Shown here: piece by piece, positions 1-64,000 of the stretch
Numbering within the stretch: the first letter of the stretch is position 1
How the letters are laid out: every line of letters begins with the position of its first letter
Virus record (IMG/VR): IMGVR_UViG_3300030107_002709
Location: 1-64,000 of that record
Source: a virus
Direction: 5' to 3' (one strand)
Length of the DNA: 64,000 bases
The notes under the pieces: model-generated
What the model was told of the DNA's origin: nothing
The model's database searches: none
The model's input: only the letters and a program-made list of their open reading frames with translations
Made by a program: the position numbers and the translations under genes

Positions 1-679
1 CAGTAGCATCAACATTAAATATTAATTGATCACCTTGATAGGTAGTGATCGCTTGGTTAGCTGAACCTGACTGTGGTGTAAAGAACTTAGTAGTAGATGT
101 CCATCCACCAGGAGGATCACCAGTTAAATCAATAGCAGTACCATTACCAGCATTAGTTAGGTTTTCTGCTAACTTTATCTCAGTAGCACTGACACGAATA
201 ACATAGACAGTTTTATTGAGTGTTAGTCCACCAATAACATTATTAGCATCTCCACCACTAGGAATAAAAACAAGTTCTGTTCCTGTTGTTAGTACATCAT
301 TATAAGGAACCGTTAGAGTATCAGAACCAGCATTAAGTGCAGTTGGTATCCAAGTCTCTTGTAAATAATATGATGTAGTACCATTAGCAGTTACTTGGAA
401 CTTTCTTTCTGCTCTACTACTATTATTAGTCAGAGTACCACCACAATGCATCCAATCCATATTTTCAGGATCACTATTCTCTAGTCCATTGAAATAAGAA
501 ACTGGTTCTTCATTATTAGTCTGACCTGGCCACAAAGCACAGACAGGAACACCAGTCTTTGCAGTTCCTCCATGAAATCCTAGATCAGAAAAGACTTCCT
601 CTAATGCATCTAATACATCCAGTCTAGTCCATCCAGTCTGATCTGAATTTACATTTACTGTACCATAGTTTACTGCCAT
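1..679 (-). CDS. virion structural protein (partial, runs off window start)
   Basis: Not in ORF track; ATG at 679 gives open frame MAVNYGTVNVNSDQTGWTRLDVLDALEEVFSDLG... to window edge; Gly/Thr/Asn-rich, directly follows tail-fibre gene. Confidence 0.7.
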   Translation of the reverse strand, partial: MAVNYGTVNVNSDQTGWTRLDVLDALEEVFSDLGFHGGTAKTGVPVCALWPGQTNNEEPVSYFNGLENSDPENMDWMHCGGTLTNNSSRAERKFQVTANGTTSYYLQETWIPTALNAGSDTLTVPYNDVLTTGTELVFIPSGGDANNVIGGLTLNKTVYVIRVSATEIKLAENLTNAGNGTAIDLTGDPPGGWTSTTKFFTPQSGSANQAITTYQGDQLIFNVDAT

Positions 680-684
680 TGGAA

Positions 685-3600
685 CTACTCTCCTATTTTT
701 AGAACGGTTAGGGTCACTTGTATAGTGGCGGCTGAACCGCTTCTATTATTTATTGAAACATAAATGTTTTCGTCTCTTGGATTATTATTATTGAATCCCA
801 TAACACCAGGTGTTATAAGAACTTCTTGATTTGCTGCAGAAGTTCTAACCTCTGCTACTACACCACTACCTGGTGCTGGATCCGCACCTTCACTTCTATC
901 TTTATCAGTTTGTCTTGTAGCATCATCAACATACAATCTTATCCAAGCTTCATGAGATGAAGTAATCTTGTAAAGAACATACCCTTTGTGTCCTGTAATT
1001 GTTACTTCACCACGTGCATTATCAGCAATGCTAGTTGATGTTGCATTAACATCACCTATAGATGGAGCAGTTGATCCACCTGTTGAACTGATGACTCCAT
1101 TACCATCAATAGTAACAGTAGAACCATCAACCTTAACACCACCAAGAGTTCCACTAGCAGTAACACCAGCAGTAGGTAATGTATATGCTCCAGCGTTAGC
1201 ACTAAGAACACCAGTAGCAGCATCCATAGTAAGGTTAGCACCTACTTTAATACCACCAAGAACTGATGCTGATGCTTGAGGTATAGATGTTAAGTAACTT
1301 GCTAGGTCAGGTGGTGTGTATGTAAAGGTGCTACCAGTTAATGATATACCTCCACCACCACTAGCAGCAGCATTAGCTCCTACTGCATAGTCTTTACTGT
1401 TGATAGTAATTCTTTTGTTAGCACCATCCCATGCAACATCAGTTCCATTACTACCAATGAATTCTATACTGTTAACAGTTGGAGTTGTATCATCATCTGT
1501 TAGATCAATGAATGCATTAGTAGAACTTGTATTTCTACCAGTTAATGTGTAGGTTAATCCACCTCCTCCTCCACCACCACCAGTAACGGTAGCACTGAGG
1601 AATTTTGTACCACTATCATAGGCAAAAGTAATACCAGTATGAGTACCGTTGCTTATGGAAGACCATGTAGCATCCTTTGCCATATCATCGGTGTACTGAG
1701 TAACCGAAGTACCACCTTGCCTGAAGGTTATTGTATTAGCATCTGTCCTCTCAACACTAAGACCATCAGCACCAGCAAACTTGATTGAATTACTAATACC
1801 TCTAACAGAATCTTGTATCGTTAGATCAGTAGCATTAGGTCCAGCATTAATATCTGAACTCAAAGTATAGTTGTGAATACTTCCAAGTGATAGACCTAGA
1901 TTTATAGATTGGTTACTCCATGCATCAGTAGTAAGTGTTGATGTTAAACCACTACCAACATTAAGAGTAAACTTACCTGAATCTGTACCACTATTATCAA
2001 CCAACTTGATAATCTTTCTAGCACTATTCTCTGATGTAGTACCACTAGTATGTTCATTCGCAGAAAGAGTATATGTCTTCTCATAGTTACCCAACAAGGT
2101 ATCAAAATCAGAATTAGCTTCTGTTGTAGTAACTATTCTCTGACCTATCCAATCACTTCCATCAGAGTAATGCATTGCATTAATGTCACTAGCATATGCT
2201 ATCTGTCCTTCATGAGTTGAAGCAAGTGGATAGTTTGCTACACCAGAGTACACTGTTATACCAGAACCACTACCTCCTCCACCTCCACCAGCAGCATCAA
2301 CCCACTGTGAACTACTACCATCGTTGTAATAGATCTTTAACTGACCAGCGTTAGAGTTCCACCATAAGTCTCCAGCACTAGGTGCACCAGGTGCTGCATC
2401 ATTAATAGTAACGCTAGCTCCACCGCCGCCACCACCACCTGATAGAGTTGACCAAGATGTATTACCAGATCCATCACTGATAAGAACTTGGTTAGCACTA
2501 CCGTTATTTGGTGGGAATACAAAGGTTGTGTTACCAGATAATAAGGATGCTGCTGGAGATTTTAATGTTGTTTGGTATTGATTATTATTATCAGTAGATA
2601 AGTTTAACTCTGCAACAGAATTACCAGCAGAAACAGTCAGTCCACCAACAGTTATAGCAGTTGTAGTTGTACTACCACGACCAGTAACTGAAGAAAGAGT
2701 ATCAGTCTCAGTGTAAGATCCAGCCTGATTGACCCAACTTGTATTTCCCGATCCATCTGTGCGTAAAACTTGATCTACATTACCATGACTTGCAGGTAAC
2801 GTGAAGTTAATGTTACCACTGAAGTTAGCATGGGGTGGTGCTTTTACACTTACCTTATGTGCATTACTAACCTCACAATAGAGGTCGATAGATGCCACGT
2901 TTCCAGTGCCTGTTCTTATTGATAGAAGACCATCAGCAAGAGTGATACCACCCGTAGTACCATTACCACCAATGGTAGCAGAGTTATTTGATGTTGATCC
3001 CCTAGCAATAACATTAGCAAGGGTGCTGGTCTCCGTGTAAGATGTTAAATAATTACTAAGATCTGGTGGGGTGAATGAAAAGACTCCATTTGCACTGTTA
3101 TATGTTATGTTTCCGTTACCACTAGCAGCATTTGGTGCACCAACAGACAAAGCAGTTAGTGCTACATACCCACCAGAAGCATGATCACCCCATGCATATG
3201 CTGCATCCCAGTTAGTTATCTTAGTACCAGTAATATTATATGCAGCAGAAGCAACAAAGACTGGATCAGACTCTGCAGATGTTGAAGTTAGATATCCCTG
3301 TGTACTATGATCACCCCAACCATGAGCTTCATTCCAATCTGTTGAAGTACCACCAGTAGCAGTAACAACACCACTGACTGTAATTCCTGTCGCCGTAGTA
3401 GCTAATTTCTCTGCTGCAGAATGATATAACTTAACCTCTCCATCAGGAACAAACTTAGCAAGAAGGTCACTGGTTCCATTCTTTAATAAGTTAATATCAT
3501 GTGCACTCTCAATTGATAATGGATTACCAGCATTAGAATGTTTTATCTGACTCTTACTACCTGTATGAACAATAGTAAAATCAGATCCTGTACCAAGAAC

Positions 3601-4320
3601 TATGGACTGAGTATCTGATAAGACAATTCCACCAACTGTAAGTATTTGGTTAGTACTACTTCCTCTATCAGATACACTATCAAGTGTTTCATTAACAGCA
3701 AAAGATCCGAAACTAAGACCACCCGATCCATCAGTAACTATAGCTTGTCCAGACAGACCATCATTTGAAGGGTAGGTTAAACCAGAAGCTTCTAAAGTAT
3801 TTGATATAGTGGTTTTTAAATTTGTTACAGTAACCTTGGCTACATTATTCTGATATAGTTTTACAGTACCACCCACACCCTCAGATGCTTCAATCAGTGT
3901 AGAACTACTTGCTTGATTCTTTAAAGCAATAGCATCACTACAAATTTCTAAACCAGTTAAAGCAACTATCCTATTACCATCAGCAGTGGTGTGAGATATT
4001 GCTAGGTCATCACTAGCACCAAACAATGCAGCTGCACCATCACCCCATTTCAGTGAATCACCAGATGGACTCCATTGTACATTACTTGTTGAACCAGTGA
4101 ATGTTGATGTACCACCACTTACAAATCCAGCATCAAGAGTAAGTTGTACATTAGTAGTAGCACCTCTGTTTGTAACTGTTGCTAAATCATCTGTACCTGT
4201 ACTTGATACTCCAACAGATTCCCAAGCAACACCATCCCACGCCCAAGTCCTCCCACCTGTAGTATAGGTGAAACTACCATCAGTTAGTTGCCCTGCGGTT
4301 GAGGGAAAATTTATGGCCAT
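685..4320 (-). CDS. modular tail fibre / virion structural protein (1211 aa)
   Basis: G/S/T-rich, repeated LxxVxxRGxxT modules, poly-Gly linkers, GDLWW module; late promoter upstream. Confidence 0.8.
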   Translation of the reverse strand: MAINFPSTAGQLTDGSFTYTTGGRTWAWDGVAWESVGVSSTGTDDLATVTNRGATTNVQLTLDAGFVSGGTSTFTGSTSNVQWSPSGDSLKWGDGAAALFGASDDLAISHTTADGNRIVALTGLEICSDAIALKNQASSSTLIEASEGVGGTVKLYQNNVAKVTVTNLKTTISNTLEASGLTYPSNDGLSGQAIVTDGSGGLSFGSFAVNETLDSVSDRGSSTNQILTVGGIVLSDTQSIVLGTGSDFTIVHTGSKSQIKHSNAGNPLSIESAHDINLLKNGTSDLLAKFVPDGEVKLYHSAAEKLATTATGITVSGVVTATGGTSTDWNEAHGWGDHSTQGYLTSTSAESDPVFVASAAYNITGTKITNWDAAYAWGDHASGGYVALTALSVGAPNAASGNGNITYNSANGVFSFTPPDLSNYLTSYTETSTLANVIARGSTSNNSATIGGNGTTGGITLADGLLSIRTGTGNVASIDLYCEVSNAHKVSVKAPPHANFSGNINFTLPASHGNVDQVLRTDGSGNTSWVNQAGSYTETDTLSSVTGRGSTTTTAITVGGLTVSAGNSVAELNLSTDNNNQYQTTLKSPAASLLSGNTTFVFPPNNGSANQVLISDGSGNTSWSTLSGGGGGGGASVTINDAAPGAPSAGDLWWNSNAGQLKIYYNDGSSSQWVDAAGGGGGGSGSGITVYSGVANYPLASTHEGQIAYASDINAMHYSDGSDWIGQRIVTTTEANSDFDTLLGNYEKTYTLSANEHTSGTTSENSARKIIKLVDNSGTDSGKFTLNVGSGLTSTLTTDAWSNQSINLGLSLGSIHNYTLSSDINAGPNATDLTIQDSVRGISNSIKFAGADGLSVERTDANTITFRQGGTSVTQYTDDMAKDATWSSISNGTHTGITFAYDSGTKFLSATVTGGGGGGGGLTYTLTGRNTSSTNAFIDLTDDDTTPTVNSIEFIGSNGTDVAWDGANKRITINSKDYAVGANAAASGGGGISLTGSTFTYTPPDLASYLTSIPQASASVLGGIKVGANLTMDAATGVLSANAGAYTLPTAGVTASGTLGGVKVDGSTVTIDGNGVISSTGGSTAPSIGDVNATSTSIADNARGEVTITGHKGYVLYKITSSHEAWIRLYVDDATRQTDKDRSEGADPAPGSGVVAEVRTSAANQEVLITPGVMGFNNNNPRDENIYVSINNRSGSAATIQVTLTVLKIGE
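3233..3268. repeat. direct repeat shared with 7652-7687 (29 nt identical, 35/36 overall)
   Basis: atattatatgcagcagaagcaacaaagac occurs in both fibre genes, encoding DPVFVASAAYNI. Confidence 0.85.
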
Positions 4321-4342
4321 GCTTAGATTACTCCTTCCAGTT

Positions 4343-4349
4343 TATTTAT
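4343..4349 (-). promoter_or_regulatory. T4-type late promoter (ATAAATA)
   Basis: ~23 nt upstream of the 1211-aa gene start; matches gp55 TATAAATA-like consensus. Confidence 0.7.
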
Positions 4350-4350
4350 C

Positions 4351-7300
4351 CTATAGAGCTGCTATTCTTGTTTGGAAATCAGCGAAGTCAGTAGATGCTG
4401 CAACGACACTCTTCAATTCACTTAGTTTAATATAATCTGTCTGGGATAACGGTGGTGTTGCAGAAACCCACTGTGAAGAATCAGGATCTTGGTAGTAGAT
4501 CTTAAGTGTACCATCAGTTGAATCCCACCATAGATCACCATCAATTGCTGTTGCTGGAGCAGTATCATCAGTAGATACATTAGCACCACCGCCACCGCCA
4601 CCGCCTCCACCAGAACCACTGGAGACCTTCATGATGTAGCAGAGGGCATAGTATTTTGGTCTGATGTCTACATTGTTACCACTACCATTAGTTAAAACAG
4701 TAGCACCAGTAGTCTTAACATCAGATCCAAGACTTAAAGTTCTGTCTCCGATAGAAATACTAGTTGGATTGCTATCTACAGTTACACTAGAGTTAGAACT
4801 ACCAACAGATCCTGATACAGAAACAGATGGACTTGCACTACCTGTACTACCACTATGAGTGTGGCCACCAGCATTACCTGTGTTACCACCAACATTTCCA
4901 TAGAAACTATGACTGTGACCACCACCACTACTGATACTTATACCAGTACCAGAACTCCAAGTTGAACTAGTAGAAGCTCCAGAAACAACAGTAGTATCAG
5001 CTCCATGACTATCAGTATCAACACCTGTACCTCCAGAAGGTATAGCAGCCGTATGTTGATGGCCAGGATCACTTACACTGTGACCATGATTTCCACCACT
5101 ACCTGTGTTACCGCTAACACTACCACTCATAGAGTGAGAGTGAGAACCCTGACTAGATCCAGTACTGAAGTTGTGACTATGTGAACTAGATGATCCACTA
5201 CCACTCCAACTATGTGAGTGTCCACTATCACTTACGTCATGAGAGTGTCCATCATCTGTAACACTATGAGTATGAGATCCAACTGAAGTATGTGAGTGTC
5301 CAGGATCATTCAAACCATGAGCATGAGAAGGCATCTGATTAGTGGTCAGAGTTATTAAATCATTACCACCAGTATCATCAACAGAATATGTTTCACCTAC
5401 GTTACCAGTTCCTATAGAAGCACCAACAACAAATCTATCTCTTAGATCAGGAGTCTGTTGTCCATTCTGCACAGAACCATCACACAATGCCCAACCAGTT
5501 GGTATATTACTGATAGATCCAGACCAAATTATAATCATACCTTGCTCAACACCGCTAGGTGGTATCACCTGATCTGCTGCTTCCCACTTCAATGTAGAAC
5601 TATTGTACTGTAATATCTGACCAGAACCAGGTGATGCTGTTGAAACATCTGATAGATCATTAAGAGAACTAGCACTCAAACCAGTTAAATATCCAGCACT
5701 AGCATGGTTACCCCATCCATGTGCTGTAGTCCAATTAGTTGAGTTTCCACCAGTAGTAGTGATCTCACCACTAACTGTAATTCCAGATGTAGTAGTCTCA
5801 AATTTCTTTACTTTATTCCAGAACAACTCAACTGAACCTGAGTCATTGAAGATTGCTCTGTTACCACCACTCTCAGTAATTCTTAATGGATGTCCACCTG
5901 GACTACTAACAATATTAGCAGATCCACTATGACCAATCTGTAGATCCTGTCCAGCACCCATCTTAAGATAGATACTATCATCTACAGTAATATCATTGGT
6001 ACTAGAAATACCATGAGCAGTGATAGAAGTTGTAGTAGTGTTACCTCTTTGAGCAACATTATCAAGAGTGTCTGCAGCAGAAACAACAGCAGGAGTAAAT
6101 TCAAATACACCAGTGTTAGAATTATATGATAATCCACCACCAGCAGCTGCTGTTACAGTACTAACGGATAGATCTGTTAGGTTTATACCACCTCCACCAC
6201 TAGCAGTAAGGTCAGACGCTGGTTCATATAGATTTGTATTTGCATTCCACTTCAGTATCTGACCCTGTGAAGGAGCAGCAGAAGATACATCAGCAAGATC
6301 TTTTGTCTTAAATCCTTGTCCACTAATGGTTATAGAACCAACATCTAGAGCACTCGAAATCGTCACTCCAGTCGCAGTGGTTTCTAAACGCTTTGTTCCA
6401 TTATGGTAGAGCTCAACTGTACCACCATTAATAAACTGTGCTAATAGATCTCCACTAGCACCACCACCATTAGTAATCTTTGTTATACCACCAGTAGAAC
6501 CTATCAATAGATCAGAGTTAACAGTCCTCAATGATAGATCAACTGTGTTACCTACTATCTCATCTACTGTAGTATCATGATATATCTGTAAGGTCTGAGA
6601 AGGACCGAACCTTAACTTATGATTTGCACCTGAAAGATCCAATCCACCAGCAGTAATAACATTACTAGTAGTAGCACCATTAGTACTAACATCATGTAAG
6701 TCTGATGATGTTGGAGCTGAAGCAAGGTTGGTGAAGCTAACGACACCTTGACCATTTGTGGTCATGACTTGTCCTGGATTACCGTCAGCCGCAGGGTAGG
6801 TTAAACCACTAACCTTAAACGTACCATTATTACCATTATTAAATTCTACATTACCATTAGAATATATCCTAGAGTAAGTATTGATGCTAACGTATCCATT
6901 AGCAGTGGTGATGAACATATCACCTTCTTGACCCTTGATAGTTCCCTGTACACTAGTATCACTGTTTGCTCTGAATCTAATCTCTGAATGAGATCCAGTA
7001 TCAATAAGTGATAGAGCACCATTCAACGTACCATCATTAGATACATCAACACCACCAACAACAAGAGTATTGGTAGTCTGATTACCTCTATCTGTTACAT
7101 CATCTAAGTCATCACTACCTGATGCTCCACTTACACTAGATACACTAGTCGGAACCCATAGTCCATCACCATCACTCCATGCTAATACCTTACCATCAGC
7201 AGCACTATCAACTGAAGTAGATACATTTGTTAAAGTTCCTAGTGTAGATGGTACAGAAGGCTTACCAGTTAAAGAGTTCCATGTACCATCAAATAATGAT

Positions 7301-9903
7301 GGTGTGTTAGTTAAACTATTATAGTCTCCATTGAATACATCAGCAGGTGTAAAGGTAAACGTACCATTATTATCATAAGATAAACTACCACCACCTGAAG
7401 CAGGTGATCCTGTAGATACAGAGAAGGCAGTCAATCCACCTACAATTCCACCACCACCTGATAGATCAGATCCAGGAGCCCATTTGTTCTGTGCAGAACT
7501 CCACTTAAGAACCTGTCCATCTGAAGGAGAAGCATTAGATACATCAAACAGATCAGAAAGATTCTCAGTTAAAATATTTGTTAGATAACCCTGACTAGAA
7601 TGATTACCCCATTGATATGCAGCATTCCAGTTAGCAGTTTGAACATTAGTTATATTATATGCAGCAGAAGCAACAAAGACAGGATCAATCTCATTGTATG
7701 ACGTTAGATAAGGACTAAGATCTGGTGGTGCATATGTGAATATACCATTAGAAGGACTGTATGTTAATCCACCTGGTCCACTAGGATTTAATTGGTATAC
7801 AGAAAGTTGAGAGAAGTCTGCATTACCTCCACCACCTCCACCTTCACCTTCACCATGATCAGCTTGGGCTGCCCATTTAGTACCATCCCATTTAATTATA
7901 TGTCCTACTGCAAGTGTTCCAGTATCTACATCACTAAGATCACCTATACTTGCTTGACTTACTTGCTGTCCTAGTTGAATCCAAGTTCCATCCTGATACA
8001 TCTCAACTTGGTTTGAACTATTGTTATAAACCAGAGTACCATTGAGTACATTTAGTGCATCTCTTTCACTAGTTGTCTTACTAGGTAACTTAAGTGAATC
8101 TAATATACTAAGAGAAGATATATTACCAGCAGCAGATACAATATTATCGGTATTAATATAACCATCTACTTTAAACTCACCACCACCAGGTTCCCATAGT
8201 AATTGGTTAGTTCCAGCAAAACCACCACCAGAATTATACTGTATCGATCCTGTTACTCCACCAGCATTAGGAGTACCACCTCCACCTCCACCAGAGACAG
8301 AAGTAGTAGCAATACTTGTTATCCTTCCTGTTGGACTTACAGTAATAATAGGTATACTATTAGCACTACCATAAGTTCCACCAGATGCACCTGTTAACCC
8401 TGATAACTGATCTGCATTACCAGTGTATGCATTAGCATCTAATGTACCAGTTACAGTAAGACCAGCAAATGTAGGAGTAGCAGCAACACTTAAGTCTTGT
8501 GCAACAGAGAAAGTTAACTCATTATTATTTGTACCACCTCTAGTAAGAGTAACACCAGTACCAGCAGTTAATTTAAACTCCTCTGCATTAGAATTACTAT
8601 CAGTTAAACGAACAATCTTTGTGCTAGCTTGTGTATCATTCTCTACAGTCAGATAGTATAAAGTATCTGCAGAGTCAACAGTTAATTTCTTATTGGTATT
8701 ATCAAGGTTAACTGTAGTAGCACCAGTACCTACTACTTGTAGAATATCATTACTAGCAATAGTAACATTTACAGTAGCATCTCCTATTGCCCATCCTGCA
8801 TACAGCGAAGGTATCTGACCCCAAGTAGCTGTGTTACCATCTGATGTGAGGTATCTACCAGAATTACCTGCTTGAGCAGGTAACAATGCAGTGATTGCTG
8901 CTGACGCTGTGGTAGCACCAGTACCACCATATGCTATACCTATGGTATTAGCATTCCAAATACCAGATGTTAGTGCACCAACACTAGTAAGACTAGAACT
9001 TACTACAGTGTTACCAAGACCAGTAGAATCTATTACACTAATTCCATTGATCTTATATTCTTTACCTATAGATAGATCCCAATTCTCTGAAGACTTCCAA
9101 GCATCCTCACTATTATCCCAGAGAATAGTATGTTCTGTGTTCCCCTTTAATTTTATACCACCACCATCAGCTATACTATCTGAAGGGGCGAGGACATCAT
9201 TTAAAAATATGAACTTATCTGTTGTAGTAACAGTGGTAACATTAGAGTACGTTGTCGTTCCCTGTACTGTAAGATTACCTGATATTACAAGAGAATTAAA
9301 TGTTACAGAGTCAGTTGTTCCTACTGGTTGTCCAATCTGAATCTGATTCTCGGAATTAATGGTTACACCATTCGTTCCTGTATATGTTGTGTTTGTATCA
9401 GTTGCATTTACGGTGATCGTTCTACCGCTTTGAGTAATATTAGCAGCACCGCTACCAACAATAGATACATCTCCATCAGTATAGCCTGTACCATTAGCAC
9501 CTATCTTCGTTACTGTATCAGTGTCTGTGAAGTTACCATCAACAGTAATCCTAGATCCATCTCTAGTTAAAGCTATGTTTGAACCTGCAACAAGGACTAC
9601 TTCAGAGCTTGATCCTCCTGATCCACCTGCAGTTAACTTAATTACTTTATCCGTTACTGGATTAACTCCATCAACAGCAGACACTACGTAAGTCGTGTTG
9701 CTATCTGTTGTGGAAATACTAAACCACTCTAGTCCTGTAGATCCCCTTCCTAAAACTTGGCCTGATAATCCTGGGTTGCTATTAAGAATAATAGAACCAT
9801 CAATTTCTAAATTTTTAGTACTAGGTATCTTAAGACCTTCGACTGCAAGGGTAGGACCACTACCACCTTGATTGATGAGTTCGTTTACTCTAATTCTGGA
9901 CAT
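4351..9903 (-). CDS. long tail fibre with collar domain and His-x-His tip (1850 aa)
   Basis: Collar motif GMIIIWSG..IPTGWALCDG..TPDLRDRFVVGA, closing RPKYYALCYIMK, 11 HxH motifs, repeated DL.DV..GQ.LKW modules. Confidence 0.88.
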   Translation of the reverse strand: MSRIRVNELINQGGSGPTLAVEGLKIPSTKNLEIDGSIILNSNPGLSGQVLGRGSTGLEWFSISTTDSNTTYVVSAVDGVNPVTDKVIKLTAGGSGGSSSEVVLVAGSNIALTRDGSRITVDGNFTDTDTVTKIGANGTGYTDGDVSIVGSGAANITQSGRTITVNATDTNTTYTGTNGVTINSENQIQIGQPVGTTDSVTFNSLVISGNLTVQGTTTYSNVTTVTTTDKFIFLNDVLAPSDSIADGGGIKLKGNTEHTILWDNSEDAWKSSENWDLSIGKEYKINGISVIDSTGLGNTVVSSSLTSVGALTSGIWNANTIGIAYGGTGATTASAAITALLPAQAGNSGRYLTSDGNTATWGQIPSLYAGWAIGDATVNVTIASNDILQVVGTGATTVNLDNTNKKLTVDSADTLYYLTVENDTQASTKIVRLTDSNSNAEEFKLTAGTGVTLTRGGTNNNELTFSVAQDLSVAATPTFAGLTVTGTLDANAYTGNADQLSGLTGASGGTYGSANSIPIITVSPTGRITSIATTSVSGGGGGGTPNAGGVTGSIQYNSGGGFAGTNQLLWEPGGGEFKVDGYINTDNIVSAAGNISSLSILDSLKLPSKTTSERDALNVLNGTLVYNNSSNQVEMYQDGTWIQLGQQVSQASIGDLSDVDTGTLAVGHIIKWDGTKWAAQADHGEGEGGGGGGNADFSQLSVYQLNPSGPGGLTYSPSNGIFTYAPPDLSPYLTSYNEIDPVFVASAAYNITNVQTANWNAAYQWGNHSSQGYLTNILTENLSDLFDVSNASPSDGQVLKWSSAQNKWAPGSDLSGGGGIVGGLTAFSVSTGSPASGGGSLSYDNNGTFTFTPADVFNGDYNSLTNTPSLFDGTWNSLTGKPSVPSTLGTLTNVSTSVDSAADGKVLAWSDGDGLWVPTSVSSVSGASGSDDLDDVTDRGNQTTNTLVVGGVDVSNDGTLNGALSLIDTGSHSEIRFRANSDTSVQGTIKGQEGDMFITTANGYVSINTYSRIYSNGNVEFNNGNNGTFKVSGLTYPAADGNPGQVMTTNGQGVVSFTNLASAPTSSDLHDVSTNGATTSNVITAGGLDLSGANHKLRFGPSQTLQIYHDTTVDEIVGNTVDLSLRTVNSDLLIGSTGGITKITNGGGASGDLLAQFINGGTVELYHNGTKRLETTATGVTISSALDVGSITISGQGFKTKDLADVSSAAPSQGQILKWNANTNLYEPASDLTASGGGGINLTDLSVSTVTAAAGGGLSYNSNTGVFEFTPAVVSAADTLDNVAQRGNTTTTSITAHGISSTNDITVDDSIYLKMGAGQDLQIGHSGSANIVSSPGGHPLRITESGGNRAIFNDSGSVELFWNKVKKFETTTSGITVSGEITTTGGNSTNWTTAHGWGNHASAGYLTGLSASSLNDLSDVSTASPGSGQILQYNSSTLKWEAADQVIPPSGVEQGMIIIWSGSISNIPTGWALCDGSVQNGQQTPDLRDRFVVGASIGTGNVGETYSVDDTGGNDLITLTTNQMPSHAHGLNDPGHSHTSVGSHTHSVTDDGHSHDVSDSGHSHSWSGSGSSSSHSHNFSTGSSQGSHSHSMSGSVSGNTGSGGNHGHSVSDPGHQHTAAIPSGGTGVDTDSHGADTTVVSGASTSSTWSSGTGISISSGGGHSHSFYGNVGGNTGNAGGHTHSGSTGSASPSVSVSGSVGSSNSSVTVDSNPTSISIGDRTLSLGSDVKTTGATVLTNGSGNNVDIRPKYYALCYIMKVSSGSGGGGGGGGGANVSTDDTAPATAIDGDLWWDSTDGTLKIYYQDPDSSQWVSATPPLSQTDYIKLSELKSVVAASTDFADFQTRIAAL

Positions 9904-9932
9904 TCTTCACCGCCTTATCACAGCATCAAAGG

Positions 9933-9939
9933 TATTTAT
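9933..9939 (-). promoter_or_regulatory. late promoter (ATAAATA)
   Basis: ~30 nt upstream of the 1850-aa fibre start. Confidence 0.7.
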
Positions 9940-10556
9940 CAACCAGACAATCGTGCCTTTATATCTTTACCTTTTTGGACATCAGATTTGAATGATTCAT
10001 AACATGAAAACACACTTGTATTATATCCTGACGGTAGGCTCTCGAATGTAATATCTAATGGTGAAGCAAATGTTGCTGGTAAATCTCTAACCCATTGTCT
10101 AAAAGTATCCCACTCATTATTCTTAAGACTTGTAATATATTCATAGTGATCCGTTGCTGTTAACAAATCATCTCTCATACTTCTAGCTTGTTTTCTTTCA
10201 GCAACAGTTCCCCATTCACCCCACTCAGTTAAGTATTCGGTATCTTCTTTATCCTGTTGTGCTTGTGTTGCTGCTGCTATTTCTGCTTCTATCTTATCAC
10301 ACTCAGTACGAGCCCACACATTATAATAATCTCTCAGTTCATTGGACATCTCAGTAGATGCTTCACGACCTTCAGGTTTAGTTGTCTTCCACTCAATACA
10401 ATTAACATTATTAACAGAATCGTAACGTACAGCCCATATATGCTCCCACTTATCTGTTGGTGCATTACTGGTAAAATCTCTGTCACCATATATCCTGTCG
10501 CCATACATGACTGTTCCATCAGTGGAAGATTCACCAACTAAAATAGAGAATTTCAT
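9939..10556 (-). CDS. tail fibre assembly chaperone-like protein
   Basis: C-terminal R..RDDLL..TD....W..FRQ.VRDLP motif typical of phage tail assembly chaperones; located between fibre genes. Confidence 0.7.
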   Translation of the reverse strand: MKFSILVGESSTDGTVMYGDRIYGDRDFTSNAPTDKWEHIWAVRYDSVNNVNCIEWKTTKPEGREASTEMSNELRDYYNVWARTECDKIEAEIAAATQAQQDKEDTEYLTEWGEWGTVAERKQARSMRDDLLTATDHYEYITSLKNNEWDTFRQWVRDLPATFASPLDITFESLPSGYNTSVFSCYESFKSDVQKGKDIKARLSG

Positions 10557-10882
10557 TTACCGCCTTTAATGATACCTTTATTATTTAGAGTTTCTGCTAA
10601 GATAGCAGGTACAATTTCTTGTGCTTGTACCATAACCTTAGTCAATTCCTGTGTCTGTTCAACACTAACATTCCTAAAGCTCTCCACAGCAGCACCAGCC
10701 TGTCTTGCTTGACTAGATGCTTCAATGATAAGCATAGGTAACATACTAATAGAACAATCCCATTCATCAAGTTGTTCACCTGTCTGTGGATGAGTACCTC
10801 TTAACTGTATCCACCACTTACAATCCCATTTTTTACAAGGACCACCCACAAGTGGGCAGTAATCACCAGATTCTAATTTCAT
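10553..10882 (-). CDS. conserved Cys-rich hypothetical protein associated with tail fibre
   Basis: CPL...PC....CKWW...C pattern; overlaps next gene start (ATGA-type coupling). Confidence 0.7.
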   Translation of the reverse strand: MKLESGDYCPLVGGPCKKWDCKWWIQLRGTHPQTGEQLDEWDCSISMLPMLIIEASSQARQAGAAVESFRNVSVEQTQELTKVMVQAQEIVPAILAETLNNKGIIKGGK

Positions 10883-10888
10883 ATTAAG

Positions 10889-13800
10889 TTATGTCCTCGT
10901 ACATATTATAACATCAACGTACTGTACAGCCAAGTCTATAGTACCAGCAGTAAATCCAACAGAACCAGTCATAGCATTTGGGGTAAATGTTGAAGTGATA
11001 GCACGATTATCAGATATATTACTTTGAGCAAGAGATAGGTTTCCTTTTGCAAGTGATAGACCAGGCATACTATTTCCAGAAAAATCTATATTACCAGTAG
11101 CAGCAAGATTTCCTTTACCTGCATCCATAGATCCACTAATACCTGCAGTACCAGAGATGTTACCAGTACCATCTAAGTAATGTCCATGACCACTACCTCC
11201 ACCAGAACCAGCAGTTGAGACCATCACTTGAGTTGCTATAACATTTGCTCTACCATCATCGGTAGAGTTTCCTCTCCTTTGATATCTTCCTTCAATATAA
11301 TTATGTCCATGCCAAGGCATCTGAGAATTACTAATAGCATGAGATCTAGCATAAAGGTTACCTGGATATGCTTTCATGTTTCCAGCATTAATTGAGATGT
11401 TACCCATGCTTACATTAGGACTACCACTAATACCCATAGAAACACTAGCAGAACCACCAGATCCCCAGGTATGAGTTGGTGAACCATTGAGTTGCAAATC
11501 CATAGAGAGATTTCCAGAGGTATTATCAAAGCTGGATTGTACATTACCACTAATACCAAGGGTTGAAGAATCAATACTACCTCCTGTAGATTGTGCGTCA
11601 GCAAAAGCAGTAGTAAATGCTCTATTACCACCAACACCACCACCAGATCCACTCACAACTCTAAGTGCTTTATTGTTATGTGATGTAGACTTAACCCAAC
11701 CAACAGGTGCTGAAGCCTGTGCAAATAACATAGCAGTACCAGTAGGAATATCAACTCTACCTGCAGGAAGACTTATTGTTTTATCAGTTCCACCATTTCT
11801 TTGGAAAGTAAATGTACCAGCAGTAAAGAAAACATCATCAATATACCTACCATCAAGATTACAGTTTGGAGTTTGAGTACTATCACTCTTAAAAGCTTTT
11901 ATATTACCAGCACCACTATCCCATTGCAGTGAAGTAATTGCTACATCTTGAGCAGTATCAAGTTTATACCTACCATCCAAGTCAACAGTAATAGGGGTTT
12001 TTTGAGTACCATTACTACCTTCTACACCTCTGATAATAGTAAGTACACCATCACTAGTATTAAAAGTAGCAGACTGTGCATAATCTTGGTGTCTTATATA
12101 CCTATCATCAAGATCATAGGTGTAGCTATCTCCATTACTAACAGACAACATTAACTCACCGTCAGTAAAGGAGAAATTATCTACTCTAGTATCACTAGCA
12201 GTGATTGGTGCATACAATGTATCAAGATAATCATATAAAGCTTCTGTTTCAATATCTACATTAATATTATCATTCCTACCCAATCTCAATATTGGTCTTG
12301 ATATATGATATCCTGGTGGGTTACTAGTAGCAAGAGGCCATGAACCACTACTAACATAATTATTATCACCTTGACTTGTTATGTAACGTCCATCAAGATT
12401 AACTATTATAGATCCAGTTCCATCATTAGGAGTAAGAGTAAGGTTACCACTACCAGCACTCCAGTTAGCAGAAGTGATCTTAGCATCAGCAAGACCACCA
12501 GATGTAACGTACCTAGTATCAAGATACGCTTGTAGATTAGATACAGGAATATTAATATCCTGTAACGAATCAGTTCTCTCTATAGTTAATCCTCCAGTTA
12601 TAGCACTATAGTATGCGTTATCAACATAACTGTTACTATTATCAGAACTGATAGCAATGATGTTACCAGACTGAACCATTGTAGTAGATCCACTGGCTTG
12701 GAATGATATATCACCAGAAGCATATGCTCCTCCTGTAGTTCCTGGTCCAGTTATTCTCAACCGTGTGATAGTATCAGTGTCTGTATCAGTAGCAGCTATA
12801 GTAATATTACCATTAGATTCTCTAGTAACTGTTGCGTTAGCACCACCAATTATCTTTGCTTCCTTTACAGGATCTCCAAGAGCATCACCACCAGGTATCA
12901 ATCTAATAGAAGCACCACCAGAGGTAGTCTGTGTATCTAAATCATAGGTACTATCAGTATCAGTTCCTCCTCCACCACCGCTACCACCACCGCCAAGGGT
13001 TATAGTATTACCAGAACGTGCTATTGTTAAACTAGAACTAGAGTCAACAGCAATAGTTACTGAATCTTCACTTCCATCAACACCAAGAAGTTGTATCTTT
13101 TCACTGTATGAATCATTACCATCTGCTGCTGCTAAATCGTAAGTTGTATCTTGGAAACTAGAACCAAAATTTATAGTATTACCAGAACGTGTGATTGTAA
13201 TATCATTCTGCCCAACAATAGTTACATCATCAGTTATACCATCATTATCAGTCAGTCTTATCTTAGCCGTGTTTGTTGATCCACCAGCTTCACCAGTTAA
13301 ATCATATGTCTTTGGAGTAAATCCACCACTCGCAGGTAGATCTGACCAGAATATACTACTACCATCTGTCTTCAAAAATCTATTAGTCTGAGATCCAACA
13401 GCAGGAGCAAGTCCTAAGAATGCTGCTGATGCTGTGGTGTTACCAGTACCACCCTTATCAATAGGTATAGTACCACCAGCCCAAGTACCTGTAACATCAC
13501 CACTAAAGTTTCCATTCACTGCACCTATGTTACCAGTGAGTGTTAGAGCAGCAAAGGTAGGTGTAGATGTAGTTGCTATTTCCTGTGCTATAGAAAACTG
13601 TAGATCAGTAAGTGTTATACCTGTTCCAGCAGTGTATGTTGTATCAGTAGATCCTATCTGAATTGTTTGACCAGTCTGTGCTACTGTTGTAGCATCAACT
13701 CCTGTGAAAACTATATCACCAGATACTAAAGTACCGCCACTAGCTTGTAGTCTAGTAACGGTGTTATCATTAACAAATGCTGAGTCAATTATAATTTCAT

Positions 13801-14131
13801 TAACACTACGAGTAAGAGTTACATTACTACCAGCTCTGAATACTATCTGTTGCTGACCACCAACACCACTTTGTGTGAGATTAATAACCTTTTGATTTGC
13901 ATTAGGTCCATCACCAGCAGCAAGAGTTACGCTATCACTATCACCCCATATCAGTTCTGAGTTGTTCCCAGCTTTTAAAATTTGACCAGCAGTTCCTGTA
14001 GTGCCTCCATAAGCTTCTACAGGTCCACCAATCCTTAATGTTTTTCCAGCAGAAACTGTTAAACCCTCTGGGAATTCAACCGATCCAGTTCCTAACTGAT
14101 TGACTATTTGGTCAACTCTTGCTCTAGACAT
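10889..14131 (-). CDS. tail fibre protein with collar-like domain (1080 aa)
   Basis: N-terminus paralogous to the 1850-aa fibre; LDGRY repeats; GTAMLFAQASAPVGW..ALRVVSG and C-terminal LAVQYVDVIIC. Confidence 0.85.
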   Translation of the reverse strand: MSRARVDQIVNQLGTGSVEFPEGLTVSAGKTLRIGGPVEAYGGTTGTAGQILKAGNNSELIWGDSDSVTLAAGDGPNANQKVINLTQSGVGGQQQIVFRAGSNVTLTRSVNEIIIDSAFVNDNTVTRLQASGGTLVSGDIVFTGVDATTVAQTGQTIQIGSTDTTYTAGTGITLTDLQFSIAQEIATTSTPTFAALTLTGNIGAVNGNFSGDVTGTWAGGTIPIDKGGTGNTTASAAFLGLAPAVGSQTNRFLKTDGSSIFWSDLPASGGFTPKTYDLTGEAGGSTNTAKIRLTDNDGITDDVTIVGQNDITITRSGNTINFGSSFQDTTYDLAAADGNDSYSEKIQLLGVDGSEDSVTIAVDSSSSLTIARSGNTITLGGGGSGGGGGTDTDSTYDLDTQTTSGGASIRLIPGGDALGDPVKEAKIIGGANATVTRESNGNITIAATDTDTDTITRLRITGPGTTGGAYASGDISFQASGSTTMVQSGNIIAISSDNSNSYVDNAYYSAITGGLTIERTDSLQDINIPVSNLQAYLDTRYVTSGGLADAKITSANWSAGSGNLTLTPNDGTGSIIVNLDGRYITSQGDNNYVSSGSWPLATSNPPGYHISRPILRLGRNDNINVDIETEALYDYLDTLYAPITASDTRVDNFSFTDGELMLSVSNGDSYTYDLDDRYIRHQDYAQSATFNTSDGVLTIIRGVEGSNGTQKTPITVDLDGRYKLDTAQDVAITSLQWDSGAGNIKAFKSDSTQTPNCNLDGRYIDDVFFTAGTFTFQRNGGTDKTISLPAGRVDIPTGTAMLFAQASAPVGWVKSTSHNNKALRVVSGSGGGVGGNRAFTTAFADAQSTGGSIDSSTLGISGNVQSSFDNTSGNLSMDLQLNGSPTHTWGSGGSASVSMGISGSPNVSMGNISINAGNMKAYPGNLYARSHAISNSQMPWHGHNYIEGRYQRRGNSTDDGRANVIATQVMVSTAGSGGGSGHGHYLDGTGNISGTAGISGSMDAGKGNLAATGNIDFSGNSMPGLSLAKGNLSLAQSNISDNRAITSTFTPNAMTGSVGFTAGTIDLAVQYVDVIICTRT

Positions 14132-14156
14132 ACCGTAGCCATAGTACTATCTTATG

Positions 14157-14163
14157 TATTTAG
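14157..14163 (-). promoter_or_regulatory. late promoter (CTAAATA)
   Basis: Immediately after terminator, 26 nt upstream of fibre gene. Confidence 0.65.
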
Positions 14164-14168
14164 ACATT

Positions 14169-14192
14169 AAAAAACCCCCTCGAAGGGGGGTT
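14169..14192 (-). terminator. intrinsic terminator
   Basis: AACCCCCCTTCGAGGGGGTTTTTT: GC stem plus U tract just after the stop at 14198. Confidence 0.85.
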
Positions 14193-14197
14193 GTTTA

Positions 14198-14824
14198 TTA
14201 TTCACCGTCTCGATCATTAAGATCTTGTGCATGTTTATCTTTATCAATAACATCATCTAACTTATCTAAGTCTTTACCGACTCTGGTATCACCTAGACTA
14301 ACAACATTATCAGTGTAATGTATATCATTGGTAGTAAAGTCTAAGTTACCACTAAGATCAATGTCTCCTACAGTAACCCCACTTAGATTGTAATCCCATG
14401 ATGCATTGTTACATGCACTATAATCACCACCAGTGAAAGTTATGTTATCTCCCTCAGTGGTATCAATCTTAATATCAGCACCTGGTATAGTTGTAGGGAA
14501 CTGTAATATATCTGCTGGAACTTTATATCCACCAGTGTTTAGATCTATATCAGACTCTAAACTAAACTTATAACCATCAACTGTATTAACACCACCATCA
14601 GGATCTGGTATTGTAAAATTGTGTTCTGCATTTTTCCTGTAGTACTCAGTTGTGTTATCTGTACCACGAATAGGAGTAGTAACTAGCAACTCCTTAATAT
14701 TATTAAGTGTATCAACCAGTAGTGTAAGGTTCTCTTCATGCTTATTTTCTAACGAAGCAGTAAGTGCTTGACGAACCTCTCCTTCTGCAGCTTCTAGGTG
14801 CTTACGAATTTTTGAACAGGACAT
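14198..14824 (-). CDS. acidic hypothetical protein
   Basis: Start reassigned to MSCSKIRK because the upstream part of the track ORF overlaps a promoter. Confidence 0.7.
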   Translation of the reverse strand: MSCSKIRKHLEAAEGEVRQALTASLENKHEENLTLLVDTLNNIKELLVTTPIRGTDNTTEYYRKNAEHNFTIPDPDGGVNTVDGYKFSLESDIDLNTGGYKVPADILQFPTTIPGADIKIDTTEGDNITFTGGDYSACNNASWDYNLSGVTVGDIDLSGNLDFTTNDIHYTDNVVSLGDTRVGKDLDKLDDVIDKDKHAQDLNDRDGE

Positions 14825-14851
14825 AGTATAGTAGTCTTTCTTATGGTATGT

Positions 14852-14880
14852 ATTATAGCACAAGATGTTTAGTCTTGCAA
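14852..14880 (-). promoter_or_regulatory. sigma70-like promoter
   Basis: TTGCAA-17nt-TATAAT with extended TG. Confidence 0.75.
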
Positions 14881-15213
14881 CGCTTCATCCTTTGAAGCTA
14901 TTTCCTTTGCTTTCTTATTGCTGTAGTATGCGATAGCAAGTATAGAAAGATACATGAGTGTATCATCTAGCATCACAAGGAAGAAGATGATAGACCCACC
15001 TATCCTTATCCAATCAGGAACAATTTCATTTAACTTCCTATTGATTCTACGAACCAGTCTTTCAAATGCAAAGTATATTAATACCAATGCAGTGACTGTA
15101 AACTCACTGTAAGGTACAACAAAATACAATGAAAAGAATATAAAACCTGGCCAGTAATGTCTTTCAGGTATCTTATTAACTAATGTTAGGTATTTCCGTA
15201 TCAGTTTTCTCAT
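14869..15213 (-). CDS. hypothetical membrane protein
   Basis: Several hydrophobic stretches in a 114-aa ORF. Confidence 0.65.
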   Translation of the reverse strand: MRKLIRKYLTLVNKIPERHYWPGFIFFSLYFVVPYSEFTVTALVLIYFAFERLVRRINRKLNEIVPDWIRIGGSIIFFLVMLDDTLMYLSILAIAYYSNKKAKEIASKDEALQD

Positions 15214-15400
15214 CTAATATCTCAGGATATATTCTCTTATCATCAGACTCATATGGTGGTTGAATTGCAACCACAAATGTACTAAAGTCTGGTGGTTCTG
15301 TGCCCTTGATAGCAGCAGTACCAGTAGCCACCAAACCCACAGAGAGTGTTGAGGCAATCATTGCTGCTTCAGCGAACTCTAAAAGCTTGTAAATGAACAC
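15176..15400 (-). CDS. hypothetical protein with N-terminal hydrophobic segment
   Basis: Probable GTG start at 15400 (or the later ATG, MIAST), downstream of the structured RNA. Confidence 0.5.
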   Translation of the reverse strand: MFIYKLLEFAEAAMIASTLSVGLVATGTAAIKGTEPPDFSTFVVAIQPPYESDDKRIYPEILDEKTDTEIPNIS

Positions 15401-15421
15401 GGGACTGTTTAATAAAGAAGT

Positions 15422-15534
15422 GCTGAGAGAACGGGGCATCTGCAAGGTTTCACCTATATGCCCAAATTTACCTCTAGGGAATCGCTTACACCTGAACCCC
15501 CAGAAATGGGGCTAGAGAACCGTTATCCCTCAAC
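15422..15534 (-). ncRNA. candidate structured RNA (~113 nt), family unassigned
   Basis: Closing stem GTTGAGGGATAACGG/CCGTTCTCTCAGC, inner stems CTCTAG/CTAGAG, CCCCA/TGGGG, GGGCAT/ATGCCC; 5' end 7 nt after a TATACT -10 box. Confidence 0.65.
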
Positions 15535-15540
15535 AAATAT

Positions 15541-15584
15541 AGTATAACACATAGATGGGCAGTGTGTCCATCCATGTGCCACTT
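15541..15584 (-). promoter_or_regulatory. sigma70-like/early promoter with upstream AAGTGGCACA motif
   Basis: TGGACA-18nt-TATACT with extended TG; motif 28 nt upstream of the -10. Confidence 0.7.
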
Positions 15585-15769
15585 CAATAATCGTCCTCTT
15601 GCATCTCAATAAACTCTTTGTTCTGCCTACAGATACCATGTACATCAATCTCTTGATGTAAGTGAGCAGAGGTGTGAAGACCCTCTATCAGTAATAGTAC
15701 TGCTAGTAGCATCACTGGGGTGAACCATAACGGATTACCTATAACTTCACCTGCTGTTTCTTTTCTCAT
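15584..15769 (-). CDS. small hypothetical membrane protein
   Basis: Hydrophobic helix; overlaps pebS stop (ATGA). Confidence 0.6.
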   Translation of the reverse strand: MRKETAGEVIGNPLWFTPVMLLAVLLLIEGLHTSAHLHQEIDVHGICRQNKEFIEMQEDDY

Positions 15770-16392
15770 TCTGCGTAAGGGAAAAAGAACTCATCCATCA
15801 TTCTATTAGCATTCTCCTTACCAAAATTACCAGTAAGGTATCCTAATATAGGATCTAATCTCTTCATATAAGAATCAAAATCTTTATACTGTGTGGTGTC
15901 CTCACCAGTAGGTTGTGCCTTGTCTATCATCTCTCTATAGAGGGTCAGATAATACCTGAATGTTGGTACATATGTATCAACCTCATCCATGTTACAATAT
16001 CGCACAAAAATATTCTCCGAGAAGTGGTTACCCATCTCGAAGAATCTATAAGTCTTATCAGCTTTAGGTAGAGGGGGTACATTTAGTACATAGTTCTCTA
16101 CTGGATGCTGGAAATCGAATACGATGATAACTTTCTTGTGAAAGAACCCCATGAGATCCATCCCAAAGCAAGGAAGGTTGTGCCCTGTCTTAGGATACAT
16201 TACATTGTTATAGATATCAGTCTTATCACTCCTAATATCCACCTGTCTAGACTTGATAAAATGTGGTGCAGTATAATTATCTGCCGTCATGTTCAGATCA
16301 TCTTTATTGCACCAGTTACACCACCGAGATTCAAACTTGAACTCAGGGAATATATCATCCAGCGTTTTCTTGTAGTTCTTCCACAGATTCAT
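15766..16392 (-). CDS. pebS: phycoerythrobilin synthase (ferredoxin-dependent bilin reductase)
   Basis: YPKTG.NLPCFGMDLM.F..KKVIIVFDFQHP, YRFFEMGNHFS.NIFVRYC and LDP motifs closely resemble cyanophage PebS; start set at MNLWKNY. Confidence 0.92.
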   Translation of the reverse strand: MNLWKNYKKTLDDIFPEFKFESRWCNWCNKDDLNMTADNYTAPHFIKSRQVDIRSDKTDIYNNVMYPKTGHNLPCFGMDLMGFFHKKVIIVFDFQHPVENYVLNVPPLPKADKTYRFFEMGNHFSENIFVRYCNMDEVDTYVPTFRYYLTLYREMIDKAQPTGEDTTQYKDFDSYMKRLDPILGYLTGNFGKENANRMMDEFFFPYAE

Positions 16393-16561
16393 TATATTTA
16401 TCCCAAGGATGTATGTACTCAGAGCTACCAACAGCAGACTGAGGTACGGCTGCAATCACACGACCACTAGGTAGTCTGATTAGAAACTGTTCTCCTTCTT
16501 CAATTTTTGTTAAGTAACTATCGTAATCTTTTTCAAATTCTGCATGTGTAATTTCAATCAT
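16355..16561 (-). CDS. Phd/YefM-like small protein
   Basis: EITHAEFEKDYDSYLTKIEEGEQFLI...VIAAVP resembles the Phd/YefM N-terminal pattern. Confidence 0.5.
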   Translation of the reverse strand: MIEITHAEFEKDYDSYLTKIEEGEQFLIRLPSGRVIAAVPQSAVGSSEYIHPWDKYNESVEELQENAG

Positions 16562-16815
16562 ACTAAGCAGCAAATCTCATTGTTTTTCATGTATGTAATA
16601 GAGTCTTTACATCCACCAAGATGTACTCTTTCCTCATTTTTATCTAACTGTACTTGTGGGAAGGTAGCACCTTCTCCAAAGGTTTTATAGAATTGTTCTG
16701 ATGTAAAGTCAGTGTCTAACTCATACACAACATGTTCTAAGTTTGAAAGCTCACATACTGCCTTAAATTTCTGACAGTATGAGCATCCAGGCTTTGAATA
16801 TATGGTAAAGATCAT
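16558..16815 (-). CDS. nrdC: glutaredoxin
   Basis: IYSKPGCSYC (CxxC), TFPQV, LGGC motifs. Confidence 0.9.
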   Translation of the reverse strand: MIFTIYSKPGCSYCQKFKAVCELSNLEHVVYELDTDFTSEQFYKTFGEGATFPQVQLDKNEERVHLGGCKDSITYMKNNEICCLV

Positions 16816-16831
16816 TCCTAGTTGGTCTTTA

Positions 16832-17503
16832 TTACGGACTATTTAGGATAGCTTGACCCTCAATAGAGGCAGCATAATCCTTATCAAAGATATCTAACCC
16901 CTTATCTGTAAGGATATGATTGTACATTCCTTCAAAGACTTTGACTGGTATAGTACAGATGTGAGCACCATATTCAAATGCTCTACCTACATCTCTCACA
17001 CCTCTAATAGATGCGGCTAATATTTGTGTAGAATCCCATGATTGCTTCTCAAATACGTTAGCAATGTCTTTAATAAGACACAATCCACCGAAGGAATTAT
17101 CATCCACACGACCCACAAACGGTGAAACGTATGCAGCACCTGCTTTAGCAGCAAGAATTGCCTGTGATGGTGAGAATATAAGGGTAACATTGACTCTTAT
17201 ATTATTCTCAGCAAGTTCCTTACAAGCCATCAATCCATCTGGTGTACAAGGTACTTTAATGGTAGCACATTTAGGGAATTTCTTCGCTAATCTCTTACCT
17301 TCAGAGACCATGTTCTCTTTGCTACCAATGACTTCCATACTGATGTCGGTAAGACCAATCTCTTTGATCTCTTGGTAGACTTCTTCGTGGTTTCTACCAC
17401 TCTTTCTGATCAATGATGGGTTAGTAGTTAAACCATCAATTAAACCAGTCTTAAAATGTTTACGGACTTCATCCGTTATCGCTGTATCTAAAAATAATTT
17501 CAT
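16832..17503 (-). CDS. talC: transaldolase (TalC/FSA family)
   Basis: LFLDTA, GLTTNPSL, TIKVP, NVTLIFS, YVSPFVGRVDD, ILAASIR. Confidence 0.95.
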   Translation of the reverse strand: MKLFLDTAITDEVRKHFKTGLIDGLTTNPSLIRKSGRNHEEVYQEIKEIGLTDISMEVIGSKENMVSEGKRLAKKFPKCATIKVPCTPDGLMACKELAENNIRVNVTLIFSPSQAILAAKAGAAYVSPFVGRVDDNSFGGLCLIKDIANVFEKQSWDSTQILAASIRGVRDVGRAFEYGAHICTIPVKVFEGMYNHILTDKGLDIFDKDYAASIEGQAILNSP

Positions 17504-17509
17504 TGTAAT

Positions 17510-17809
17510 TTAATCTCTTTGTCTCCAGTCATCAGACCTCTCGTTATGGAACCATTCTACCACATCTTCGGGAGATCCGAAACCCCTTACGTGATGAGTT
17601 GAATCGGGGTCTCCTATGTTCAACTCATTCAGAAAAGAATCAGTAGGGTCAGTACTGATTCTTCTAGCAGTGTTTAACATACCTCTTGCTGCGGTGTTTG
17701 CTTTTGCTAATTTCTCTGCCCAGATCATATCTTCTAGACTAACTTCAACTCCAGCACCTATGTCCTTACATATTGCTGTTAACCTCAATCGGTATTGTGT
17801 TGATAGCAT
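17510..17809 (-). CDS. conserved cyanophage hypothetical protein
   Basis: MLSTQYRLRL...SDDWRQRD; TTAAATA late-like box at 17832-17838. Confidence 0.7.
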   Translation of the reverse strand: MLSTQYRLRLTAICKDIGAGVEVSLEDMIWAEKLAKANTAARGMLNTARRISTDPTDSFLNELNIGDPDSTHHVRGFGSPEDVVEWFHNERSDDWRQRD

Positions 17810-17834
17810 AAGGTATCCTTAGTAGTTACTGTAT

Positions 17835-18041
17835 TTAACCGTTTAAAGCTTCCATTCGTAGGAATTGTTCATTCAGATTATAGTACAATTTATAGTTAGT
17901 TGTGGTCACATAGTACCCAACTATGTCGTTTCCATCACAATGGTATCCGTAACCCTTAAGGGTCTCATTAACACCATCAATTCTGAAGGTTTTACCTCCA
18001 TTTTCTAGATAGTTATGGAACTTTTCATCAAGGTTAATCAT
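17835..18041 (-). CDS. hypothetical protein
   Basis: 68-aa ORF translationally coupled to the upstream gene. Confidence 0.65.
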   Translation of the reverse strand: MINLDEKFHNYLENGGKTFRIDGVNETLKGYGYHCDGNDIVGYYVTTTNYKLYYNLNEQFLRMEALNG

Positions 18042-18604
18042 GACTTTACAAACTGGTTGTGTGTGGGGGTATTCATACTAGCCTGCTTCATAAAATTAGC
18101 AGCAGCACATGTTCTTTTACCAATAGTAATAGGAACTGAATGTTCAGTAATAGATGGAAACATTACTAATAAACCTTCATGTACTGGTATCTCTAACTTG
18201 TCTTCAATAATTAATGGAGCAGCATCGTTATTAATATCTATGTAATAAACACATGAGAAATCTGATGGAAAATGATCGTGTTTCTCTGTCTTATCACCTT
18301 TTTCATATTGAGCTACCCAAAAATTATAAGTAATATAATTTACTGGTTTTTGATAGTAATTCTGAGAGAAAGAACTACAAGCAGTCTCCATTATCCCTAT
18401 CAATTCATCAAAAACAGATGTTTTTTTATGAGTAAGCCAGTCACTTCTCCAAGCTTTAACATTGGTCTTGGTTCCTTCAGGATTATCTTTTCTCCATTGT
18501 AAAACCTCTCTCAATAACTTAGAATTTAATTCCTTATAACCATCTAGGACAGTTGTAAAAATAGGAATATCTTTTTGTACATACTGTAGGGAAACTTGAG
18601 GCAT
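18038..18604 (-). CDS. 2OG-Fe(II) oxygenase-like protein
   Basis: W..QY..GD...HDH...SCVYY, GLLVMFPS...HSV, R..AA.N double-stranded beta-helix motifs. Confidence 0.8.
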   Translation of the reverse strand: MPQVSLQYVQKDIPIFTTVLDGYKELNSKLLREVLQWRKDNPEGTKTNVKAWRSDWLTHKKTSVFDELIGIMETACSSFSQNYYQKPVNYITYNFWVAQYEKGDKTEKHDHFPSDFSCVYYIDINNDAAPLIIEDKLEIPVHEGLLVMFPSITEHSVPITIGKRTCAAANFMKQASMNTPTHNQFVKS

Positions 18605-19269
18605 TAATCGTATCTACCACCCTTCTGTCTAGTATAGAAATCTTTCTTCTCACCGTAAGTATCATCTCGTAGTTTTTTAAATCCTTTACTCTTGAATCTT
18701 TCCTCTGGTAGCTGCCCTGATGGAGGCGGCTGATATATATCAATTGCTTTCTTAATAAAATTACCAGAAGCAGCCATCCTTCTACCTTTATTTGCTGGTA
18801 CTTTATGATCTAAATGAGCAGGAAATATAACTAACAAACCATTCTCAGGTTGTATTGTCTCACCCTCAATAATTAAAGGTGAACATCCTTCTTCACAATC
18901 AACATAATACACACAAGAGAACTCAGAAGGAAAATGATTATGTTCCATAGTCTCATCCCCATCATCATAGTCCATCACCCAAAAATTAAAGGTCTCAAAC
19001 TTAGCGTCAGGTTCATTGTAATAAGCATCAGCAACATAATCAACAGCAGACACCATTATTTTTACTAAAGGATCAAATACTTTTGTTATCTTATGGGTGA
19101 ACCAATGACTTCTCCAAGCTCTAACATTACTCTCAATCCCTTGAGGATTTTGCTTTCGCATTTCAAGTATATGCTTCTTTACATGATAATTAATTGATTG
19201 ATAATCATCAATTATGGTAGTAAATATTGGAGTCTTTTTCTCTACAAATCGTGCGTCAATTTTAGGCAT
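18604..19269 (-). CDS. 2OG-Fe(II) oxygenase-like protein (tandem paralog)
   Basis: HNH...SCVYY, PENGLLVIFPAHLDHKV, RMAASGN. Confidence 0.8.
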   Translation of the reverse strand: MPKIDARFVEKKTPIFTTIIDDYQSINYHVKKHILEMRKQNPQGIESNVRAWRSHWFTHKITKVFDPLVKIMVSAVDYVADAYYNEPDAKFETFNFWVMDYDDGDETMEHNHFPSEFSCVYYVDCEEGCSPLIIEGETIQPENGLLVIFPAHLDHKVPANKGRRMAASGNFIKKAIDIYQPPPSGQLPEERFKSKGFKKLRDDTYGEKKDFYTRQKGGRYD

Positions 19270-19693
19270 AATCTTTTCTGTAGTACCGTCCTAGTATGTT
19301 ACTATTGTAGTATGCTGGTGTCCCATCATCCAAGGTCTCTTGCAAGACATTATTAAGAAACAATTGTTTAGTTTCCTCATAATTTACCTTTCCTTTTGTT
19401 GGATGTGTTGAAAGGATTTGTCTCTTGAATGCTGAGTTCCCAAGTAGTTTTCTATCTGCTTTAAGTTCGTCAGAGCTTCCGTAGTATTTTTTCCAGTCAC
19501 TCTCAGACGTAACCCTTCTCTTACCACCTCTAGGTTTACGCTTTGACCAGAAATATTTTCTTCCGATGTATTGCCTACCCGATTGCAAATTAGTAATCCT
19601 GTAGACAAAACCGAACTGGTCGCCAATACTGTCAGTAAGGAAAGGTTCACCCTCATATAACCAGGGGTTTTCATAAACTCCCTCTTCAGCCAT
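19262..19693 (-). CDS. GIY-YIG nuclease-like protein
   Basis: GFVYRITN....RQYIGRK, later E and YYN; late promoter ATAAATA at 19719-19725. Confidence 0.7.
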   Translation of the reverse strand: MAEEGVYENPWLYEGEPFLTDSIGDQFGFVYRITNLQSGRQYIGRKYFWSKRKPRGGKRRVTSESDWKKYYGSSDELKADRKLLGNSAFKRQILSTHPTKGKVNYEETKQLFLNNVLQETLDDGTPAYYNSNILGRYYRKDYA

Positions 19694-19721
19694 TTCATAA
19701 TTTTTATATCTCTAGCCATAT

Positions 19722-20684
19722 TTATCCTACTAATCTTTCCTCTGTATGAGCACCACACTCGACTAGTGCAGCTTGTGCTATCTTTAGAGCATCATCACTA
19801 ACATCACAGACAGTACAGTCACGATCAAGATTAAATGCTGCTACAGCAGTGGTTCCAGACCCACAAAAAGGGTCAAAAACTGTCCCATCTTTAGGACATG
19901 ATGACTTGATGATCCTTTCCAATAACTTTACGGGTTTCTGGGTAGGATACTTACGCTTATTCTTCTCTGATCTAGAGATGAAATGTATATCATCCCAGAA
20001 ATTTTGAATAGGAGACCCCTTAGACTCAGATAGATAGATCTTCTTGTATGGTAGGTTGTTACCATAATGAATCAGACCTTGAGCATCAAGCTCTTTAGTC
20101 TTATCGAAGTCAAATCTCCACCCATACTCAGGATCATACATCTTATACTGATACTTATGACCTGGTCTAGACTTCTCACCAGTCAGTTTGCCTAGTGCAT
20201 AGAAACCTTTCTCATCCTTATTCTTAAATGAGTTGGCTTCATAGGTAGGATCTAGTGGTTGGTACTGCACATCAAAATATGGGTCACCTTTACGGAAAGT
20301 CATGATAGAATCAACGATGTTGCCCCATCCCTTCTTAATGTTATTCTTTGGACCTGACCTCTTCCATGATATATTGGTGTAAAACTTACTTCTAACCTCT
20401 TTAGTAAGGTCACCTAGTACCAGTGCATTACTATCAAAGTTATTGTGGCAGTACAACCAACCATTTGGTTTCAGTGCTGCATAACAGTCTTGTATTACGG
20501 TAGCATACCACTCAATATATGCATCAGTTGACTCCCATTTATCATCAAAGGAGACCTTCTTGTCCTCTTCAAACATGAAGAACTCCCTATCGAGACCGAA
20601 GGGAGGGTCGATGTATATTAGGTCGTATTTTTCGCCATAATTATTGAGGTTTTCAACCCTCTCTTTTCTCAATTTGATCGTCAT
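19722..20684 (-). CDS. N6-adenine/N4-cytosine DNA methyltransferase (beta class)
   Basis: LIYIDPPF, YPTQKP..LL.RII, DPFCGSGTT. Confidence 0.9.
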   Translation of the reverse strand: MTIKLRKERVENLNNYGEKYDLIYIDPPFGLDREFFMFEEDKKVSFDDKWESTDAYIEWYATVIQDCYAALKPNGWLYCHNNFDSNALVLGDLTKEVRSKFYTNISWKRSGPKNNIKKGWGNIVDSIMTFRKGDPYFDVQYQPLDPTYEANSFKNKDEKGFYALGKLTGEKSRPGHKYQYKMYDPEYGWRFDFDKTKELDAQGLIHYGNNLPYKKIYLSESKGSPIQNFWDDIHFISRSEKNKRKYPTQKPVKLLERIIKSSCPKDGTVFDPFCGSGTTAVAAFNLDRDCTVCDVSDDALKIAQAALVECGAHTEERLVG

Positions 20685-20708
20685 AATAATTTTCCCACGG
20701 ATCGGGTA

Positions 20709-20957
20709 TTAAATTCCTTGGTCTTTCTGGTTCTGGAAGAACTCCTTCAGGCTCGACTGGCAGTTGGGTGGTTCTGGGTCTTTGATACCCTTCTTCCTCT
20801 TCCAGTCGTTGTGCATCGCTTGCATCAACCAACTCTGAGATAGACTCTTCGGTCCATTCATCAGCAATTCTCTGTTCAGTTTGCCGTGAGCTTTCATACC
20901 GAGGTATTCTTCTCTCCACGACTCGTCTCGTGGTTCGGGTTCTGTACTTTGAGTCAT
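20709..20957 (-). CDS. conserved cyanophage hypothetical protein
   Basis: Coupled to nrdB stop; WREEY..MK...GPKSLSQSW. Confidence 0.65.
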   Translation of the reverse strand: MTQSTEPEPRDESWREEYLGMKAHGKLNRELLMNGPKSLSQSWLMQAMHNDWKRKKGIKDPEPPNCQSSLKEFFQNQKDQGI

Positions 20958-22117
20958 AATTTGAAATCAGCGAAAGTATCTTTCTTAACATCTTGTTTTA
21001 TACTCCCTATCATATAGCTTTCAACCTCTGTCTCCTGTGGTGCTACTTGGAGTCCTTTAGAAGACAACCAGTGTGCAGTCCAAGGGAGTGGATTATTGGC
21101 TAGCGGTGTATCGTATATAGGTTTCAACCCCATCGATTTTAACCTACGGTTAGCAGTCCATTCAACATACTTCTGTAATAATACATCATTAAGTCCAATT
21201 ATGCTACCATCCTTAAACAAATACTCTGCCCACTCCTTTTCTTCTTGAACACACTCCCTAAACATTTGGTAAACATTCTCTTCTTCTTCCTTAGCAATCT
21301 CTACCATGTCTGGATCGTCACCTTCATTCCACTTGTTTAGTATATTGTTCGTGACTCCCATGTGTTGTGACTCATCACGAGCAATAAGGGAGATAATCTT
21401 TGCTGATCCTTCAAGTAACTTGAGCTCACCAAAGGCAAAGCTGCAAGCGAAAGAGACATAAAAGCGAATACCTTCAAGAATGTATACATTAGCAACTGCC
21501 CTATAAAGTTTACGTTTAAGATCCTTCAGTGTCCACTCAGCATTAGGATGTTCTTTCCATCCATCCTTCCATAAGTTACTTTGTCCATATTCCTGTGCAT
21601 AATTAATGAAATCATCATATGCTTTAGTCACTGACTGAGCACGTGCAAGTATCTTATCATCATCAAGAATAGTATCAAAGACCTCAGATGGATCTGGATA
21701 TACATTTTTAATGATGTGAGTGTATGACCTACTATGAATCATCTCCATAGTCTGCCATATATTCATACAACCTTCAAGCTCAGGTAGTGAACAGTATGGA
21801 GCAAAAGCCATACCAGGAGCACGACCTTGTACACTGTCCAAGAGGATTTGATACTTGAGATTGCTAGTAAATATGTGTTTCTGTGCTGCATTTAAAGTCT
21901 GATAATCTGCCCGATCTTTCTGGAGTGATACCTCTTCAGGTCTCCAGAAAAATCCTAATTGTGTCTGTGTTAGCTTGTCGAAGATAGGATATTTAAACTT
22001 ATCATATCTTTGTACTCCTAAAGGAGGACCAAAGAACATCTGTCCTTTGGTAGTATCAACTTTCTTCGTATTGAAGACGGTCATACCACTGATTCCATCA
22101 GATTTTGCAGCTATCAC
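20954..22117 (-). CDS. nrdB: ribonucleotide reductase class Ia beta subunit
   Basis: FWRPEEVSL, EMIHSRSY, LEGIRFYVSF, IARDESQH; GTG start after GAGGAGG. Confidence 0.96.
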   Translation of the reverse strand: MIAAKSDGISGMTVFNTKKVDTTKGQMFFGPPLGVQRYDKFKYPIFDKLTQTQLGFFWRPEEVSLQKDRADYQTLNAAQKHIFTSNLKYQILLDSVQGRAPGMAFAPYCSLPELEGCMNIWQTMEMIHSRSYTHIIKNVYPDPSEVFDTILDDDKILARAQSVTKAYDDFINYAQEYGQSNLWKDGWKEHPNAEWTLKDLKRKLYRAVANVYILEGIRFYVSFACSFAFGELKLLEGSAKIISLIARDESQHMGVTNNILNKWNEGDDPDMVEIAKEEEENVYQMFRECVQEEKEWAEYLFKDGSIIGLNDVLLQKYVEWTANRRLKSMGLKPIYDTPLANNPLPWTAHWLSSKGLQVAPQETEVESYMIGSIKQDVKKDTFADFKL

Positions 22118-24413
22118 AGTCTTCCTCCTCGGTAGCAAATATGTCGTCTAGAAGATTTTGAACTGATTCTTTATTTGAATCCAGATCAACCTCATCTGTT
22201 TTACTATCATATGTATTCTGGTAGTAAGATGTCTTCCAACCATATTTGTAAGTTGTTAGCAAATCTTGAGCCATCACTGAGGTAGGAACCTCATTGTTCT
22301 CAAACTGTTGAGGATTATAACTCCAATTACCACTGATTGCTTGGTCAAAGAACTTCTGCATCACTGCTACTATATTAACATAACCAGCATTAGAAGGCAT
22401 ATCCCAAAGGAGCGTGTAATTATTCTTAAGGGTGGCAATGTTAGGTACGATCTGTTTAAGTGGTCCCTTCTTAGACTTCTTCGTTGAGATATAATCTCTG
22501 GGTGGTTCAATACCATTTGTAGCATTAGAGACAACAGATGAGGACTCTGAAGGCATCTGTGCCGATAGAGTGCTATGTCTGAGTCCGTGAATTCTGATAG
22601 ACTCTCTAAGTTCTTCCCAGTCATAGTTAAGTTTGTTGGGTACAATTTCATCTACATCTTTTTTGTAAGTATCTATGGGTAGATAACCATCAAAATACTT
22701 TGTTTGACTGAATCCATCACAAGATCCTTTCTCTTCAGCAATCTTATTAGATGCTTTGAGTAGATTGTATTGGAATGCTTCAGTCAAGTCATGAACTAAC
22801 TTCCATGCTTCTGGATCCTCATACTTAACACCATTCTTAGCAAGATAATGTGCTAAACCAATGTATCCTATACCAAGAGAACGTCTAGCAAGGGTGCTCT
22901 TACGTGCTGCTTCCACTGGATACTTCTGATAATCAATTAACTCTTCTAGAGCTCGTACAGATAGATCACAAAGCTCTTCCATCTCCTCTAAGTTACGTAG
23001 TTTACCCACGTTAACAGCAGATAAAATACACAATGCTATCTCACCACCACCATCGATATGTTGAATAGGATCTGTAGGTAGAGTGATCTCCTGACAGAGA
23101 TTACTCATGTATACTTTATCCTTAAAGGATGAATGAGTGTTACAATGGTCAATATTCATGATGTAAATACGACCAGTCTCTGCTCTCTCCTTTAAGAGGT
23201 CGAGAATAAGCTCTTGTGCTCCAATGGTACTTCTTGGGACGGTTGGGTCGGACTCGAATTGAGTATAGAGTTCGTCAAAGGTATCGCCACCAAAAGCGTC
23301 ATAGAGCCCAGGAACATCATGAGGGCTGAATAGGCTAATAGTACCGTTCGTGATAAATCGCTCATAGAATAATTTAGATAATTGTATGCTGTAGTCTAAC
23401 TTTCTGACTCGGTTGTCTTCTGTTCCTTTGTTGTTTTTGAGGACGAGGATGTCTTCGATTTCTTGATGCCAGATAGGAAAGTGGACAGTAGCTGACCCTC
23501 CTCTGATGCCGTTTTGCGTACAGCATCTAACAGTACTCTCGAATTTTTTAAGGAAGGGGACCACACCTGTGTGTTGAACTTCTCCACCACGGATTTTGCT
23601 GTTGATGCCCCTGATTCTGCCTGCGTTAATACCGATACCAGCCCTCTGTGCGACATATTTGCCAATAGCCATGTCGCTGCTAAAGATACTATCGAGGGTG
23701 TCATCAATATCAACCAGAACACAAGATGCAAATTGACGAATAGGTGTTCTGACTCCTGCAATGACTGGTGTTGGGATGTTGATGTAGTGTCTGCTGATTG
23801 CGTTGTAGTATCTTCGGACATAATCCAGTCTCGTTTCTAAGGGATAGCTTTGAAAGAGAGTAGTAGCAATCATTATATACATGTACTGCGGTGTCTCATA
23901 CACCTCATTAGTACTACGATCTTGTACAAGATACTTATCTGCTACTTGTCTAAGACCAGCGTATGTAAACAATAGATCACGATCATGATCTATCCACGAA
24001 TCAATTTTATCCCACTCTTCTTTGGTGTATTTAGATAATATGCTACCATCGTATACACCTTTTGTTACACACGCTGTAGCATGATCAAATAGATGGGGGT
24101 ATCCCTTTGGCCATTGAGAACCAAACACCTGCTTTCTAAGTCCATACAGAAGCAATCTAGCAGCAGCAAATTGATAATTAGGTTGCTCTAAACTAATCAG
24201 ATCACTCGCAGATCTAACAAGAATTTCTTGAATATCTTGTGTCTCTATTCCATCATAGAATTGTAGACCAGAATTCATTTCTATTTGGGATGCACTAACA
24301 CCACTACCAAGACCTTCACAAGCGTCTGCTACTACTCTATGAATCTTTTCAAGGTTTAACCCCTCTATAGCACCATCACGCTTATGTACTTTAATGTCTG
24401 TTCCGTTGCTCAT
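22098..24413 (-). CDS. nrdA: ribonucleotide reductase class Ia alpha subunit
   Basis: ATP cone, QFASCVL, SNLCQEI, MPSESSS, C-terminal CDSC. Confidence 0.97.
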   Translation of the reverse strand: MSNGTDIKVHKRDGAIEGLNLEKIHRVVADACEGLGSGVSASQIEMNSGLQFYDGIETQDIQEILVRSASDLISLEQPNYQFAAARLLLYGLRKQVFGSQWPKGYPHLFDHATACVTKGVYDGSILSKYTKEEWDKIDSWIDHDRDLLFTYAGLRQVADKYLVQDRSTNEVYETPQYMYIMIATTLFQSYPLETRLDYVRRYYNAISRHYINIPTPVIAGVRTPIRQFASCVLVDIDDTLDSIFSSDMAIGKYVAQRAGIGINAGRIRGINSKIRGGEVQHTGVVPFLKKFESTVRCCTQNGIRGGSATVHFPIWHQEIEDILVLKNNKGTEDNRVRKLDYSIQLSKLFYERFITNGTISLFSPHDVPGLYDAFGGDTFDELYTQFESDPTVPRSTIGAQELILDLLKERAETGRIYIMNIDHCNTHSSFKDKVYMSNLCQEITLPTDPIQHIDGGGEIALCILSAVNVGKLRNLEEMEELCDLSVRALEELIDYQKYPVEAARKSTLARRSLGIGYIGLAHYLAKNGVKYEDPEAWKLVHDLTEAFQYNLLKASNKIAEEKGSCDGFSQTKYFDGYLPIDTYKKDVDEIVPNKLNYDWEELRESIRIHGLRHSTLSAQMPSESSSVVSNATNGIEPPRDYISTKKSKKGPLKQIVPNIATLKNNYTLLWDMPSNAGYVNIVAVMQKFFDQAISGNWSYNPQQFENNEVPTSVMAQDLLTTYKYGWKTSYYQNTYDSKTDEVDLDSNKESVQNLLDDIFATEEEDCDSCKI

Positions 24414-25396
24414 ACTTTTTTCCAATCGTTAAGTCTAAGGTTTGCTTCTAGTCCGTAGTATACATTAGATTCTACCACGGTTTGTACGTTATGTCCAGCT
24501 AAGAACATATCATTGATGTCCTTCTCCTGTATATTCTTAGGCCATATTACGACCTTATCTCCTCTGTCCACGGATCGGGAGATTCTACTGACGATTTCTC
24601 TGTTGCGTGGTTCATTATCATAAACCCAAATATAATCGCTCCAACTATACGTCCGAGGATCAACATCGGAGCCAGCCATAGCAACCGAGTTTTTAAGAAA
24701 TGTCGCATCGAATGGTCCTTCTGTAATGTAAACTGGTTTATCCTTATTAATCCTATCCAATCCAAAGATCTTAGGTCTGCTCTCATCAAGCATGATCGTG
24801 ATATACCTCATCTTTGCCGTAGGGGCTAACGATCTTCCTTGATACCCAAAGAGCTTACCATCACTGTCTTTGAATGGTATAATTATTCTCGGACTATCTT
24901 TTCTTGCTGTATCATATGTCTTCTTCTGCTTGTTTGTCCAAGCTTTAAACTTAGGACAATAGTAGAAGTAATCTAGGCATTTGATCTGCCTATCTTCTAA
25001 ATATTTTCTTGCTGGATGTGAGGTATTTAGCTCTGAAATCTTCTCTAAATCAATTGTATTGAAAGTAGGATTTTTGAACTTAAATTTTGGTTCGGGTGTG
25101 AATGTACGTGACCCAGTTTTGTCTCCACTACGAAACTTCTCCATGATATATCGGTCATGGAGTAATGGATCCTGATCCTTCAGAAAATTTGATAGTGTTC
25201 TACCTACACCACAATTGTGACACTTGTAAACATAATCATTCTTTATCTGAAAGATGTATCCCCTAGCTTTATTCTTATGCTTTTTAGAGTCTCCACAGTA
25301 AGGACACCTAAAATTATAAAGACCTCTCTTCTTATTTGAAAAGAGGTTAAGCCTGTGAGATACTAGTGTTATGTACTGTTCGTCTAGTACGGACAT
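24410..25396 (-). CDS. gp61: DNA primase (gp61)
   Basis: CPYCGDS...CHNC zinc finger, TOPRIM EGPFD, DNEPRN, KDIND. Confidence 0.95.
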   Translation of the reverse strand: MSVLDEQYITLVSHRLNLFSNKKRGLYNFRCPYCGDSKKHKNKARGYIFQIKNDYVYKCHNCGVGRTLSNFLKDQDPLLHDRYIMEKFRSGDKTGSRTFTPEPKFKFKNPTFNTIDLEKISELNTSHPARKYLEDRQIKCLDYFYYCPKFKAWTNKQKKTYDTARKDSPRIIIPFKDSDGKLFGYQGRSLAPTAKMRYITIMLDESRPKIFGLDRINKDKPVYITEGPFDATFLKNSVAMAGSDVDPRTYSWSDYIWVYDNEPRNREIVSRISRSVDRGDKVVIWPKNIQEKDINDMFLAGHNVQTVVESNVYYGLEANLRLNDWKKV

Positions 25397-25419
25397 CCAA
25401 TACCTTTATAGTACTCACT

Positions 25420-25448
25420 ACTATACTAGAAAAATTCTATTTCGTCAA
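25420..25448 (-). promoter_or_regulatory. sigma70-like promoter for primase-nrdAB
   Basis: TTGACG-17nt-TATAGT. Confidence 0.7.
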
Positions 25449-25808
25449 CTCTGCTTGTGACGGTTGAAATGCTGGTCCAATAATTTTTTGTCCGATTGGA
25501 CTAACGATGAAAGATATAATAGAAAGAGCACCAAAAATAGTCCACATTTTCTTTTCCATGACCCTAAGACGGTCATCAACCTTTCGTATATCTCTTTCAC
25601 AACCCCTCTTTATATCTAGTGCTTGACGGTTTACTTCACGATGGACTGACTCGATCTTCTCAAAGAGAACACCATCAATCCTATCTTGCTTGTCCAACTT
25701 TTCATTGTGGACGGCAAGAAGGTTTCCCATCTTAACTGAATTGTCTTGGAGAGTATCAACTACTTTCTCCAGCCGCTCTATTATAGCAGCGTTGATACTC
25801 TCAGCCAT
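25437..25808 (-). CDS. coiled-coil protein with C-terminal transmembrane helix
   Basis: Heptad-rich N-terminus, hydrophobic WTIFGALSIISFIV. Confidence 0.7.
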   Translation of the reverse strand: MAESINAAIIERLEKVVDTLQDNSVKMGNLLAVHNEKLDKQDRIDGVLFEKIESVHREVNRQALDIKRGCERDIRKVDDRLRVMEKKMWTIFGALSIISFIVSPIGQKIIGPAFQPSQAELTK

Positions 25809-26530
25809 TAGGTGTTGCGAATTGCGAAATCCAGAGCAGACTGGAAGGTTGACGCATCCTTATTCAACATAAATCTATACTGCTGTTGTTGCTCGTCACC
25901 CAATTGAGCATAGGCAGCTGCTATCTTCTTAGCAGAGAAGTTATCTAAATTCTGTTCGGACTTATCAGCAAAAGTAATCTTAGCAAATTCTGTTTCTCCT
26001 CTAGGATTAAGTTCTGATGTCGCTACTTGTAATGCTACATCTAAAGCATCTTGTGTCGCTGTACTTTCAGTCATAATGTTATCACCTGTGTGTTCCACTT
26101 CATTCTTTTGTAATTTTTTAGTTTGACTAGAAGCTTTCTTCTTGAAGTCAGATAGACGAGCCTTCATAAGGATGTCCATTTCCTTAGACTTGTCTTGCAT
26201 TCCTTTCTTAGCTTGGTCTTTCTTTTTTTGAAGTTGCTTCTGCCTCTTCAATTTTTTCATTTGACCAATCTGCTTTTGAGCACGTTCTGTTTCAGTAGGT
26301 GCTGCTTCAGAAATAGTTGTTTCTAGATCTTCTTTCATTTTCTTACGCTTTTGTATACGAGAGAGCATAGTTTTAGCACCTTTAGTGCGACCATCTACCA
26401 TATCCTGATTCGCTTTTTTATATTTGCGAGCAGATTTAGCATTAACAAATACGAACGCTGGAGGCATACTAAGAGCAGCACCATCGCCAGCCATCATCTC
26501 TTTTATATTAGATTGAGTTGACGTAGACAT
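25808..26530 (-). CDS. hypothetical protein (basic/coiled; possible head-internal protein)
   Basis: Lys/Gln-rich, DGRTK motif; in a late operon. Confidence 0.7.
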   Translation of the reverse strand: MSTSTQSNIKEMMAGDGAALSMPPAFVFVNAKSARKYKKANQDMVDGRTKGAKTMLSRIQKRKKMKEDLETTISEAAPTETERAQKQIGQMKKLKRQKQLQKKKDQAKKGMQDKSKEMDILMKARLSDFKKKASSQTKKLQKNEVEHTGDNIMTESTATQDALDVALQVATSELNPRGETEFAKITFADKSEQNLDNFSAKKIAAAYAQLGDEQQQQYRFMLNKDASTFQSALDFAIRNT

Positions 26531-26859
26531 TCTTGATCAATATCAGTATTTATTGTAGGTGGTAGTCTATCCAGAAAACACATAAAAGCTTTCAGTATAG
26601 ACCAATGTGATGCATCTATCTTAAAGAATAGCAACGGTGTTGCTGCATCACCAAATGCATTATATAGTATTATAATATGATTTAGGATCAAATGAACCTT
26701 GAAATCTCCACTAGTTTCATATCTCCTCAGAAGTCTCTTAATATATTTGAAGCGTTTTAAATCTTCTTCAAAGTCTTCGTAGGTTACTGAGAGTGGGTTA
26801 TCATAATTTTTAATAGCAAACATTAACCAGTTGTCCTGGTTCAATTCATCAAAATTCAT
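26503..26859 (-). CDS. conserved T4-like cyanophage hypothetical protein
   Basis: FAIKNYDNP...FEEDLKRFKYIKRL...LILNHIIILYN.FG. Confidence 0.75.
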   Translation of the reverse strand: MNFDELNQDNWLMFAIKNYDNPLSVTYEDFEEDLKRFKYIKRLLRRYETSGDFKVHLILNHIIILYNAFGDAATPLLFFKIDASHWSILKAFMCFLDRLPPTINTDIDQECLRQLNLI

Positions 26860-26864
26860 TTACA

Positions 26865-27662
26865 TTAGCTAACGAATGTTAGTGTAGCAGCACCATTAGT
26901 AATTACTTCAACACCACCAATGGAGTTGTTAACTTTAACTCTGAACTTATCTCCAGTCTCATCAGCAGTTTGACCAGTGAGTGCAAGAGATGCAGAAGTT
27001 GCACCTGATACATCTGTCCATTCTCCACCAGTAACATCAAGTTTTTGCCACTGATAGGTAAGAGATGCTCCAGCTCCTGTAGAAGATGCAGCAACAGTAA
27101 ATGTTGCATCACCACTAGAGGTATTCTGGTTAGCAGGTTGAGTATCAATTGTAATCAAGGAAGTAATATCACCAGCAATTGTATCATCAGTGAAGTCTCC
27201 ACTGAATGCAGTACCATCTTTGTAAGATGTAATCAATTCTGACTTATGACGAGTGGAACCAGCAGCATCTGTATATGTCCTGTATGCCCACCATCCAGGA
27301 CTAGAGATACCACGTGCTTTGTTCTCACTAAGTTGTGCTTCTGCCTGACTTACACCAACAATACTAGTTGTAGATGCAGCAGAAGTACCACCACTCAATA
27401 GGAAATCAGCCAATGCCTTGGGTGCAGTACGTCTTTGTACTTTATTTGCTGCTAGTGTAGCATTGGTACTACCAGCATATGCTTTACCGAGGGTAATAGT
27501 ATTACCTACGACTGCCTTAGTATAGTACTGAACTCCGTCCAGAACTATAATGTCTCCAGCAACGATAGTATCTGCGTTACCTTTAGTAACAGTTGTTGTG
27601 CCATTTTCAACTGCAACGGTAGCAGTAAAATCAGCACTGTCTATAGATCCAAGTATGGGCAT
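26865..27662 (-). CDS. virion decoration protein with C-terminal Ig-like domain (Hoc-like)
   Basis: ITIDTQP...ATFTV.A.....LTYQWQK...SLALT....D..KFRVKV Ig pattern; perfect TATAAATA at 27702-27709. Confidence 0.7.
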   Translation of the reverse strand: MPILGSIDSADFTATVAVENGTTTVTKGNADTIVAGDIIVLDGVQYYTKAVVGNTITLGKAYAGSTNATLAANKVQRRTAPKALADFLLSGGTSAASTTSIVGVSQAEAQLSENKARGISSPGWWAYRTYTDAAGSTRHKSELITSYKDGTAFSGDFTDDTIAGDITSLITIDTQPANQNTSSGDATFTVAASSTGAGASLTYQWQKLDVTGGEWTDVSGATSASLALTGQTADETGDKFRVKVNNSIGGVEVITNGAATLTFVS

Positions 27663-27700
27663 GACTTAATTCCTATTGATTTACAATTAATTTCCTGAAG

Positions 27701-28294
27701 TTATTTATAATATTTGAGAGCTGCTTCATAATAGTCACCTATATTATGGTCAGCAACTCCATCAAAACGAGTATCTTTCTCGTCCTCTAGTTTGATAACT
27801 GGATGAGTGTGTACATAGCCAGCGAGCCAAGGAGGAGTCCCTGGAACAATGTCATCACCATGCACAAACCGAAGATGTTCAAGATCTTTGATCCTCTTTC
27901 TAAGCTTACGTCCACCTGGTCTAGGTGAACCAGCAGTTACAAGTGCAATATTCTTATTGCCTGACTCCCATAACAAGTCTGCAATAAGTGTTGCGGTAGC
28001 TCCACCAAGAGAATGACCTGCAATAACAAGCTTTCTCTTAGGATCCAAACCTTCATATGCTACCACTAGTTCTGCTAGTGTCCTGTTAGCATTGTTCTTG
28101 AATCCTCTGTGACAATCGTCACGTTTAATAAGAAACTTCAGATTGGTTACCCAGTCTGTAGTCTCATTAGTTCCTTCAACTGCAAGAATGGTATGACCTT
28201 CCACCTTCCTACTAACTAGGAAGTCTTGCTTATGTGGATACACATCTCTACAGCACTTAAGTGCTTCGAGTATTGCCTCTTTTGCTAAAGTCAT
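27701..28294 (-). CDS. class 3 lipase-like alpha/beta hydrolase
   Basis: HRGF, GHSLGG nucleophile elbow, GSPRPG, DIVP, DH: full Ser-Asp-His triad. Confidence 0.85.
   Translation of the reverse strand: MTLAKEAILEALKCCRDVYPHKQDFLVSRKVEGHTILAVEGTNETTDWVTNLKFLIKRDDCHRGFKNNANRTLAELVVAYEGLDPKRKLVIAGHSLGGATATLIADLLWESGNKNIALVTAGSPRPGGRKLRKRIKDLEHLRFVHGDDIVPGTPPWLAGYVHTHPVIKLEDEKDTRFDGVADHNIGDYYEAALKYYK
27702..27709 (-). promoter_or_regulatory. late promoter TATAAATA
   Basis: Exact T4 late consensus 40 nt upstream of the Ig-domain gene. Confidence 0.8.
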
Positions 28295-28314
28295 GATAAA
28301 AACTCAATTAATAT

Positions 28315-28321
28315 TATTTAT
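28315..28321 (-). promoter_or_regulatory. late promoter (ATAAATA)
   Basis: 21 nt upstream of the lipase start. Confidence 0.65.
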
Positions 28322-28467
28322 CCCTTCACGTATATATCTGGTCCTTTCTTTGGGTTCTTCTGATCTTTACCATCGTCAATACGAGGCATGATCTCAACTG
28401 TCTTCTTCTTTTTAGACTTGCCTTCTTCTAGACCCCATCTATCATGTGCAAGCCCTTCTACTTTTTT
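28318..28467 (-). other. putative -1 frameshift site and 47-codon extension frame
   Basis: A_AAA_AAG (28461-28467) immediately before TAG; -1 frame open to TAA at 28318 with no early in-frame start; stem-loop 5 nt downstream. Confidence 0.6.
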
Positions 28468-29009
28468 CTAGAATAACTCATTATTTTATCGATGGTCTTC
28501 TGCTTCTTAGACTCACATGCTGCTTCTTCTTCAACTACTGTGCCTTCTCTCTCTGCAGCTGCTTTCTCCCATCTCTCTTTAGTTATAGTGAAAGTAGTCT
28601 GAGTCATTTCACTAAGTTCTGTAAGAATCTCTTCTAACTTAGCTTCTAATTCTTCTCTAGTTGCCTTCTTCTCAACTTCAACCTCTTCTCTCTTAATAGC
28701 AGTCTGCAAATGCTTTATCTCAGCACCATGTGACTGCTTAATCTTTGTGCTATCAGGTGCACCAGCATTAGCCTTAGGATCCTTTGTACTATCATCATCA
28801 GTGTTAACCACTTTAATAGTAGGGATAGTTTCCTTATCAAATTCAGGCTTAGGTATAGTACCTATTGGTGTTTCAATAGTAGCAGGTTCCTCTTTGATGG
28901 TGGTTCCTTGGAAGGTATTTCCATCCATCCACTGTGCATATGATTCGATTAGTGCTTTAGAATAATCATCATTATGTTGCACTGATGTTGTAGGTGCTTG
29001 CTTGTCCAT
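28458..29009 (-). CDS. acidic hypothetical protein (possible head-internal protein)
   Basis: 183-aa ORF with TATAAATA at 29037-29044 upstream. Confidence 0.75.
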   Translation of the reverse strand: MDKQAPTTSVQHNDDYSKALIESYAQWMDGNTFQGTTIKEEPATIETPIGTIPKPEFDKETIPTIKVVNTDDDSTKDPKANAGAPDSTKIKQSHGAEIKHLQTAIKREEVEVEKKATREELEAKLEEILTELSEMTQTTFTITKERWEKAAAEREGTVVEEEAACESKKQKTIDKIMSYSRKK

Positions 29010-29253
29010 GAGTAAAAAAGGCTGTTCTTCTTGGTTTATTTATACTTTCATTGACTTCTCTTATGTCCCTCACCCAAGCTCTAAACATTTCATGGGCTTC
29101 GGAAACACAAATAACATAGTTCGGTCCAGTGCGGATTATCTTCCCCTTGATACCAGTGTTAACATTCATCACAGTCTGTCCCTCAGTGAAGCATTCCTTC
29201 TGTCTGAAGTTCTGTCTTACTGCTTGATTTTTAATATCTCTAAATGTTTTCAC
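28972..29253 (-). CDS. small beta-rich hypothetical protein coupled to the nucleotidyltransferase
   Basis: F.EG..V....TG..GKIIR.GPNYVIC SH3/KOW-like pattern; start overlaps upstream stop. Confidence 0.7.
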   Translation of the reverse strand: MKTFRDIKNQAVRQNFRQKECFTEGQTVMNVNTGIKGKIIRTGPNYVICVSEAHEMFRAWVRDIREVNESINKPRRTAFFTHGQASTYNISAT

Positions 29254-29822
29254 AGTCCAAGTCCTTTACGAACATCTGCCATCAATTCTAAAGCATCATC
29301 TGTATTTAGTAGATCACCAATACCTCCTAAAAAATCTCTAGTCTTTGTATTTTTAGCAGCATCTCTCATTAAAGAAGCAGACAAACCAGATGTACCATCA
29401 GAATCAGGATCTCTTTCTAAACCAGTTGAATCAATTGTTACTGTATCAAAAGCATAGTATGCCTTACCTTCTCCAGTCTCTTTCCTATTCCACTTGACAT
29501 TAAATGCAAAATCTTTTGTCCTATCACTACCACATACTATAACAACATCAGTATAATTCTCCATCATAAGATGTTGTAGAACAAATGGTAGGGTTCTTAA
29601 TTGCTTATCAGATTTTATATTATTAACATACTCAGGAAACATCTTCTTTATCCAACCAAGCTTTGTAAGATGGTCTAATGGATCCTTAGCTTTACCTTGT
29701 GACCACGTAGGCCAAATCATAAAGTCTTCATGACCAGCAAGTTTCTTAAGCTGATCCAACATTTTTTTATGCCCTAGATGTGGAGGATTTAACCTACCAA
29801 ATACAATCCAAACTCTTTTCAT
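29250..29822 (-). CDS. HxGH nucleotidyltransferase (cytidylyltransferase/NMNAT-like)
   Basis: FGRLNPPHLGH, GSDR, SAS.MR motifs. Confidence 0.85.
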   Translation of the reverse strand: MKRVWIVFGRLNPPHLGHKKMLDQLKKLAGHEDFMIWPTWSQGKAKDPLDHLTKLGWIKKMFPEYVNNIKSDKQLRTLPFVLQHLMMENYTDVVIVCGSDRTKDFAFNVKWNRKETGEGKAYYAFDTVTIDSTGLERDPDSDGTSGLSASLMRDAAKNTKTRDFLGGIGDLLNTDDALELMADVRKGLGL

Positions 29823-31015
29823 GACCAACCCTTGAGTGAGACATCAAAGTTAGCCTGACTAAACACTAACCTCTTAATCAATTTAGTAGCTTTACCATTT
29901 TTAATAGCAACATACCCTTCCTGTGCAGTCATCTCAAGACCTTCATCAGTCCTGATATAAGTACCAAACTTCTCACCCTTCTCAAGCTTAGTAACAAATA
30001 TTTCTTTAGCATCCTGGATAGTCTTATATAACTTCACCGTATTATCAAACTGAGATCCATGAGCATCTATAAAATCACGACCATTGTATAACTTAGCAAG
30101 TTTTGCTGCTTTAGTTTTTGGTTGCTTTACTTTATCTGCTGCCTTCTTACACTCACCACTAAAGTAATCCTTAAAATCAGAAGTAAAACTATTTCCTACT
30201 TGCTTACCTTCTCGAACATACTTATTAAAATACTGCTTAAGCTTAACACCAATGGTAAGTTGATCGTTCTCTGCTATCTGCTTTGCTACACCATCTAAGA
30301 AAGGACCACATTTATTAACAAGAGAGTTACTAGAATTTTTTAAATTAATCAACTTCTGTTTCTCTTCAGATGTTAATAAAATATCTTTTCCTAGTGTGTC
30401 TATCTCTGCACTGATAACAAATACATTCTTATCCTTCTTTAATTTAGATGGATCAAATCCAAAAGAAGCATGAAGCCTCTCAATACTATTACCAGTATAT
30501 GTGGTATGAAATACCACTCCTATCTTTGCTTCATTGGCTAAATCAAAATCACTGTCTTCTTGTGGTATAGCATATGTTATTGTATTTGGTTTGAATGTAA
30601 TTGACCTCTTACCATCCACCATTTCTATTTTCTTATCATCTGTAAACAACAAGTCTCCCTGTACTACTCCTTCAATTCCTATAGAAGGAAGATACTTTAA
30701 AGCATCCTTTAACTTAGAAGTAAGACCAGGAGCATGACCATGATTGTTGTCTATATCTTCATCAGTATAATTAATCTTTGCATCCTTATTAAAGATAGAC
30801 TTAGTACCAACAAAGAAGTTATCTGTTCCTGGATACTGTCCACAGAATATAGCAGGTGCACCATCCCACTTTGTAGTCATCTTAAAATTACTAGTACCCT
30901 TACCAGTAAAGGTTCTAGCCAATGAATCTAAAAATTTAAAAGCATCTTTAGCACCCTCTTTCCCATCAAGGAGAATGCTATCTTCTAAATGTTCTAGGTG
31001 AGTGTTCTTAGACAT
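29819..31015 (-). CDS. conserved phage protein with ATP-dependent ligase-like motifs
   Basis: TTKWDGAPA (KxDG), VQGDLLF, QEGYVA, TKLIKR; N-terminal HLEHLED. Confidence 0.6.
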   Translation of the reverse strand: MSKNTHLEHLEDSILLDGKEGAKDAFKFLDSLARTFTGKGTSNFKMTTKWDGAPAIFCGQYPGTDNFFVGTKSIFNKDAKINYTDEDIDNNHGHAPGLTSKLKDALKYLPSIGIEGVVQGDLLFTDDKKIEMVDGKRSITFKPNTITYAIPQEDSDFDLANEAKIGVVFHTTYTGNSIERLHASFGFDPSKLKKDKNVFVISAEIDTLGKDILLTSEEKQKLINLKNSSNSLVNKCGPFLDGVAKQIAENDQLTIGVKLKQYFNKYVREGKQVGNSFTSDFKDYFSGECKKAADKVKQPKTKAAKLAKLYNGRDFIDAHGSQFDNTVKLYKTIQDAKEIFVTKLEKGEKFGTYIRTDEGLEMTAQEGYVAIKNGKATKLIKRLVFSQANFDVSLKGWS

Positions 31016-32637
31016 TAGTATATCTTAGCGAATGGACCATATCTCAATCCCATCTTCTGAGCGATGAAGACCATATCAGTAACAAACTTATCCCTATCTT
31101 TCCTAGACAGAGAGAAGAAAGCATCAAGCCAAGTAATCTGCATTAACTTAGAGTTAGCAACCTGTGGTTGAATAGAGAATAAAAACAATAGATTATCATA
31201 TATCTCTTGGAATGATCTAACGCCACCAAAACTTACTCCTGCATTAGCAACTCTTTTTATTCTGTCCAACCACTTCTTCTCATAATCTAAGAACTCAGAA
31301 GCTTGTTGAGGATATGCTGAACTATTTCCTACAAATTTCCTTGAAGATCCATACTGTTTAAAAAGATCTTCAACATACTCAACCGTTGCTTTACCTAATC
31401 TAGCAGCACCAGCAGCTTTATCTGATGGTTCATATTTTAAACCACTAAACTTTTGACTATCATTCGCTTTAATCTGGAACTTATATTTTGTTGTACCATC
31501 ACCCTGCACAACCAATGATGTGTCTTGAGTAGAGAGAGTTATAACACCCTTCTTTTCTTTCTTAGTACAGTCACATAATGTACTAAGATAATGATACTCA
31601 GTAGTCTTCATTTGATTAAGACCCATGAATTTATCAACACTATTCCAATGAAGATTAACCTCAGACCAGAGTGCTTCATCACCACTAACCTTCTTTAAAG
31701 ATATTCCCCATATCTGTTTCTTTCTCCACAAATCCCTCATGATAGCATTGAACTGTAAGAGTTGTGGATCAACTCTATCTCTCAGTCTGGCCCTCATATT
31801 AGTCCTATGCTTCTCATCAGTATGTTCCTCAAGATGTTTTATCCATTTGTCCTCATTATTAATCAACCAGATATCAGCAGGGTTCCAGTTATCTTTCTTA
31901 CCTTTAGATGCCCAACCCTTACCTGCAACATATCCACTAACCCATTGCATAAAAGTTCCTTCTCTATCAAAGACAGTAAAATCTCCTTTACTACACTTCT
32001 TTAATAAAGTTTGATTCTGTTTCCAAAAATTCTCATACCAATCATCTGTAACCTGATCCAACTTACATACATCCTTCCACAGTTTTTTCATATACTTACT
32101 TACTGTCGGATCTGCCTTTAATTTTTCCCAATTATCCCAGGATTCATTATGTCTTATTGCTCTCTCAAAAACAAACAACGATCCAAGTTCTTGAGCTCTG
32201 GTCATAGCCGCAGCATTTACCTGTTCCTCTGGTAACCTCGTTGAAATTACCTGAACCTTTTGTTGTTTCCCTGTATCAAGAACAAATCCCATAGTAAACA
32301 CAGGATCTGAACCTGATATCTTTATGTTTTTAGGATCTGGTTCCCATTTCTTTTTCTCTATGTTCCATTTCTTTGCTTGAAGATTCTTACATTCTCTTTG
32401 AACTTTCTGAACACCTGCAACATTAGTACATATTTGAATAGCACCACCTTTAGCAGGTACTTTTGATTTACTTCCACTAGGCCACTGTGATCCCATAGGT
32501 CTAGGTCCTTTTGCTCCTTTATCCTGAATAAGCCATGTTGATGCCTTACCAAAGACATCAGCCATTTGATCTCTATGAGTCTTTTTCTTAATGTAAGCTA
32601 AGAAATCGTTTTGGATATCGAAACCTATTTTGGCCAT
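31015..32637 (-). CDS. putative PD-(D/E)XK-fold nuclease
   Basis: AQE helix, WNPADIWL, GISLKK resemble an E...PD...SxK variant active site. Confidence 0.5.
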   Translation of the reverse strand: MAKIGFDIQNDFLAYIKKKTHRDQMADVFGKASTWLIQDKGAKGPRPMGSQWPSGSKSKVPAKGGAIQICTNVAGVQKVQRECKNLQAKKWNIEKKKWEPDPKNIKISGSDPVFTMGFVLDTGKQQKVQVISTRLPEEQVNAAAMTRAQELGSLFVFERAIRHNESWDNWEKLKADPTVSKYMKKLWKDVCKLDQVTDDWYENFWKQNQTLLKKCSKGDFTVFDREGTFMQWVSGYVAGKGWASKGKKDNWNPADIWLINNEDKWIKHLEEHTDEKHRTNMRARLRDRVDPQLLQFNAIMRDLWRKKQIWGISLKKVSGDEALWSEVNLHWNSVDKFMGLNQMKTTEYHYLSTLCDCTKKEKKGVITLSTQDTSLVVQGDGTTKYKFQIKANDSQKFSGLKYEPSDKAAGAARLGKATVEYVEDLFKQYGSSRKFVGNSSAYPQQASEFLDYEKKWLDRIKRVANAGVSFGGVRSFQEIYDNLLFLFSIQPQVANSKLMQITWLDAFFSLSRKDRDKFVTDMVFIAQKMGLRYGPFAKIY

Positions 32638-32671
32638 AAAAAAATCCCCCTCTAGTTATTTAGAGGGGGAT
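32638..32671 (-). terminator. terminator hairpin containing a late promoter and the RBS of the next gene
   Basis: ATCCCCCTCTA-AATAAC-TAGAGGGGGAT-TTTTTT-ATG; CTAAATA at 32657-32663. Confidence 0.8.
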
Positions 32672-32675
32672 GGTC

Positions 32676-33086
32676 TTAGATATCACCTTCCTTTCGGTTC
32701 TCCGATTTGAATATATCAAACTCACCATCTGGGTATCGTGCTGCTAACTTCATCATGTTAGTGACTACGATAGTCTGGAAGTCTAAATCTAATGCATTAC
32801 AAGCTTGTGCAATGTACCAGAACACATCACCTAATTCTTTTAAAAGATGTACCTTAGTATCTTCTGTAAGTTCCTTACCTTGGAAAGCAATCTTCTTTAC
32901 TATCTCTGTGAACTCTCCACCTTCTGCACTGATACCAACAGCAGCAGTAAGGAGTCTAGGAATATCAACACCCTTAGATTCTAAGTCTTTAATTCTATTG
33001 ATGAACTCATCTGTACTCTTAGAAGGGTGGCTTGTAGTACCATCGACAAACTCTAGGTACTTATCATAATCAACTGATTGTGTCAT
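32676..33086 (-). CDS. mazG: MazG-like nucleotide pyrophosphohydrolase
   Basis: AEGGEFTEIVKK, KELGDVFWY, N..KL.ARYP. Confidence 0.9.
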   Translation of the reverse strand: MTQSVDYDKYLEFVDGTTSHPSKSTDEFINRIKDLESKGVDIPRLLTAAVGISAEGGEFTEIVKKIAFQGKELTEDTKVHLLKELGDVFWYIAQACNALDLDFQTIVVTNMMKLAARYPDGEFDIFKSENRKEGDI

Positions 33087-33328
33087 TGTGGATCTGAATA
33101 ACGGTGTTCTTGTGAGTGATAGGTATCAGCATTAGGTGCTGGATCTATCTTTATAACCTCATCCCAGTGTGTACGATACACTAGGATATTGCATTGACTT
33201 ACGCCATGCATTTTACCTGGATCTTCCCATTGTCTCACACACAATGTGAAGTATGGTGCGTGTTTATCATAGAAGTTAACGAAACCTCTATCTCCTCGGA
33301 ACTCAACTATGTCTCCGTGTTTAAACAT
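33083..33328 (-). CDS. hypothetical protein
   Basis: 81-aa ORF overlapping both neighbours by a few bases. Confidence 0.65.
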   Translation of the reverse strand: MFKHGDIVEFRGDRGFVNFYDKHAPYFTLCVRQWEDPGKMHGVSQCNILVYRTHWDEVIKIDPAPNADTYHSQEHRYSDPQ

Positions 33329-34715
33329 TCCATTCAGCGAATTTACTAAGGCGTTCTTGGTTGTTTTTTATTGCGTCAAAAGCATTAACGTCTGGATCTT
33401 CTTCCTTCTGATTCATTATTTCAGAAGTAGATTCTGCAACATCAAATAACTTCATCTTCGCTCTATCTATACCCACAACAAACTTACGATTTGAAGTAGG
33501 ATCATTATACCTGTTCTTCAACTGCTTAACCATTATTCTACCTTCCTGTTCCAGTTCCTCGCTAGAAATGAGAGCGAACATAAGATCAGCAGTAGCAGGG
33601 AGTCCAAAGGATTCTGAAGTGTCAGTGAGGTCAGGATCACTAGACCCAAAACCAGAACGAGTAGTTTGAGTAGCACTAACAATCGGTAGGTCAAACTCGA
33701 CAGCAAGACCCCGAAGCTCTTCAGCAATCGCTTTAACATAAGTATAAGAGTTAACAATGTGACCTTTATATCTTACACTAGCACAAATGTTAAGGTAATC
33801 TATAAAGATTATATCAGGTTTGAATGATTTCTTAAGTTTTAGTTCATTAAGTAATGCTCTAAAATGTCCAGCATGAGCTGAAGCAGTAGGATATTCCTTA
33901 ATGATAATCTTTCCTTTAGTCTTCTTCTCAAGATCAGCGATCTTAGATTTAAACATCATCTGAGGTAGATCAACAATATCTTTGATGTTAACATTCAAAC
34001 AGTTAGCATCAATACGCTCTGCAATCTTTTCCTCAGACATCTCCATCGTAACATAGAGAACATTCTTACTTCTCAACAAGCAAGCACTAGCCATGTGACA
34101 CATGAATAGAGACTTACCAACACCTGTACCAGCAAGTGCTATGTTAAGAGTCTTATTAGGAAGACCACCCTTAGTGATGTAATTAAACTTCTCTAAGTCA
34201 AATGGTATCTTCTCTTCTTCTCTATGATAGAACTCATATCTATTATCAGCAGACTCGATGTAATCATGTCCTACATGCTCATCAAATGATACACCTAAAG
34301 CTTCCTGTAGAATACTAGGGATAGCATCCTTAGATAACTTTTCATCATTACCATCAGCAATCTTAACTGACTTAAGTAATGCATTATAGATTGCTTTATC
34401 CTGACACCACTTCTCAGTAGAATCAGATAACCAATCAGCATCAACCCACTCATCGTTAAGATCATCCAATCTAATCAAAGCATTTTTATAGGTCTCATCT
34501 GTAAGATCAGTCCTATTACCAAGATTAATTTTCAGAACTTCTTTAGTAGGAGTCTTATCATACTTAGATGAAAAGTCTTGTATCTCTTCAAAGAGAACTA
34601 CATCGACAGCATCCTGAAAATACTCCGAATCAAGATGAGGTACTACCTTACGATAATACTCCTCATTACATAGAAGGTTCCGAAGGATAGTATTTTCTAT
34701 CCTTTCAGTTGCCAT
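33321..34715 (-). CDS. gp41: DnaB-like replicative helicase (gp41)
   Basis: [36 protein letters not shown]. Confidence 0.96.
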
Positions 34716-35718
34716 AACCATACTCCGTTCTTGCTGCTTCCTCTAACTGAGCCATCACTTCGTCTGTGAAGTACTTCTCAGGACTAGCAAGAACAGATTT
34801 AGGGTAAACAGAAGTTTCACCGAACTTGATACGGTTGCCCACCCTTGTAAAGACGTTGTACTTCTCACCCAATTCAATGAGTCCGTAGTACTTGTCCAGT
34901 CCACGTTCATCGAAGTATAATCTAGTAGCAACTTTGGAACCCTCCTTAGATAATCGAGATTTCTTGGCTTCGCACTTAATGATGTTACCCACTAGGTCTG
35001 TACCTTCCTTCTCTTTAGATTTGGTCAAATATATTATAGTAGATGCAGCATACTTTAGTCCAGCTCCACCACCCATTTCTTTTTGTGGCACATAGGATCC
35101 GATCACATCATATGTGTGATTCGTAACAATCATAGGAACTTTCGCCTGTCCAAGCTTCAAGGTTAATACCCTGAAAGCACCCTTGATTAACTGTGATTTG
35201 GTCATGTCTCTGACCTGTTTATCATTAGAGATGTCTTCCATCTCCTTTGATGTACTCAGCATACCAAGAGAATCCAAAACAAACATCAATGGTTGACGCT
35301 GATCTTTTGGTTCTTTTAAATACTTATCAAGGATCCTAGTAGCTTGTGTTCTAAACTCTTCAATAGTAGCAACAGGAAAGATTACCATACGTTTGGAATC
35401 TATACCTCTGCTCTCGATCATATCCTTGGAGATAGCAGATTCAGACTCAAAATAAATAACCCCACCATCACTGTGCTGATTAAGAAAGTTACGTACAACA
35501 CTAAGGGCAAAGAAAGTTTTTCCTGTTGAAGATTCCCCTGCAAGTGCCGTAACCTTGTTGGATGGAATACCACCAAACAAAGATCCACTAACGACAGCGT
35601 TGAAAATATGGCTACCTGTATCAACAAAACTGGATGTATCTCCTGCAGCGACTCCATCACTGACGATACTTGCATACTCATTACCACTCTCCTTAATTAC
35701 TGTATCTAAGAACCCCAT
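34705..35718 (-). CDS. uvsX: RecA-like recombinase
   Basis: [26 protein letters not shown]. Confidence 0.95.
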
Positions 35719-35885
35719 TTAGTGACCTCACTTTCATACATGTTAACATAGTCATGACCATCACTGGCCATCATTAGAGCATACTGTCTTGCAGTATCAC
35801 GCTCTTCAAATACTCTTACCTGTTCAGGTTCAAGTGCCTCAACCATATCATCCTGATAGGTTACTGTCCATACGGTTTTACTCAT
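35706..35885 (-). CDS. small hypothetical protein (59 aa)
   Basis: Translated by hand: [26 protein letters not shown]...; fills the gp43-uvsX gap. Confidence 0.6.
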
Positions 35886-38374
35886 GCGAAGAAACTCCCT
35901 ATTGTAACAACTTTTTTACTGTTCCACCCTATACATTCTAGCACATTTTCGAGTGGTTTCAAGAAACTCTTTTCAAATTGTTTCTTGTGATCGATATACT
36001 TCTCCATATTAAACTCCTTTGGAATCTCATTGAAGAAGGAAATACAATCCTCCCTAAAAGGATTGGGTGTCTTAAGATAAATGAATTTTATCTTCTCACC
36101 CTCCTGTATTAGAGGATACTTGTTCTCTATCTTATTCTTTTTAACATAATGGTTATAAAGCAGAGCACCCCTTACGTGGATGGGGGTTCCTTTTTGATAG
36201 ATGTCGGTTCTTGAAAAGTATTTTTCAACTCCGTTACATCCTCTTGGGAAAGCAATGTTTTCGTAGGGCTGCTCTCTTGTCTCTGCTCTGACACCATCGA
36301 TAAATGAGACAAGTTCATCATTTGTTTTGCCGATAATAATCTTAAAAGCTGCATACAATTTATCCCTGAAATATTGTGGTGTAGATGACCTAGCAGTCTC
36401 AAGTCCCATGATCTTCATCTTGGGTTCTTTGTATCTAACACCCTCTGAGTCCCACACGTTTAATATGTATCGCTTCTTAGCAGTCCATATACCACGGTCA
36501 GCGATGTTCTCTCTCTTCATTATCATTTTCTGTTCATACGCCGAGACATACGAAGCCAGTTCCTGGTAAGAGTTCTCGATAAACGGTTCGAGCTGATCCT
36601 TACAGATCTTGTCCAGGAGCTCAACAATCTTAATCTTATTATCAGACTTATGAGCAAAAAATTTATCAACAAGAGGTCCGAGATTAAGATATATTGAGTC
36701 GGTGTCAGATGCAATGACGTAATCAACTTTATCTGTAGAGAGTAGTTTATTTAGATAAAGATTGATCTTGTTCTCTATCCAGCGAATAGATACCTGCCCA
36801 GAAAGAGTGATTGCTTCTGCATTAGCAAGCTTATAGTACCTGAAGTGCTCATTGCCGATAGCACCATAAGCACTATTAAGTGAGATCTTCTTGGCCATCT
36901 GTATGTTATTACATCTGGCGATCTCCTTTGTAATCTCATTGGATGGATTCTTTTCATACTCTTTCTTTGCTTCAATCATCTTCTTCTTGAAGATGACTCT
37001 CTCATTGTACATCTTATCCATGAGTTCTGGTAAGAACCCACGTACATCCTTCCTGTACTGTGCTCCATTAGCACACACAGCAAACTCACCATCAATCTCT
37101 ACCTCTTGATTTAAGATCCCCTCAACGCTCGAACTGGGATGTCCAGTCTCCCAGAGGGTCTCTGGTGAGATGTTATATTGCATAATAAGATGAGGGTACA
37201 GGCTATTGAGGTCAAAATTAACAACCCAATCATAGAATCCTGTCTTCGGTTCCTTAACATACGCCCCCGCATATTTTTCTGATTTGTTTGCACTCTCTTT
37301 CTTAGGTGGAATTGCTATCTTCCTCTTAAGAAGTTCAACGTATATGTAATTATCCCACATACGTACCTGACTAAACACATCTTCATAATTGACCTTAGCA
37401 TCATACGCCATAGTAAATGCTAAGTCAAGTAGTTTCATCTTATCATCAAGTTGATCTACTAACCTAACGTCATGGATGTTGTAATCAATAAACTTCTGCC
37501 AATCATTCTGATAGAACTCTTTGAATGTATCATACTCAGAGTGATCTAACTTTCTTGATCCAAGCTCAACCATGCAGATGTGATCAAGTCTATACGATTC
37601 TTGGTTAGTGTAAGTAAATTTCCTGTATAGTTCGAGGTAATCCAGAGTAGAAATTCCTGGAAGATCGTAAGCGATTTGCTTTCTCCCTTTGATATAAATT
37701 TCACGTCTAGATATAAGCCTCCACGGGCTAAGATAACGAGAATACTTCTCACCAAGTATCCTAGAAATACGACCAGCGATATAGGGAATATCAAAAAGTT
37801 GTACGTTCCAACCTGTAATAACATCAGGAAAATTCTCATTCCAATACTCCAAGAATGCTGATAACATAGACTGTTCAGTTTTGAAGTGAAGGTAGTCTAC
37901 ATCTTCATGCTTATTATCAAATGATCTAGCACCAAAGACAGTAATGCGACCAGTAAAGGAGTCCTTAATACTGATCGCTAGTATCTCTTGGTCTGCTGCT
38001 TCAATATCAGGAAACCCATTCTCAGCAGCAGTTTCAATATCTATGTTGAATACCCTAATGGTTTTAGGATCAAACTTTATATGTTCATCAGGATATTCCT
38101 CTGCGATATACTGATAAAGGTATCTTGTGTTACCATACACTTCCATGTTAGCAACATCTCTATACCTCATTATAGTTTCCTTTGCACCTGCAATGGAACC
38201 TTGCTTCATAGGCTCTACACACTTCCCCTCAAGGGTTCTCCATTTAGAGAAGTTAGATGTTGGGAGATATAAAGTAGGGTTAAATGGAACCCTATCTTTA
38301 AATGCCTTACCTCCCTCATAACCACGGACAAGAAGGTTCTGACCTGCTTGCTCAACATTGGTGTAAAATTTCAT
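35882..38374 (-). CDS. gp43: family B DNA polymerase (gp43)
   Basis: DIET exonuclease, DLNSLYP, KISLNSAYG, SDTDS, KKRY. Confidence 0.97.
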   Translation of the reverse strand: MKFYTNVEQAGQNLLVRGYEGGKAFKDRVPFNPTLYLPTSNFSKWRTLEGKCVEPMKQGSIAGAKETIMRYRDVANMEVYGNTRYLYQYIAEEYPDEHIKFDPKTIRVFNIDIETAAENGFPDIEAADQEILAISIKDSFTGRITVFGARSFDNKHEDVDYLHFKTEQSMLSAFLEYWNENFPDVITGWNVQLFDIPYIAGRISRILGEKYSRYLSPWRLISRREIYIKGRKQIAYDLPGISTLDYLELYRKFTYTNQESYRLDHICMVELGSRKLDHSEYDTFKEFYQNDWQKFIDYNIHDVRLVDQLDDKMKLLDLAFTMAYDAKVNYEDVFSQVRMWDNYIYVELLKRKIAIPPKKESANKSEKYAGAYVKEPKTGFYDWVVNFDLNSLYPHLIMQYNISPETLWETGHPSSSVEGILNQEVEIDGEFAVCANGAQYRKDVRGFLPELMDKMYNERVIFKKKMIEAKKEYEKNPSNEITKEIARCNNIQMAKKISLNSAYGAIGNEHFRYYKLANAEAITLSGQVSIRWIENKINLYLNKLLSTDKVDYVIASDTDSIYLNLGPLVDKFFAHKSDNKIKIVELLDKICKDQLEPFIENSYQELASYVSAYEQKMIMKRENIADRGIWTAKKRYILNVWDSEGVRYKEPKMKIMGLETARSSTPQYFRDKLYAAFKIIIGKTNDELVSFIDGVRAETREQPYENIAFPRGCNGVEKYFSRTDIYQKGTPIHVRGALLYNHYVKKNKIENKYPLIQEGEKIKFIYLKTPNPFREDCISFFNEIPKEFNMEKYIDHKKQFEKSFLKPLENVLECIGWNSKKVVTIGSFFA

Positions 38375-38616
38375 TCAGTAAGTAGTTCTTTTGCTTCTGC
38401 TGTATTTAAAGCTTCATCTGTTGGTGTAACCATCACTATTATATCAGTAGATCTAACAACTAGTTGAAAGTCTGCTGAATACTTTGGCCACCTCTCACCA
38501 TCTAAGGTAATAGGATCCTCTAGAATACAATCTGGTTGACCATATTCTGCCTCTGGTATCTCTGATACATCAGCAAGAATCCAAGGTTCGTTATTCAGTC
38601 GTAGTAGTTTCTTCAT
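38371..38616 (-). CDS. small hypothetical protein (Sm-like pattern)
   Basis: LLRL..E.WILADV...L.DP...WP.YS pattern shared with the two upstream ORFs. Confidence 0.65.
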   Translation of the reverse strand: MKKLLRLNNEPWILADVSEIPEAEYGQPDCILEDPITLDGERWPKYSADFQLVVRSTDIIVMVTPTDEALNTAEAKELLTE

Positions 38617-38938
38617 TAGTTTCTTCTATTGGTTCACTGTCTGCTAAAATCTTCTGTTCATATGCTTGTTGGACTGCAGGCTTAGCACTACTAATTATAC
38701 CAATCATCTCAAACCCAACATTAAACTGTCTATCATCTGTAAATGGATTCCACTTCTTGAAGTTAATATTATAACCTTCTTCAGTTTCATTTACAACATG
38801 CAATGTATAAGGATCTGTGAATGCTAAACAGATAGGTTTCTCTCCTTTCTCCTTTGATTCTTGATCATGGAACACTTCTCCAACATCACAAATAACTTGC
38901 TCGTTGGAATACTTCATGTTAATAACTTGTATAGTCAT
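38591..38938 (-). CDS. hypothetical protein (Sm-like pattern)
   Basis: EQVICDV.E...F.DP...WNPFT. Confidence 0.7.
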   Translation of the reverse strand: MTIQVINMKYSNEQVICDVGEVFHDQESKEKGEKPICLAFTDPYTLHVVNETEEGYNINFKKWNPFTDDRQFNVGFEMIGIISSAKPAVQQAYEQKILADSEPIEETNEETTTTE

Positions 38939-39333
38939 ACTGTTTCTTTGTTTTCGGTGTACATAATTGTTAATGCTTCATCAACATATTCATAGTCTTT
39001 TACATGAAATTCTTCGAGATATATCTTTTCGATATCTTCCCTAACATCATTCATACTAACAAGACTATAAAGATTCAAACGAAACTGTTGATGTTTTGCG
39101 AAAGGATTCCAAGGAGAAAAAGTACATTTTAATTCAGGTTCATTAGTCTGAAATTTCTGAGTAGTTGGAATACCTCTAGAGACTGTAATGACTTGAGGAT
39201 GGGACATAATATACCCTAATGTTCTACCCGAATTGGGATCTTGAGTAACTGCCTGATTGTGTGCATTTCTTATCTCATGAACCTCAGCTACTATTCGTTC
39301 TCCTGTATTAAGAACTATAAGTTTGATGCTCAT
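38935..39333 (-). CDS. hypothetical protein (Sm-like pattern)
   Basis: IKLIVLNTGERIVAEV...HP...PWNPFA. Confidence 0.7.
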   Translation of the reverse strand: MSIKLIVLNTGERIVAEVHEIRNAHNQAVTQDPNSGRTLGYIMSHPQVITVSRGIPTTQKFQTNEPELKCTFSPWNPFAKHQQFRLNLYSLVSMNDVREDIEKIYLEEFHVKDYEYVDEALTIMYTENKETV

Positions 39334-39355
39334 ACTCTAATGGATGTATCTAGAC

Positions 39356-39395
39356 ATTATAAAGGGGAACTCGACAAAAGTCAAGCTCCCCTTTA
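39356..39395 (-). promoter_or_regulatory. sigma70 promoter embedded in an inverted repeat (probable hsp20 terminator)
   Basis: TTGACT-17nt-TATAAT within TAAAGGGGAGCTTGAC-TTTT-GTCGAGTTCCCCTTTA. Confidence 0.75.
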
Positions 39396-39421
39396 ATTCA
39401 TAACAAAATACCACTACTCCA

Positions 39422-39865
39422 CTAAGAGACCTGAGCCTCTAACTTTTCTCTGGCAGCACCTGTGCCGAACCAGAATTTCTTTTGCTGATTCTCTGGAAGA
39501 ACCTTAGTAAGATTCACAACCAGTAATCCATCCTTATACTCAACATTCTCAACTTCAATAGAATCTCCTAGTTGCCAACTCCTATCAAATGATCTTGTAG
39601 CAATACCCTTATGGGTATAGGATCTCTCATCCTTTTCTTCTGCAGCTGCTTTAACTGTTAAGATGTTTTGTTCGGTGGTAACTTCGATATCTTCTCTTGA
39701 AAATCCAGCAAGAGCGATTTCCAGAACGGTTCTACCATCTCCCCCATGAAAAACATTATAGGGTGGGTAATTTTGTCCAGCTTCTGCCAGTCTTTCGAGT
39801 CTGTTGAATGTTTCATCGAATCCTAATTGAAATGGGCTATAGGTATCCCAGTATGATCTACGCAT
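39422..39865 (-). CDS. hsp20: small heat-shock protein
   Basis: YPPYN, EIALAGFS, HKGIATRSF, DGLL; AAGGAGG RBS before MRRSY. Confidence 0.93.
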   Translation of the reverse strand: MRRSYWDTYSPFQLGFDETFNRLERLAEAGQNYPPYNVFHGGDGRTVLEIALAGFSREDIEVTTEQNILTVKAAAEEKDERSYTHKGIATRSFDRSWQLGDSIEVENVEYKDGLLVVNLTKVLPENQQKKFWFGTGAAREKLEAQVS

Positions 39866-39918
39866 GGTGTCCTCCTTGAAGCGACTAATTGAATGTGACC
39901 CCGAAGGCATCACACTAC

Positions 39919-39925
39919 TATTTAA
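39919..39925 (-). promoter_or_regulatory. late-like promoter (TTAAATA) for hsp20
   Basis: Followed by a TTCG-loop leader hairpin and RBS. Confidence 0.55.
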
Positions 39926-39978
39926 GCAGTGGTGGACTGAATTTACCATGTGGTAAACCAGAAAACTGAGTACGGATG

Positions 39979-40395
39979 TTACGGTTTCTTCTTACCAATA
40001 TTATATTTGGACTCTAAAGTCCATTCACCTTTCTCTTTAAAAGATATAACTTTAATTTGATTTAATGGTGCAAGATCTCCAACATTATCCTGATTAATGA
40101 TTGTAACCAATCCCCAATCAGATAACAACTGTGTTATACGATTTCTACGCTGAACATCATTCTCTGTGATGTTTGTGTTCTTACCATCAAGTGCGAAGAG
40201 TTCCTTGAAGTGAACTATGTAATACTTTCCTTGCTTATGCAAGATGTGACACGACTGATATATCTTTCTTTCTTTTCTAGAAGCAACTCCAATTCGTGTT
40301 AATGTTTCACGAACCTTTAGGAAATCATCTGGTTCTTTGAGACCTACCTCAATCATATCAGACTGTTTCCACTGGATCTCAGTATCAACGGACAT
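39979..40395 (-). CDS. regA: translational repressor RegA
   Basis: DDFLKVRETLTRIG, QSCHILHKQG.YYIVHFKELF. Confidence 0.95.
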   Translation of the reverse strand: MSVDTEIQWKQSDMIEVGLKEPDDFLKVRETLTRIGVASRKERKIYQSCHILHKQGKYYIVHFKELFALDGKNTNITENDVQRRNRITQLLSDWGLVTIINQDNVGDLAPLNQIKVISFKEKGEWTLESKYNIGKKKP

Positions 40396-40781
40396 TATTT
40401 TCCACCTTTATGCAATGATCTTTTTATATGTTCGAGTTGATCTGTTGATAATACCCTGATTGCTTCTAGAGCCTTGGTATAACTATACCCATAATACTCA
40501 CGAACTTCATCAAGATAATCAATCGACTCTTTCTTAGACCAAGGAGAAAATCTCTTTCTAGGTCTCAGACTATTTATATAAAAGTCGTATTGCATACGCT
40601 TAGATATATGCCAATTCATATTCATCTCATTAGCAAACAATACAGTGTCTGTAAAAGATGCTAGGCACTTATTAATAATCCATGTAGGATATGAGTTCTC
40701 CAAAGATGGATCTTCATCCATCATATTCTTTTTACTTTGGTTGATACTATACAACCATGCACTTAGTTTGGGCTTGCTCAT
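40395..40781 (-). CDS. gp62: clamp loader small subunit (gp62)
   Basis: L.SIN..K, ANEMN, QYDFYINS.R.RKRF..W.K, YYGYS..KA. Confidence 0.9.
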   Translation of the reverse strand: MSKPKLSAWLYSINQSKKNMMDEDPSLENSYPTWIINKCLASFTDTVLFANEMNMNWHISKRMQYDFYINSLRPRKRFSPWSKKESIDYLDEVREYYGYSYTKALEAIRVLSTDQLEHIKRSLHKGGK

Positions 40782-41301
40782 ATGCTAAATCATTAATTAC
40801 TAAAGGAAGCAGTCTATATTCTGCTCGTTGGATACGTTGAGTCAAGGTCTCGACAGTATCATCAGGACAAATAGGAACCCTTGATTGATTTATTATAGCA
40901 CCACCGTCAAGTTCCTCGTTAACATAGTGGACAGTACATCCACTCTCTCTATCACCTGATTCTAATGCTTGTTCTACTGCATGTAAACCCTTGTACTTAG
41001 GAAGTAATGATGGGTGTACATTAATGATAGGACATGGGAACTCAGATGGTTTCTTAAGCACCCTCATATAACCTGCTAATACAACAAGATCAACCCTCCA
41101 AGCTTTGAAGAGTTGAATCATTTGATCTTCATCTTTATGTGCTACCCTACAATGAGGGATTCCAAACTTTGCTGCTCTCGCTACAGCACCACATTTCTTT
41201 GTATTGTGTATCATTAACACAATCTCATGTTTCATCTGAGGGTATCGTATAATGTTCTCGAAGTTAGTTCCTTCTCCAGAACACATGACTCCTAATCTCA
41301 T
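40747..41301 (-). CDS. purN: phosphoribosylglycinamide formyltransferase
   Basis: SGEGTN, LAGYM, INVHPSLLPKYKG, GCTVHYV.EELDGG. Confidence 0.93.
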   Translation of the reverse strand: MRLGVMCSGEGTNFENIIRYPQMKHEIVLMIHNTKKCGAVARAAKFGIPHCRVAHKDEDQMIQLFKAWRVDLVVLAGYMRVLKKPSEFPCPIINVHPSLLPKYKGLHAVEQALESGDRESGCTVHYVNEELDGGAIINQSRVPICPDDTVETLTQRIQRAEYRLLPLVINDLAYEQAQTKCMVV

Positions 41302-41636
41302 TAGTAATGATCCTCCAATCCTTCTACGGGTGTAGGTTTCCAATCCTTACCATAATATTTCTCTAAGATATTATGGTGTGGTGCATCTGTACCAACCTTC
41401 GGTGTCTTAGGTGGTGGCGGTGGAAACATCTCTAGTTGTATCTCAGGGATGGAGAATGTATCACCATCCTTTCTATGATGACAAACATAGAATGATCCAT
41501 CCTCTTTTTGATATAAGAAGTCTGCCTCATGTGAACTTAGCAGAAGCATCTTAGTAATTTTATCACCTTTTTCAATCATAGACATCATAAGGTCCATTAA
41601 GTTTTCTTTGATGTTCTCTCTCATCAAGAACCTCAT
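41301..41636 (-). CDS. hypothetical protein
   Basis: ORF track; true start probably downstream (MMSMIEKGDK). Confidence 0.55.
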   Translation of the reverse strand: MRFLMRENIKENLMDLMMSMIEKGDKITKMLLLSSHEADFLYQKEDGSFYVCHHRKDGDTFSIPEIQLEMFPPPPPKTPKVGTDAPHHNILEKYYGKDWKPTPVEGLEDHY

Positions 41637-41802
41637 TGATTAAATCTTTGAGTTCCTCTTTGAGTTTTGGTTCAATCAAAGTTAATGGTGTAGGATTAAA
41701 TGGTGGATAGATTGGTTCACCATTTTCATCACGTGGGTATATGTTATCTGTACAACCTTCGGTTGCCTCACCACTCATACCCTGAGTGTCTATTTTTCCC
41801 AT
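41572..41802 (-). CDS. hypothetical protein
   Basis: KIDTQGMS...LK.LINEVLDERE; AGGAG RBS upstream. Confidence 0.65.
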   Translation of the reverse strand: MGKIDTQGMSGEATEGCTDNIYPRDENGEPIYPPFNPTPLTLIEPKLKEELKDLINEVLDEREHQRKLNGPYDVYD

Positions 41803-41954
41803 GTGATTAACTCCTTATACTTATGGTATAATTTGCCACATTTTGGTTCAGTGTCACGAGACTTCCACAATTGCTGTATGATCTCTCGCATGTCATCTAT
41901 AGGGACAACAACAGATAGAGGTTCTTTTTCCTCAGTGATAATAACTTCAGCCAT
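41790..41954 (-). CDS. small hypothetical protein (54 aa)
   Basis: Translated by hand: MAEVIITEEKEPLSVVVP...LWKSR.TEPK. Confidence 0.55.
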   Translation of the reverse strand: MAEVIITEEKEPLSVVVPIDDMREIIQQLWKSRDTEPKCGKLYHKYKELITWEK

Positions 41955-42097
41955 TAGTTGAAAACTGCGTTAACAGACATAACTTTTGCATTAGGATTTC
42001 TAGCCAGTGCTACTTGCCTAGCTTCCTCATAATTTCTAGCGATCACAGTCTCACTAAAGACTGTTCCAGCGACATAGAGTTTGACTTCACACTTCAT
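41954..42097 (-). CDS. small conserved cyanophage protein (47 aa)
   Basis: Translated by hand: MKCEVKLYVAGTVFSETVIARNYEEARQVALARNPNAKVMSVNAVFN. Confidence 0.65.
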   Translation of the reverse strand: MKCEVKLYVAGTVFSETVIARNYEEARQVALARNPNAKVMSVNAVFN

Positions 42098-42932
42098 AAT
42101 TTGTAAGGACTAGTTCCTTCCTTGATGCTTGATCTTTATTATAGCATCCTACAGACCTCATGGTGTAAGTATGTGCAAATTCTCCAACTGTCCACTCTTT
42201 GAAACGATCCTTAACAATCTGGTCAGAGTTGTAAGATATTAACATGTTGGAAGTATACTCATCACAATCCTTAGCGAACTTATCATGATCAAACTTCTTA
42301 TGCATACCACCCTTTCTACCATATAGATTATCTTTAATATCATATGGTGGATCCATGTATACAAAGTGACCCTTCTTATCCCAATCATTAACTAACAAGC
42401 TTTCATAAGAATGACTGGTTATTATCCAACTCTCAATGAGTTCTTGATACTCGCTAAGTCGCTTAATCCCTCTAAGGGAGAAGTTGGATTCACTGGCTTG
42501 TTCTGAGAACGAGGAAGACTCAGTAAGACCACTAAAGGAACACTTATTAACGATATAAAAAGCGATGGCACGAGCAATTTCCGATTCTTCTGGATCATTA
42601 ATAACCTCCTTCATTGATTGAAATAAACATCTAGCAGAATCTGGATTGCAATGAACTCCTTTCAAGTTCTCCAGTTCCTTCTGCATCTCTGAACCATTAT
42701 GTTGTAACTGACACCAGAAGTTATACAATGGTTCATATAAATCATTAACCCACACCTTAATGTGAGGATATCTCTTTGTTACTTCTAATGCTACAGAACC
42801 ACCACCTATAAATGGTTCACGATATTCACCATAGTTTTTAAGATCAGGAAAGAACTGGAACAGTTTAGATAGTGCTCTAGACTTACCACCTGGATATCTT
42901 AAAGGTGTCTTTAAAGATTTACTTGTAATCAT
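42087..42932 (-). CDS. dam: DNA adenine methyltransferase (Dam/D12 family)
   Basis: PLRYPGGKS, EPFIGGGSV, VYMDPPY. Confidence 0.92.
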   Translation of the reverse strand: MITSKSLKTPLRYPGGKSRALSKLFQFFPDLKNYGEYREPFIGGGSVALEVTKRYPHIKVWVNDLYEPLYNFWCQLQHNGSEMQKELENLKGVHCNPDSARCLFQSMKEVINDPEESEIARAIAFYIVNKCSFSGLTESSSFSEQASESNFSLRGIKRLSEYQELIESWIITSHSYESLLVNDWDKKGHFVYMDPPYDIKDNLYGRKGGMHKKFDHDKFAKDCDEYTSNMLISYNSDQIVKDRFKEWTVGEFAHTYTMRSVGCYNKDQASRKELVLTNYEV

Positions 42933-43873
42933 TTCCACTCCACTCCTAACATAATCTCAGTTAAACATGCTAGAGTATTAATCTCTTGGTCAGCAACGAA
43001 CTGAATCTGATATTGATACTTTGCTATGATGATAACAATGTTTGGTATGGATCTACCAGTAGCATGTTCATACATTGTATCATAGATCCTTCTCATAATG
43101 TGATGGGGATCATGATCCATATGTTGAGTTACCCACTCCTTGACCAACTTATAATTACGATCCTTCATTGCTCTAATGAGATCATACACACCTATGTCTG
43201 CTATATCTGTTAGGATATCTGCCTCTATCTTACCCTTGGCTGCATGTCTCTGTGTCTCATTAAGTAACCTTCTCCAGTCAGGATAATATCTCTTAATCAG
43301 TTTAGCAGTAACCTTATCACTAGACTCAACAGACTCACTCTTAAGGATCTCTCTGAGTCTCTCAAAGAACTGAGAACTTAGTTCTGTCTTCTCAGCATTA
43401 TTAATCTTAAAATCAATAACAGTACATCTTGATTTGATAGGATCAATCAAACGATTAACGAAGTTACAAGTAAAGATAAACCTACAGTTCTTATGATACT
43501 CCTCTATTGCTGCTCTAAGGATCATCTGGACATCAGAAGTCATATTGTCTGCCTCATCCAGTATGACCACCTTGTGAGTCTTTGTAGAGGTCAATGAGAC
43601 TGTAGTAGCAAATTGCTTTACTCTAGTTCGGATAGTATCAATCGATCTACCCTCATCCGATCCGTTAATAATAATGTAAGAAGCACCTAACTGATCACAC
43701 AAAGCTCGAGCTACTGTGGTCTTGCCTATACCAGCACTACCAGACAATAAAAGGTTAGGGATCTCACCTTGATCTAGGAAACCAAGGAAAGATCTCTTTA
43801 AACCATCTGGTAGGATACAATCATTAATAGTCTTGGGTCGATATTTCTCAACCCAAAGGAATTCATTCTTCAT
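42929..43873 (-). CDS. gp44: clamp loader large subunit (gp44)
   Basis: WVEKYRP, GSAGIGKTT, LDEAD, SRC. Confidence 0.96.
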   Translation of the reverse strand: MKNEFLWVEKYRPKTINDCILPDGLKRSFLGFLDQGEIPNLLLSGSAGIGKTTVARALCDQLGASYIIINGSDEGRSIDTIRTRVKQFATTVSLTSTKTHKVVILDEADNMTSDVQMILRAAIEEYHKNCRFIFTCNFVNRLIDPIKSRCTVIDFKINNAEKTELSSQFFERLREILKSESVESSDKVTAKLIKRYYPDWRRLLNETQRHAAKGKIEADILTDIADIGVYDLIRAMKDRNYKLVKEWVTQHMDHDPHHIMRRIYDTMYEHATGRSIPNIVIIIAKYQYQIQFVADQEINTLACLTEIMLGVEWK

Positions 43874-44054
43874 CAGGTCTCATTTCAATAACACCACTTG
43901 ATCTCATCTCATGGTATCGATTACGAATCTGGTCTTTAAACCAGGCGGATCTATTACTAGCAAGATCATACTTAACAAGCTCATCCAATATCTTAAGAAG
44001 ATCTGCTTCCTGTTTAGTGAATGATATGTTTATTATTAATTTCTTTTCACTCAT
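43863..44054 (-). CDS. ribbon-helix-helix-like small DNA-binding protein
   Basis: INISF strand, helix, then NRSAWFKDQI helix. Confidence 0.5.
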   Translation of the reverse strand: MSEKKLIINISFTKQEADLLKILDELVKYDLASNRSAWFKDQIRNRYHEMRSSGVIEMRPDEE

Positions 44055-44746
44055 TGTGGTTCTAAAGCAACGTAATACTTTAAGTTAACATCTTGAGATC
44101 CCTCCCAATCACTAACCACCCACTCAGATAAAAGATGTTCTGATACAGATACCCTATAAGATGCTTTAGGATATACACGTAAGTTATCAACCTTCATATT
44201 AAGATCATACTCACCTGTAGTAGTAGCATTAGGAAGATCAAATCTACATGAGTTACTAGTATCCATCTCCTTATCAGAGAAGTTAATGAAAGAAGAAGTA
44301 CCATCACTACAGAATGATAGATCCCTAAAACCAAACTTACCTGAGATATTCAATCCCTTATTAAGTAAGGACTTGTCCAGATCAAACCCCATGTTTGAAC
44401 CAGGAAATCTAACAGACTTATCAGGAGCTACCTTAAGGGTAATCTCTGGATCACTGTAATAATATTTGATTGCTATGTTATTACCACGAAGAACAACATA
44501 GTCCTCGTTACCAAACTCTAGTGTTGGATCATCTAAGATTCTTAAACCAGATAGAAACTGACTTAAGTCATAGATTGCAAAGTCTTGTGGGAAGTATTCC
44601 TCACACTCATACTCTGCTAGGATGTTCTCTGCATTAGAGATAGTCTTAATGATGTTCCCCTTCTTGAATACTATAGAGGAATTAATTGTTGCGAAGTTCT
44701 CAAGGACTGAGAACGTCAGTTCTGATAAATGTACTTTACTTGTCAT
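44051..44746 (-). CDS. gp45: sliding clamp (gp45)
   Basis: L.NFATIN.SI, FAIYDL.QFL, YYVALEP. Confidence 0.92.
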   Translation of the reverse strand: MTSKVHLSELTFSVLENFATINSSIVFKKGNIIKTISNAENILAEYECEEYFPQDFAIYDLSQFLSGLRILDDPTLEFGNEDYVVLRGNNIAIKYYYSDPEITLKVAPDKSVRFPGSNMGFDLDKSLLNKGLNISGKFGFRDLSFCSDGTSSFINFSDKEMDTSNSCRFDLPNATTTGEYDLNMKVDNLRVYPKASYRVSVSEHLLSEWVVSDWEGSQDVNLKYYVALEPQ

Positions 44747-45053
44747 AATCTACGGTAAATGCAGTAGCTCCAGTTTGTGCCTTTTGGTATGCAGCAGTCT
44801 TATCATTGAAGTGAAGAAGTAACACAGCATAATGAATAATCTTGATGATGTCCTTTCTGCTTGTACCCTTCCTATCATACCGTGAAGCATATTTCAATAT
44901 GTTAGACCTACAGAATGCTTCTGCGTCACCTACTGAGTCAATCAGGTCAAGTGTTTGAACATTACCTGCTGAGTAGTGACCCCTGTATGTCTGACTGATA
45001 TAATCCGAGACCTCTTTCAGGATCTCACTTTCATTGTATTTCAACGGTTCCAT
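44736..45053 (-). CDS. DUF3310-like protein (possible nucleotide kinase)
   Basis: TY..HY, F..SNILKYASRY..KG...DI.KIIHYA. Confidence 0.65.
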   Translation of the reverse strand: MEPLKYNESEILKEVSDYISQTYRGHYSAGNVQTLDLIDSVGDAEAFCRSNILKYASRYDRKGTSRKDIIKIIHYAVLLLHFNDKTAAYQKAQTGATAFTVDYDK

Positions 45054-45217
45054 ACGTATTGTATCTTATCATGATAACATTCAAATTCGATTCCGTCAAG
45101 ACTTTTTAGCTTAATTTTATGTAAAGGACTGGAAGGAGCTCCCACCCCTTCCAAAATCATTCCAGACCTACCATCAGTCAAGGTAGCCCAATGTCCTAGG
45201 TATCCGTTTTTACTCAT
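45041..45217 (-). CDS. small hypothetical protein (58 aa)
   Basis: Translated by hand: MSKNGYLGHWATLTDGRSGMILEG...; ATGA overlap with upstream ORF. Confidence 0.6.
   Translation of the reverse strand: MSKNGYLGHWATLTDGRSGMILEGVGAPSSPLHKIKLKSLDGIEFECYHDKIQYVWNR
45071..45099 (-). promoter_or_regulatory. sigma70-like promoter upstream of the gp45 operon
   Basis: TTGACG-17nt-TATCAT with extended TG. Confidence 0.7.
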
Positions 45218-45648
45218 AGTAGTGCCTCCAAACCTTCGTTTACTAAACCTTTAGTTTTTATACTATCGTAAATCAATACAGCTGATTTCATCTTAGTAAC
45301 ATATTGTTTTCCTACTCTAACTCTCTTCTTTAATTGATCTACACTTGCTACAATAATACTATCATCAATAGTATTGTGGACAACAAGGTAATCAAACTCC
45401 TTACATGTATAATCTCCTGTACCTTTGTTTCTCTTTCTTCTGAGATCAAGTGTATTAGGATTATACCTCTTCAACATGGGTGAGAATCTTTTGACTTGTA
45501 TCTTTTTCTTATTCTTGTTAACCATGAAATCCCACCCATAATCTAAAGTTGGTTGAATCAATTGGTATGATTCATCTTCAATGAATTCATACCATTTCTT
45601 CTGGAAGTGACACTCACTTGCGATTCCCCTTAATCTATGCGGTCTCAT
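45214..45648 (-). CDS. free-standing PD-(D/E)XK endonuclease (I-Ssp6803I-like homing endonuclease)
   Basis: RG..SE, YGWDF, KIQVK, Y...EFDYLVV; Lys-rich. Confidence 0.65.
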   Translation of the reverse strand: MRPHRLRGIASECHFQKKWYEFIEDESYQLIQPTLDYGWDFMVNKNKKKIQVKRFSPMLKRYNPNTLDLRRKRNKGTGDYTCKEFDYLVVHNTIDDSIIVASVDQLKKRVRVGKQYVTKMKSAVLIYDSIKTKGLVNEGLEALL

Positions 45649-46732
45649 CGTTTGACTCCTCCTCTAGATCTACTTTAGCATCAATCTTATCATATAGATC
45701 AACAAAGGACTGCTTAGTCTCTTCATCAAATCTATTTACACATACTTGGATCGCTTTAACACGATTGTTCCAGATTGCAAAGGCACGAATGATGTGTACC
45801 AATCTACGTGTTGAGATAACCTCATCGATACCACCATCACGGAATGTTCTACGGATGATATCAGACCAGTTAGCAAGATTCTCGCAGAACTCTTCATCAA
45901 GTACACCTAAGTTAGCAGATACTTTCTCAAGGATCTTTTGCTCAGTCTTAGGAGTAGGATACTCTTGCTCAAAGGTTAAGGCGAATCGCTCAAGGAAGGC
46001 TTCGTTGAGCACGTTAGTTCCAATAAAACGTCCATCATCTGAACCCTTACCTTTTGTGTTTGCTGTTGCGATGATGTTGAATCCTGATTTTGGTCGAACG
46101 AACCTCCCAACCTTTTTAAGGAAAACACCTTTTCCTTCAAGGATTGATTGAAGGCAGAGGATCTTGTTTGAGGCAAGGTCGATTTCGTCAAGGAGCAAGA
46201 CAGCTCCTCTGTTGAGAGCTTGAATAACTGGACCATCGTGCCAGACGGTTGCACCGTCAACAAGACGGAACCCACCAATGAGATCATCTTCATCTGTTTC
46301 TATTGTAATATTTACTCTAACCAATTCTCTTCCTAACTGAGCACATGCTTGCTCTACACTAAGTGTCTTACCATTACCAGATAGTCCAGTAATGAATGTA
46401 GGATAGAACATCTTGGAACTGATGATTTTCTTTACATCAGAGAAGTTACCAAAAGGTACATAGTTTGGATCTTTCTGTGGAACTAGATTCTGCTCTATTG
46501 CTGGTGTTGCTGGTAGTCCCTCATAGACTCTCTCCAACTTCTCAGCAACAGTAAGGTTCCACTTACCTAGACCTGTTTTAAAATCTTTTAAACGCTTACT
46601 AACAGTTTGATAACCTAGATCAAAGTGAGCAGAAGCTTGACGTAACTGAGATGCATTGATCTCTGTTCCGAATTTTTCTTGTAAGTAACCCTTAATATCT
46701 TCTGTGGTTACTGGTGATGGAGCGAAAGGCAT
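45635..46732 (-). CDS. cobS: MoxR/CobS-like AAA+ ATPase
   Basis: GLSGNGKT, LLLDEID, ATANTKG, EAFLERF, ISTRRL. Confidence 0.9.
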   Translation of the reverse strand: MPFAPSPVTTEDIKGYLQEKFGTEINASQLRQASAHFDLGYQTVSKRLKDFKTGLGKWNLTVAEKLERVYEGLPATPAIEQNLVPQKDPNYVPFGNFSDVKKIISSKMFYPTFITGLSGNGKTLSVEQACAQLGRELVRVNITIETDEDDLIGGFRLVDGATVWHDGPVIQALNRGAVLLLDEIDLASNKILCLQSILEGKGVFLKKVGRFVRPKSGFNIIATANTKGKGSDDGRFIGTNVLNEAFLERFALTFEQEYPTPKTEQKILEKVSANLGVLDEEFCENLANWSDIIRRTFRDGGIDEVISTRRLVHIIRAFAIWNNRVKAIQVCVNRFDEETKQSFVDLYDKIDAKVDLEEESNDETA

Positions 46733-46755
46733 TGGATTTTGTTCTGTATGTTATA

Positions 46756-46799
46756 AGTATAATGGATTGTTTGGATTTGTGGGGGAAGGGAGGACAGTT
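46756..46799 (-). promoter_or_regulatory. early-type promoter with upstream AACTGTCCTC motif
   Basis: Motif-28nt-TATACT; no canonical -35. Confidence 0.6.
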
Positions 46800-46801
46800 T
46801 G

Positions 46802-49027
46802 TTAACTGACCATCCCTATGAATGAACTTAGGATCTTCTTGTTGTTTGACTTACTTCCTAGCATCTTCTTGAATGCTCTGGAAATATCACCCTTCTTAGC
46901 ACCTTCCTTAACTTCAAACTCAACCTCATTTTCTAAAGCTTTATCCTGAAGGGCATAGAGTTCAGTGAATCCCATAGGATTAGGGATAACAACTGCCTTA
47001 TCCTTTCTCCATTGCTTTTGTATATCATAGTAGTTTGAAGTACTGTAACGATGTACAAAGTTTTGTAAGTGTCCACCAGGAAGGATTCTAAACCCTACTA
47101 TGTTAACACCAGGATTACGATCTTTAACTTGAGTTATCAAAGTCGTTGTTACTTCTGTATAAGAGTCACGGAATTGAGGATAGACTCTACCAGTCTTACG
47201 ATCACGTAAAGCATTTGCCTCACCCATTCTTGAGCAAGATATTCTCTCTTCATCTCCATCGTAACTATAAGTTTTTCTACCATAAGTTATCATGCTACTC
47301 TCACCATCAGTAAGAATGCATACATTAACTTTCTCTAGATCATTCTCTTGCTTGAATGTTGGTATGATGCTATTGAGTGAAACAATTGCTTCATTCAATG
47401 GAGTACCTGATAATTCTAATCCTACTGTTGGTGAATAGAAACTATTTCTATGACCTTGATAAAGCCAAGCTTCTCTCCAAACATTGATGCACTGTCTCTC
47501 ATAGTTACGTGCATTACTACGAGATGAGATAAGGTTAACCATGTTGAAGTTATTACTATCAACATAGATTTCTCCTATTACAGGTTGAGATTCCTCATTG
47601 TCTCTTTCCCATCTGTAATTACCAGGTTGAGTATTAGGGTTGTTTTTAATTCTATTAACTATTCTCCACTCATTTGTGAAAGCATATACTTCAAATGGTA
47701 TCTGAACTTTCTTGCAGAAGGCAGTAAGATTTAATAGCTGCTTAACAGTTGAATAGATTGTAGGAGCCATAGATCCAGACCAATCTAAAACAAATAAGAG
47801 ACCATGATTCTTACCATCAGGTAAGATTGTTATCTTCTTGAAAAGGTCTTCGTTATATTTGTAAGTGTGTAACCTTGCTGTGTCCAGTACTCCAGTCCTA
47901 GAAGTAGCAGCACGAGCATAAGCACTGGCAGACTTTCTGCACTCAAATTCTTTAACAAGATAGTTTACCTCCTTTTGTGATTGCTTGCGGAACTTACGAT
48001 ACTCTGCATCAGGTGAACTGTAAACAAAAGATTCTACATTACCTTTATGTTCTGGTACATTCTTAGATACAAAATCCTTAAGGTGTTCAGCACTTTCTAC
48101 GAAGTCTTTTCTACCAGAATCTATCCAGTCATGTACTTCAGTCCAGTCAACAACAATATTATCTATGTTAAGGTTTTTAGGTAACTCAACATAAGATATT
48201 GTACGACTGTTATAATTGTTTGCATTTAATTTTTTGGTTTGCTCATCAAATGCTTTCTGTGTACGTGATTGCTCTGAGTTGTGATCACCACCTCTAGTAG
48301 ATCCTTCTGTAATATCATCATCACCTTCACCTTCCTCTTCATCATCACCACTTCCATCAGAAGAAGTTTGATCAGTCTCTTCAGTTTCAGGTGTTGGTTC
48401 TGACTGCTGATTCTCTAACTCACCAGTTCCTTCTTTAGATGAATTGTTAGGTAGAGATTCTTTTGCAGCATTCTCTTCCATCTGCTTCTGATAAGCATAT
48501 ACTTCCTTTGCAAGCTCAATAACTTCTTCAAATGTTTCTGTAGATTCTGCTTTAAGAACAAAGACCATCTCTTCTGCTGTGAATGGAATCATAGCAGTAG
48601 CACCAACCTTAGCATTAAGGTTGATACGGTCAATCAAAAGGAAAGTTTTTAAATTCTCACCACCAATCTCAAAGAAATCTCTATCATCAAGCTCTGCATA
48701 ACCTCTAGCAAAAGTCTTAGTGAGACCAGGATACTTACGCTTCATCAATTTCTCGATGCGTACATCCTCAATCACATTGATGTAATCTTTAGGGCAGTCT
48801 GCATCTTGTGTCCAATCATAGTTGGGTGTATATAATGCATGTCCTACCTCGTGACCTACTAGAAGATCATACACAGTGTTTGTAGCGAAGTCCCACTGTG
48901 GTAGTTCAAGTACTCTCCTCTGTACATCAAATGATGCTGTTGTACAAGTGCTGTTATGCTCTACTATAAGGTTCTCAGTAGCAAGCAATCTTGCAAGGTT
49001 TCCTTTGATTTCGTGCTGTAGAGTCAT
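46802..49027 (-). CDS. CobT-like protein: HExxH domain + acidic linker + vWA domain
   Basis: HEVGH, NVIED.RIE, DWSGS...TP...LTDGE MIDAS. Confidence 0.85.
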   Translation of the reverse strand: MTLQHEIKGNLARLLATENLIVEHNSTCTTASFDVQRRVLELPQWDFATNTVYDLLVGHEVGHALYTPNYDWTQDADCPKDYINVIEDVRIEKLMKRKYPGLTKTFARGYAELDDRDFFEIGGENLKTFLLIDRINLNAKVGATAMIPFTAEEMVFVLKAESTETFEEVIELAKEVYAYQKQMEENAAKESLPNNSSKEGTGELENQQSEPTPETEETDQTSSDGSGDDEEEGEGDDDITEGSTRGGDHNSEQSRTQKAFDEQTKKLNANNYNSRTISYVELPKNLNIDNIVVDWTEVHDWIDSGRKDFVESAEHLKDFVSKNVPEHKGNVESFVYSSPDAEYRKFRKQSQKEVNYLVKEFECRKSASAYARAATSRTGVLDTARLHTYKYNEDLFKKITILPDGKNHGLLFVLDWSGSMAPTIYSTVKQLLNLTAFCKKVQIPFEVYAFTNEWRIVNRIKNNPNTQPGNYRWERDNEESQPVIGEIYVDSNNFNMVNLISSRSNARNYERQCINVWREAWLYQGHRNSFYSPTVGLELSGTPLNEAIVSLNSIIPTFKQENDLEKVNVCILTDGESSMITYGRKTYSYDGDEERISCSRMGEANALRDRKTGRVYPQFRDSYTEVTTTLITQVKDRNPGVNIVGFRILPGGHLQNFVHRYSTSNYYDIQKQWRKDKAVVIPNPMGFTELYALQDKALENEVEFEVKEGAKKGDISRAFKKMLGSKSNNKKILSSFIGMVS

Positions 49028-49049
49028 GCTGTTCGTGTCTTATGTACCT

Positions 49050-49093
49050 ATAATACATCATATTAGGGACACTTCAACCAACAGTGTCCACTT
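49050..49093 (-). promoter_or_regulatory. early-type promoter with upstream AAGTGGACAC motif
   Basis: Motif-28nt-TATTAT; GGACACT/AGTGTCC inverted repeat. Confidence 0.6.
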
Positions 49094-49094
49094 T

Positions 49095-49730
49095 CTAGAC
49101 CGTCACATTACCAGCAATAGTGATCCTGTTCTCATCAGAACTATGGTATGGGTTAACCCCATGATGGATCCTAGAAGGGAATAGTATGATAGCACCTTCT
49201 GCTCCCTTGTCAACAGCCACGTTCTGTACGTACACACCACCATAATGAGTAGGATGTATAAAGTATGGGCATCCTGGAAAAGATTCTTTAGAAGTATTCC
49301 TATGGAAAGGAAGACTTCTTTCTTCTTCTAAAGTAAATGGTATCTTATGAAAGATAATATAACTATAGATCCCATAGTGATTGTGTGGTGGATTATATAG
49401 GTTCTTTGAAGTAATGTTAACCCAAGGGTCATCCATCTTTAGATTCTCAAAACCTATATGTGGATGCATGACCTTAGCCATCTCTGTCTCATACTCATCA
49501 GTATAATCCTTATACTGAACCCTATAAGCATTAGCAAGACCTACAACATATGGTCTCAGTAAACTAGAAGCTTCTGGTATATTAAAACAATCATCCTGTA
49601 CACCAGCAGTAGCAGCTTGGTTGCTCCTATCAGAATTGATAATAATATCATCTAATTCTTTTCTGTGTTCAGGAGTCAAATGTGTCTGCACATAACCAGA
49701 ACAAAAAAATGGTTGAAAATTAATATTCAT
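49095..49730 (-). CDS. 2OG-Fe(II) oxygenase-like protein
   Basis: WVN....YNPPHNH.G.YS, G.IILFPS...HGV.P, RITIAGN. Confidence 0.8.
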   Translation of the reverse strand: MNINFQPFFCSGYVQTHLTPEHRKELDDIIINSDRSNQAATAGVQDDCFNIPEASSLLRPYVVGLANAYRVQYKDYTDEYETEMAKVMHPHIGFENLKMDDPWVNITSKNLYNPPHNHYGIYSYIIFHKIPFTLEEERSLPFHRNTSKESFPGCPYFIHPTHYGGVYVQNVAVDKGAEGAIILFPSRIHHGVNPYHSSDENRITIAGNVTV

Positions 49731-51435
49731 TGATCATGCTATAGTTCTTAGGTTTCTCTACAGTAAGAGTTCTTTCAAACTTATCAGTCATAGATTCCTT
49801 ATGAGATATCACAAATACATTTGTGCTATCATCGAAATTACGTAAGATCCAACCAAGGTCAGAAGAACCAGATTGATCAAGCGAGCCGTCAAAGATTTCA
49901 TCGAGTATAAGAAGATTAGTGTCTACGCTATTCTTAAGCTTAGCAACGCTACGCCAAGTAAGCAACAGTGCTATATCAATACGTGCCTTTTCTCCTTCAC
50001 TGAATGACTCGTATGAAAACACATCTCTATATCTAGACTTAATAGTCTCATCAAAGTTCTCATCTAAAGTAAAGTTAACATAAAAATCCATACCTTGAAG
50101 ATACTGATTGATCAGTTTATTCATTGTAGGAAGGTATGTCTTAATGATTCTAGTCTTAATACCACTGTCCTTTAATAACTGACCAGCAACATGTAATGTA
50201 TCTTTATCCTTCTTAGTAGAAGCGATAGACTGTTTAGTAGTATTACCAGTTTCTATAAGACTCTTAAGTTTCTCAAACTCTGCTTTTTTATTTGCAGAGT
50301 CCTTAGTAAGATCATCTATCTCATTCTCAATATCTTTAATAGTATTTCTTACGGTATTAATTTGAAAATTGAATTGACTAATCTTTGAATTGATATCAAT
50401 AACCTTACCACTGAGTTCAGTAAATTTGGTTTCTCTATTCTCCTCATCTATGATAGCAACTTCTAATTCTTTAAACCCACCCTCAAGCTCACCTATCTCA
50501 GTGTTACCTTCTTCTATCTTTACTGCTCTAAATTCTTCAGATAGATCCTGTGTGCAAGTAGGGCATACATGATTGTCTTGAAAGAACTTATGCTCCTTAT
50601 GACAATTCTTAATCTTCTGTGATACCTTTGTTCTAAATGAATAAAGTTTCTTTAACTTCTTAGATACATCTGCTAGTTCCTGTAGTTCTAATTGTAATCT
50701 AGCAGCTTCTATATTCTGAACCTCTATTGCATCCAAAGAAACTTTCTCATCTGCATTAAGTTCTACTATCTTTTCTTTCTTTCTATCAATCTCACTCTGT
50801 GTCTTCTTCTCTATCTCATACATATAATTCTTTTGAAGTTCAATCCTCTGTCTCTGTATTTCAAATTGACCTTCTAAGCTCAACAGTTCTTCTTTATTCT
50901 CTCTAACCTTAACACGTAAAACATCATTCATAACAGAGAAGATTTGGATGTCTAAGATATCCTCAATAATCTCTCTACGTTGTGCACCAGGTAATCGCAT
51001 GAAAGGAACAAACGTAGATGATCCAAGTATCACAACCTGTGTGAATGACTTGTACGACATTCGTAATATATTCTGTTCTAGATTCTTCTGTTGTATTGCT
51101 ACTGTATGATCCTGATCTAAAGGTTGACCATTCATATAGATGATAAACTTGTTAGGTTTAATACCACGTACAACTGTATACTTATTGTTACCAATGTGAA
51201 ACTCTACCTCGGCAATACAATCCTTCTCATTGATACTATTAACCAATGCAGACTTACTAATCTTACGGAATCCTCTCCCAAACAAAGCAAAGGTCAACGC
51301 ATCTAAGATGGTTGACTTACCTGCACCGTTATGTCCAACGATAAGATTAGTTTTAGCTCTAGTTAAATCAATTTCAGAATAGGTATTCCCAGTACTAAGG
51401 AAATTCTTCCATCGAACCTTTTCAAATATAATCAT
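49720..51435 (-). CDS. gp46: SbcC/Rad50-like recombination endonuclease subunit (gp46)
   Basis: GHNGAGKS, CPTC hook, FSEGEK, LDEIFD, ISH. Confidence 0.96.
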   Translation of the reverse strand: MIIFEKVRWKNFLSTGNTYSEIDLTRAKTNLIVGHNGAGKSTILDALTFALFGRGFRKISKSALVNSINEKDCIAEVEFHIGNNKYTVVRGIKPNKFIIYMNGQPLDQDHTVAIQQKNLEQNILRMSYKSFTQVVILGSSTFVPFMRLPGAQRREIIEDILDIQIFSVMNDVLRVKVRENKEELLSLEGQFEIQRQRIELQKNYMYEIEKKTQSEIDRKKEKIVELNADEKVSLDAIEVQNIEAARLQLELQELADVSKKLKKLYSFRTKVSQKIKNCHKEHKFFQDNHVCPTCTQDLSEEFRAVKIEEGNTEIGELEGGFKELEVAIIDEENRETKFTELSGKVIDINSKISQFNFQINTVRNTIKDIENEIDDLTKDSANKKAEFEKLKSLIETGNTTKQSIASTKKDKDTLHVAGQLLKDSGIKTRIIKTYLPTMNKLINQYLQGMDFYVNFTLDENFDETIKSRYRDVFSYESFSEGEKARIDIALLLTWRSVAKLKNSVDTNLLILDEIFDGSLDQSGSSDLGWILRNFDDSTNVFVISHKESMTDKFERTLTVEKPKNYSMINEY

Positions 51436-51716
51436 AAAATACGTGGTGGAATAATCAAATCATCTTTGGAGTAGACAACGTAATTTGTTTCTTGATGGTC
51501 ACAAGCTTTCATTATAGCATCTCCGTCAACTTCCTCAACATCAAGTTCAGGAGTTGCTGGATCATTTATCTCATCAACAAGAAAAACATATCTCTCAGCA
51601 TCTTCCTCTGCCTCAAACATAGGCACAATCTGTTCCATGTCATCTCCAGTTACAGAGAAGACTTGTTGTGGTTGACCAGCTAGAGTGAGGATAAACATGT
51701 TCATACGACCTCGCAT
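51432..51716 (-). CDS. conserved hypothetical protein between gp47 and gp46
   Basis: FE.EEDAERY...DDLIIPP. Confidence 0.7.
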   Translation of the reverse strand: MRGRMNMFILTLAGQPQQVFSVTGDDMEQIVPMFEAEEDAERYVFLVDEINDPATPELDVEEVDGDAIMKACDHQETNYVVYSKDDLIIPPRIL

Positions 51717-52741
51717 GACTCTATGTATAGAGATTGCATCAGTTTCTTTAGATCGGTTTTGTCTACTGCTATCTCTGCTTCATCAATATATTCATTGAGA
51801 AGAGTTAGAGTATCCTTAACATTAATCTCAACATCTTCATCTAAGTCAGTGTCTACAAGGGTTTCTACGATCTTAACGTCATGAACTCCCGACTGGTATA
51901 GTCTATCTAAAATAGAATCAAACTGTGAGTAATTAGTCTTCTCTTCTACGATCAATTTTATAAACTGATCAGCATACCTTTCAGTATCAAACTCACTATA
52001 ATCATGCTCGACATCATTATAGTATATCTTACTAAAGATTTCATATGGGTTCTTAATGAACCTCAACCTATCAGTCTCTGTATCATAGATATGAAATCCT
52101 CTCTGATCCTTGTAATCATTCCAGAACATCTGATATGGATTACCTAAGTACTGGACATTATTCCTCTTAGATCTATGATGGAAGTGACCTGACCATACAC
52201 GATCAAATCTATTAAACTCTTTTATAGTACGTCCACCATCAAAATGCATACCAGGTGTAACCTCAAACCCATCTATCTCTAGATGTCCAGCACATATATC
52301 AGCATTACTATTGTTTATAAACCATTCAGATCTATCTACATTAGCAGTATTAATCCAAGGTAACAATAGAAAGTTCTTACTATCAAAGTGGATCTCATGT
52401 GGTTCACTGTAGATCTTAATATTCTCGTACTGTTCCAACAACAACTCAGGGGAATTGATATGACTACTGTTCTTATAGTATGTCGTATGATTCCCTAGAA
52501 TCATGTGTACATCATATGCTCTAAGTCTGTCGAAATAGTTAGTCTTAATCCTTGCAAAAGTATTAAAATCCAAAGACTTTCTGTTATCAAATGTATCACC
52601 CAGATCAAGGACTGTAGTGATGCCCTCTCGTTCAAGAGTAGGGAAAAATATCTCATCATAAAATCGTTGGAAAAAATTCCAGAATGGTAATGAACCCTTG
52701 CGACCATCTAGGTGCTGGTCTGTGATGATAGCAAGCTTCAT
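51701..52741 (-). CDS. gp47: SbcD/Mre11-like nuclease subunit (gp47)
   Basis: ITDQH, LGD.FD, GNH, GH, SGHFH. Confidence 0.95.
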   Translation of the reverse strand: MKLAIITDQHLDGRKGSLPFWNFFQRFYDEIFFPTLEREGITTVLDLGDTFDNRKSLDFNTFARIKTNYFDRLRAYDVHMILGNHTTYYKNSSHINSPELLLEQYENIKIYSEPHEIHFDSKNFLLLPWINTANVDRSEWFINNSNADICAGHLEIDGFEVTPGMHFDGGRTIKEFNRFDRVWSGHFHHRSKRNNVQYLGNPYQMFWNDYKDQRGFHIYDTETDRLRFIKNPYEIFSKIYYNDVEHDYSEFDTERYADQFIKLIVEEKTNYSQFDSILDRLYQSGVHDVKIVETLVDTDLDEDVEINVKDTLTLLNEYIDEAEIAVDKTDLKKLMQSLYIESCEVV

Positions 52742-52917
52742 TTTTTAGTAGTATTGCTACGTGTTCTGTTTATAATTGAAATAAATTTATCACCAGCAAA
52801 TGCTCCAGCAAGACACACATCAATCTCATCACCATCTACCCAGTTCATATCACCATTCATTTTGGTATGAAGCATGGCTTCTTGGATCTTGTCTATAACT
52901 TCTTGTGTTAATTTCAT
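52738..52917 (-). CDS. small conserved hypothetical protein (59 aa)
   Basis: Translated by hand: MKLTQEVIDKIQEAMLHTKMNGDMNWVDGDEIDVCLAG...; ATGA overlap with gp47. Confidence 0.65.
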   Translation of the reverse strand: MKLTQEVIDKIQEAMLHTKMNGDMNWVDGDEIDVCLAGAFAGDKFISIINRTRSNTTKK

Positions 52918-52990
52918 ATGAAGCTCGTGTTGCTGGATATTGTTGTCTTAGTTTTTGTACTACTGCTAGTTGTACTTCTAGTAAATTCAT
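52850..52990 (-). CDS. small hypothetical protein (46 aa)
   Basis: MNLLEVQLAVVQKLRQQYP...; coupled to upstream stop but overlaps the next ORF by 68 nt. Confidence 0.4.
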   Translation of the reverse strand: MNLLEVQLAVVQKLRQQYPATRASYEINTRSYRQDPRSHASYQNEW

Positions 52991-53163
52991 CTGCCCTCTC
53001 TTGATCTATTTCTAATAGTGATATGATTACCTTCAATAGCAAACTCTAAGTAATCTGTATGATCCCATTCAAGTTCTTCATATAGATGATTGAGTTTATC
53101 CATATCATCCCACAAGTCGGTAGGAGTAGGCTCCCCCCAAAAAGGATTATCGTCAGGATTCAT
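52987..53163 (-). CDS. small AbrB-like hypothetical protein (58 aa)
   Basis: Translated by hand: MNPDDNPFWGEPTPTDLWDDMDKLNHLYEELEWDHTDYLEFAIEGNHITIRN. Confidence 0.6.
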   Translation of the reverse strand: MNPDDNPFWGEPTPTDLWDDMDKLNHLYEELEWDHTDYLEFAIEGNHITIRNRSREGR

Positions 53164-53648
53164 CTGTTCATTTTGATTTCGATGTTTTCTTTAATACTGT
53201 TCATATCAGACTTAGAAGCATTTAGACCTACAACACCAGTATCATCAACATGCATTACTGTAGCAGAGTCAGAATGATCTAGGATCTTTTGTTTGATCTC
53301 TAGTTGCTTCTTCTCTTTTTGGATACGTCTCAAGAAAGCATAGTATATGATCTGAGTGAAGTAAGCAAAAGGATTAGAAGATTTCTCAGGATCAAAGTTA
53401 TCGATATACTGTAAGCAATTCTCAATACCATCACATATCATGTCTTCCCTAAAAGGGTAGTTCACAAAGTTTGGTTTGTAGGATAGGTGTGTAGCAATCT
53501 TAAGGAAGCACTCACCTATGTAATTAGGTACTCGTGGTTTGTCCTTCTCGTGCTCACGTGAATAAATGACTCTCTCACGATAGATAGTCATTGCTTCTAG
53601 GAGTTCTTTGTTATTTACATAGTACTCAGTTTTTGCTCTCTTGGCCAT
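53160..53648 (-). CDS. gp55: late-transcription sigma factor (gp55)
   Basis: YVNNKE, NFVNY.FREDMI.DGIENC, NPFAYFTQI.Y.AFLRRI.KEK. Confidence 0.95.
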   Translation of the reverse strand: MAKRAKTEYYVNNKELLEAMTIYRERVIYSREHEKDKPRVPNYIGECFLKIATHLSYKPNFVNYPFREDMICDGIENCLQYIDNFDPEKSSNPFAYFTQIIYYAFLRRIQKEKKQLEIKQKILDHSDSATVMHVDDTGVVGLNASKSDMNSIKENIEIKMNR

Positions 53649-53669
53649 ATCGTTCTAAATCCTGTAAGA

Positions 53670-53698
53670 AGTATAGCATACTCTGTTGCATTACGCAA
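53670..53698 (-). promoter_or_regulatory. sigma70-like promoter for gp55
   Basis: TTGCGT-17nt-TATACT with extended TG. Confidence 0.7.
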
Positions 53699-53720
53699 TG
53701 TTTAAGATTCGTAACAATGC

Positions 53721-53749
53721 TTGACGGCGATCCATAAACCCAGTACAAT
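53721..53749 (+). promoter_or_regulatory. divergent (antisense) sigma70-like promoter
   Basis: TTGACG-17nt-TACAAT on the + strand with no credible + strand gene downstream. Confidence 0.6.
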
Positions 53750-53775
53750 TCACCTTGTGGTGGTTCAAAGGAATG

Positions 53776-54195
53776 CTAGCTAGTTTTAAAGATCTTCTCT
53801 AGTAACTTTCTAGCTTCGGGAACGGATCCTACATATCCAGGAATTATTTTATTTGGATCACCTATAGCTTTGCCTTCACTAATATGTTTATTGAGTTGTT
53901 TTGCTTTCTTATCTTCAGAAATACATTTCAAATAGAAAGCTTTAATCTTTGGATCACACTCAGTCATAGTTAGTATATGTTTTTTGGGAATAAAAAACGA
54001 GTCATCAAAAGTTGAGTGCATCCATTCAGTAAGACCAAAACCTTGAACCTGAAGCTTCTTATGTTTATGTCTTACCATCTCTACTTTCATAGGTTCAAAA
54101 ATTAGGACGACCTCATCTTCAGGACAATTAGATATCCTACAGATGATCTCTTCCCCAGAGACAAACTTAATAGTAGCAAAGAATTCGTCTTCCAT
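53776..54195 (-). CDS. conserved hypothetical protein (Sm-like pattern)
   Basis: FATIKFVSGEEII...EP....W......F.I....I.TM.E. Confidence 0.75.
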   Translation of the reverse strand: MEDEFFATIKFVSGEEIICRISNCPEDEVVLIFEPMKVEMVRHKHKKLQVQGFGLTEWMHSTFDDSFFIPKKHILTMTECDPKIKAFYLKCISEDKKAKQLNKHISEGKAIGDPNKIIPGYVGSVPEARKLLEKIFKTS

Positions 54196-55649
54196 TATTG
54201 TAGATTTATTCTGATGACTTCATATTTAAAGTTCTCCCCTTTATAGATGTTAACTCTTTCGTCTAGATGTTTAAGTGTGTAGTTCCTACCACCTATATCA
54301 TCTGCAATATCATATAAGGTTGCTAGTTCTTTACCTTCCCCCTTCCTAAGTACTCTACCAATGGATTGTAAATTTCTAATACGTGATTTACTGGGAGATG
54401 CGAAGATGATATTATGAAGCCGCTTAATATTAATCCCAGTACTAAAAGTGCCGTATGACGCAATGATAACCGCATTGTCTTCAAGCTCCGTAATCTGTCT
54501 AACCTCCTCACGATCCTGAACATCAGTACCGCCGTGAACAAAAAATAGTTTCCGATCAGAATCTATAGAATTATTTATCAATTCGTGCAACGGTTCACCA
54601 TGCTTTTCGATATAATTAAACAAGACAAGCGTGTTACCATCTAAGTCTCTTACCAAATTCTTGATGAGGTTATTACGACCTTTGTGACTGACCAAGTAAT
54701 CAATCTCATCTTGGTATGTCTCGAAACCCTGAGCTGGGTGTTTACAAAACAGGATTTTGATCCTAAACTTAGAAAGGTATCCAGACTTGATTAGATCATC
54801 TGTCTTGGTTACTTGCTCACATGAACCAAAGAGTCCTTCCAGTACCCACTTGTGGGTCTGAGTACCATCCAAGGTTCCAGTGAAACCAAACCTATACTTG
54901 GCGTTATGGAGTTTGGTCATTATACTTGTTAATGACTTGGCTTTAAATAGATGAGCCTCATCTCCAATAACACAGTCTATATCATCAAAGTACCTCTTAG
55001 GAAACTTATGAATCGATTGCCAAGTTGATATAATAACATCTTTATTCGTATTCTTATCCTTACCACTGTAAATCTTATGAACATGAGACTCAGCATCCCA
55101 ACCATATTCAATAAAGTCGTTGACCATCTGCTCAACCAGACTAGTAGTGGGAACGATGATCAGCGTTTTCTTGCTGGAAGCGGTGTAGTATCTGACGAGG
55201 GAGTAGATCATAAGAGATTTACCCGAACCAGTAGGAGATAAGAAAAGCTTTCTATTATGTTTAAGAGCCTCGTACACTGCCTTGTATTGGTAGGGACGGG
55301 GTTTTATTTTGGATATTTTATCCATGAATGTCTTAACACCACGAGGTGAAACAAAATCATTTACCTCTCTAACCTTACCGTATGTCTCGTTACCTAGGTG
55401 TTGAATATTATACTGATGCTCTCCAGCCCACTCTTCTAACTGATCTAGTAGACCATGATATAGTTCTCCTGTAGCAGGTGAATACAAATGGATCATACCA
55501 TCCCAGTACTTATATCTGGGATTTCTTTTTAGGAACTTTGCTTCAGGTACTTCAAATGAAAAGTAATCTGCAAGCTCATGGTGGACATGCTGATCCCCAT
55601 GAACCTTTATGAATACCTCATTCTTTTTTTGTACCAAAATACTAGTCAT
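54195..55649 (-). CDS. uvsW: SF2 DNA helicase
   Basis: SPTGSGKS, DEAH, TGT, QSIGRVLR. Confidence 0.95.
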   Translation of the reverse strand: MTSILVQKKNEVFIKVHGDQHVHHELADYFSFEVPEAKFLKRNPRYKYWDGMIHLYSPATGELYHGLLDQLEEWAGEHQYNIQHLGNETYGKVREVNDFVSPRGVKTFMDKISKIKPRPYQYKAVYEALKHNRKLFLSPTGSGKSLMIYSLVRYYTASSKKTLIIVPTTSLVEQMVNDFIEYGWDAESHVHKIYSGKDKNTNKDVIISTWQSIHKFPKRYFDDIDCVIGDEAHLFKAKSLTSIMTKLHNAKYRFGFTGTLDGTQTHKWVLEGLFGSCEQVTKTDDLIKSGYLSKFRIKILFCKHPAQGFETYQDEIDYLVSHKGRNNLIKNLVRDLDGNTLVLFNYIEKHGEPLHELINNSIDSDRKLFFVHGGTDVQDREEVRQITELEDNAVIIASYGTFSTGINIKRLHNIIFASPSKSRIRNLQSIGRVLRKGEGKELATLYDIADDIGGRNYTLKHLDERVNIYKGENFKYEVIRINLQ

Positions 55650-56125
55650 CAATCAGTACCGTTAATGAACTTTTCCCATTCGATTGCTGACTTGATCTGG
55701 AAACCTCTATTAGATACTTGCTTCATTACACAGTCAAGAAAATAAAGCATCTGCTCAATATACTTTACCTTAGCCTCGACATTGATAACATCACTGTCTG
55801 CCTCGATATAAGTTTTCATTTTATCTTGAGTAGATATCCTACCACCAAAAGGTTTCTCAGCATATACTTTAGCATCTGCCTCGCCACCGTAATATTCTTT
55901 TTTCTCCTTGACTATCCTACGAACCTCAAACTCTAAAGACGTTTTGATCTGTTGTAAGTCAATGTAATGGTTTAAATATTTATTGTGCTGAAAAGGGATC
56001 TCTAATGCTAACTTCCCTAAGTCAGTACTGTAAGCTTTATCTTTAAATTGGAAGTCTACTTCACTATCGACTTCCCATTCAGATCTAATTGTATCAAAGC
56101 GATTACGAAGAGTTTCAAAGTTCAT
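55649..56125 (-). CDS. uvsY: recombination mediator
   Basis: H.KYL, YY.G, RGFQIKSAIEW.KF. Confidence 0.88.
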   Translation of the reverse strand: MNFETLRNRFDTIRSEWEVDSEVDFQFKDKAYSTDLGKLALEIPFQHNKYLNHYIDLQQIKTSLEFEVRRIVKEKKEYYGGEADAKVYAEKPFGGRISTQDKMKTYIEADSDVINVEAKVKYIEQMLYFLDCVMKQVSNRGFQIKSAIEWEKFINGTD

Positions 56126-56639
56126 TTAATGATGGGTCTGTTATAGTATAGAAATGATACTTAAAAGTAACATCTGCAGTCAAATATTCCTGTTGGTCTA
56201 ATGATGCATCAAAGTCCACTCCTGTAAGAGCGACTGGAAATAGTCCTGTAAAATTAACAATAAAGTTTGTGTTGAAATTTGAAGTGGTAACTAACAACTG
56301 ACCTCTACTGTACTCTGGATTATCTGGAACTGCTTCACTAGAACCAGCATTACCATTACCACGAATCCATTTATGGATTGAGTTGTAGTTAACTAGAGAC
56401 TCATCTATGATGAACCTCACCTGAAAATCTCCAAAGCTAACTCCACCACCAGGTATGATAGGTAGATCACGGAACCTTGAAGGTACTTCTGTAACAGGCA
56501 TTTGAATGTCTGGTATATTCGCTGCCTGACAAAAGAAATCCACCCCTTTAAAAAGTTCCAATTCTAATTGGAAACCAAGAGGTGAAAGATAGTTTCTGTT
56601 TGTTAGTTGCTCTTTATACCAATCAGAGGCCACGGTCAA
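56115..56639 (-). CDS. gp3: tail completion/sheath stabiliser (gp3)
   Basis: NYLSP.GF, FFCQ.ANIP, F..DE.L.NY..IH.WI, FPV.L; CTAAATA at 56657-56663. Confidence 0.85.
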   Translation of the reverse strand: MTVASDWYKEQLTNRNYLSPLGFQLELELFKGVDFFCQAANIPDIQMPVTEVPSRFRDLPIIPGGGVSFGDFQVRFIIDESLVNYNSIHKWIRGNGNAGSSEAVPDNPEYSRGQLLVTTSNFNTNFIVNFTGLFPVALTGVDFDASLDQQEYLTADVTFKYHFYTITDPSLNEL

Positions 56640-56655
56640 CTTCCCAAGCTATACT

Positions 56656-56841
56656 TTATTTAGTATACCACCAATACGGACCTTCTCCAGGTCCACCAGT
56701 GTAGTCATCATCATCATCGTCATCCCATGTGATGTTTATATTGGGTGGTTTTTTCTTCTTCCAACTATTAACTGCAATAACTGAAGCAATGGTAGCAGCA
56801 GATACTATAGGTGAAGCGAAGAGTAGTATCTTCTGTAACAT
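56656..56841 (-). CDS. small membrane-anchored protein with poly-Asp
   Basis: Hydrophobic N-terminus, DDDDDD..GG tail. Confidence 0.55.
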   Translation of the reverse strand: MLQKILLFASPIVSAATIASVIAVNSWKKKKPPNINITWDDDDDDDYTGGPGEGPYWWYTK

Positions 56842-57005
56842 TAGTAATGATATTCGTCTAGTATGTCCAATGCACTATTTAGAGCTTGCTGTGCTGACCA
56901 CCTTTCTTTGGGTGTCCAGTTTGGCCAAGCCATTTTATTATCTATATCTCTTTTAAGTTTCAACAACCTAGCCGTCATATCAACTTTGGATAGTCTTCCA
57001 TTCAT
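56841..57005 (-). CDS. small hypothetical protein (54 aa)
   Basis: Translated by hand: MNGRLSKVDMTARLLKLK...ERWSAQQALNSALDILDEYHY. Confidence 0.6.
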   Translation of the reverse strand: MNGRLSKVDMTARLLKLKRDIDNKMAWPNWTPKERWSAQQALNSALDILDEYHY

Positions 57006-57142
57006 TATGTAGAAGGCAAGGGTTCGTGTGCTTTCATAGTTGCATATGCATTGTTGTAATATGGTGTATGTGTATCACCAGCTTTTTCAAGTTGGTATAC
57101 TATAGAAGACCAAATAAGGTACTGCATGTAACTCTTTTGCAT
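57005..57142 (-). CDS. small hypothetical protein (45 aa), possibly leaderless
   Basis: MQKSYMQYLIWSSIVYQLEKAGDT...; ATG 5 nt after TATAAT. Confidence 0.5.
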   Translation of the reverse strand: MQKSYMQYLIWSSIVYQLEKAGDTHTPYYNNAYATMKAHEPLPST

Positions 57143-57147
57143 AATAT

Positions 57148-57177
57148 ATTATAACATGTATTCAAGTATATAGGCAA
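57148..57177 (-). promoter_or_regulatory. sigma70-like promoter
   Basis: TTGCCT-18nt-TATAAT with extended TG. Confidence 0.6.
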
Positions 57178-57203
57178 TAAAAAAGCACCCTTTCGGGTGC
57201 TTT
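57176..57203 (-). terminator. intrinsic terminator after gp23
   Basis: AAAGCACCC-GAAA-GGGTGCTTT then T tract. Confidence 0.9.
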
Positions 57204-57225
57204 GTATGAGTATCGTAACCTCGAT

Positions 57226-58632
57226 TTACATGAGGTTAGTAACTTGTACACGTCTGTAGTACATGTTAGCATTAGCGGTAAGTGTCTCACCATCAGGTGT
57301 TCCACTGTATAAACCGTTAGTTGTAACGAATGGGTTTGAAACCATACCATAACGTGTCTTGAATCCAATTTTTGGTTGGAAGTTGTTAGGATCAATACTG
57401 CGAACCATTTGTAGAGGTACATATGGGCAATAGAATAATCCAGCGTCATAAGGAGAAGTTCCCTTATAACCAACAACATAGTAGTGCTTATCAGATAGAT
57501 TAGCAGCATAAGGGTCAACGTAGACCTTAATGCGTCCGTTGATTGTACCAACTAGAAGATTTCCAGTATCATCAACTTCACCAATGGAAGGACCACCAGC
57601 ACCAGTTAAACCAGAACTATAGTCAAGTACACCAGCCATTGCTAGAGCACTAGCAACGTCAGCAGAACACATCAAGAAGTTACCCTTTCCTCTACGAGTC
57701 TCTTGTGCGATTGCGTTACAATCTCTCTCGATTTGGAATAGGAGTCCCTTGAATTTCTCAACTGACCATCTACCGTTTGAATCAACGTCTAGATCGAATA
57801 TACCAGCAGTTGCTACGTTATTAGCAGCACCTTTCTTAGCAACGCTATAGACTCTACGAACAACCTCACGGTTGATTTCAGCAAGCACTTCAGAAGATAG
57901 GATGTTAGCAAGTTCTTGCTCGGCATCTAATCCATGAATAGCTTTCAAGTCTTGAGCTAGTTCTAAGGTATACTCTGCCTTGAGGGCTCTGGACTTAGCA
58001 GTCACAGAAGTCTTCTCAATGCTGAATGACATCTCACGGAATAGGTTTCCTGTGTCACCCATTGTTTCTAGGTCTTCCCTAGACATTCCGTCTTGAACCT
58101 CATAGGTTCCAGGTGATGCATCATTCAACAGTGCAGGGTTGTTACCCTCAGAGTCTCCACCAACACCAGCACCTGTTCTAGGTGTGTATGCTCCTTTGGT
58201 AGCCTCTCCAGCAGCAGAGAATCCTGTGTCTGGTTCGTTGAATAGTGCCTCTTCGCCTCCTTGGTTCTCGTAGCGAGATCTCATTGCAAAGATCAATCCA
58301 GTAGGTCCAGACATAGGCTGAACACCACAGATATCATATGCAACTAGGTTAGGCATTGAACGGCGAATCAAGCTGATGAGAACTGGGTCGAAACCAGCTA
58401 GTCCAGCTGTATTGCTGTTACCGAGTGCTGATCCAGCAGGGGATACAGTACTTGCACCGAGAGCGTTCACGGCGACTTCGTTTAACATTCCCTTCTCTTC
58501 ACGAAGGAATCTTTCTTGGTTTTCTAACAGAACTGCGGTAACCGCTTTCTTATAATTGTCTTTGATGGTAGAACTACCTTCGTGACTAAGAACAGGATCC
58601 CACTTCTCTGTTAGGGCTTTTGCATTAAACAT
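57226..58632 (-). CDS. gp23: major capsid protein (gp23)
   Basis: LLENQE, GVQPMSGPTGLIFAMR, KAEYTLELAQDLKAIHGLDAE.EL, FKTRYG. Confidence 0.98.
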   Translation of the reverse strand: MFNAKALTEKWDPVLSHEGSSTIKDNYKKAVTAVLLENQERFLREEKGMLNEVAVNALGASTVSPAGSALGNSNTAGLAGFDPVLISLIRRSMPNLVAYDICGVQPMSGPTGLIFAMRSRYENQGGEEALFNEPDTGFSAAGEATKGAYTPRTGAGVGGDSEGNNPALLNDASPGTYEVQDGMSREDLETMGDTGNLFREMSFSIEKTSVTAKSRALKAEYTLELAQDLKAIHGLDAEQELANILSSEVLAEINREVVRRVYSVAKKGAANNVATAGIFDLDVDSNGRWSVEKFKGLLFQIERDCNAIAQETRRGKGNFLMCSADVASALAMAGVLDYSSGLTGAGGPSIGEVDDTGNLLVGTINGRIKVYVDPYAANLSDKHYYVVGYKGTSPYDAGLFYCPYVPLQMVRSIDPNNFQPKIGFKTRYGMVSNPFVTTNGLYSGTPDGETLTANANMYYRRVQVTNLM

Positions 58633-58671
58633 GCGATTATACCTCTATGAGAATATCGTTAATTGTTGTGT

Positions 58672-59832
58672 TTATTCCCAACGACTAAGAGCATCCACAT
58701 AAGCGTTCATAGCTGGTGTGTTTGCAACTTCCTCGACAGGAGTTTCATCTGCTGCAGATGCTACTTTAGGAGCATCTCCTTTGAAGTAGCTTTCCTTGAG
58801 AGTATTGATCTTCTTGGAATATTCTTCCTCTGAAGTAAATTCAATTCCTTCTGCAAGTGCAGCTAGTTTGTCTTTCTGAGTATCCACCAATCCTTCTGAC
58901 ACAGTGTTCAGAATAACTTTCTTTGTGTTCTCATCCAGACGGGTTTGAAGTTTCACATTAGACTTGACCTGTTCGTCAAGGCGTTCTTCCATTTTACGAA
59001 TTTGTTCAGCCATACCTTCTACCACATCGACTTTCTCATCGGGGATAGAAATGTAGTGCTCTTCAAAGAGATTCTTCAGACCTGCAATGAAGTCTTCTGT
59101 AATCTCATTCTTTATACCACGGTCTAGGGCGATTTGGTTCTCTTCAACCCATCTACCGATGGCGTAGTTAACTGTGCCATTAACTTCCTCTGCAAGTTCT
59201 GCCTTAGCAGACTCAACTTTCTCAGCAGATTCTTTAGCAAAGTGTTCTACAAGCTTTGTATGCTCTTCTGCAAGTTTTGACTTGATAGCAGCCTCGAAGA
59301 TTGTCTTGGCTTTCTCAGCAAACTCTTCAGAGAGTTCTGTACCTTCAAGGAGAGCTTTAACATCGTCAGCTACGTCAACTTCCTCGAATGAAGGCTTAAT
59401 TGGGTATTGTACGTCAGGTCCAGAAGTAGTACCATAAGCAGCAGCAGTACCTACAGAAGGTGTTGCTCCTTGATCACCAGCATCATTTATATTTGCGGTT
59501 TGTGCTGTACCATCTGATTGTGCTCCTTTGGCTCCAACGGGGGCAGCAGCCTTAGCACCTGGATTATCTTCACCTGCATCATTTCCATCAGGTCTTGGTC
59601 CACCATTGTCGGTTATTGACTGACCTGCAGTAGCAGCATCTGTCCCAACACTAGGTTGTGGATCTTTGTGGGAATCCCTCTTGGGTTCACCTGTTACCGC
59701 ACCAGGTGCTGGTGGGTTTGATGGAAGAACAGCCGCAGAAACACTAGGCATTGGATCTTGTCCAGCCTCAGAAAGAACTTTTTCATTCTCACTAACGAAT
59801 TCCGCAAACTTTTCGTTTAACATATCTGACAT
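58672..59832 (-). CDS. gp22: prohead core scaffold (gp22)
   Basis: LSEEF..KAKTIFEAA, LFEEHY, LKESYF, M.AY..AL; start set after the late promoter. Confidence 0.92.
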   Translation of the reverse strand: MSDMLNEKFAEFVSENEKVLSEAGQDPMPSVSAAVLPSNPPAPGAVTGEPKRDSHKDPQPSVGTDAATAGQSITDNGGPRPDGNDAGEDNPGAKAAAPVGAKGAQSDGTAQTANINDAGDQGATPSVGTAAAYGTTSGPDVQYPIKPSFEEVDVADDVKALLEGTELSEEFAEKAKTIFEAAIKSKLAEEHTKLVEHFAKESAEKVESAKAELAEEVNGTVNYAIGRWVEENQIALDRGIKNEITEDFIAGLKNLFEEHYISIPDEKVDVVEGMAEQIRKMEERLDEQVKSNVKLQTRLDENTKKVILNTVSEGLVDTQKDKLAALAEGIEFTSEEEYSKKINTLKESYFKGDAPKVASAADETPVEEVANTPAMNAYVDALSRWE

Positions 59833-59870
59833 TTGAGTTTCCCCTAAGATTCGTACAATAAGTCTAAGTT

Positions 59871-59878
59871 TATTTATA
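59871..59878 (-). promoter_or_regulatory. late promoter TATAAATA
   Basis: Exact consensus upstream of gp22. Confidence 0.85.
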
Positions 59879-59881
59879 GAT

Positions 59882-60526
59882 TTATAATCCTGAAAGGAAA
59901 TGTTCAAACACTTTAAGTGTCCTTTCCTCAAGATTTTTGTGAGTAGACTTGCTCACATAACTCTGGTATTTAGCAACTTCGGTCTCCTTAAGAATACCGT
60001 TGTTCCAAACCCACTCTTTACCTTCCATGATACCATTAACAAATGCATCAGGTGCGGAAGGATCAGCAACTATATCTGCTGCTGTTGCTAACATGAAGTC
60101 ATCCATTACATAATTAGCATCTTCTTGTTTGTTGATGCTACCCATTCCTCTAGATGATACACCCAATTGAACACCCTCTCCTAAAAGAGACTTAGCGATC
60201 TTACCCATTGGTGTGTCTAAGATCTGGGCTTTTCCGATGAAGTTAGAACCTTCAGCAGTAAGCGATGTGATTCTGTGGGAAACACGGTCAAGGTTAACAG
60301 TAGGACCATCAGGATGACCCAACTCACCAAGAGCACGTTTTGTTTTAACGTATTCTTCATTATATCTACCTACTTCAGTTTCAAGAACTTTGAAAGGGTA
60401 TATTCTACCATTTCTATTCTTAAGTTCTGCTTGTAGGAAAACACCTTCGATGTATAATTTTTTATCATCGCCTTTACCTTCAGTGATGACTTTTACATCT
60501 TCAATCTGTTCCGTTATCAGTTTCAT
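59882..60526 (-). CDS. gp21: prohead protease (gp21)
   Basis: NRNGR.Y, ALGELGHP, GVSSRGMG, ADPSAPDAF. Confidence 0.96.
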   Translation of the reverse strand: MKLITEQIEDVKVITEGKGDDKKLYIEGVFLQAELKNRNGRIYPFKVLETEVGRYNEEYVKTKRALGELGHPDGPTVNLDRVSHRITSLTAEGSNFIGKAQILDTPMGKIAKSLLGEGVQLGVSSRGMGSINKQEDANYVMDDFMLATAADIVADPSAPDAFVNGIMEGKEWVWNNGILKETEVAKYQSYVSKSTHKNLEERTLKVFEHFLSGL

Positions 60527-60713
60527 TGGATGGCTCCTCTACCTGTGGTTCATCAAAAAAAGTCTTGGCCACGACTTGCTTGTAGCTTTTAATTGCATCA
60601 GCAGCACGTGAGAATAATATATCATTAACAGCATCCAATGCATCAGCTCTTTTGCCGTCTTTGATTGTATCAACTACTGAAAGAACTTCAGCGTTGGGAT
60701 TCGATTGTTCCAT
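60501..60713 (-). CDS. small prohead-core-like protein (gp67/68 position)
   Basis: Between portal and protease; CTAAATA at 60724-60730. Confidence 0.65.
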   Translation of the reverse strand: MEQSNPNAEVLSVVDTIKDGKRADALDAVNDILFSRAADAIKSYKQVVAKTFFDEPQVEEPSNETDNGTD

Positions 60714-60722
60714 GACTATCTT

Positions 60723-62402
60723 TTATTTAGTATTACTAGTGGTTTTGGCTGGAGCAGGTTTAAGCTTAGCTTGTTGCTTAGCCAATTCCATGTCTCTCTT
60801 TTGATCATCTTCAGCATTTTGTGCCTCGATCTCAGGAGCGAAAGCATCGTTCTGACGATCCATTGTATCGAATGTATTAACATCGATTGGATCCATTACG
60901 ATACCCATATCAATCTCCTTCCTCATCTGCTTATCTTGTTCCTTAATATCTGCTTCTTTGTGACCAAGAATATTACGGCGAATATAATCAACAGAATAAT
61001 ATTTACCCACATAAGGATCCATCTGTGTTACTAGAGCAATCCTTTGGGTTTCCATCTCAAGCTCTTTTAATTCATTGAAATGATTGTCGTGTATGTAATC
61101 ATACTGGATATGCTCTTGCATATCATCCCAATCTTCAGGAGCAATAACTCCTTTAAGAATTAGTTGAGTCTTAAGAATATCTTGGAAGAGGAAACTAAAT
61201 CTTTTGCGTAGTCTTCCAATGAACTTAGTAAACTTGAGTTCGTCTCTAAGAACTTCCGTAGTCTTACCGAGATTAAAACCTTTGTTATCGTCAGTAAGGC
61301 GAGATGGTGGAAGGTTAAGTGAGTTATATAACTTCTTCTTAAAGTATTCAACGTCTTTAAGTTCACCAAGGTTTTGTCCTCCAGGTAAAGTAGTAATTTC
61401 AGTTCCACGACCACCTTCTCTACGAGGTAACCAGAAATCCTCAAGCATACTCATATGCTTTTTATCATCTCTGATCTCACCTGTCTGTGCATCATAGACA
61501 AGCTTGTTCCTGTAGCGAGACATTACATCACGTAGATATTGTTCCGCTTTAACCTTTGGAAGGTTACCTACATCGATGTAAAATATTCTTCTTTCTGGTG
61601 CACGAGATAAACGATAGATGACCAGAGCATCCTCAATCATTCTAAGTTGATTGAGAGACTTAATTCCTTTATGCAAGAAACTAAGATGCATCCTTCTGTT
61701 CATGTCCATCAATCCAGAATGGCTAAATGTAACAGAATCGTATGCTAATCTAATTCCTTGGTTACCAGCAAAATCTCCAGTACCAATTAATGAAGACTGT
61801 CTACCGAAACCTTGTGGGTTGTAGATATAATAATCTACGTAGTCTCCCCACTCATGTTCAAGGGCAGTACCACGTACAGTTGTTGGATCTTCTACCTTCT
61901 TAATTTTTTGTCTGACCCTTCTTATTTTCATTGGGTCAATGTAGCGAAGCTCAGTAATTCCTTCTGTTGGTTTCGCTAAATCTATTACTTTGTGGTAATA
62001 TGCCCTACCATCTACATACCAATTACGTATAATTTCATGGGCTTTCATATCAAAACCGAGAAGACGCTTGATGTAATCAAACTCTTCTCGGATCCTTTTC
62101 TTTACGGAAGCTCCCACTTCCAAATTTGTTAAATCAATTTGTACACAGGTATCGTTAAGGTCATTAACCACAAACTCGTTAACAATATCATCAACAGCTG
62201 AATCACATTCTGGGTGGAGGGACATATCCCTATACCTTTTTATGAGATCAAACTCGTTTCTTGCCTGTGCATCAGTTTCAACATATGTGCCAAAATAACC
62301 ACCTGCTGCTACGGCAACTCCGTCTTCAGCATTTGGAGGAACGGGAGATTGACCCTTCCGTTCCCCTTTCTTGTTAATTTGGAATCCAAATAGTTGACTC
62401 AT
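60723..62402 (-). CDS. gp20: portal protein (gp20)
   Basis: WYVDGR, YR.SRAPERRIFYIDVGNLP, EDFWLPRREGGRGTEI.TLPGG. Confidence 0.97.
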   Translation of the reverse strand: MSQLFGFQINKKGERKGQSPVPPNAEDGVAVAAGGYFGTYVETDAQARNEFDLIKRYRDMSLHPECDSAVDDIVNEFVVNDLNDTCVQIDLTNLEVGASVKKRIREEFDYIKRLLGFDMKAHEIIRNWYVDGRAYYHKVIDLAKPTEGITELRYIDPMKIRRVRQKIKKVEDPTTVRGTALEHEWGDYVDYYIYNPQGFGRQSSLIGTGDFAGNQGIRLAYDSVTFSHSGLMDMNRRMHLSFLHKGIKSLNQLRMIEDALVIYRLSRAPERRIFYIDVGNLPKVKAEQYLRDVMSRYRNKLVYDAQTGEIRDDKKHMSMLEDFWLPRREGGRGTEITTLPGGQNLGELKDVEYFKKKLYNSLNLPPSRLTDDNKGFNLGKTTEVLRDELKFTKFIGRLRKRFSFLFQDILKTQLILKGVIAPEDWDDMQEHIQYDYIHDNHFNELKELEMETQRIALVTQMDPYVGKYYSVDYIRRNILGHKEADIKEQDKQMRKEIDMGIVMDPIDVNTFDTMDRQNDAFAPEIEAQNAEDDQKRDMELAKQQAKLKPAPAKTTSNTK

Positions 62403-62428
62403 TATATTATTCGTCTAACCAACTATAC

Positions 62429-62436
62429 TATTTATA
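62429..62436 (-). promoter_or_regulatory. late promoter TATAAATA
   Basis: Exact consensus 27 nt upstream of gp20. Confidence 0.85.
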
Positions 62437-62440
62437 CCAG

Positions 62441-63064
62441 TTAAACCGAGACGGTTTCTTTGATATCTGGAGGAGATGACTCCGCAGATGCCTTAGCTTC
62501 TGCTGTCCAGTATGATAGTTGGAACTCAACTGAGAATTCAGAAACCTGATCATTGCTATCGTAAGCTAGATCGATTTGTGAAACACTAGTTGGGAATGCA
62601 TGCCAGAGTGTATACTCTCTGATACCACCACCAGAAATAGTACCAGTAGTTGCATTCTTTTCAAGTTGTATAACTGAAAGGTTAGCCATGTAACCCTCAG
62701 AACTACTTGTTGGTCTGAATAATGGAGATGCATTATTTTCATGAGAGTTGATCTTAGCCAACCACTCTTCAAAATAAGCACGAATCTTCATGTCTTCATC
62801 ATTGATGAATGTTGCAGACCATGTATCGAAGGTGCGATCACCTGCGATTTTTACTGTGCGTCCTCTAAATGGGACTTCTATTACACCCAAGTTAGATGCA
62901 GGGAGTGCTGCAGACTTACAAAGAATGTTTACTAGATCCTTATCTAGAACTCCTTTTCCTTGATCAAGCTCACTAGGCCAGTTAACACTGACCTGATACA
63001 TATTGGGTTTAACACCCTGTTTGATCTTATTAAGGAACTGTGATACGTTTGAATTAATAGCCAT
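62441..63064 (-). CDS. gp19: tail tube protein (gp19)
   Basis: CKSAALP.S..G.IEVPFRGR..KIAGDRTF..W, FPT.VS.IDL. Confidence 0.94.
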   Translation of the reverse strand: MAINSNVSQFLNKIKQGVKPNMYQVSVNWPSELDQGKGVLDKDLVNILCKSAALPASNLGVIEVPFRGRTVKIAGDRTFDTWSATFINDEDMKIRAYFEEWLAKINSHENNASPLFRPTSSSEGYMANLSVIQLEKNATTGTISGGGIREYTLWHAFPTSVSQIDLAYDSNDQVSEFSVEFQLSYWTAEAKASAESSPPDIKETVSV

Positions 63065-63099
63065 TTTAAATTACCTTCCTACGAGTTTGTGGTTATGGA

Positions 63100-64000
63100 T
63101 TAAGAACGACCTACGACTTCGCTGAAGGAAACTCCAGATCTCGTAGCGACAAATGATAATGTAATGTAGTTGATAGAGCGTGTAGGCTTGATGTAAACCT
63201 CGGCAACAAATTCATTACGGTCAATAACACTAGGTGTATTATTTGACTCATCACATACTACTTGGAAGTCTGTAACACCCCTTCCAGCTTGTACCTCAGA
63301 AAGGTAAGAAGAAAGTGCATTATTGAAACCAGCTCTTGTAGTCTCATCATTTTGTTCAAATATAACTGCCTTAGCAAGTGCTTCTGCTCTCTCCTCAATA
63401 TTGATGAAGAGTCTACGAACATTAATTCTGTCGAATGCAGAAGGTGAAGATAGTGCAGTCTTATCACCAAATAGTGTGATGCCTTGACCAGGGAAAGAAA
63501 CAATTGGGTTGATTCTATTCTGATAAAGTTCATCTCTATCTGCTGAAGTTGGGTTGTATGCTAGTTTAATAGCATTACGTACTCCACCTCGTGTAAGTCC
63601 TGCAGGTGAGAACCAGTCATCAAGTGTTGTAGAAGTTGCAACACATAGACCAGCAACATCTCCGTTGCAAGGAACATAACGATACTTATCATTGAAACGA
63701 TCATAGAAATACTTATAACCGCTATCAAATACTGCGTATGAAGAAGAACTTAATGTTGAGAAGAAGTTAACTGTGTTATCCTTCTGATCTTTCCTTGAAA
63801 GAGCAACAGTTCCAGAAACCTGAGCACCTTTGTGTGCAGAAACGAATGCGATAGCATCTTTTCTTAGGTTAGCAGTAGTGATACATGCAGCAGCTTTCAA
63901 CTTAGAATCTGCTTCAGTTCCCATTGAACCACCCATAAGGATGAAGTTAACATCAACTGTCTCTGTATCATTAAACTCTTGAAGACCTGTACTAAACTCT
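63100..64000 (-). CDS. gp18: tail sheath protein (gp18), partial
   Basis: WFSPAG..RG, GDKT, FDRINVRRLF, FEQND, IKP.RSINYI.L.F; frame continues past the window end. Confidence 0.96.
   Translation of the reverse strand, partial: EFSTGLQEFNDTETVDVNFILMGGSMGTEADSKLKAAACITTANLRKDAIAFVSAHKGAQVSGTVALSRKDQKDNTVNFFSTLSSSSYAVFDSGYKYFYDRFNDKYRYVPCNGDVAGLCVATSTTLDDWFSPAGLTRGGVRNAIKLAYNPTSADRDELYQNRINPIVSFPGQGITLFGDKTALSSPSAFDRINVRRLFINIEERAEALAKAVIFEQNDETTRAGFNNALSSYLSEVQAGRGVTDFQVVCDESNNTPSVIDRNEFVAEVYIKPTRSINYITLSFVATRSGVSFSEVVGRS

Follow-up and report, generated by a model that had tools for sequence, protein, structure and literature searches.

Several conserved RNA folds with covarying helices have been described in marine cyanomyoviruses, among them manA (RF01745), wcaG (RF01761), PhotoRC-II and glnA RNA, all of which lie upstream of varied genes and have functions that are not or only partly known. 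The element described here, located between positions 15422 and 15534 of the window (the whole stretch of 64,000 nucleotides of viral DNA that was analysed), resembles them in each of these respects. It differs from the cyanophage motifs of Rfam in that no covariance model matches it, in its architecture, a three-way junction with a fixed bulge of 20 nt, and in the restriction of its family to viral DNA, as far as exact patterns can tell.

Other systems offer partial parallels. The put RNA of phage HK022 and the EAR element of Bacillus are promoter-proximal, act in cis on their own polymerase, are present in one or two copies per genome and are indifferent to the genes that follow; put RNA consists of two simple stem-loops. 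The present element shares with them a promoter-proximal position in 58 of 107 contexts, a copy number of one or two, the indifference to genes and, in some contexts, downstream terminators. However, no likeness in sequence or fold was shown, and polymerase binding and read-through are hypothetical in its case. Three-way-junction riboswitch aptamers (e.g., for purines and TPP) have a closing helix P1 adjacent to the downstream message, covarying helices, fixed junction bases and an arm of variable length. The element likewise resembles an aptamer in its fold, keeps its junction bases constant and lies immediately 5' of genes, but it has neither a consistent gene association nor a detectable expression platform, and no known ligand. 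The xrRNAs of flaviviruses are also three-way junctions of compact shape in which the junction bases do not vary; they lie at the 5' border of the RNA that they protect and contain a ring-closing pseudoknot. Such a pseudoknot was not found in the family of the element, where two candidates were tested and neither is conserved; moreover, in the case of an element located at +1 there is no RNA farther upstream on which an exonuclease could load. Finally, according to Arbiol et al. (2010, PMC2839356), the promoter-early stem-loops (PeSLs) in the variable early regions of T4-type coliphages mark points of cassette exchange and likewise consist of an early promoter, sigma-70-like, joined to a structured element. 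The stem-loops of PeSLs are simple terminators present in many copies, whereas the element is a multi-helix structure of 113 nt that lies 3' of its promoter and occurs once per genome.

A conserved three-way-junction RNA

The flagged stretch is an intricately folded RNA that viruses of ocean cyanobacteria place at the predicted 5' end of an early message. A structured RNA of 113 nt, belonging to a strongly conserved type, occupies positions 15422-15534 of the minus strand; in this RNA, a closing helix (P1/P2) leads to a three-way junction with two arms: P3-P4, which bears a near-invariant bulge of 20 nt, and P5a-P5b, which bears a UGAAA loop (Table 1). The preliminary description had proposed a multi-stem RNA of unassigned family at this place. 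The sequence it quoted is found letter for letter on the minus strand, the fold is real and without a match in Rfam 15, and the helices it drew are correct and agree with the covariation; P1 has 9 bp with two G-U pairs and is followed by a 3-bp P2, then by P3, P4 and P5a. The element is also GC-rich, as had been stated, with 50 % G+C compared to 38 % in the surrounding 2 kb.

Table 1. Positions of the RNA element, its substructures and its flanking features in the window
Feature	Position	Strand	Remarks
-35-like hexamer TGGACA	15565..15570	-	10/12 matches; spacer 18
Extended -10 box TG-T-TATACT	15541..15549	-	ends 7 nt before P1
Predicted transcript start, first paired base of P1	15534	-	predicted as 7th base past the -10 box
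Whole RNA element, 113 nt	15422..15534	-	family model match
P1 5' strand GUUGAGGGA	15526..15534	-	pairs with 15422-15430; pairing kept in 74-88/88 members
J1/2 UA, conserved unpaired	15524..15525	-	
P2 5' strand ACG	15521..15523	-	pairs with 15431-15433; 86-88/88 paired; GC<->AU, UA<->CG
J2/3 GUU, conserved unpaired	15518..15520	-	
P3 5' strand CUCUAG	15512..15517	-	pairs with 15472-15477; 87-88/88 paired
P4 hairpin CCCC-AUUUCU-GGGG, minimal form of the variable arm	15498..15511	-	
20-nt near-invariant bulge GUUCAGGUGUAAGCGAUUCC between P4 and P3	15478..15497	-	
P3 3' strand CUAGAG	15472..15477	-	pairs with 15512-15517
J3/5 GUAAAUUU, nearly invariant junction strand	15464..15471	-	
P5a 5' strand GGGCAU	15458..15463	-	pairs with 15434-15439; GC<->AU<->UA and CG<->UA exchanges
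P5b hairpin and flanking internal loop	15440..15457	-	stem AGG/CCU, 15453-15455 with 15445-15447; loop UGAAA 15448-15452
P5a 3' strand AUGCCC	15434..15439	-	pairs with 15458-15463
P2 3' strand CGU	15431..15433	-	pairs with 15521-15523
P1 3' strand UCUCUCAGC	15422..15430	-	pairs with 15526-15534
60-nt A+U-rich spacer to the next ATG, without terminator-like site	15362..15421	-	
61-aa ORF, ATG at 15361, putative gene	15176..15361	-	
114-aa hydrophobic ORF, phage family of unknown function	14869..15213	-	phrog_1248, E 9e-47

All three marks of the family are present in the window, i.e., the bulge CAGGUGUAAGCGAUUCC, the junction strand and the UGAAA loop. Since its P4 arm is the shortest seen in the family, the window copy should be a good construct for probing and structure determination. 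The family model matches it over its full length (model positions 1-117, spanning 15423-15533) with 114.9 bits and an E value of 1.3e-27, a match that partly follows from construction because the window copy is among the 29 seed sequences of the model. By chance, 0 matches to the 22-nt core are expected (100 shuffles of the window). Folding energy alone is a weak indicator (z = -1.87), with 9 of 200 shuffles folding equally well.

The fold is borne out by comparison of the homologues, and the signal is strong. RNAalifold detects compensatory changes at 13 of 36 pairs. Among 29 members, 98.9 % of the cells are paired, against 30-60 % with the partners slid; changes on both sides are seen at 13 of 32 pairs, whereas the slid controls show 1-4 such pairs, and none of 500 shuffles reaches this level. 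These figures have to be read with the caveat that the homologues stem from related phages and thus lack independence, and that the same sequences served to derive the structure, which biases the comparison with slid partners in its favour. With 81 distinct rows, 95.3 % of the cells are paired and compensatory changes affect 24 of 32 pairs, compared to 7-13 when slid; one of the alignments (A3) was fitted to the family model.

When 88 members were rebuilt around the variable arm, whose length ranges in relatives from 14 nt to more than 200 nt, P3 and P5b proved to be paired in 87-88 of them. P1 shows exchanges of the types UA/GC/AU and AU/GC/GU, and one family member possesses an entirely different P1 (GAUCUGAA/UUCAGAUC). 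In P3, two to three pair types occur at four positions. A sixth pair of P5a was found by mutual information (UA 47, GU 19, AU 10 and CG 7 of the 88 members), while the outer pair of P5b is formed in 88/88 with AU<->GC<->UA exchange; some relatives carry GAGUGAAACUC, which corresponds to a change from G-C to A-U within the otherwise constant GGUGAAACC. Since G-U cells outnumber A-C cells by 64 to 2 in these 88 members, the RNA strand can be fixed as the minus strand.

Whereas the helices vary, about 40 unpaired bases are almost fixed. They comprise the 20-nt bulge, the junction strand J3/5 (of which AAAUUUGG formed part of the search pattern for relatives), GUU, UA and the UGAAA loop. A scan anchored in the 3' half recovered 96 family members, 76 with the exact 22-nt core and 20 with a one-base difference, which falls mostly on the second U of GGUUCAGG. 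Two pseudoknots were considered. The pairing of TGTAAG with CTTGCA suggested in the preliminary description does exist in the window copy, but of 131 distinct members no more than 15 attain six pairs and 107 have at most four, and it is therefore rejected as a family feature. A pairing of UUCA in the bulge with UGAA in the loop is unsupported because at least 14 members carry A or G in place of the second U although their loop is constant.

Distribution and genomic surroundings

P-SSM2-like cyanomyoviruses are carriers of this uncatalogued family of structured RNAs, to which the element at 15422-15534 belongs. More than 130 distinct relatives were found in marine viral contigs and in the phages P-SSM2 and P-SSM5, the P-SSM2 copy corresponding to 56,700-56,817 of AY939844.2, while exact patterns (the 22-nt core or a three-block pattern) gave no match in 185,579 prokaryotic genomes; as judged by these patterns the family is phage-only. 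In 32 of 33 records searched whole the element is present once, and in one record twice. The source record of the window (132,963 bases) contains a single copy.

Known families do not account for it. The comparison with Rfam 15 that had been proposed yields no family at gathering score in the window, wcaG, manA, PhotoRC-II, glnA and abiF included; between 15300 and 15700 only mir-15 (E 4.8) appears at E<=10, and 18 related loci give two chance-looking matches at E<=1 (Phe_leader and tsr31), both outside the element. ARAGORN found no tRNA or tmRNA gene in the window or in 7 related loci, and this identity was rejected. A literature search turned up no description of the RNA family, and among the motif words only a 12-mer was matched, in two papers on adenovirus and in the preprint version of one of these.

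Upstream of the element a promoter-like site (15570-15541, minus strand) consists of TGGACA, an 18-nt spacer and TG-n-TATACT, and is the top-scoring such site on the minus strand within 14800-16600. A start 7 nt after the TG-TATACT box had been expected from the outset, and indeed G15534, the predicted start, is the 7th base past the box. The same geometry recurs in the family: in 58 of 107 distinct upstream contexts a -10-like box ends 6-10 nt before P1, the distance being 6-8 nt in 55 and exactly 7 in 43, and these 58 boxes are accompanied by a TG extension in 43 cases and by a -35 match of at least 4/6 in 36. For the other contexts, P1 is abutted by a different conserved motif in 28 and by another RNA module in 14, with nothing recognisable in 7. 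The different motifs and RNA modules abutting P1 imply that the element is not always at the 5' end, and in a divergent member (L237) it lies 20 nt past a stop codon. The start at 15534 and the 3' end of the RNA are predictions. We consider it very probable that the element is a structured RNA of a new family that heads a transcript.

No particular gene is tied to the element. All 34 contexts have an ORF downstream of the element, which shares its strand with the neighbouring genes, but these first ORFs fall into 22 unrelated clusters, the largest of which has 8 members and encodes a peptide of 37-42 aa. Of the preliminary description, the real RNA and the promoter-predicted start stand, while its specific link to the two downstream hydrophobic ORFs is not supported. 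In the window, the 61-aa ORF that comes first belongs to no Pfam or PHROG family and has no tblastn match among 50,697 phage records; it is nearly identical in two relatives, both differences being at codon position 3.

Hints of elongation control come from a U-rich run directly past P1 in 25 of 122 members (absent in 97), from strong terminators that 7 of 34 contexts have at a distance of 306-370 nt behind the core, and from L237, where the element is followed by repeats of its own P5a words and, about 25 nt past its end, by a strong terminator. In the window no terminator-like site follows the element, and the first strong terminator on the minus strand is found at 14192-14173. In some leaders the element occurs in tandem with, or nested among, other folded modules.

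At the sequence level there appears to be no conserved expression platform or switch involving alternative partners of P1 and P5a. In the 200 nt that follow the element, 21 of 101 members offer the 5' strand of P1 an alternative partner, compared to 18.7 expected from shuffles. Repeats of P5a words are found in 3 of 128 members when 6-mers are considered (2.7 expected) and in 20 when 5-mers are (9.8 expected). As an oddity rather than as evidence, the two P1 strands find other partners, around the start codon of the 61-aa ORF, in the minimum free energy fold of 15340-15534 (z = -0.29); this context is shared by three near-identical sequences only.

Possible functions

The most likely role, which we put forward tentatively, is that of a leader domain acting in cis and having a conserved binding partner. 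The layout favours a leader acting in cis, because no terminator follows the window copy and only a minority of members have the U-run. According to this model, the host RNA polymerase would initiate at the sigma-70-type early promoter, the first transcribed base being the first base of P1, and the nascent RNA would hence fold immediately into the closed three-way-junction domain. This domain would then constitute the 5' end of the message for whichever genes come next. The fixed unpaired bases could form the binding site, a pocket or a surface, of one conserved partner, which would be a small molecule or a part of the transcription or translation machinery. Acting in cis, in a manner similar to a riboswitch or to put and EAR, the domain would decide on the extension, translation or retention of the message. 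With its 5' end base-paired, the message should also be protected from decay pathways that need a free 5' end. We assign a probability of roughly 0.4 to the complete explanation, an uncatalogued RNA family that is promoter-proximal, cis-acting and partner-binding; the transcription start, the action in cis and the partner are its inferred parts. What speaks against a riboswitch in the leader is that riboswitches normally precede genes of one pathway, which the element does not.

Several of the same features would also suit a stable non-coding RNA, released from the leader or ending at its own U-run and acting in trans as a decoy or scaffold for a protein of the host or phage, or as a base-pairing sRNA. 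In its favour are the element's own promoter, the closed compact fold with a paired 5' end, the single copy per genome, which is what one expects of an RNA gene, the U-rich runs behind P1 in some members and the terminator of L237; the A+U-rich spacer behind P1 may be cut by RNase E. This reading is nevertheless unlikely, with no U-run in 97 of 122 members or in the window, and because the rest of the phage genome (132,963 bases) contains no stretch of at least 11 nt complementary to the conserved single strands. It is rather improbable that the fold is purely protective, serving without any partner as a 5' cap or as an xrRNA-like block to 5'-3' exonucleolytic attack, so that early messages would survive RNase E and RNase J of the host. 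The predicted first base is paired in P1, and the arrangement of the element in tandem with, or nested within, further folded modules is what interchangeable protective units would show, but a simple hairpin would suffice for this purpose and some 40 fixed unpaired bases exceed the need; a single copy per genome is odd for a general stabiliser, and neither of the candidate pseudoknots is conserved.

Phage DNA often encodes small ribozymes, and these typically appear as a compact junction of several helices in which many unpaired bases are fixed. It is very improbable, however, that the element represents a new class of self-cleaving ribozymes serving to trim the early transcript: no ribozyme family of Rfam 15 is matched, it is hard to see what purpose cleavage would serve inside a domain beginning at +1, and no conserved flanking context for cleavage was seen. 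We give the least credence to a signal at the DNA level, such as a PeSL-like recombination seam for the shuffling of cassettes or a primer site of a replication origin, for which the RNA fold would be secondary. The helix variants are mosaic, for example with the 5' strand of one type facing the 3' strand of another and still pairing with it through G-U, the flanking genes differ on either side, some members have terminator-promoter cassettes directly upstream, and a single copy would befit an origin. Yet the compensatory changes and the preponderance of G-U over A-C cells reveal selection on a single-stranded fold of one strand, and the GC skew, although a weak test, does not turn near 15.4 kb in the 133-kb record.

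Implications for P-SSM2-like phages

The myoviruses related to P-SSM2 infect Prochlorococcus and Synechococcus, which are among the most numerous photosynthetic cells on Earth. Control of early genes in these phages is poorly understood and, to our knowledge, they lack the MotA/AsiA switch of T4. The profile of the element, with about 40 fixed unpaired bases, covarying helices, a single copy and a position at the predicted first base of the transcript, is typical of RNAs that were later recognised as riboswitches, ribozymes or polymerase-binding elements. A cultured model exists in P-SSM2 growing on NATL1A or NATL2A, and the element is short, with 113 nt in its minimal form, and thereby open to direct study with ordinary methods of RNA biochemistry. 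A more far-reaching and doubtful possibility is that it represents the sensor domain of a new, phage-only class of regulatory RNAs, either a riboswitch for a small molecule that signals the state of the infected cyanobacterium or a binder of host RNA polymerase that makes it override terminators. If true, some of the most abundant viruses of the ocean would gate their first wave of gene expression with this element.

Anatomy of the element

The 113-nt structured RNA lies on the minus strand exactly as quoted in the preliminary description, whose sequence was confirmed letter for letter (15422–15534). Its G+C content of 50 %, compared with 38 % in the surrounding 2 kb, is indeed high for this genome, and G15534 is, as had been claimed, the seventh base past the -10 box of the promoter-like site just upstream, the top-scoring one on the minus strand between 14800 and 16600. 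The thermodynamic fold (-38.7 kcal/mol, z = -1.87) is equalled by 9 of 200 shuffles. Since this folding energy alone is unimpressive, the case rests on comparison with relatives.

Features of the element and its gene neighbourhood (window positions; pairing counts refer to 88 rebuilt family members)
Feature	Sequence	Position	Strand	Remarks
Sigma-70-type site	TGGACA, 18-nt spacer, TG-T-TATACT	15570-15541	minus	just upstream of element
P1	GUUGAGGGA / UCUCUCAGC	15534-15526 with 15430-15422	minus	paired in 74-88
J1/2	UA	15525-15524	minus	
P2	ACG / CGU	15523-15521 with 15433-15431	minus	paired in 86-88
J2/3	GUU	15520-15518	minus	
P3	CUCUAG / CUAGAG	15517-15512 with 15477-15472	minus	paired in 87-88; at most three pair types per position
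P4	CCCC-AUUUCU-GGGG	15511-15498	minus	
Bulge	GUUCAGGUGUAAGCGAUUCC	15497-15478	minus	
J3/5	GUAAAUUU	15471-15464	minus	
P5a	GGGCAU / AUGCCC	15463-15458 with 15439-15434	minus	paired in 81-88
P5b	AGG-UGAAA-CCU	15455-15445	minus	paired in 88
Transaldolase		16832-17503	minus	upstream
Glutaredoxin		16558-16815	minus	upstream
Ferredoxin-dependent bilin reductase		15766-16455	minus	upstream; Pfam E 3.8e-18, PHROG E 1.2e-58
61-aa phage protein		15584-15769	minus	upstream; phrog_27060
61-aa ORF		15176-15361	minus	downstream; without known family; zero tblastn matches in phages
114-aa hydrophobic protein		14869-15213	minus	downstream; phrog_1248, function unknown
Terminator		14192-14173	minus	first strong one past element
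Virion structural protein		10889-14131	minus	downstream

P5a directly adjoins P2, with zero bases in between. The sole tolerant site is P4, which ranges from 14 nt in the window copy, the shortest form seen, to more than 200 nt in relatives, where it carries other folded modules. Long P4 inserts (e.g., at the related loci L163, L185 and L199) start with CCC-GAA and finish with AGUA-GGG, the other modules being nested inside; these strands presumably resemble the bulged-G (sarcin-ricin / loop E) motif.

Distribution of the family

The Rfam check that had been proposed left the element unassigned: cmscan of the 64-kb window against 4227 Rfam 15 families gave zero matches at gathering score. Within 15300–15700 only mir-15 was matched (E 4.8), outside the element, and 18 related loci (17.9 kb) gave two chance-level matches only, both again outside it. 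ARAGORN found zero tRNAs or tmRNAs in the window and in seven related loci. The homologous stretch in the records of the cyanophages P-SSM2 and P-SSM5 carries no annotation, and in the literature searched the element was not found described. The RNA family and its fold are new and uncatalogued, but they belong to a known general kind, the orphan structured RNAs of phage leaders.

Of 50,697 phage records searched with blastn, eight carry the element: three of P-SSM2, one of P-SSM5 and four marine single-cell virus contigs. In one further record the similarity is to the upstream ORF and not to the element. The conserved block corresponds to 15424–15533, similarity ending at the element's edges. 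The 22-nt conserved core of the family occurs once in the window (0 expected). A scan of IMG/VR contigs located it in at least 121 stretches, yielding at least 128 instances, with at least 104 distinct 200-nt versions having full flanks. Because this set had been selected by the core itself, a second scan was anchored on the 3' half alone (AAATTTGG N5-11 GGTGAAACC). It returned 111 distinct stretches, 76 of them with the exact core; 20 others are family members one core base off, mostly with the second U of GGUUCAGG changed to A or G and in a few cases with GUGCAAG or a C-to-U change, and 15, classed by eye, are unrelated chance matches.

Searched as exact patterns, the core and a three-block pattern are absent from 185,579 prokaryote species (one genome each), which on this test confines the family to viruses. 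In 33 viral records searched whole, including the window's own 132,963-base record, the complete 252-kb P-SSM2 and a record of 202 kb with a completeness rating of 100 %, there is one copy per record with a single exception. This sole two-copy contig, IMGVR_UViG_3300006332_000008 (L019/L020 = L135/L161), has its copies about 900 bp apart with a 147-aa gene in between; the P4 arm is short in one copy and long in the other.

Covariation within the fold

For 29 short-arm members (alignment A2), the RNAalifold consensus contains 36 pairs, 13 of which show compensatory changes. Four pairs inside the bulge were left out because the bulge is invariant and nothing can support them. The covariation check came out in favour of the remaining 32 pairs, with 98.9 % of cells paired versus 30–60 % when the 3' partners are slid by 1–3 columns, and 13 pairs changed on both sides versus 1–4 in the slid controls, values attained in 0 of 500 shuffles, these being related phages and a structure derived from the very sequences tested. 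In a larger set (A3) of 87 model-aligned matches from the 3'-anchored scan (81 distinct rows), which was fitted to the model and in which some very long-armed members are misaligned at the 5' strand, 95.3 % of cells are paired and 24 of the 32 pairs show compensatory changes, against 7–13 in slid controls.

When 88 distinct members were rebuilt from their two halves, omitting the variable arm, mutual information pointed to two more pairs, a sixth in P5a (UA 47, GU 19, AU 10, CG 7) and an additional one in P5b (AU 42, CG 35, GC 2, U.U 9). Helix cells of these members hold 64 G.U and 2 A.C, so that the structure belongs to a single-stranded nucleic acid of the strand originally named. The divergent locus L237 keeps all unpaired conserved bases although its P1 (GAUCUGAA/UUCAGAUC) and its P3 (CCCGUA/UACGGG) are both quite different, while members of the L283 type have GUCAGGGA/UCCCUGAC as P1 and a P5b with GAGUGAAACUC.

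The suggested UGUAAG:CUUGCA pseudoknot is possible in the window copy, but the partner of the fixed UGUAAG varies across the family: among 131 distinct members, six pairs can form in 15, five in 9 and at most four in 107. Another candidate, pairing UUCA of the bulge with UGAA of the P5b loop, does not hold up, since the loop stays constant while the second U of UUCA changes.

Genomic context and possible function

The 107 distinct upstream contexts fall into four classes. In 58, a -10-like hexamer (TATTAT, TATAAT, TATACT and similar) ends 6–10 nt before P1 (6–8 nt in 55, exactly 7 nt in 43), with a TG extension in 43 and a -35 hexamer matching at 4 or more of its 6 positions in 36; some of these contexts lie directly 3' of a G+C hairpin with a T-run. 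In 28, P1 is immediately preceded by another conserved motif, GGGGGGACGCAUAAAGUGUCC...UAUAGU, which could be a hairpin or a promoter specific to phages; it always accompanies the GUGAGGGA form of P1 (e.g., L016, L012, L089). Another RNA module, ending in UGUAAGUCC, precedes the element in 14 contexts, and 7 show nothing recognisable. Over half of the contexts thus have a promoter positioned for a predicted start at the first base of P1, and we infer that the transcript probably begins at this first paired base. Of 34 contexts, 5 have a strong terminator at most 300 nt upstream of the core. At seven loci (L058, L031, L046, L138, L147, L156, L157), terminator-promoter cassettes of the form GCCCCCUAUACAGGGGG-U6-AAUGCUAUUAUAU stand upstream, the hairpin overlapping the -35 region. 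Their layout resembles that of the PeSL cassettes of T4-type coliphages (PMC2839356).

On the 3' side, an A+U-rich spacer or further conserved folded modules lead to an ORF, and flanking ORFs are all on the same strand. The first downstream ORFs form 22 clusters among 34 contexts, the largest (8 members) being a 37–42-aa acidic peptide. Of 122 members, 25 have a U-rich run after P1, and strong terminators occur 306–370 nt downstream of the core in 7 of 34 contexts. A second conserved module, approximately CUGCUGCAACCCCC-UUUGGUAGUUUC-AGGGUUGGAGGCGAUAGGAAACUACC, directly follows the element at L016, L056, L008, L026 and others; its two stems covary between loci (CAACCC/GGGUUG versus CUAAUC/GAUUAG; GGUAGUUUC/GGAAACUACC), a U-run often comes next, and it has zero Rfam matches at E<=1. 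A third module (P-SSM2 locus L001, 2619–2720; also L011, L014, L126), closed by GUGGUAUG/CAUACCAC, holds CAGUAAAUGGG and CAGGUGAAGCACCU, which resemble the element's GUAAAUUUGGG and CAGGUGUAAGC in reversed order, and may be a distant or permuted relative.

In the window, bilin reductase, glutaredoxin and transaldolase make up a host-like metabolic cluster (15766–17503) upstream on the element's strand. Relative to locus L139, the promoter region has diverged and the 114-aa gene differs at 72 of 345 nt, whereas near-identity is seen in the element, with 1 difference, in the spacer, with 4, and in the downstream 61-aa ORF, with 2 that both fall at third codon positions; spacer and ORF (15214–15421) together count 6 differences in 208 nt. 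In a fold of 195 nt, both strands of P1 find new partners around the ATG of this ORF because GCCUCAAC, just past the ATG, matches the P1 5' strand; with z = -0.29 and a context common to just three near-identical sequences, this fold is an oddity only. Within 15345–15361, GCCUCAACACUCUCUG, which begins 6 nt past the same ATG, resembles a duplicate of the P1 3' strand of the family together with the usual tail; its pairing with the P1 5' strand would be perfect, and it may be a recombination relic or a local switch.

The family combines a compact closed fold, in which about 40 fixed unpaired bases sit among freely changing helices, with one copy per genome, variable genes on both sides and, by exact patterns, restriction to phages. 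Our preferred reading, at a probability of roughly 40 %, is a cis-acting leader domain that would work in a riboswitch-like or put/EAR-like manner. The fixed bases argue for specific recognition of a single conserved partner, since a plain 5' hairpin would already suffice to protect the message; by the same excess a purely protective cap becomes doubtful. As the downstream genes vary, the partner should be general and not tied to one pathway; a small molecule that signals the state of the cell would qualify, as would a component of the transcription or translation machinery. Against a leader stand the 46 % of contexts without a standard promoter directly upstream, the lack of gene association (22 ORF clusters, 34 contexts) and the conserved alternative pairing that was looked for and not found. 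At L237 (= L288, 234–400), the member lies 20 nt past an ORF stop, a strong terminator (GGGGGGCAGUAAUAUGCCCCC-U7) follows about 25 nt downstream, and the copy's own P5a word GGGCAU is repeated in between, a layout that, in this single case, would allow terminator/antiterminator strand exchange.

The same L237 terminator, together with the U-runs in 20 % of members, would suit a stable RNA released to act in trans, which we hold to be unlikely though somewhat less so than the cap; antisense targets of 11 nt or more for the conserved single strands are absent from the phage genome. That the element is a new self-cleaving ribozyme seems improbable. Mosaic helix combinations count in favour of a seam or origin acting at the DNA level, but the G.U asymmetry speaks against it and a GC-skew turn was not found near the element; we hold this reading to be the most improbable.

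Widespread among abundant ocean viruses, the family has the features of RNAs that in time prove functionally interesting. The window copy is a minimal version, handy for experiments.

Follow-up and report, generated by a model that had tools for sequence, protein, structure and literature searches.

We describe a candidate programmed −1 ribosomal frameshift, apparently conserved in a late gene of T4-like cyanophages of the family Kyanoviridae, a reading to which we give a probability of about 0.85 on comparative grounds. The DNA analysed (the window) is a stretch of 64,000 nucleotides, positions 1 to 64,000 of IMG/VR record IMGVR_UViG_3300030107_002709, and comes from an ocean phage of this group. 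One message from the gene very probably gives both a short and a longer protein, with predicted lengths of 183 and 230 aa, as a preliminary description of this DNA had proposed. Support comes from a slippery heptamer that is conserved at synonymous sites, a −1 frame that appears to be selected where it holds no start codon, a covarying downstream hairpin, and a homologue in which the two parts are fused in frame.

All features of the locus lie on the minus strand. The zero-frame product of 183 aa is encoded by ORF1 (28458..29009), which ends ...ATG AGT TAT TCT AGA AAA AAG TAG with its stop at 28458-28460, so that the heptamer A_AAA_AAG (28461..28467) stands in the X_XXY_YYZ phase with the zero-frame stop directly after it. 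The −1 frame reads TAG AAA AAA GTA... at this point and is therefore closed directly 5′ of the slip site; it runs on as VEGLAHDRWGLEEGKSKKKKTVEIMPRIDDGKDQKNPKKGPDIYVKG to a TAA at 28318..28320, giving an extension of 47 codons (28321..28461; VEGLAHDR...DIYVKG; basic, pI 9.35) whose first ATG, GTG or TTG is codon 25. In these respects, the earlier reading of the junction was confirmed. Within the extension lies a core, VEIMPRIDDG (28369..28398; termed module C), matching phrog_11250 with an E of 2e-4. The ATG of the next gene, an esterase/lipase (27701..28294; phrog_21992, E 2.7e-71), follows the TAA by 24 nt. The motif TATAAATA, which we take to be the T4 late-promoter consensus, stands at 29037..29044, 27 nt 5′ of the ORF1 ATG. 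Of 74 junction contexts, 66 have it 25-30 nt 5′ of the ATG (52 of the 60 heptamer-type contexts described below and 14 of the 14 others), which bears out the label of a late protein. A second such promoter had been placed over the TAA of the −1 frame; the sequence there (28315-28322), GATAAATA, is only a 7-of-8 match. Neighbouring genes encode an RNA-ligase-like protein, a cytidyltransferase, a small protein of phrog_4808, the lipase and a Hoc-like head protein, with the cytidyltransferase on one side of the gene and the Hoc-like head gene on the other.

The heptamer by itself shows no excess over chance in the window, where AAAAAAG occurs 12 times against 15.9 expected. Two of the 12 copies, this one and another at 26228, have the canonical phase within a long ORF, and the copy in ORF1 alone stands at the end of its ORF, with a long −1 frame and a hairpin beyond it. 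We examined 101 loci from Kyanoviridae, the IMG/VR junctions being read from the best 80 of the 348 relatives of ORF1 there; five loci ran off and the others gave 74 distinct junction contexts. At 60 of the 74, NNA AAA AAG and a stop codon (TGA 22, TAA 20, TAG 18) are followed by a −1 ORF with the motif VE(I/V)MPxIxDG. These heptamer-type junctions cover nine cultured phages, seven of which have assigned genera, representing six genera, and their ORF1 identity falls to about 35%. Cultured phages with this junction include S-PM2, Syn1, S-CAM1 and S-RIM32. The two parts correspond to p145 and p146 in S-PM2, where the joined product would comprise 241 + 95 aa (336 aa), and to Syn1_163 and Syn1_164 in Syn1.

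The codon preceding AAA AAG at the 60 junctions varies (GAA 36, AGA 10, TCA 9, GGA 3, GCA 2), with a third base that is always A, and neither the terminal G nor the phase of the heptamer changes. Elsewhere in the same ORF1s, lysine is encoded by AAG 1457 times and by AAA 803 times, and NNA AAA AAG is found at none of 452 internal KK dipeptides. Since the varied preceding codon always ends in A and internal KK pairs lack the pattern, the constraint on the heptamer appears to act at the nucleotide level and not at the protein level. Among the 120 listed of 226 ORF1 homologues, the C-termini are YSKK in 86 and SRKK in 10, and none carries VE(I/V)MPxIxDG in frame. At the loci that lack a module-C ORF after ORF1 (L025-27, L113, L114 and L118), the heptamer is missing.

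Two other arrangements are found at the homologous junction. In seven cultured phages (S-RSM4, S-H9-1, S-MbCM7, ACG-2014e, S-CAM4, S-WAM2 and Sf-CH1b), ORF1 and a free-standing ORF2 meet in an ATGA stop-start overlap with neither heptamer nor hairpin; with a separate downstream gene in these phages, fusion is thus not obligatory for function. The window's junction is not of this type, its overlapping −1 codon being GTA. In a third arrangement, represented by one sequence from one contig, P0135 (locus L123, 503 aa) holds ORF1- and ORF2-like parts in a single frame: residues 190-403 match S-H9-1 ORF1 (E 3e-33) and residues 423-502 match S-H9-1 ORF2 (E 2e-20). The parts are joined where the slip site lies in relatives, as ..ITEKK-NS-MVEINPKIEDPE.., and the junction is coded GAG AAG AAA AAT and therefore has no heptamer. 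Relatives of P0135 form a second family, for which the best 80 of 171 IMG/VR relatives were kept and 36 loci examined (three ran off, one in frame). Here the heptamer is present at 32 of 33 readable ORF ends; these 32 end ..EKK on GAA AAA AAG and continue in the −1 frame as V.GPVEIMPEIDDP... Related phages thus seem to have solved this junction in three ways, by a predicted frameshift in the majority, by a separate gene with an ATGA overlap, and by plain in-frame fusion.

Downstream of the window's heptamer, RNAfold reproduces the two-part hairpin of the preliminary description (28414..28455), with an outer stem of GGGCTTGC paired with GCAAGTCT (28448-28455/28414-28421) and an inner TAGAT-GGG-GTCTA hairpin (28437-28441/28429-28433), beginning 5 nt 3′ of the heptamer. 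Its energy is -14.3 kcal/mol, with a z-score of about -4.3 against dinucleotide shuffles, and the segment belongs to the most stable 3% of 55-nt windows in its own ORF. Across the 60 heptamer junctions, the 55 nt 3′ of the heptamer have a mean energy of -14.6 kcal/mol, compared to -8.7 in the same ORF1s, and 33 of them fall in their own top 5%. By the same measure, family-2 junctions reach -17.5 versus -9.3 (n=20; 15 in the top 5%), and ATGA-type junctions -8.0 versus -9.5 (n=7; none in the top 5%). Analogous hairpins occur in other lineages, and the spacer in the conserved set is 4-7 nt; in the S-PM2 subgroup, the predicted hairpin is weak. This subgroup alone has a GGAGG 6 nt 5′ of the heptamer, where it also encodes KEE, and the window sequence holds no Shine-Dalgarno-like stimulator 5′ of its heptamer.

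A single alignment for all hairpins was abandoned, as the window's clade, L054 and L089 have registers of their own; alignment A4 therefore leaves out the window's clade and L054/L055, and includes L089 counted as unpaired. Among the cells of 34 ungapped junctions, 81.3% are paired, compared to 29-62% with slid partners, and double changes are seen at 6 of 14 stem pairs, among them 18-51 (A-U/U-A) and 15-54 (G-C/C-G), at third codon positions; the covariation score was reached in none of 500 shuffles. For the stem type nearest the window's, the covariation is modest, with one covarying pair and equally high scores in 27-32 of 500 shuffles. The stem of the window's clade lies 1 nt out of register with the GGTCTTG/CAAGACC type and hardly varies: three of its four sequence changes are unpaired or on an isolated single pair, and the fourth (in L048) loses a terminal G.U pair, leaving a 7-bp stem. 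Folding thus predicts that a 3′ stimulatory structure is present at the junction, and heptamer, hairpin and open −1 frame are conserved across many of the homologous loci.

The same junctions could be read without any frameshift, if the −1 ORF were a separate small gene: ribosomes terminating at the ORF1 stop would reinitiate, by coupling, on the GTG that overlaps it or on whichever GTG or ATG follows. For the window, this start would be the ATG inside VEIMP, with a 23-aa peptide as product, and the hairpin would only hide the start, enforcing coupling. The seven phages with an ATGA overlap use just such an arrangement, and GenBank annotators called separate small CDSs in eight of the nine heptamer-type cultured phages; moreover, the Met of VE(I/V)MP, invariant in 33 of 33 aligned extensions, could be an internal start. 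GTGA is present at 22 of the 60 heptamer junctions and the S-PM2 subgroup has a GTG or ATG 4-9 codons into its −1 ORF, so that reinitiation could contribute there. However, the first −1 codon at the other 38 junctions is GTA, which is no start; at the 22 it is GTG overlapping TGA. In the near-identical pairs L091/L096 and L092/L095, TGA in one and TAA in the other make GTG versus GTA in the −1 frame, with extensions that are otherwise conserved (4 synonymous and 1 non-synonymous changes, and 13 and 2, respectively). Because such swaps are tolerated between near-identical phages, a start codon at the junction seems to be dispensable.

Selection on the −1 frame ahead of any start also speaks against coupling. 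Across lineages, this frame is closed 2-16 codons 5′ of the slip site, and for many of them the first possible start lies 22-45 codons in; in the L054, L060, L064 and L074 lineages, the first ATG, GTG or TTG is extension codon 35 or 45. Between L064 and L074, the first 35 extension codons differ at 13 nt, which in the −1 frame amount to 11 synonymous and 1 non-synonymous codon changes, compared to 1 and 10 in each other frame. By this measure, the −1 ORF appears to be under purifying selection 5′ of any start codon, over stretches of 35-45 codons in several lineages. Coupling further leaves unexplained why NNA AAA AAG precedes the stop and is absent from internal KK pairs, and why a fused homologue without heptamer exists; the junctions that do have an ATGA overlap lack both heptamer and hairpin. 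We therefore regard coupled reinitiation as improbable in place of the frameshift.

Both frames are also kept in L147, which has a 3-nt insertion 3′ of the heptamer. The E, M, P and D of module C are invariant in an alignment of 33 sequences (A5), and the extension of L002 matches phrog_11250 with an E of 7.7e-14. Extensions reach 256 aa in relatives; that of the window has 47 aa compared to 166 aa in L002, and modules have therefore been lost in the window's version. A search for the 47-aa extension within longer proteins gave no scoring match, which is weak evidence. That the −1 ORF might be what a deletion had left of a separate 163-aa gene (MH319764) was considered and dropped, since the MH319764 ORF also lies in the −1 frame behind the same heptamer. 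An LEE resembling a gp21 cleavage site had been pointed out in the longer product; only the window's clade has it, WEETLSE, SCSEES and the like standing in other lineages, and this clade-only occurrence rules it out as a conserved feature.

An extended product could also arise if RNA polymerase, rather than the ribosome, slipped, adding one A within the A6-A7 run and making some mRNAs fused. The run has seven A in most junctions (GAA, TCA, GGA or GCA before AAA AAG) and six in the window, and one additional A would give exactly the −1 product. Bacterial genes and IS elements with longer A runs are known to undergo such transcriptional realignment, but six or seven A make a short run for bacterial RNA polymerase to slip on efficiently. 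Furthermore, the invariant terminal G and phase matter for the re-pairing of tRNAs and not for polymerase, and a hairpin 4-7 nt downstream, not yet transcribed, cannot act on polymerase and fits ribosomal pausing. Two RNA-library contigs (X12 and X16 in Logan, from other studies) cross the junction with no inserted base, evidence that is weak because assembled contigs drop rare variants and rare A insertions in mRNA could escape. Taken together, these points make transcriptional slippage a highly improbable source of the longer protein.

The length of the window's A run had been named as worth re-checking, and this was done on contigs rather than reads. Eleven close IMG/VR relatives, with protein identities of 89-96%, share the junction unchanged, and the same six-A run is crossed with no indels by X12, X16 and a Logan DNA contig (X14), indicating that the run length is genuine and no assembly error. 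That the junction is a sequencing error in the A run, or a relic in which a downstream gene remnant decays unexpressed, is largely refuted and most improbable: homopolymer runs are error-prone and the window's extension is short beside those of relatives, but the junction recurs in these relatives and in contigs of other studies, the three indels in the Lys run of the clade's extension (+3, +6 and +3 nt) are all multiples of three, VE(I/V)MPxIxDG is kept at 60 of 60 heptamer junctions, and a change in run length fuses the frames in none of the 60.

The sequence of events that we infer for a programmed −1 frameshift, including the ribosomal shift itself, would run as follows. Most ribosomes would translate ORF1 to its TAG and release the acidic 183-aa protein. 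A fraction would pause over the hairpin 5 nt downstream with two Lys-tRNAs on AAA AAG; these would slip one base back to AAA AAA, and decoding would resume at GTA (Val) in the −1 frame. The resulting trans-frame product would have 230 aa, with a basic tail of 47 residues that carries VE(I/V)MPxIxDG. Both this protein and its dependence on heptamer and structure are predictions from sequence.

The arrangement resembles that of E. coli dnaX, in which A_AAA_AAG and a 3′ stem-loop yield two products, gamma and tau, in a set ratio. The heptamer and a stem-loop a few nucleotides 3′ of it are common to both; however, the shifted frame in dnaX stops almost immediately, making the shift product the shorter protein, whereas in the cyanophage gene the shift would make the longer one. 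In addition, dnaX has a Shine-Dalgarno-like stimulator about 10 nt upstream, compared to the GGAGG of the S-PM2 subgroup alone, and the proteins are not homologous. In the IS3 family (IS911, IS150), orfA and orfB are read as short and fused products through A_AAA_AAG or a similar heptamer and a structure. There, too, two consecutive, partly overlapping ORFs are fused, but with a longer overlap around the slip site, whereas the cyanophage slip site abuts the zero-frame stop and Pfam finds no transposase domains in its products. Compared with ATGA-coupled gene pairs, the arrangement that seven cultured cyanophages use for the homologous pair, the window and 59 other junctions have no start requirement and combine the heptamer with a stable hairpin.

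Most of the programmed frameshifts known in phages belong to tail assembly chaperones, with a few in capsid or tail genes. The chaperone pair G/GT of lambda-like and other tailed phages is likewise a late gene with a −1 slip site at its 3′ end and a minority C-terminal extension, and its parts, like those of the cyanophage gene, are commonly annotated as two genes. G/GT lies between the tail tube and the tape measure, unlike the cyanophage gene, and ORF1 and its extension match phrog_4359 and phrog_11250, respectively, and no chaperone family. The PRFect article cites a paper according to which no frameshifting is involved when T4-like phages produce the forms of their chaperone.

ORF1 is a member of phrog_4359 (E 3.5e-27, profile positions 1-157 of 262), and its product has a pI of 5.0. 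AlphaFold2 with 35 sequences gave a low-scoring model (pLDDT 59.6, pTM 0.19) of three helices, predicted as an N-terminal helix and long C-terminal helices, in a protein that is otherwise mostly disordered. Pfam returned nothing above cut-off for the window's ORF1 and extension; on relatives, it returned DUF7201 (S-H9-1 ORF1, 40 bits) and DUF3008 (S-PM2 extension, 26.6 bits). The PHROGs families phrog_4359 and phrog_11250 carry no functional assignment, and the ESM Atlas search gave no usable match. Late expression and the position near the Hoc-like head gene weakly suggest a virion or head-associated role. Tentatively, cyanophages may use the slip site as a fixed 'docking point' behind which cassettes are swapped; a late, largely disordered protein would then be made mostly in its short form and, in sub-stoichiometric amounts, in a long form whose cargo varies, at a ratio that could be tuned. 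The cassettes would comprise a CWKGY..NCV module, a CxxC..C..H knuckle, the VE(I/V)MP core and a AKYERMVKHIKK..YATAWK module, and the ratio would have been retuned to 1:1 by ATGA coupling or to all-long by in-frame fusion.

None of the 16 GenBank records examined annotates a joined CDS at this junction, and the literature passages searched contain neither a description of this frameshift nor a virion-proteome statement on these genes. We consider the junction a well-supported candidate for an unannotated and widespread case of a classic mechanism, in a gene other than the usual ones. The mechanism itself being classic, this is a new case of a known kind, and a moderate surprise for a recoding specialist. 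If the frameshift is real, one gene with two products is entered as two 'hypothetical proteins' in dozens of reference genomes, and a protein is missed by both cyanophage proteomics and annotation pipelines. As the homologous junction occurs with a predicted frameshift, with an ATGA overlap and fused in frame, these phages offer a natural experiment in the evolution of expression ratios between two linked polypeptides. Should the docking-point reading be true, an unannotated trans-frame protein would be made by a large part of the most abundant group of ocean myoviruses, whose members would form a natural series for how frameshifting, coupling and fusion replace one another.

The minus-strand gene ORF1 (183 aa, 28458..29009) ends ATG AGT TAT TCT AGA AAA AAG TAG, placing the heptamer AAAAAAG (28461-28467) in the phase A_AAA_AAG directly before the stop codon, as the preliminary description had reported. 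A slip at this site would be followed by 47 codons of the -1 frame (the extension, VEGLAHDR...DIYVKG), read to a TAA at 28318-28320. The sequence bears out both the length of this frame and its closure upstream, with a TAG immediately 5′ of the A run; the stretch without a start is indeed long, but codon 25, originally counted as start-free, is itself the earliest possible ATG, GTG or TTG. RNAfold reproduces the proposed minus-strand hairpin, in which 28448-28455 pairs with 28414-28421 around an inner TAGAT-GGG-GTCTA hairpin, with a 5-nt spacer from the heptamer and a predicted energy of -14.3 kcal/mol (z ~ -4.3). The heptamer alone means nothing as a signal: the window contains 12 copies versus 15.9 expected, among which only the one at the end of ORF1 combines the end of a long ORF with a long open -1 frame and a hairpin. 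A second canonical-phase A_AAA_AAG lies at 26222-26228 (minus strand) within a Lys-rich, 240-aa ORF (25808..26530, phrog_4187); its -1 frame is shut after 4 codons, it is without a hairpin (-6.1 kcal/mol), and any slippage there is probably unprogrammed, yielding at most a truncated by-product.

We read the corresponding junction in 101 loci (L-numbers), comprising the window, MH319764, IMG/VR loci and 16 cultured phages; 5 ORFs ran off the locus end, and 74 distinct junction contexts were left. The heptamer is kept in 60 of these 74, as NNA AAA AAG plus a stop (TGA 22, TAA 20, TAG 18), and every one of the 60 has a -1 ORF of 31–167 aa with [VILA]E[IV][MLI]P, the core of VE(I/V)MPxIxDG. Cultured phages of this type are S-PM2, S-RIM32, Syn1, S-RIM44, S-H9-2, S-CAM1, S-CAM3, Sf-FP1 and Sf-FR1. 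Seven junctions, all from cultured phages (S-RSM4, S-H9-1, S-MbCM7, ACG-2014e, S-CAM4, S-WAM2 and Sf-CH1b), are without the heptamer; here the ATG of a free-standing ORF2 overlaps the stop (ATGA), and ORF2 opens MKTFKQLREECGC..., followed by the VE(I/V)MPxIxDG module (module C). The remaining seven are L025/L026, L113, L114 and L118, with no heptamer and no module-C ORF within 1.5 kb, and L103 and L112, where the usual heptamer junction lies farther downstream, behind an interrupted ORF1. The break in the latter two sits well upstream of the normal junction and reflects either an indel introduced by assembly or decay of the gene copy.

Codon choice indicates that the heptamer is not merely a way of encoding Lys-Lys. 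The residue before it can be E, R, S, G or A, but its codon has A in third position at all 60 junctions (GAA 36, AGA 10, TCA 9, GGA 3, GCA 2). Elsewhere in the same 60 ORF1s lysine is encoded by AAG 1457 times and by AAA 803 times, and none of the 452 internal Lys-Lys pairs reads NNA AAA AAG. The pattern is thus fixed at the junction and avoided within the gene, which is what a functional slippery site predicts.

Nearly every lineage with the heptamer has a stable structure predicted to begin 4–7 nt 3′ of it. For the 55-nt segment immediately 3′ of the slip site the mean energy is -14.6 kcal/mol, compared with -8.7 kcal/mol for windows from the same ORF1, and 33 of 60 such segments fall within the most stable 5%; at ATGA-type junctions the means are -8.0 and -9.5 kcal/mol, and none of the 7 reaches the top 5%. 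Conservation of the stem was one of the checks that the preliminary description had named. In the VK.A.VEVMP type (34 ungapped junctions), pairing is found in 81.3% of cells versus 29–62% with slid partners, double changes occur at 6 of 14 pairs, and none of 500 shuffles matches the observed covariation score. Pair 18-51 (A-U 18, U-A 5) joins the third base of an Ala codon to the third base of a Gly codon, and pair 15-54 (G-C 15, C-G 5) likewise involves third positions. Unpaired cells come mainly from the S-PM2 subgroup, whose predicted hairpin is weak. This subgroup (L028, L030, L031, L033-L036) carries GGAGG or GGAAG, coding Lys-Glu-Glu, 6 nt 5′ of the heptamer, which may act as a stimulator in place of the weak hairpin. 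For the CUUG/CAAG stems, the type closest to the window's own, pairing reaches 91.4% of cells versus 23–50% when slid, a count excluding L054/L055 and the stem of the clade to which the window belongs, which is 1 nt out of register. Covariation support here is moderate, with one covarying pair (G-C 5, A-U 4) and 27–32 of 500 shuffles equally high. Within that clade, three of four changes affect only unpaired positions or an isolated single pair, and the fourth (L048) removes a terminal G.U pair, leaving a 7-bp stem.

Four observations argue that the -1 frame is translated from the slip site, and the open frame, whose conservation the preliminary description had wished checked, is kept in homologous loci, with a synonymous bias upstream of any start. 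First, several lineages carry extra modules (KKKGLDGKACWKGYSQRGTKMKGGKRVDNCV; QPQAVESCPKCGATPCKEH) ahead of VE(I/V)MP; there codon 35 or 45, inside a conserved module, is the first possible start, and 2–16 codons 5′ of the heptamer the -1 frame is shut. Second, the first 35 codons of L064 and L074 differ at 13 nt; counted as codon changes, these are 11 synonymous and 1 non-synonymous in the -1 frame versus 1 synonymous and 10 non-synonymous in each other frame, with similar results in other pairs. Third, an overlapping GTG is found at 22 junctions, and in the near-identical pairs L091/L096 and L092/L095 a TGA versus TAA stop exchanges GTG for GTA in the -1 frame while the extension is kept, so this GTG is unnecessary as a start. 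Fourth, L147 has 3 bases inserted directly 3′ of the heptamer, and both frames are intact.

Searching 1.84 billion representatives with a profile built from 33 extensions produced 259 matches, including an in-frame homologue. P0135 (503 aa), one sequence from one 8-kb IMG/VR contig (L123), matches the full profile at residues 418-500; its residues 190-403 align with S-H9-1 ORF1 101-306 (41% identity, E 3e-33) and 423-502 with S-H9-1 ORF2 28-116 (51%, E 2e-20). As in the window, its gene follows an RNA-ligase-like gene and a cytidyltransferase. The junction reads ...SDWRSQITEKK-NS-MVEINPKIEDPE..., and its codons (...ACT GAG AAG AAA AAT TCT ATG...) mean that the slippery pattern is absent. We examined 36 loci of this second family, those matching far enough among the best 80 of 171 IMG/VR relatives: 3 ran off, 1 was L123, and the other 32 terminate in ...W R x E x x E K K, using GAA AAA AAG plus TAA/TAG (L147 with one codon extra). 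All 32 run on in the -1 frame as V.GPVEIMPEIDDP...KKMPK... for 54–256 aa. Hairpins of -13.7 to -24 kcal/mol are predicted at all 20 distinct junctions, where the 55-nt mean is -17.5 versus -9.3 kcal/mol and 15 of 20 are within the top 5%. The fusion point of P0135 thus coincides exactly with the slip-site position of its relatives.

Judged from these comparisons, programmed -1 ribosomal frameshifting explains the junction far better than any alternative, with a probability of roughly 0.85. Translational coupling without a shift is real in the seven phages of the ATGA type and may play a part wherever a GTG or ATG is close, but it is unlikely as the general account, failing on the fixed heptamer, the tolerated GTA, selection 5′ of any start and the fused homologue. 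Slippage during transcription of the A6-A7 run, which would yield the same protein, is less likely still and leaves the heptamer phase, the terminal G and the downstream hairpin unexplained. Sequencing error or a relic is excluded in practice: the same A run, whose length the preliminary description had wished rechecked, occurs in an identical junction in 11 IMG/VR contigs (ORF1 89–96% identical to the window's) and is crossed without gaps by contigs from one DNA run and two RNA libraries of other studies, assemblies from which rare variants would drop out, and the three indels in extensions of close relatives are +3, +6 and +3 nt.

Ribosomal frameshifting of this kind, with the classic A_AAA_AAG and hairpin, is already known. 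None of the 16 cultured-phage GenBank records examined annotates a joined CDS; they list the -1 ORF as a hypothetical protein of its own, its start differing between records, except in Sf-FP1, where it is unlisted. No description of the ORF1 frameshift was found in openly searchable full text of main articles.

All DNA and protein matches of the window are to T4-like cyanophages of the family Kyanoviridae, and its own lineage is seen only in marine metagenomes and single-cell amplified viruses. ARAGORN found no tRNA genes in window positions 1-64000. ORF1 belongs to phrog_4359, a PHROG without assigned function; genes for an RNA-ligase-like protein (phrog_455) and a cytidyltransferase and a small phrog_4808 gene lie on one side of it, and those for an esterase/lipase and a Hoc-like head protein on the other. 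The phrog_4808 gene (93 aa, 28972..29253, minus strand) has a homologue in 16 cultured-phage records; GenBank labels of this ~90-aa gene as ‘ribonucleotide reductase alpha subunit’ or ‘NrdB’ look like propagated misannotation. Its domain is joined to cytidyltransferase-type proteins in profiles phrog_395 and phrog_455 and forms an N-terminal fusion on the ORF1-like protein of the second family (P0135, L124-L183), which suggests that the adjacent genes work together. The esterase/lipase gene (27701..28294, minus strand; 3407..4000 in L002, the MH319764 locus) has 78% nucleotide identity to its P-SSM2 counterpart and lies between the extension and the Hoc-like head gene in both; a small T4-GC 424 gene alone occupies this position in cultured phages with the ORF1/ORF2 pair, and the esterase/lipase gene looks like a lineage-specific insertion.

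The computed pI is 5.0 for ORF1, an acidic protein, and 9.35 for the basic extension; the LEE site previously likened to gp21 cleavage sites is not conserved across lineages. The ORF1 model is poor (pLDDT 59.6): it has one helix at the N terminus, long helices towards the C terminus and a long stretch of disorder between them. A CWKGY...NCV module lies 3′ of the slip site in L054, L060, L064 and L074, in frame within ORF1 of L025 and L028-L043, and in at least 7 other PHROG families. Members of the family are mosaics of small modules placed 5′ or 3′ of the junction depending on lineage, with the upstream phrog_4808-type gene fused on too in the second family, and these modules seem to have been shuffled across the junction. 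The motif TATAAATA, which we take to be the late-promoter consensus, lies 27 nt 5′ of the ORF1 ATG in the window and 25–30 nt 5′ of the ATG in 66 of 74 contexts, a placement that points to late expression; a role in the virion or in association with the head is no more than a guess from this timing and the neighbourhood.
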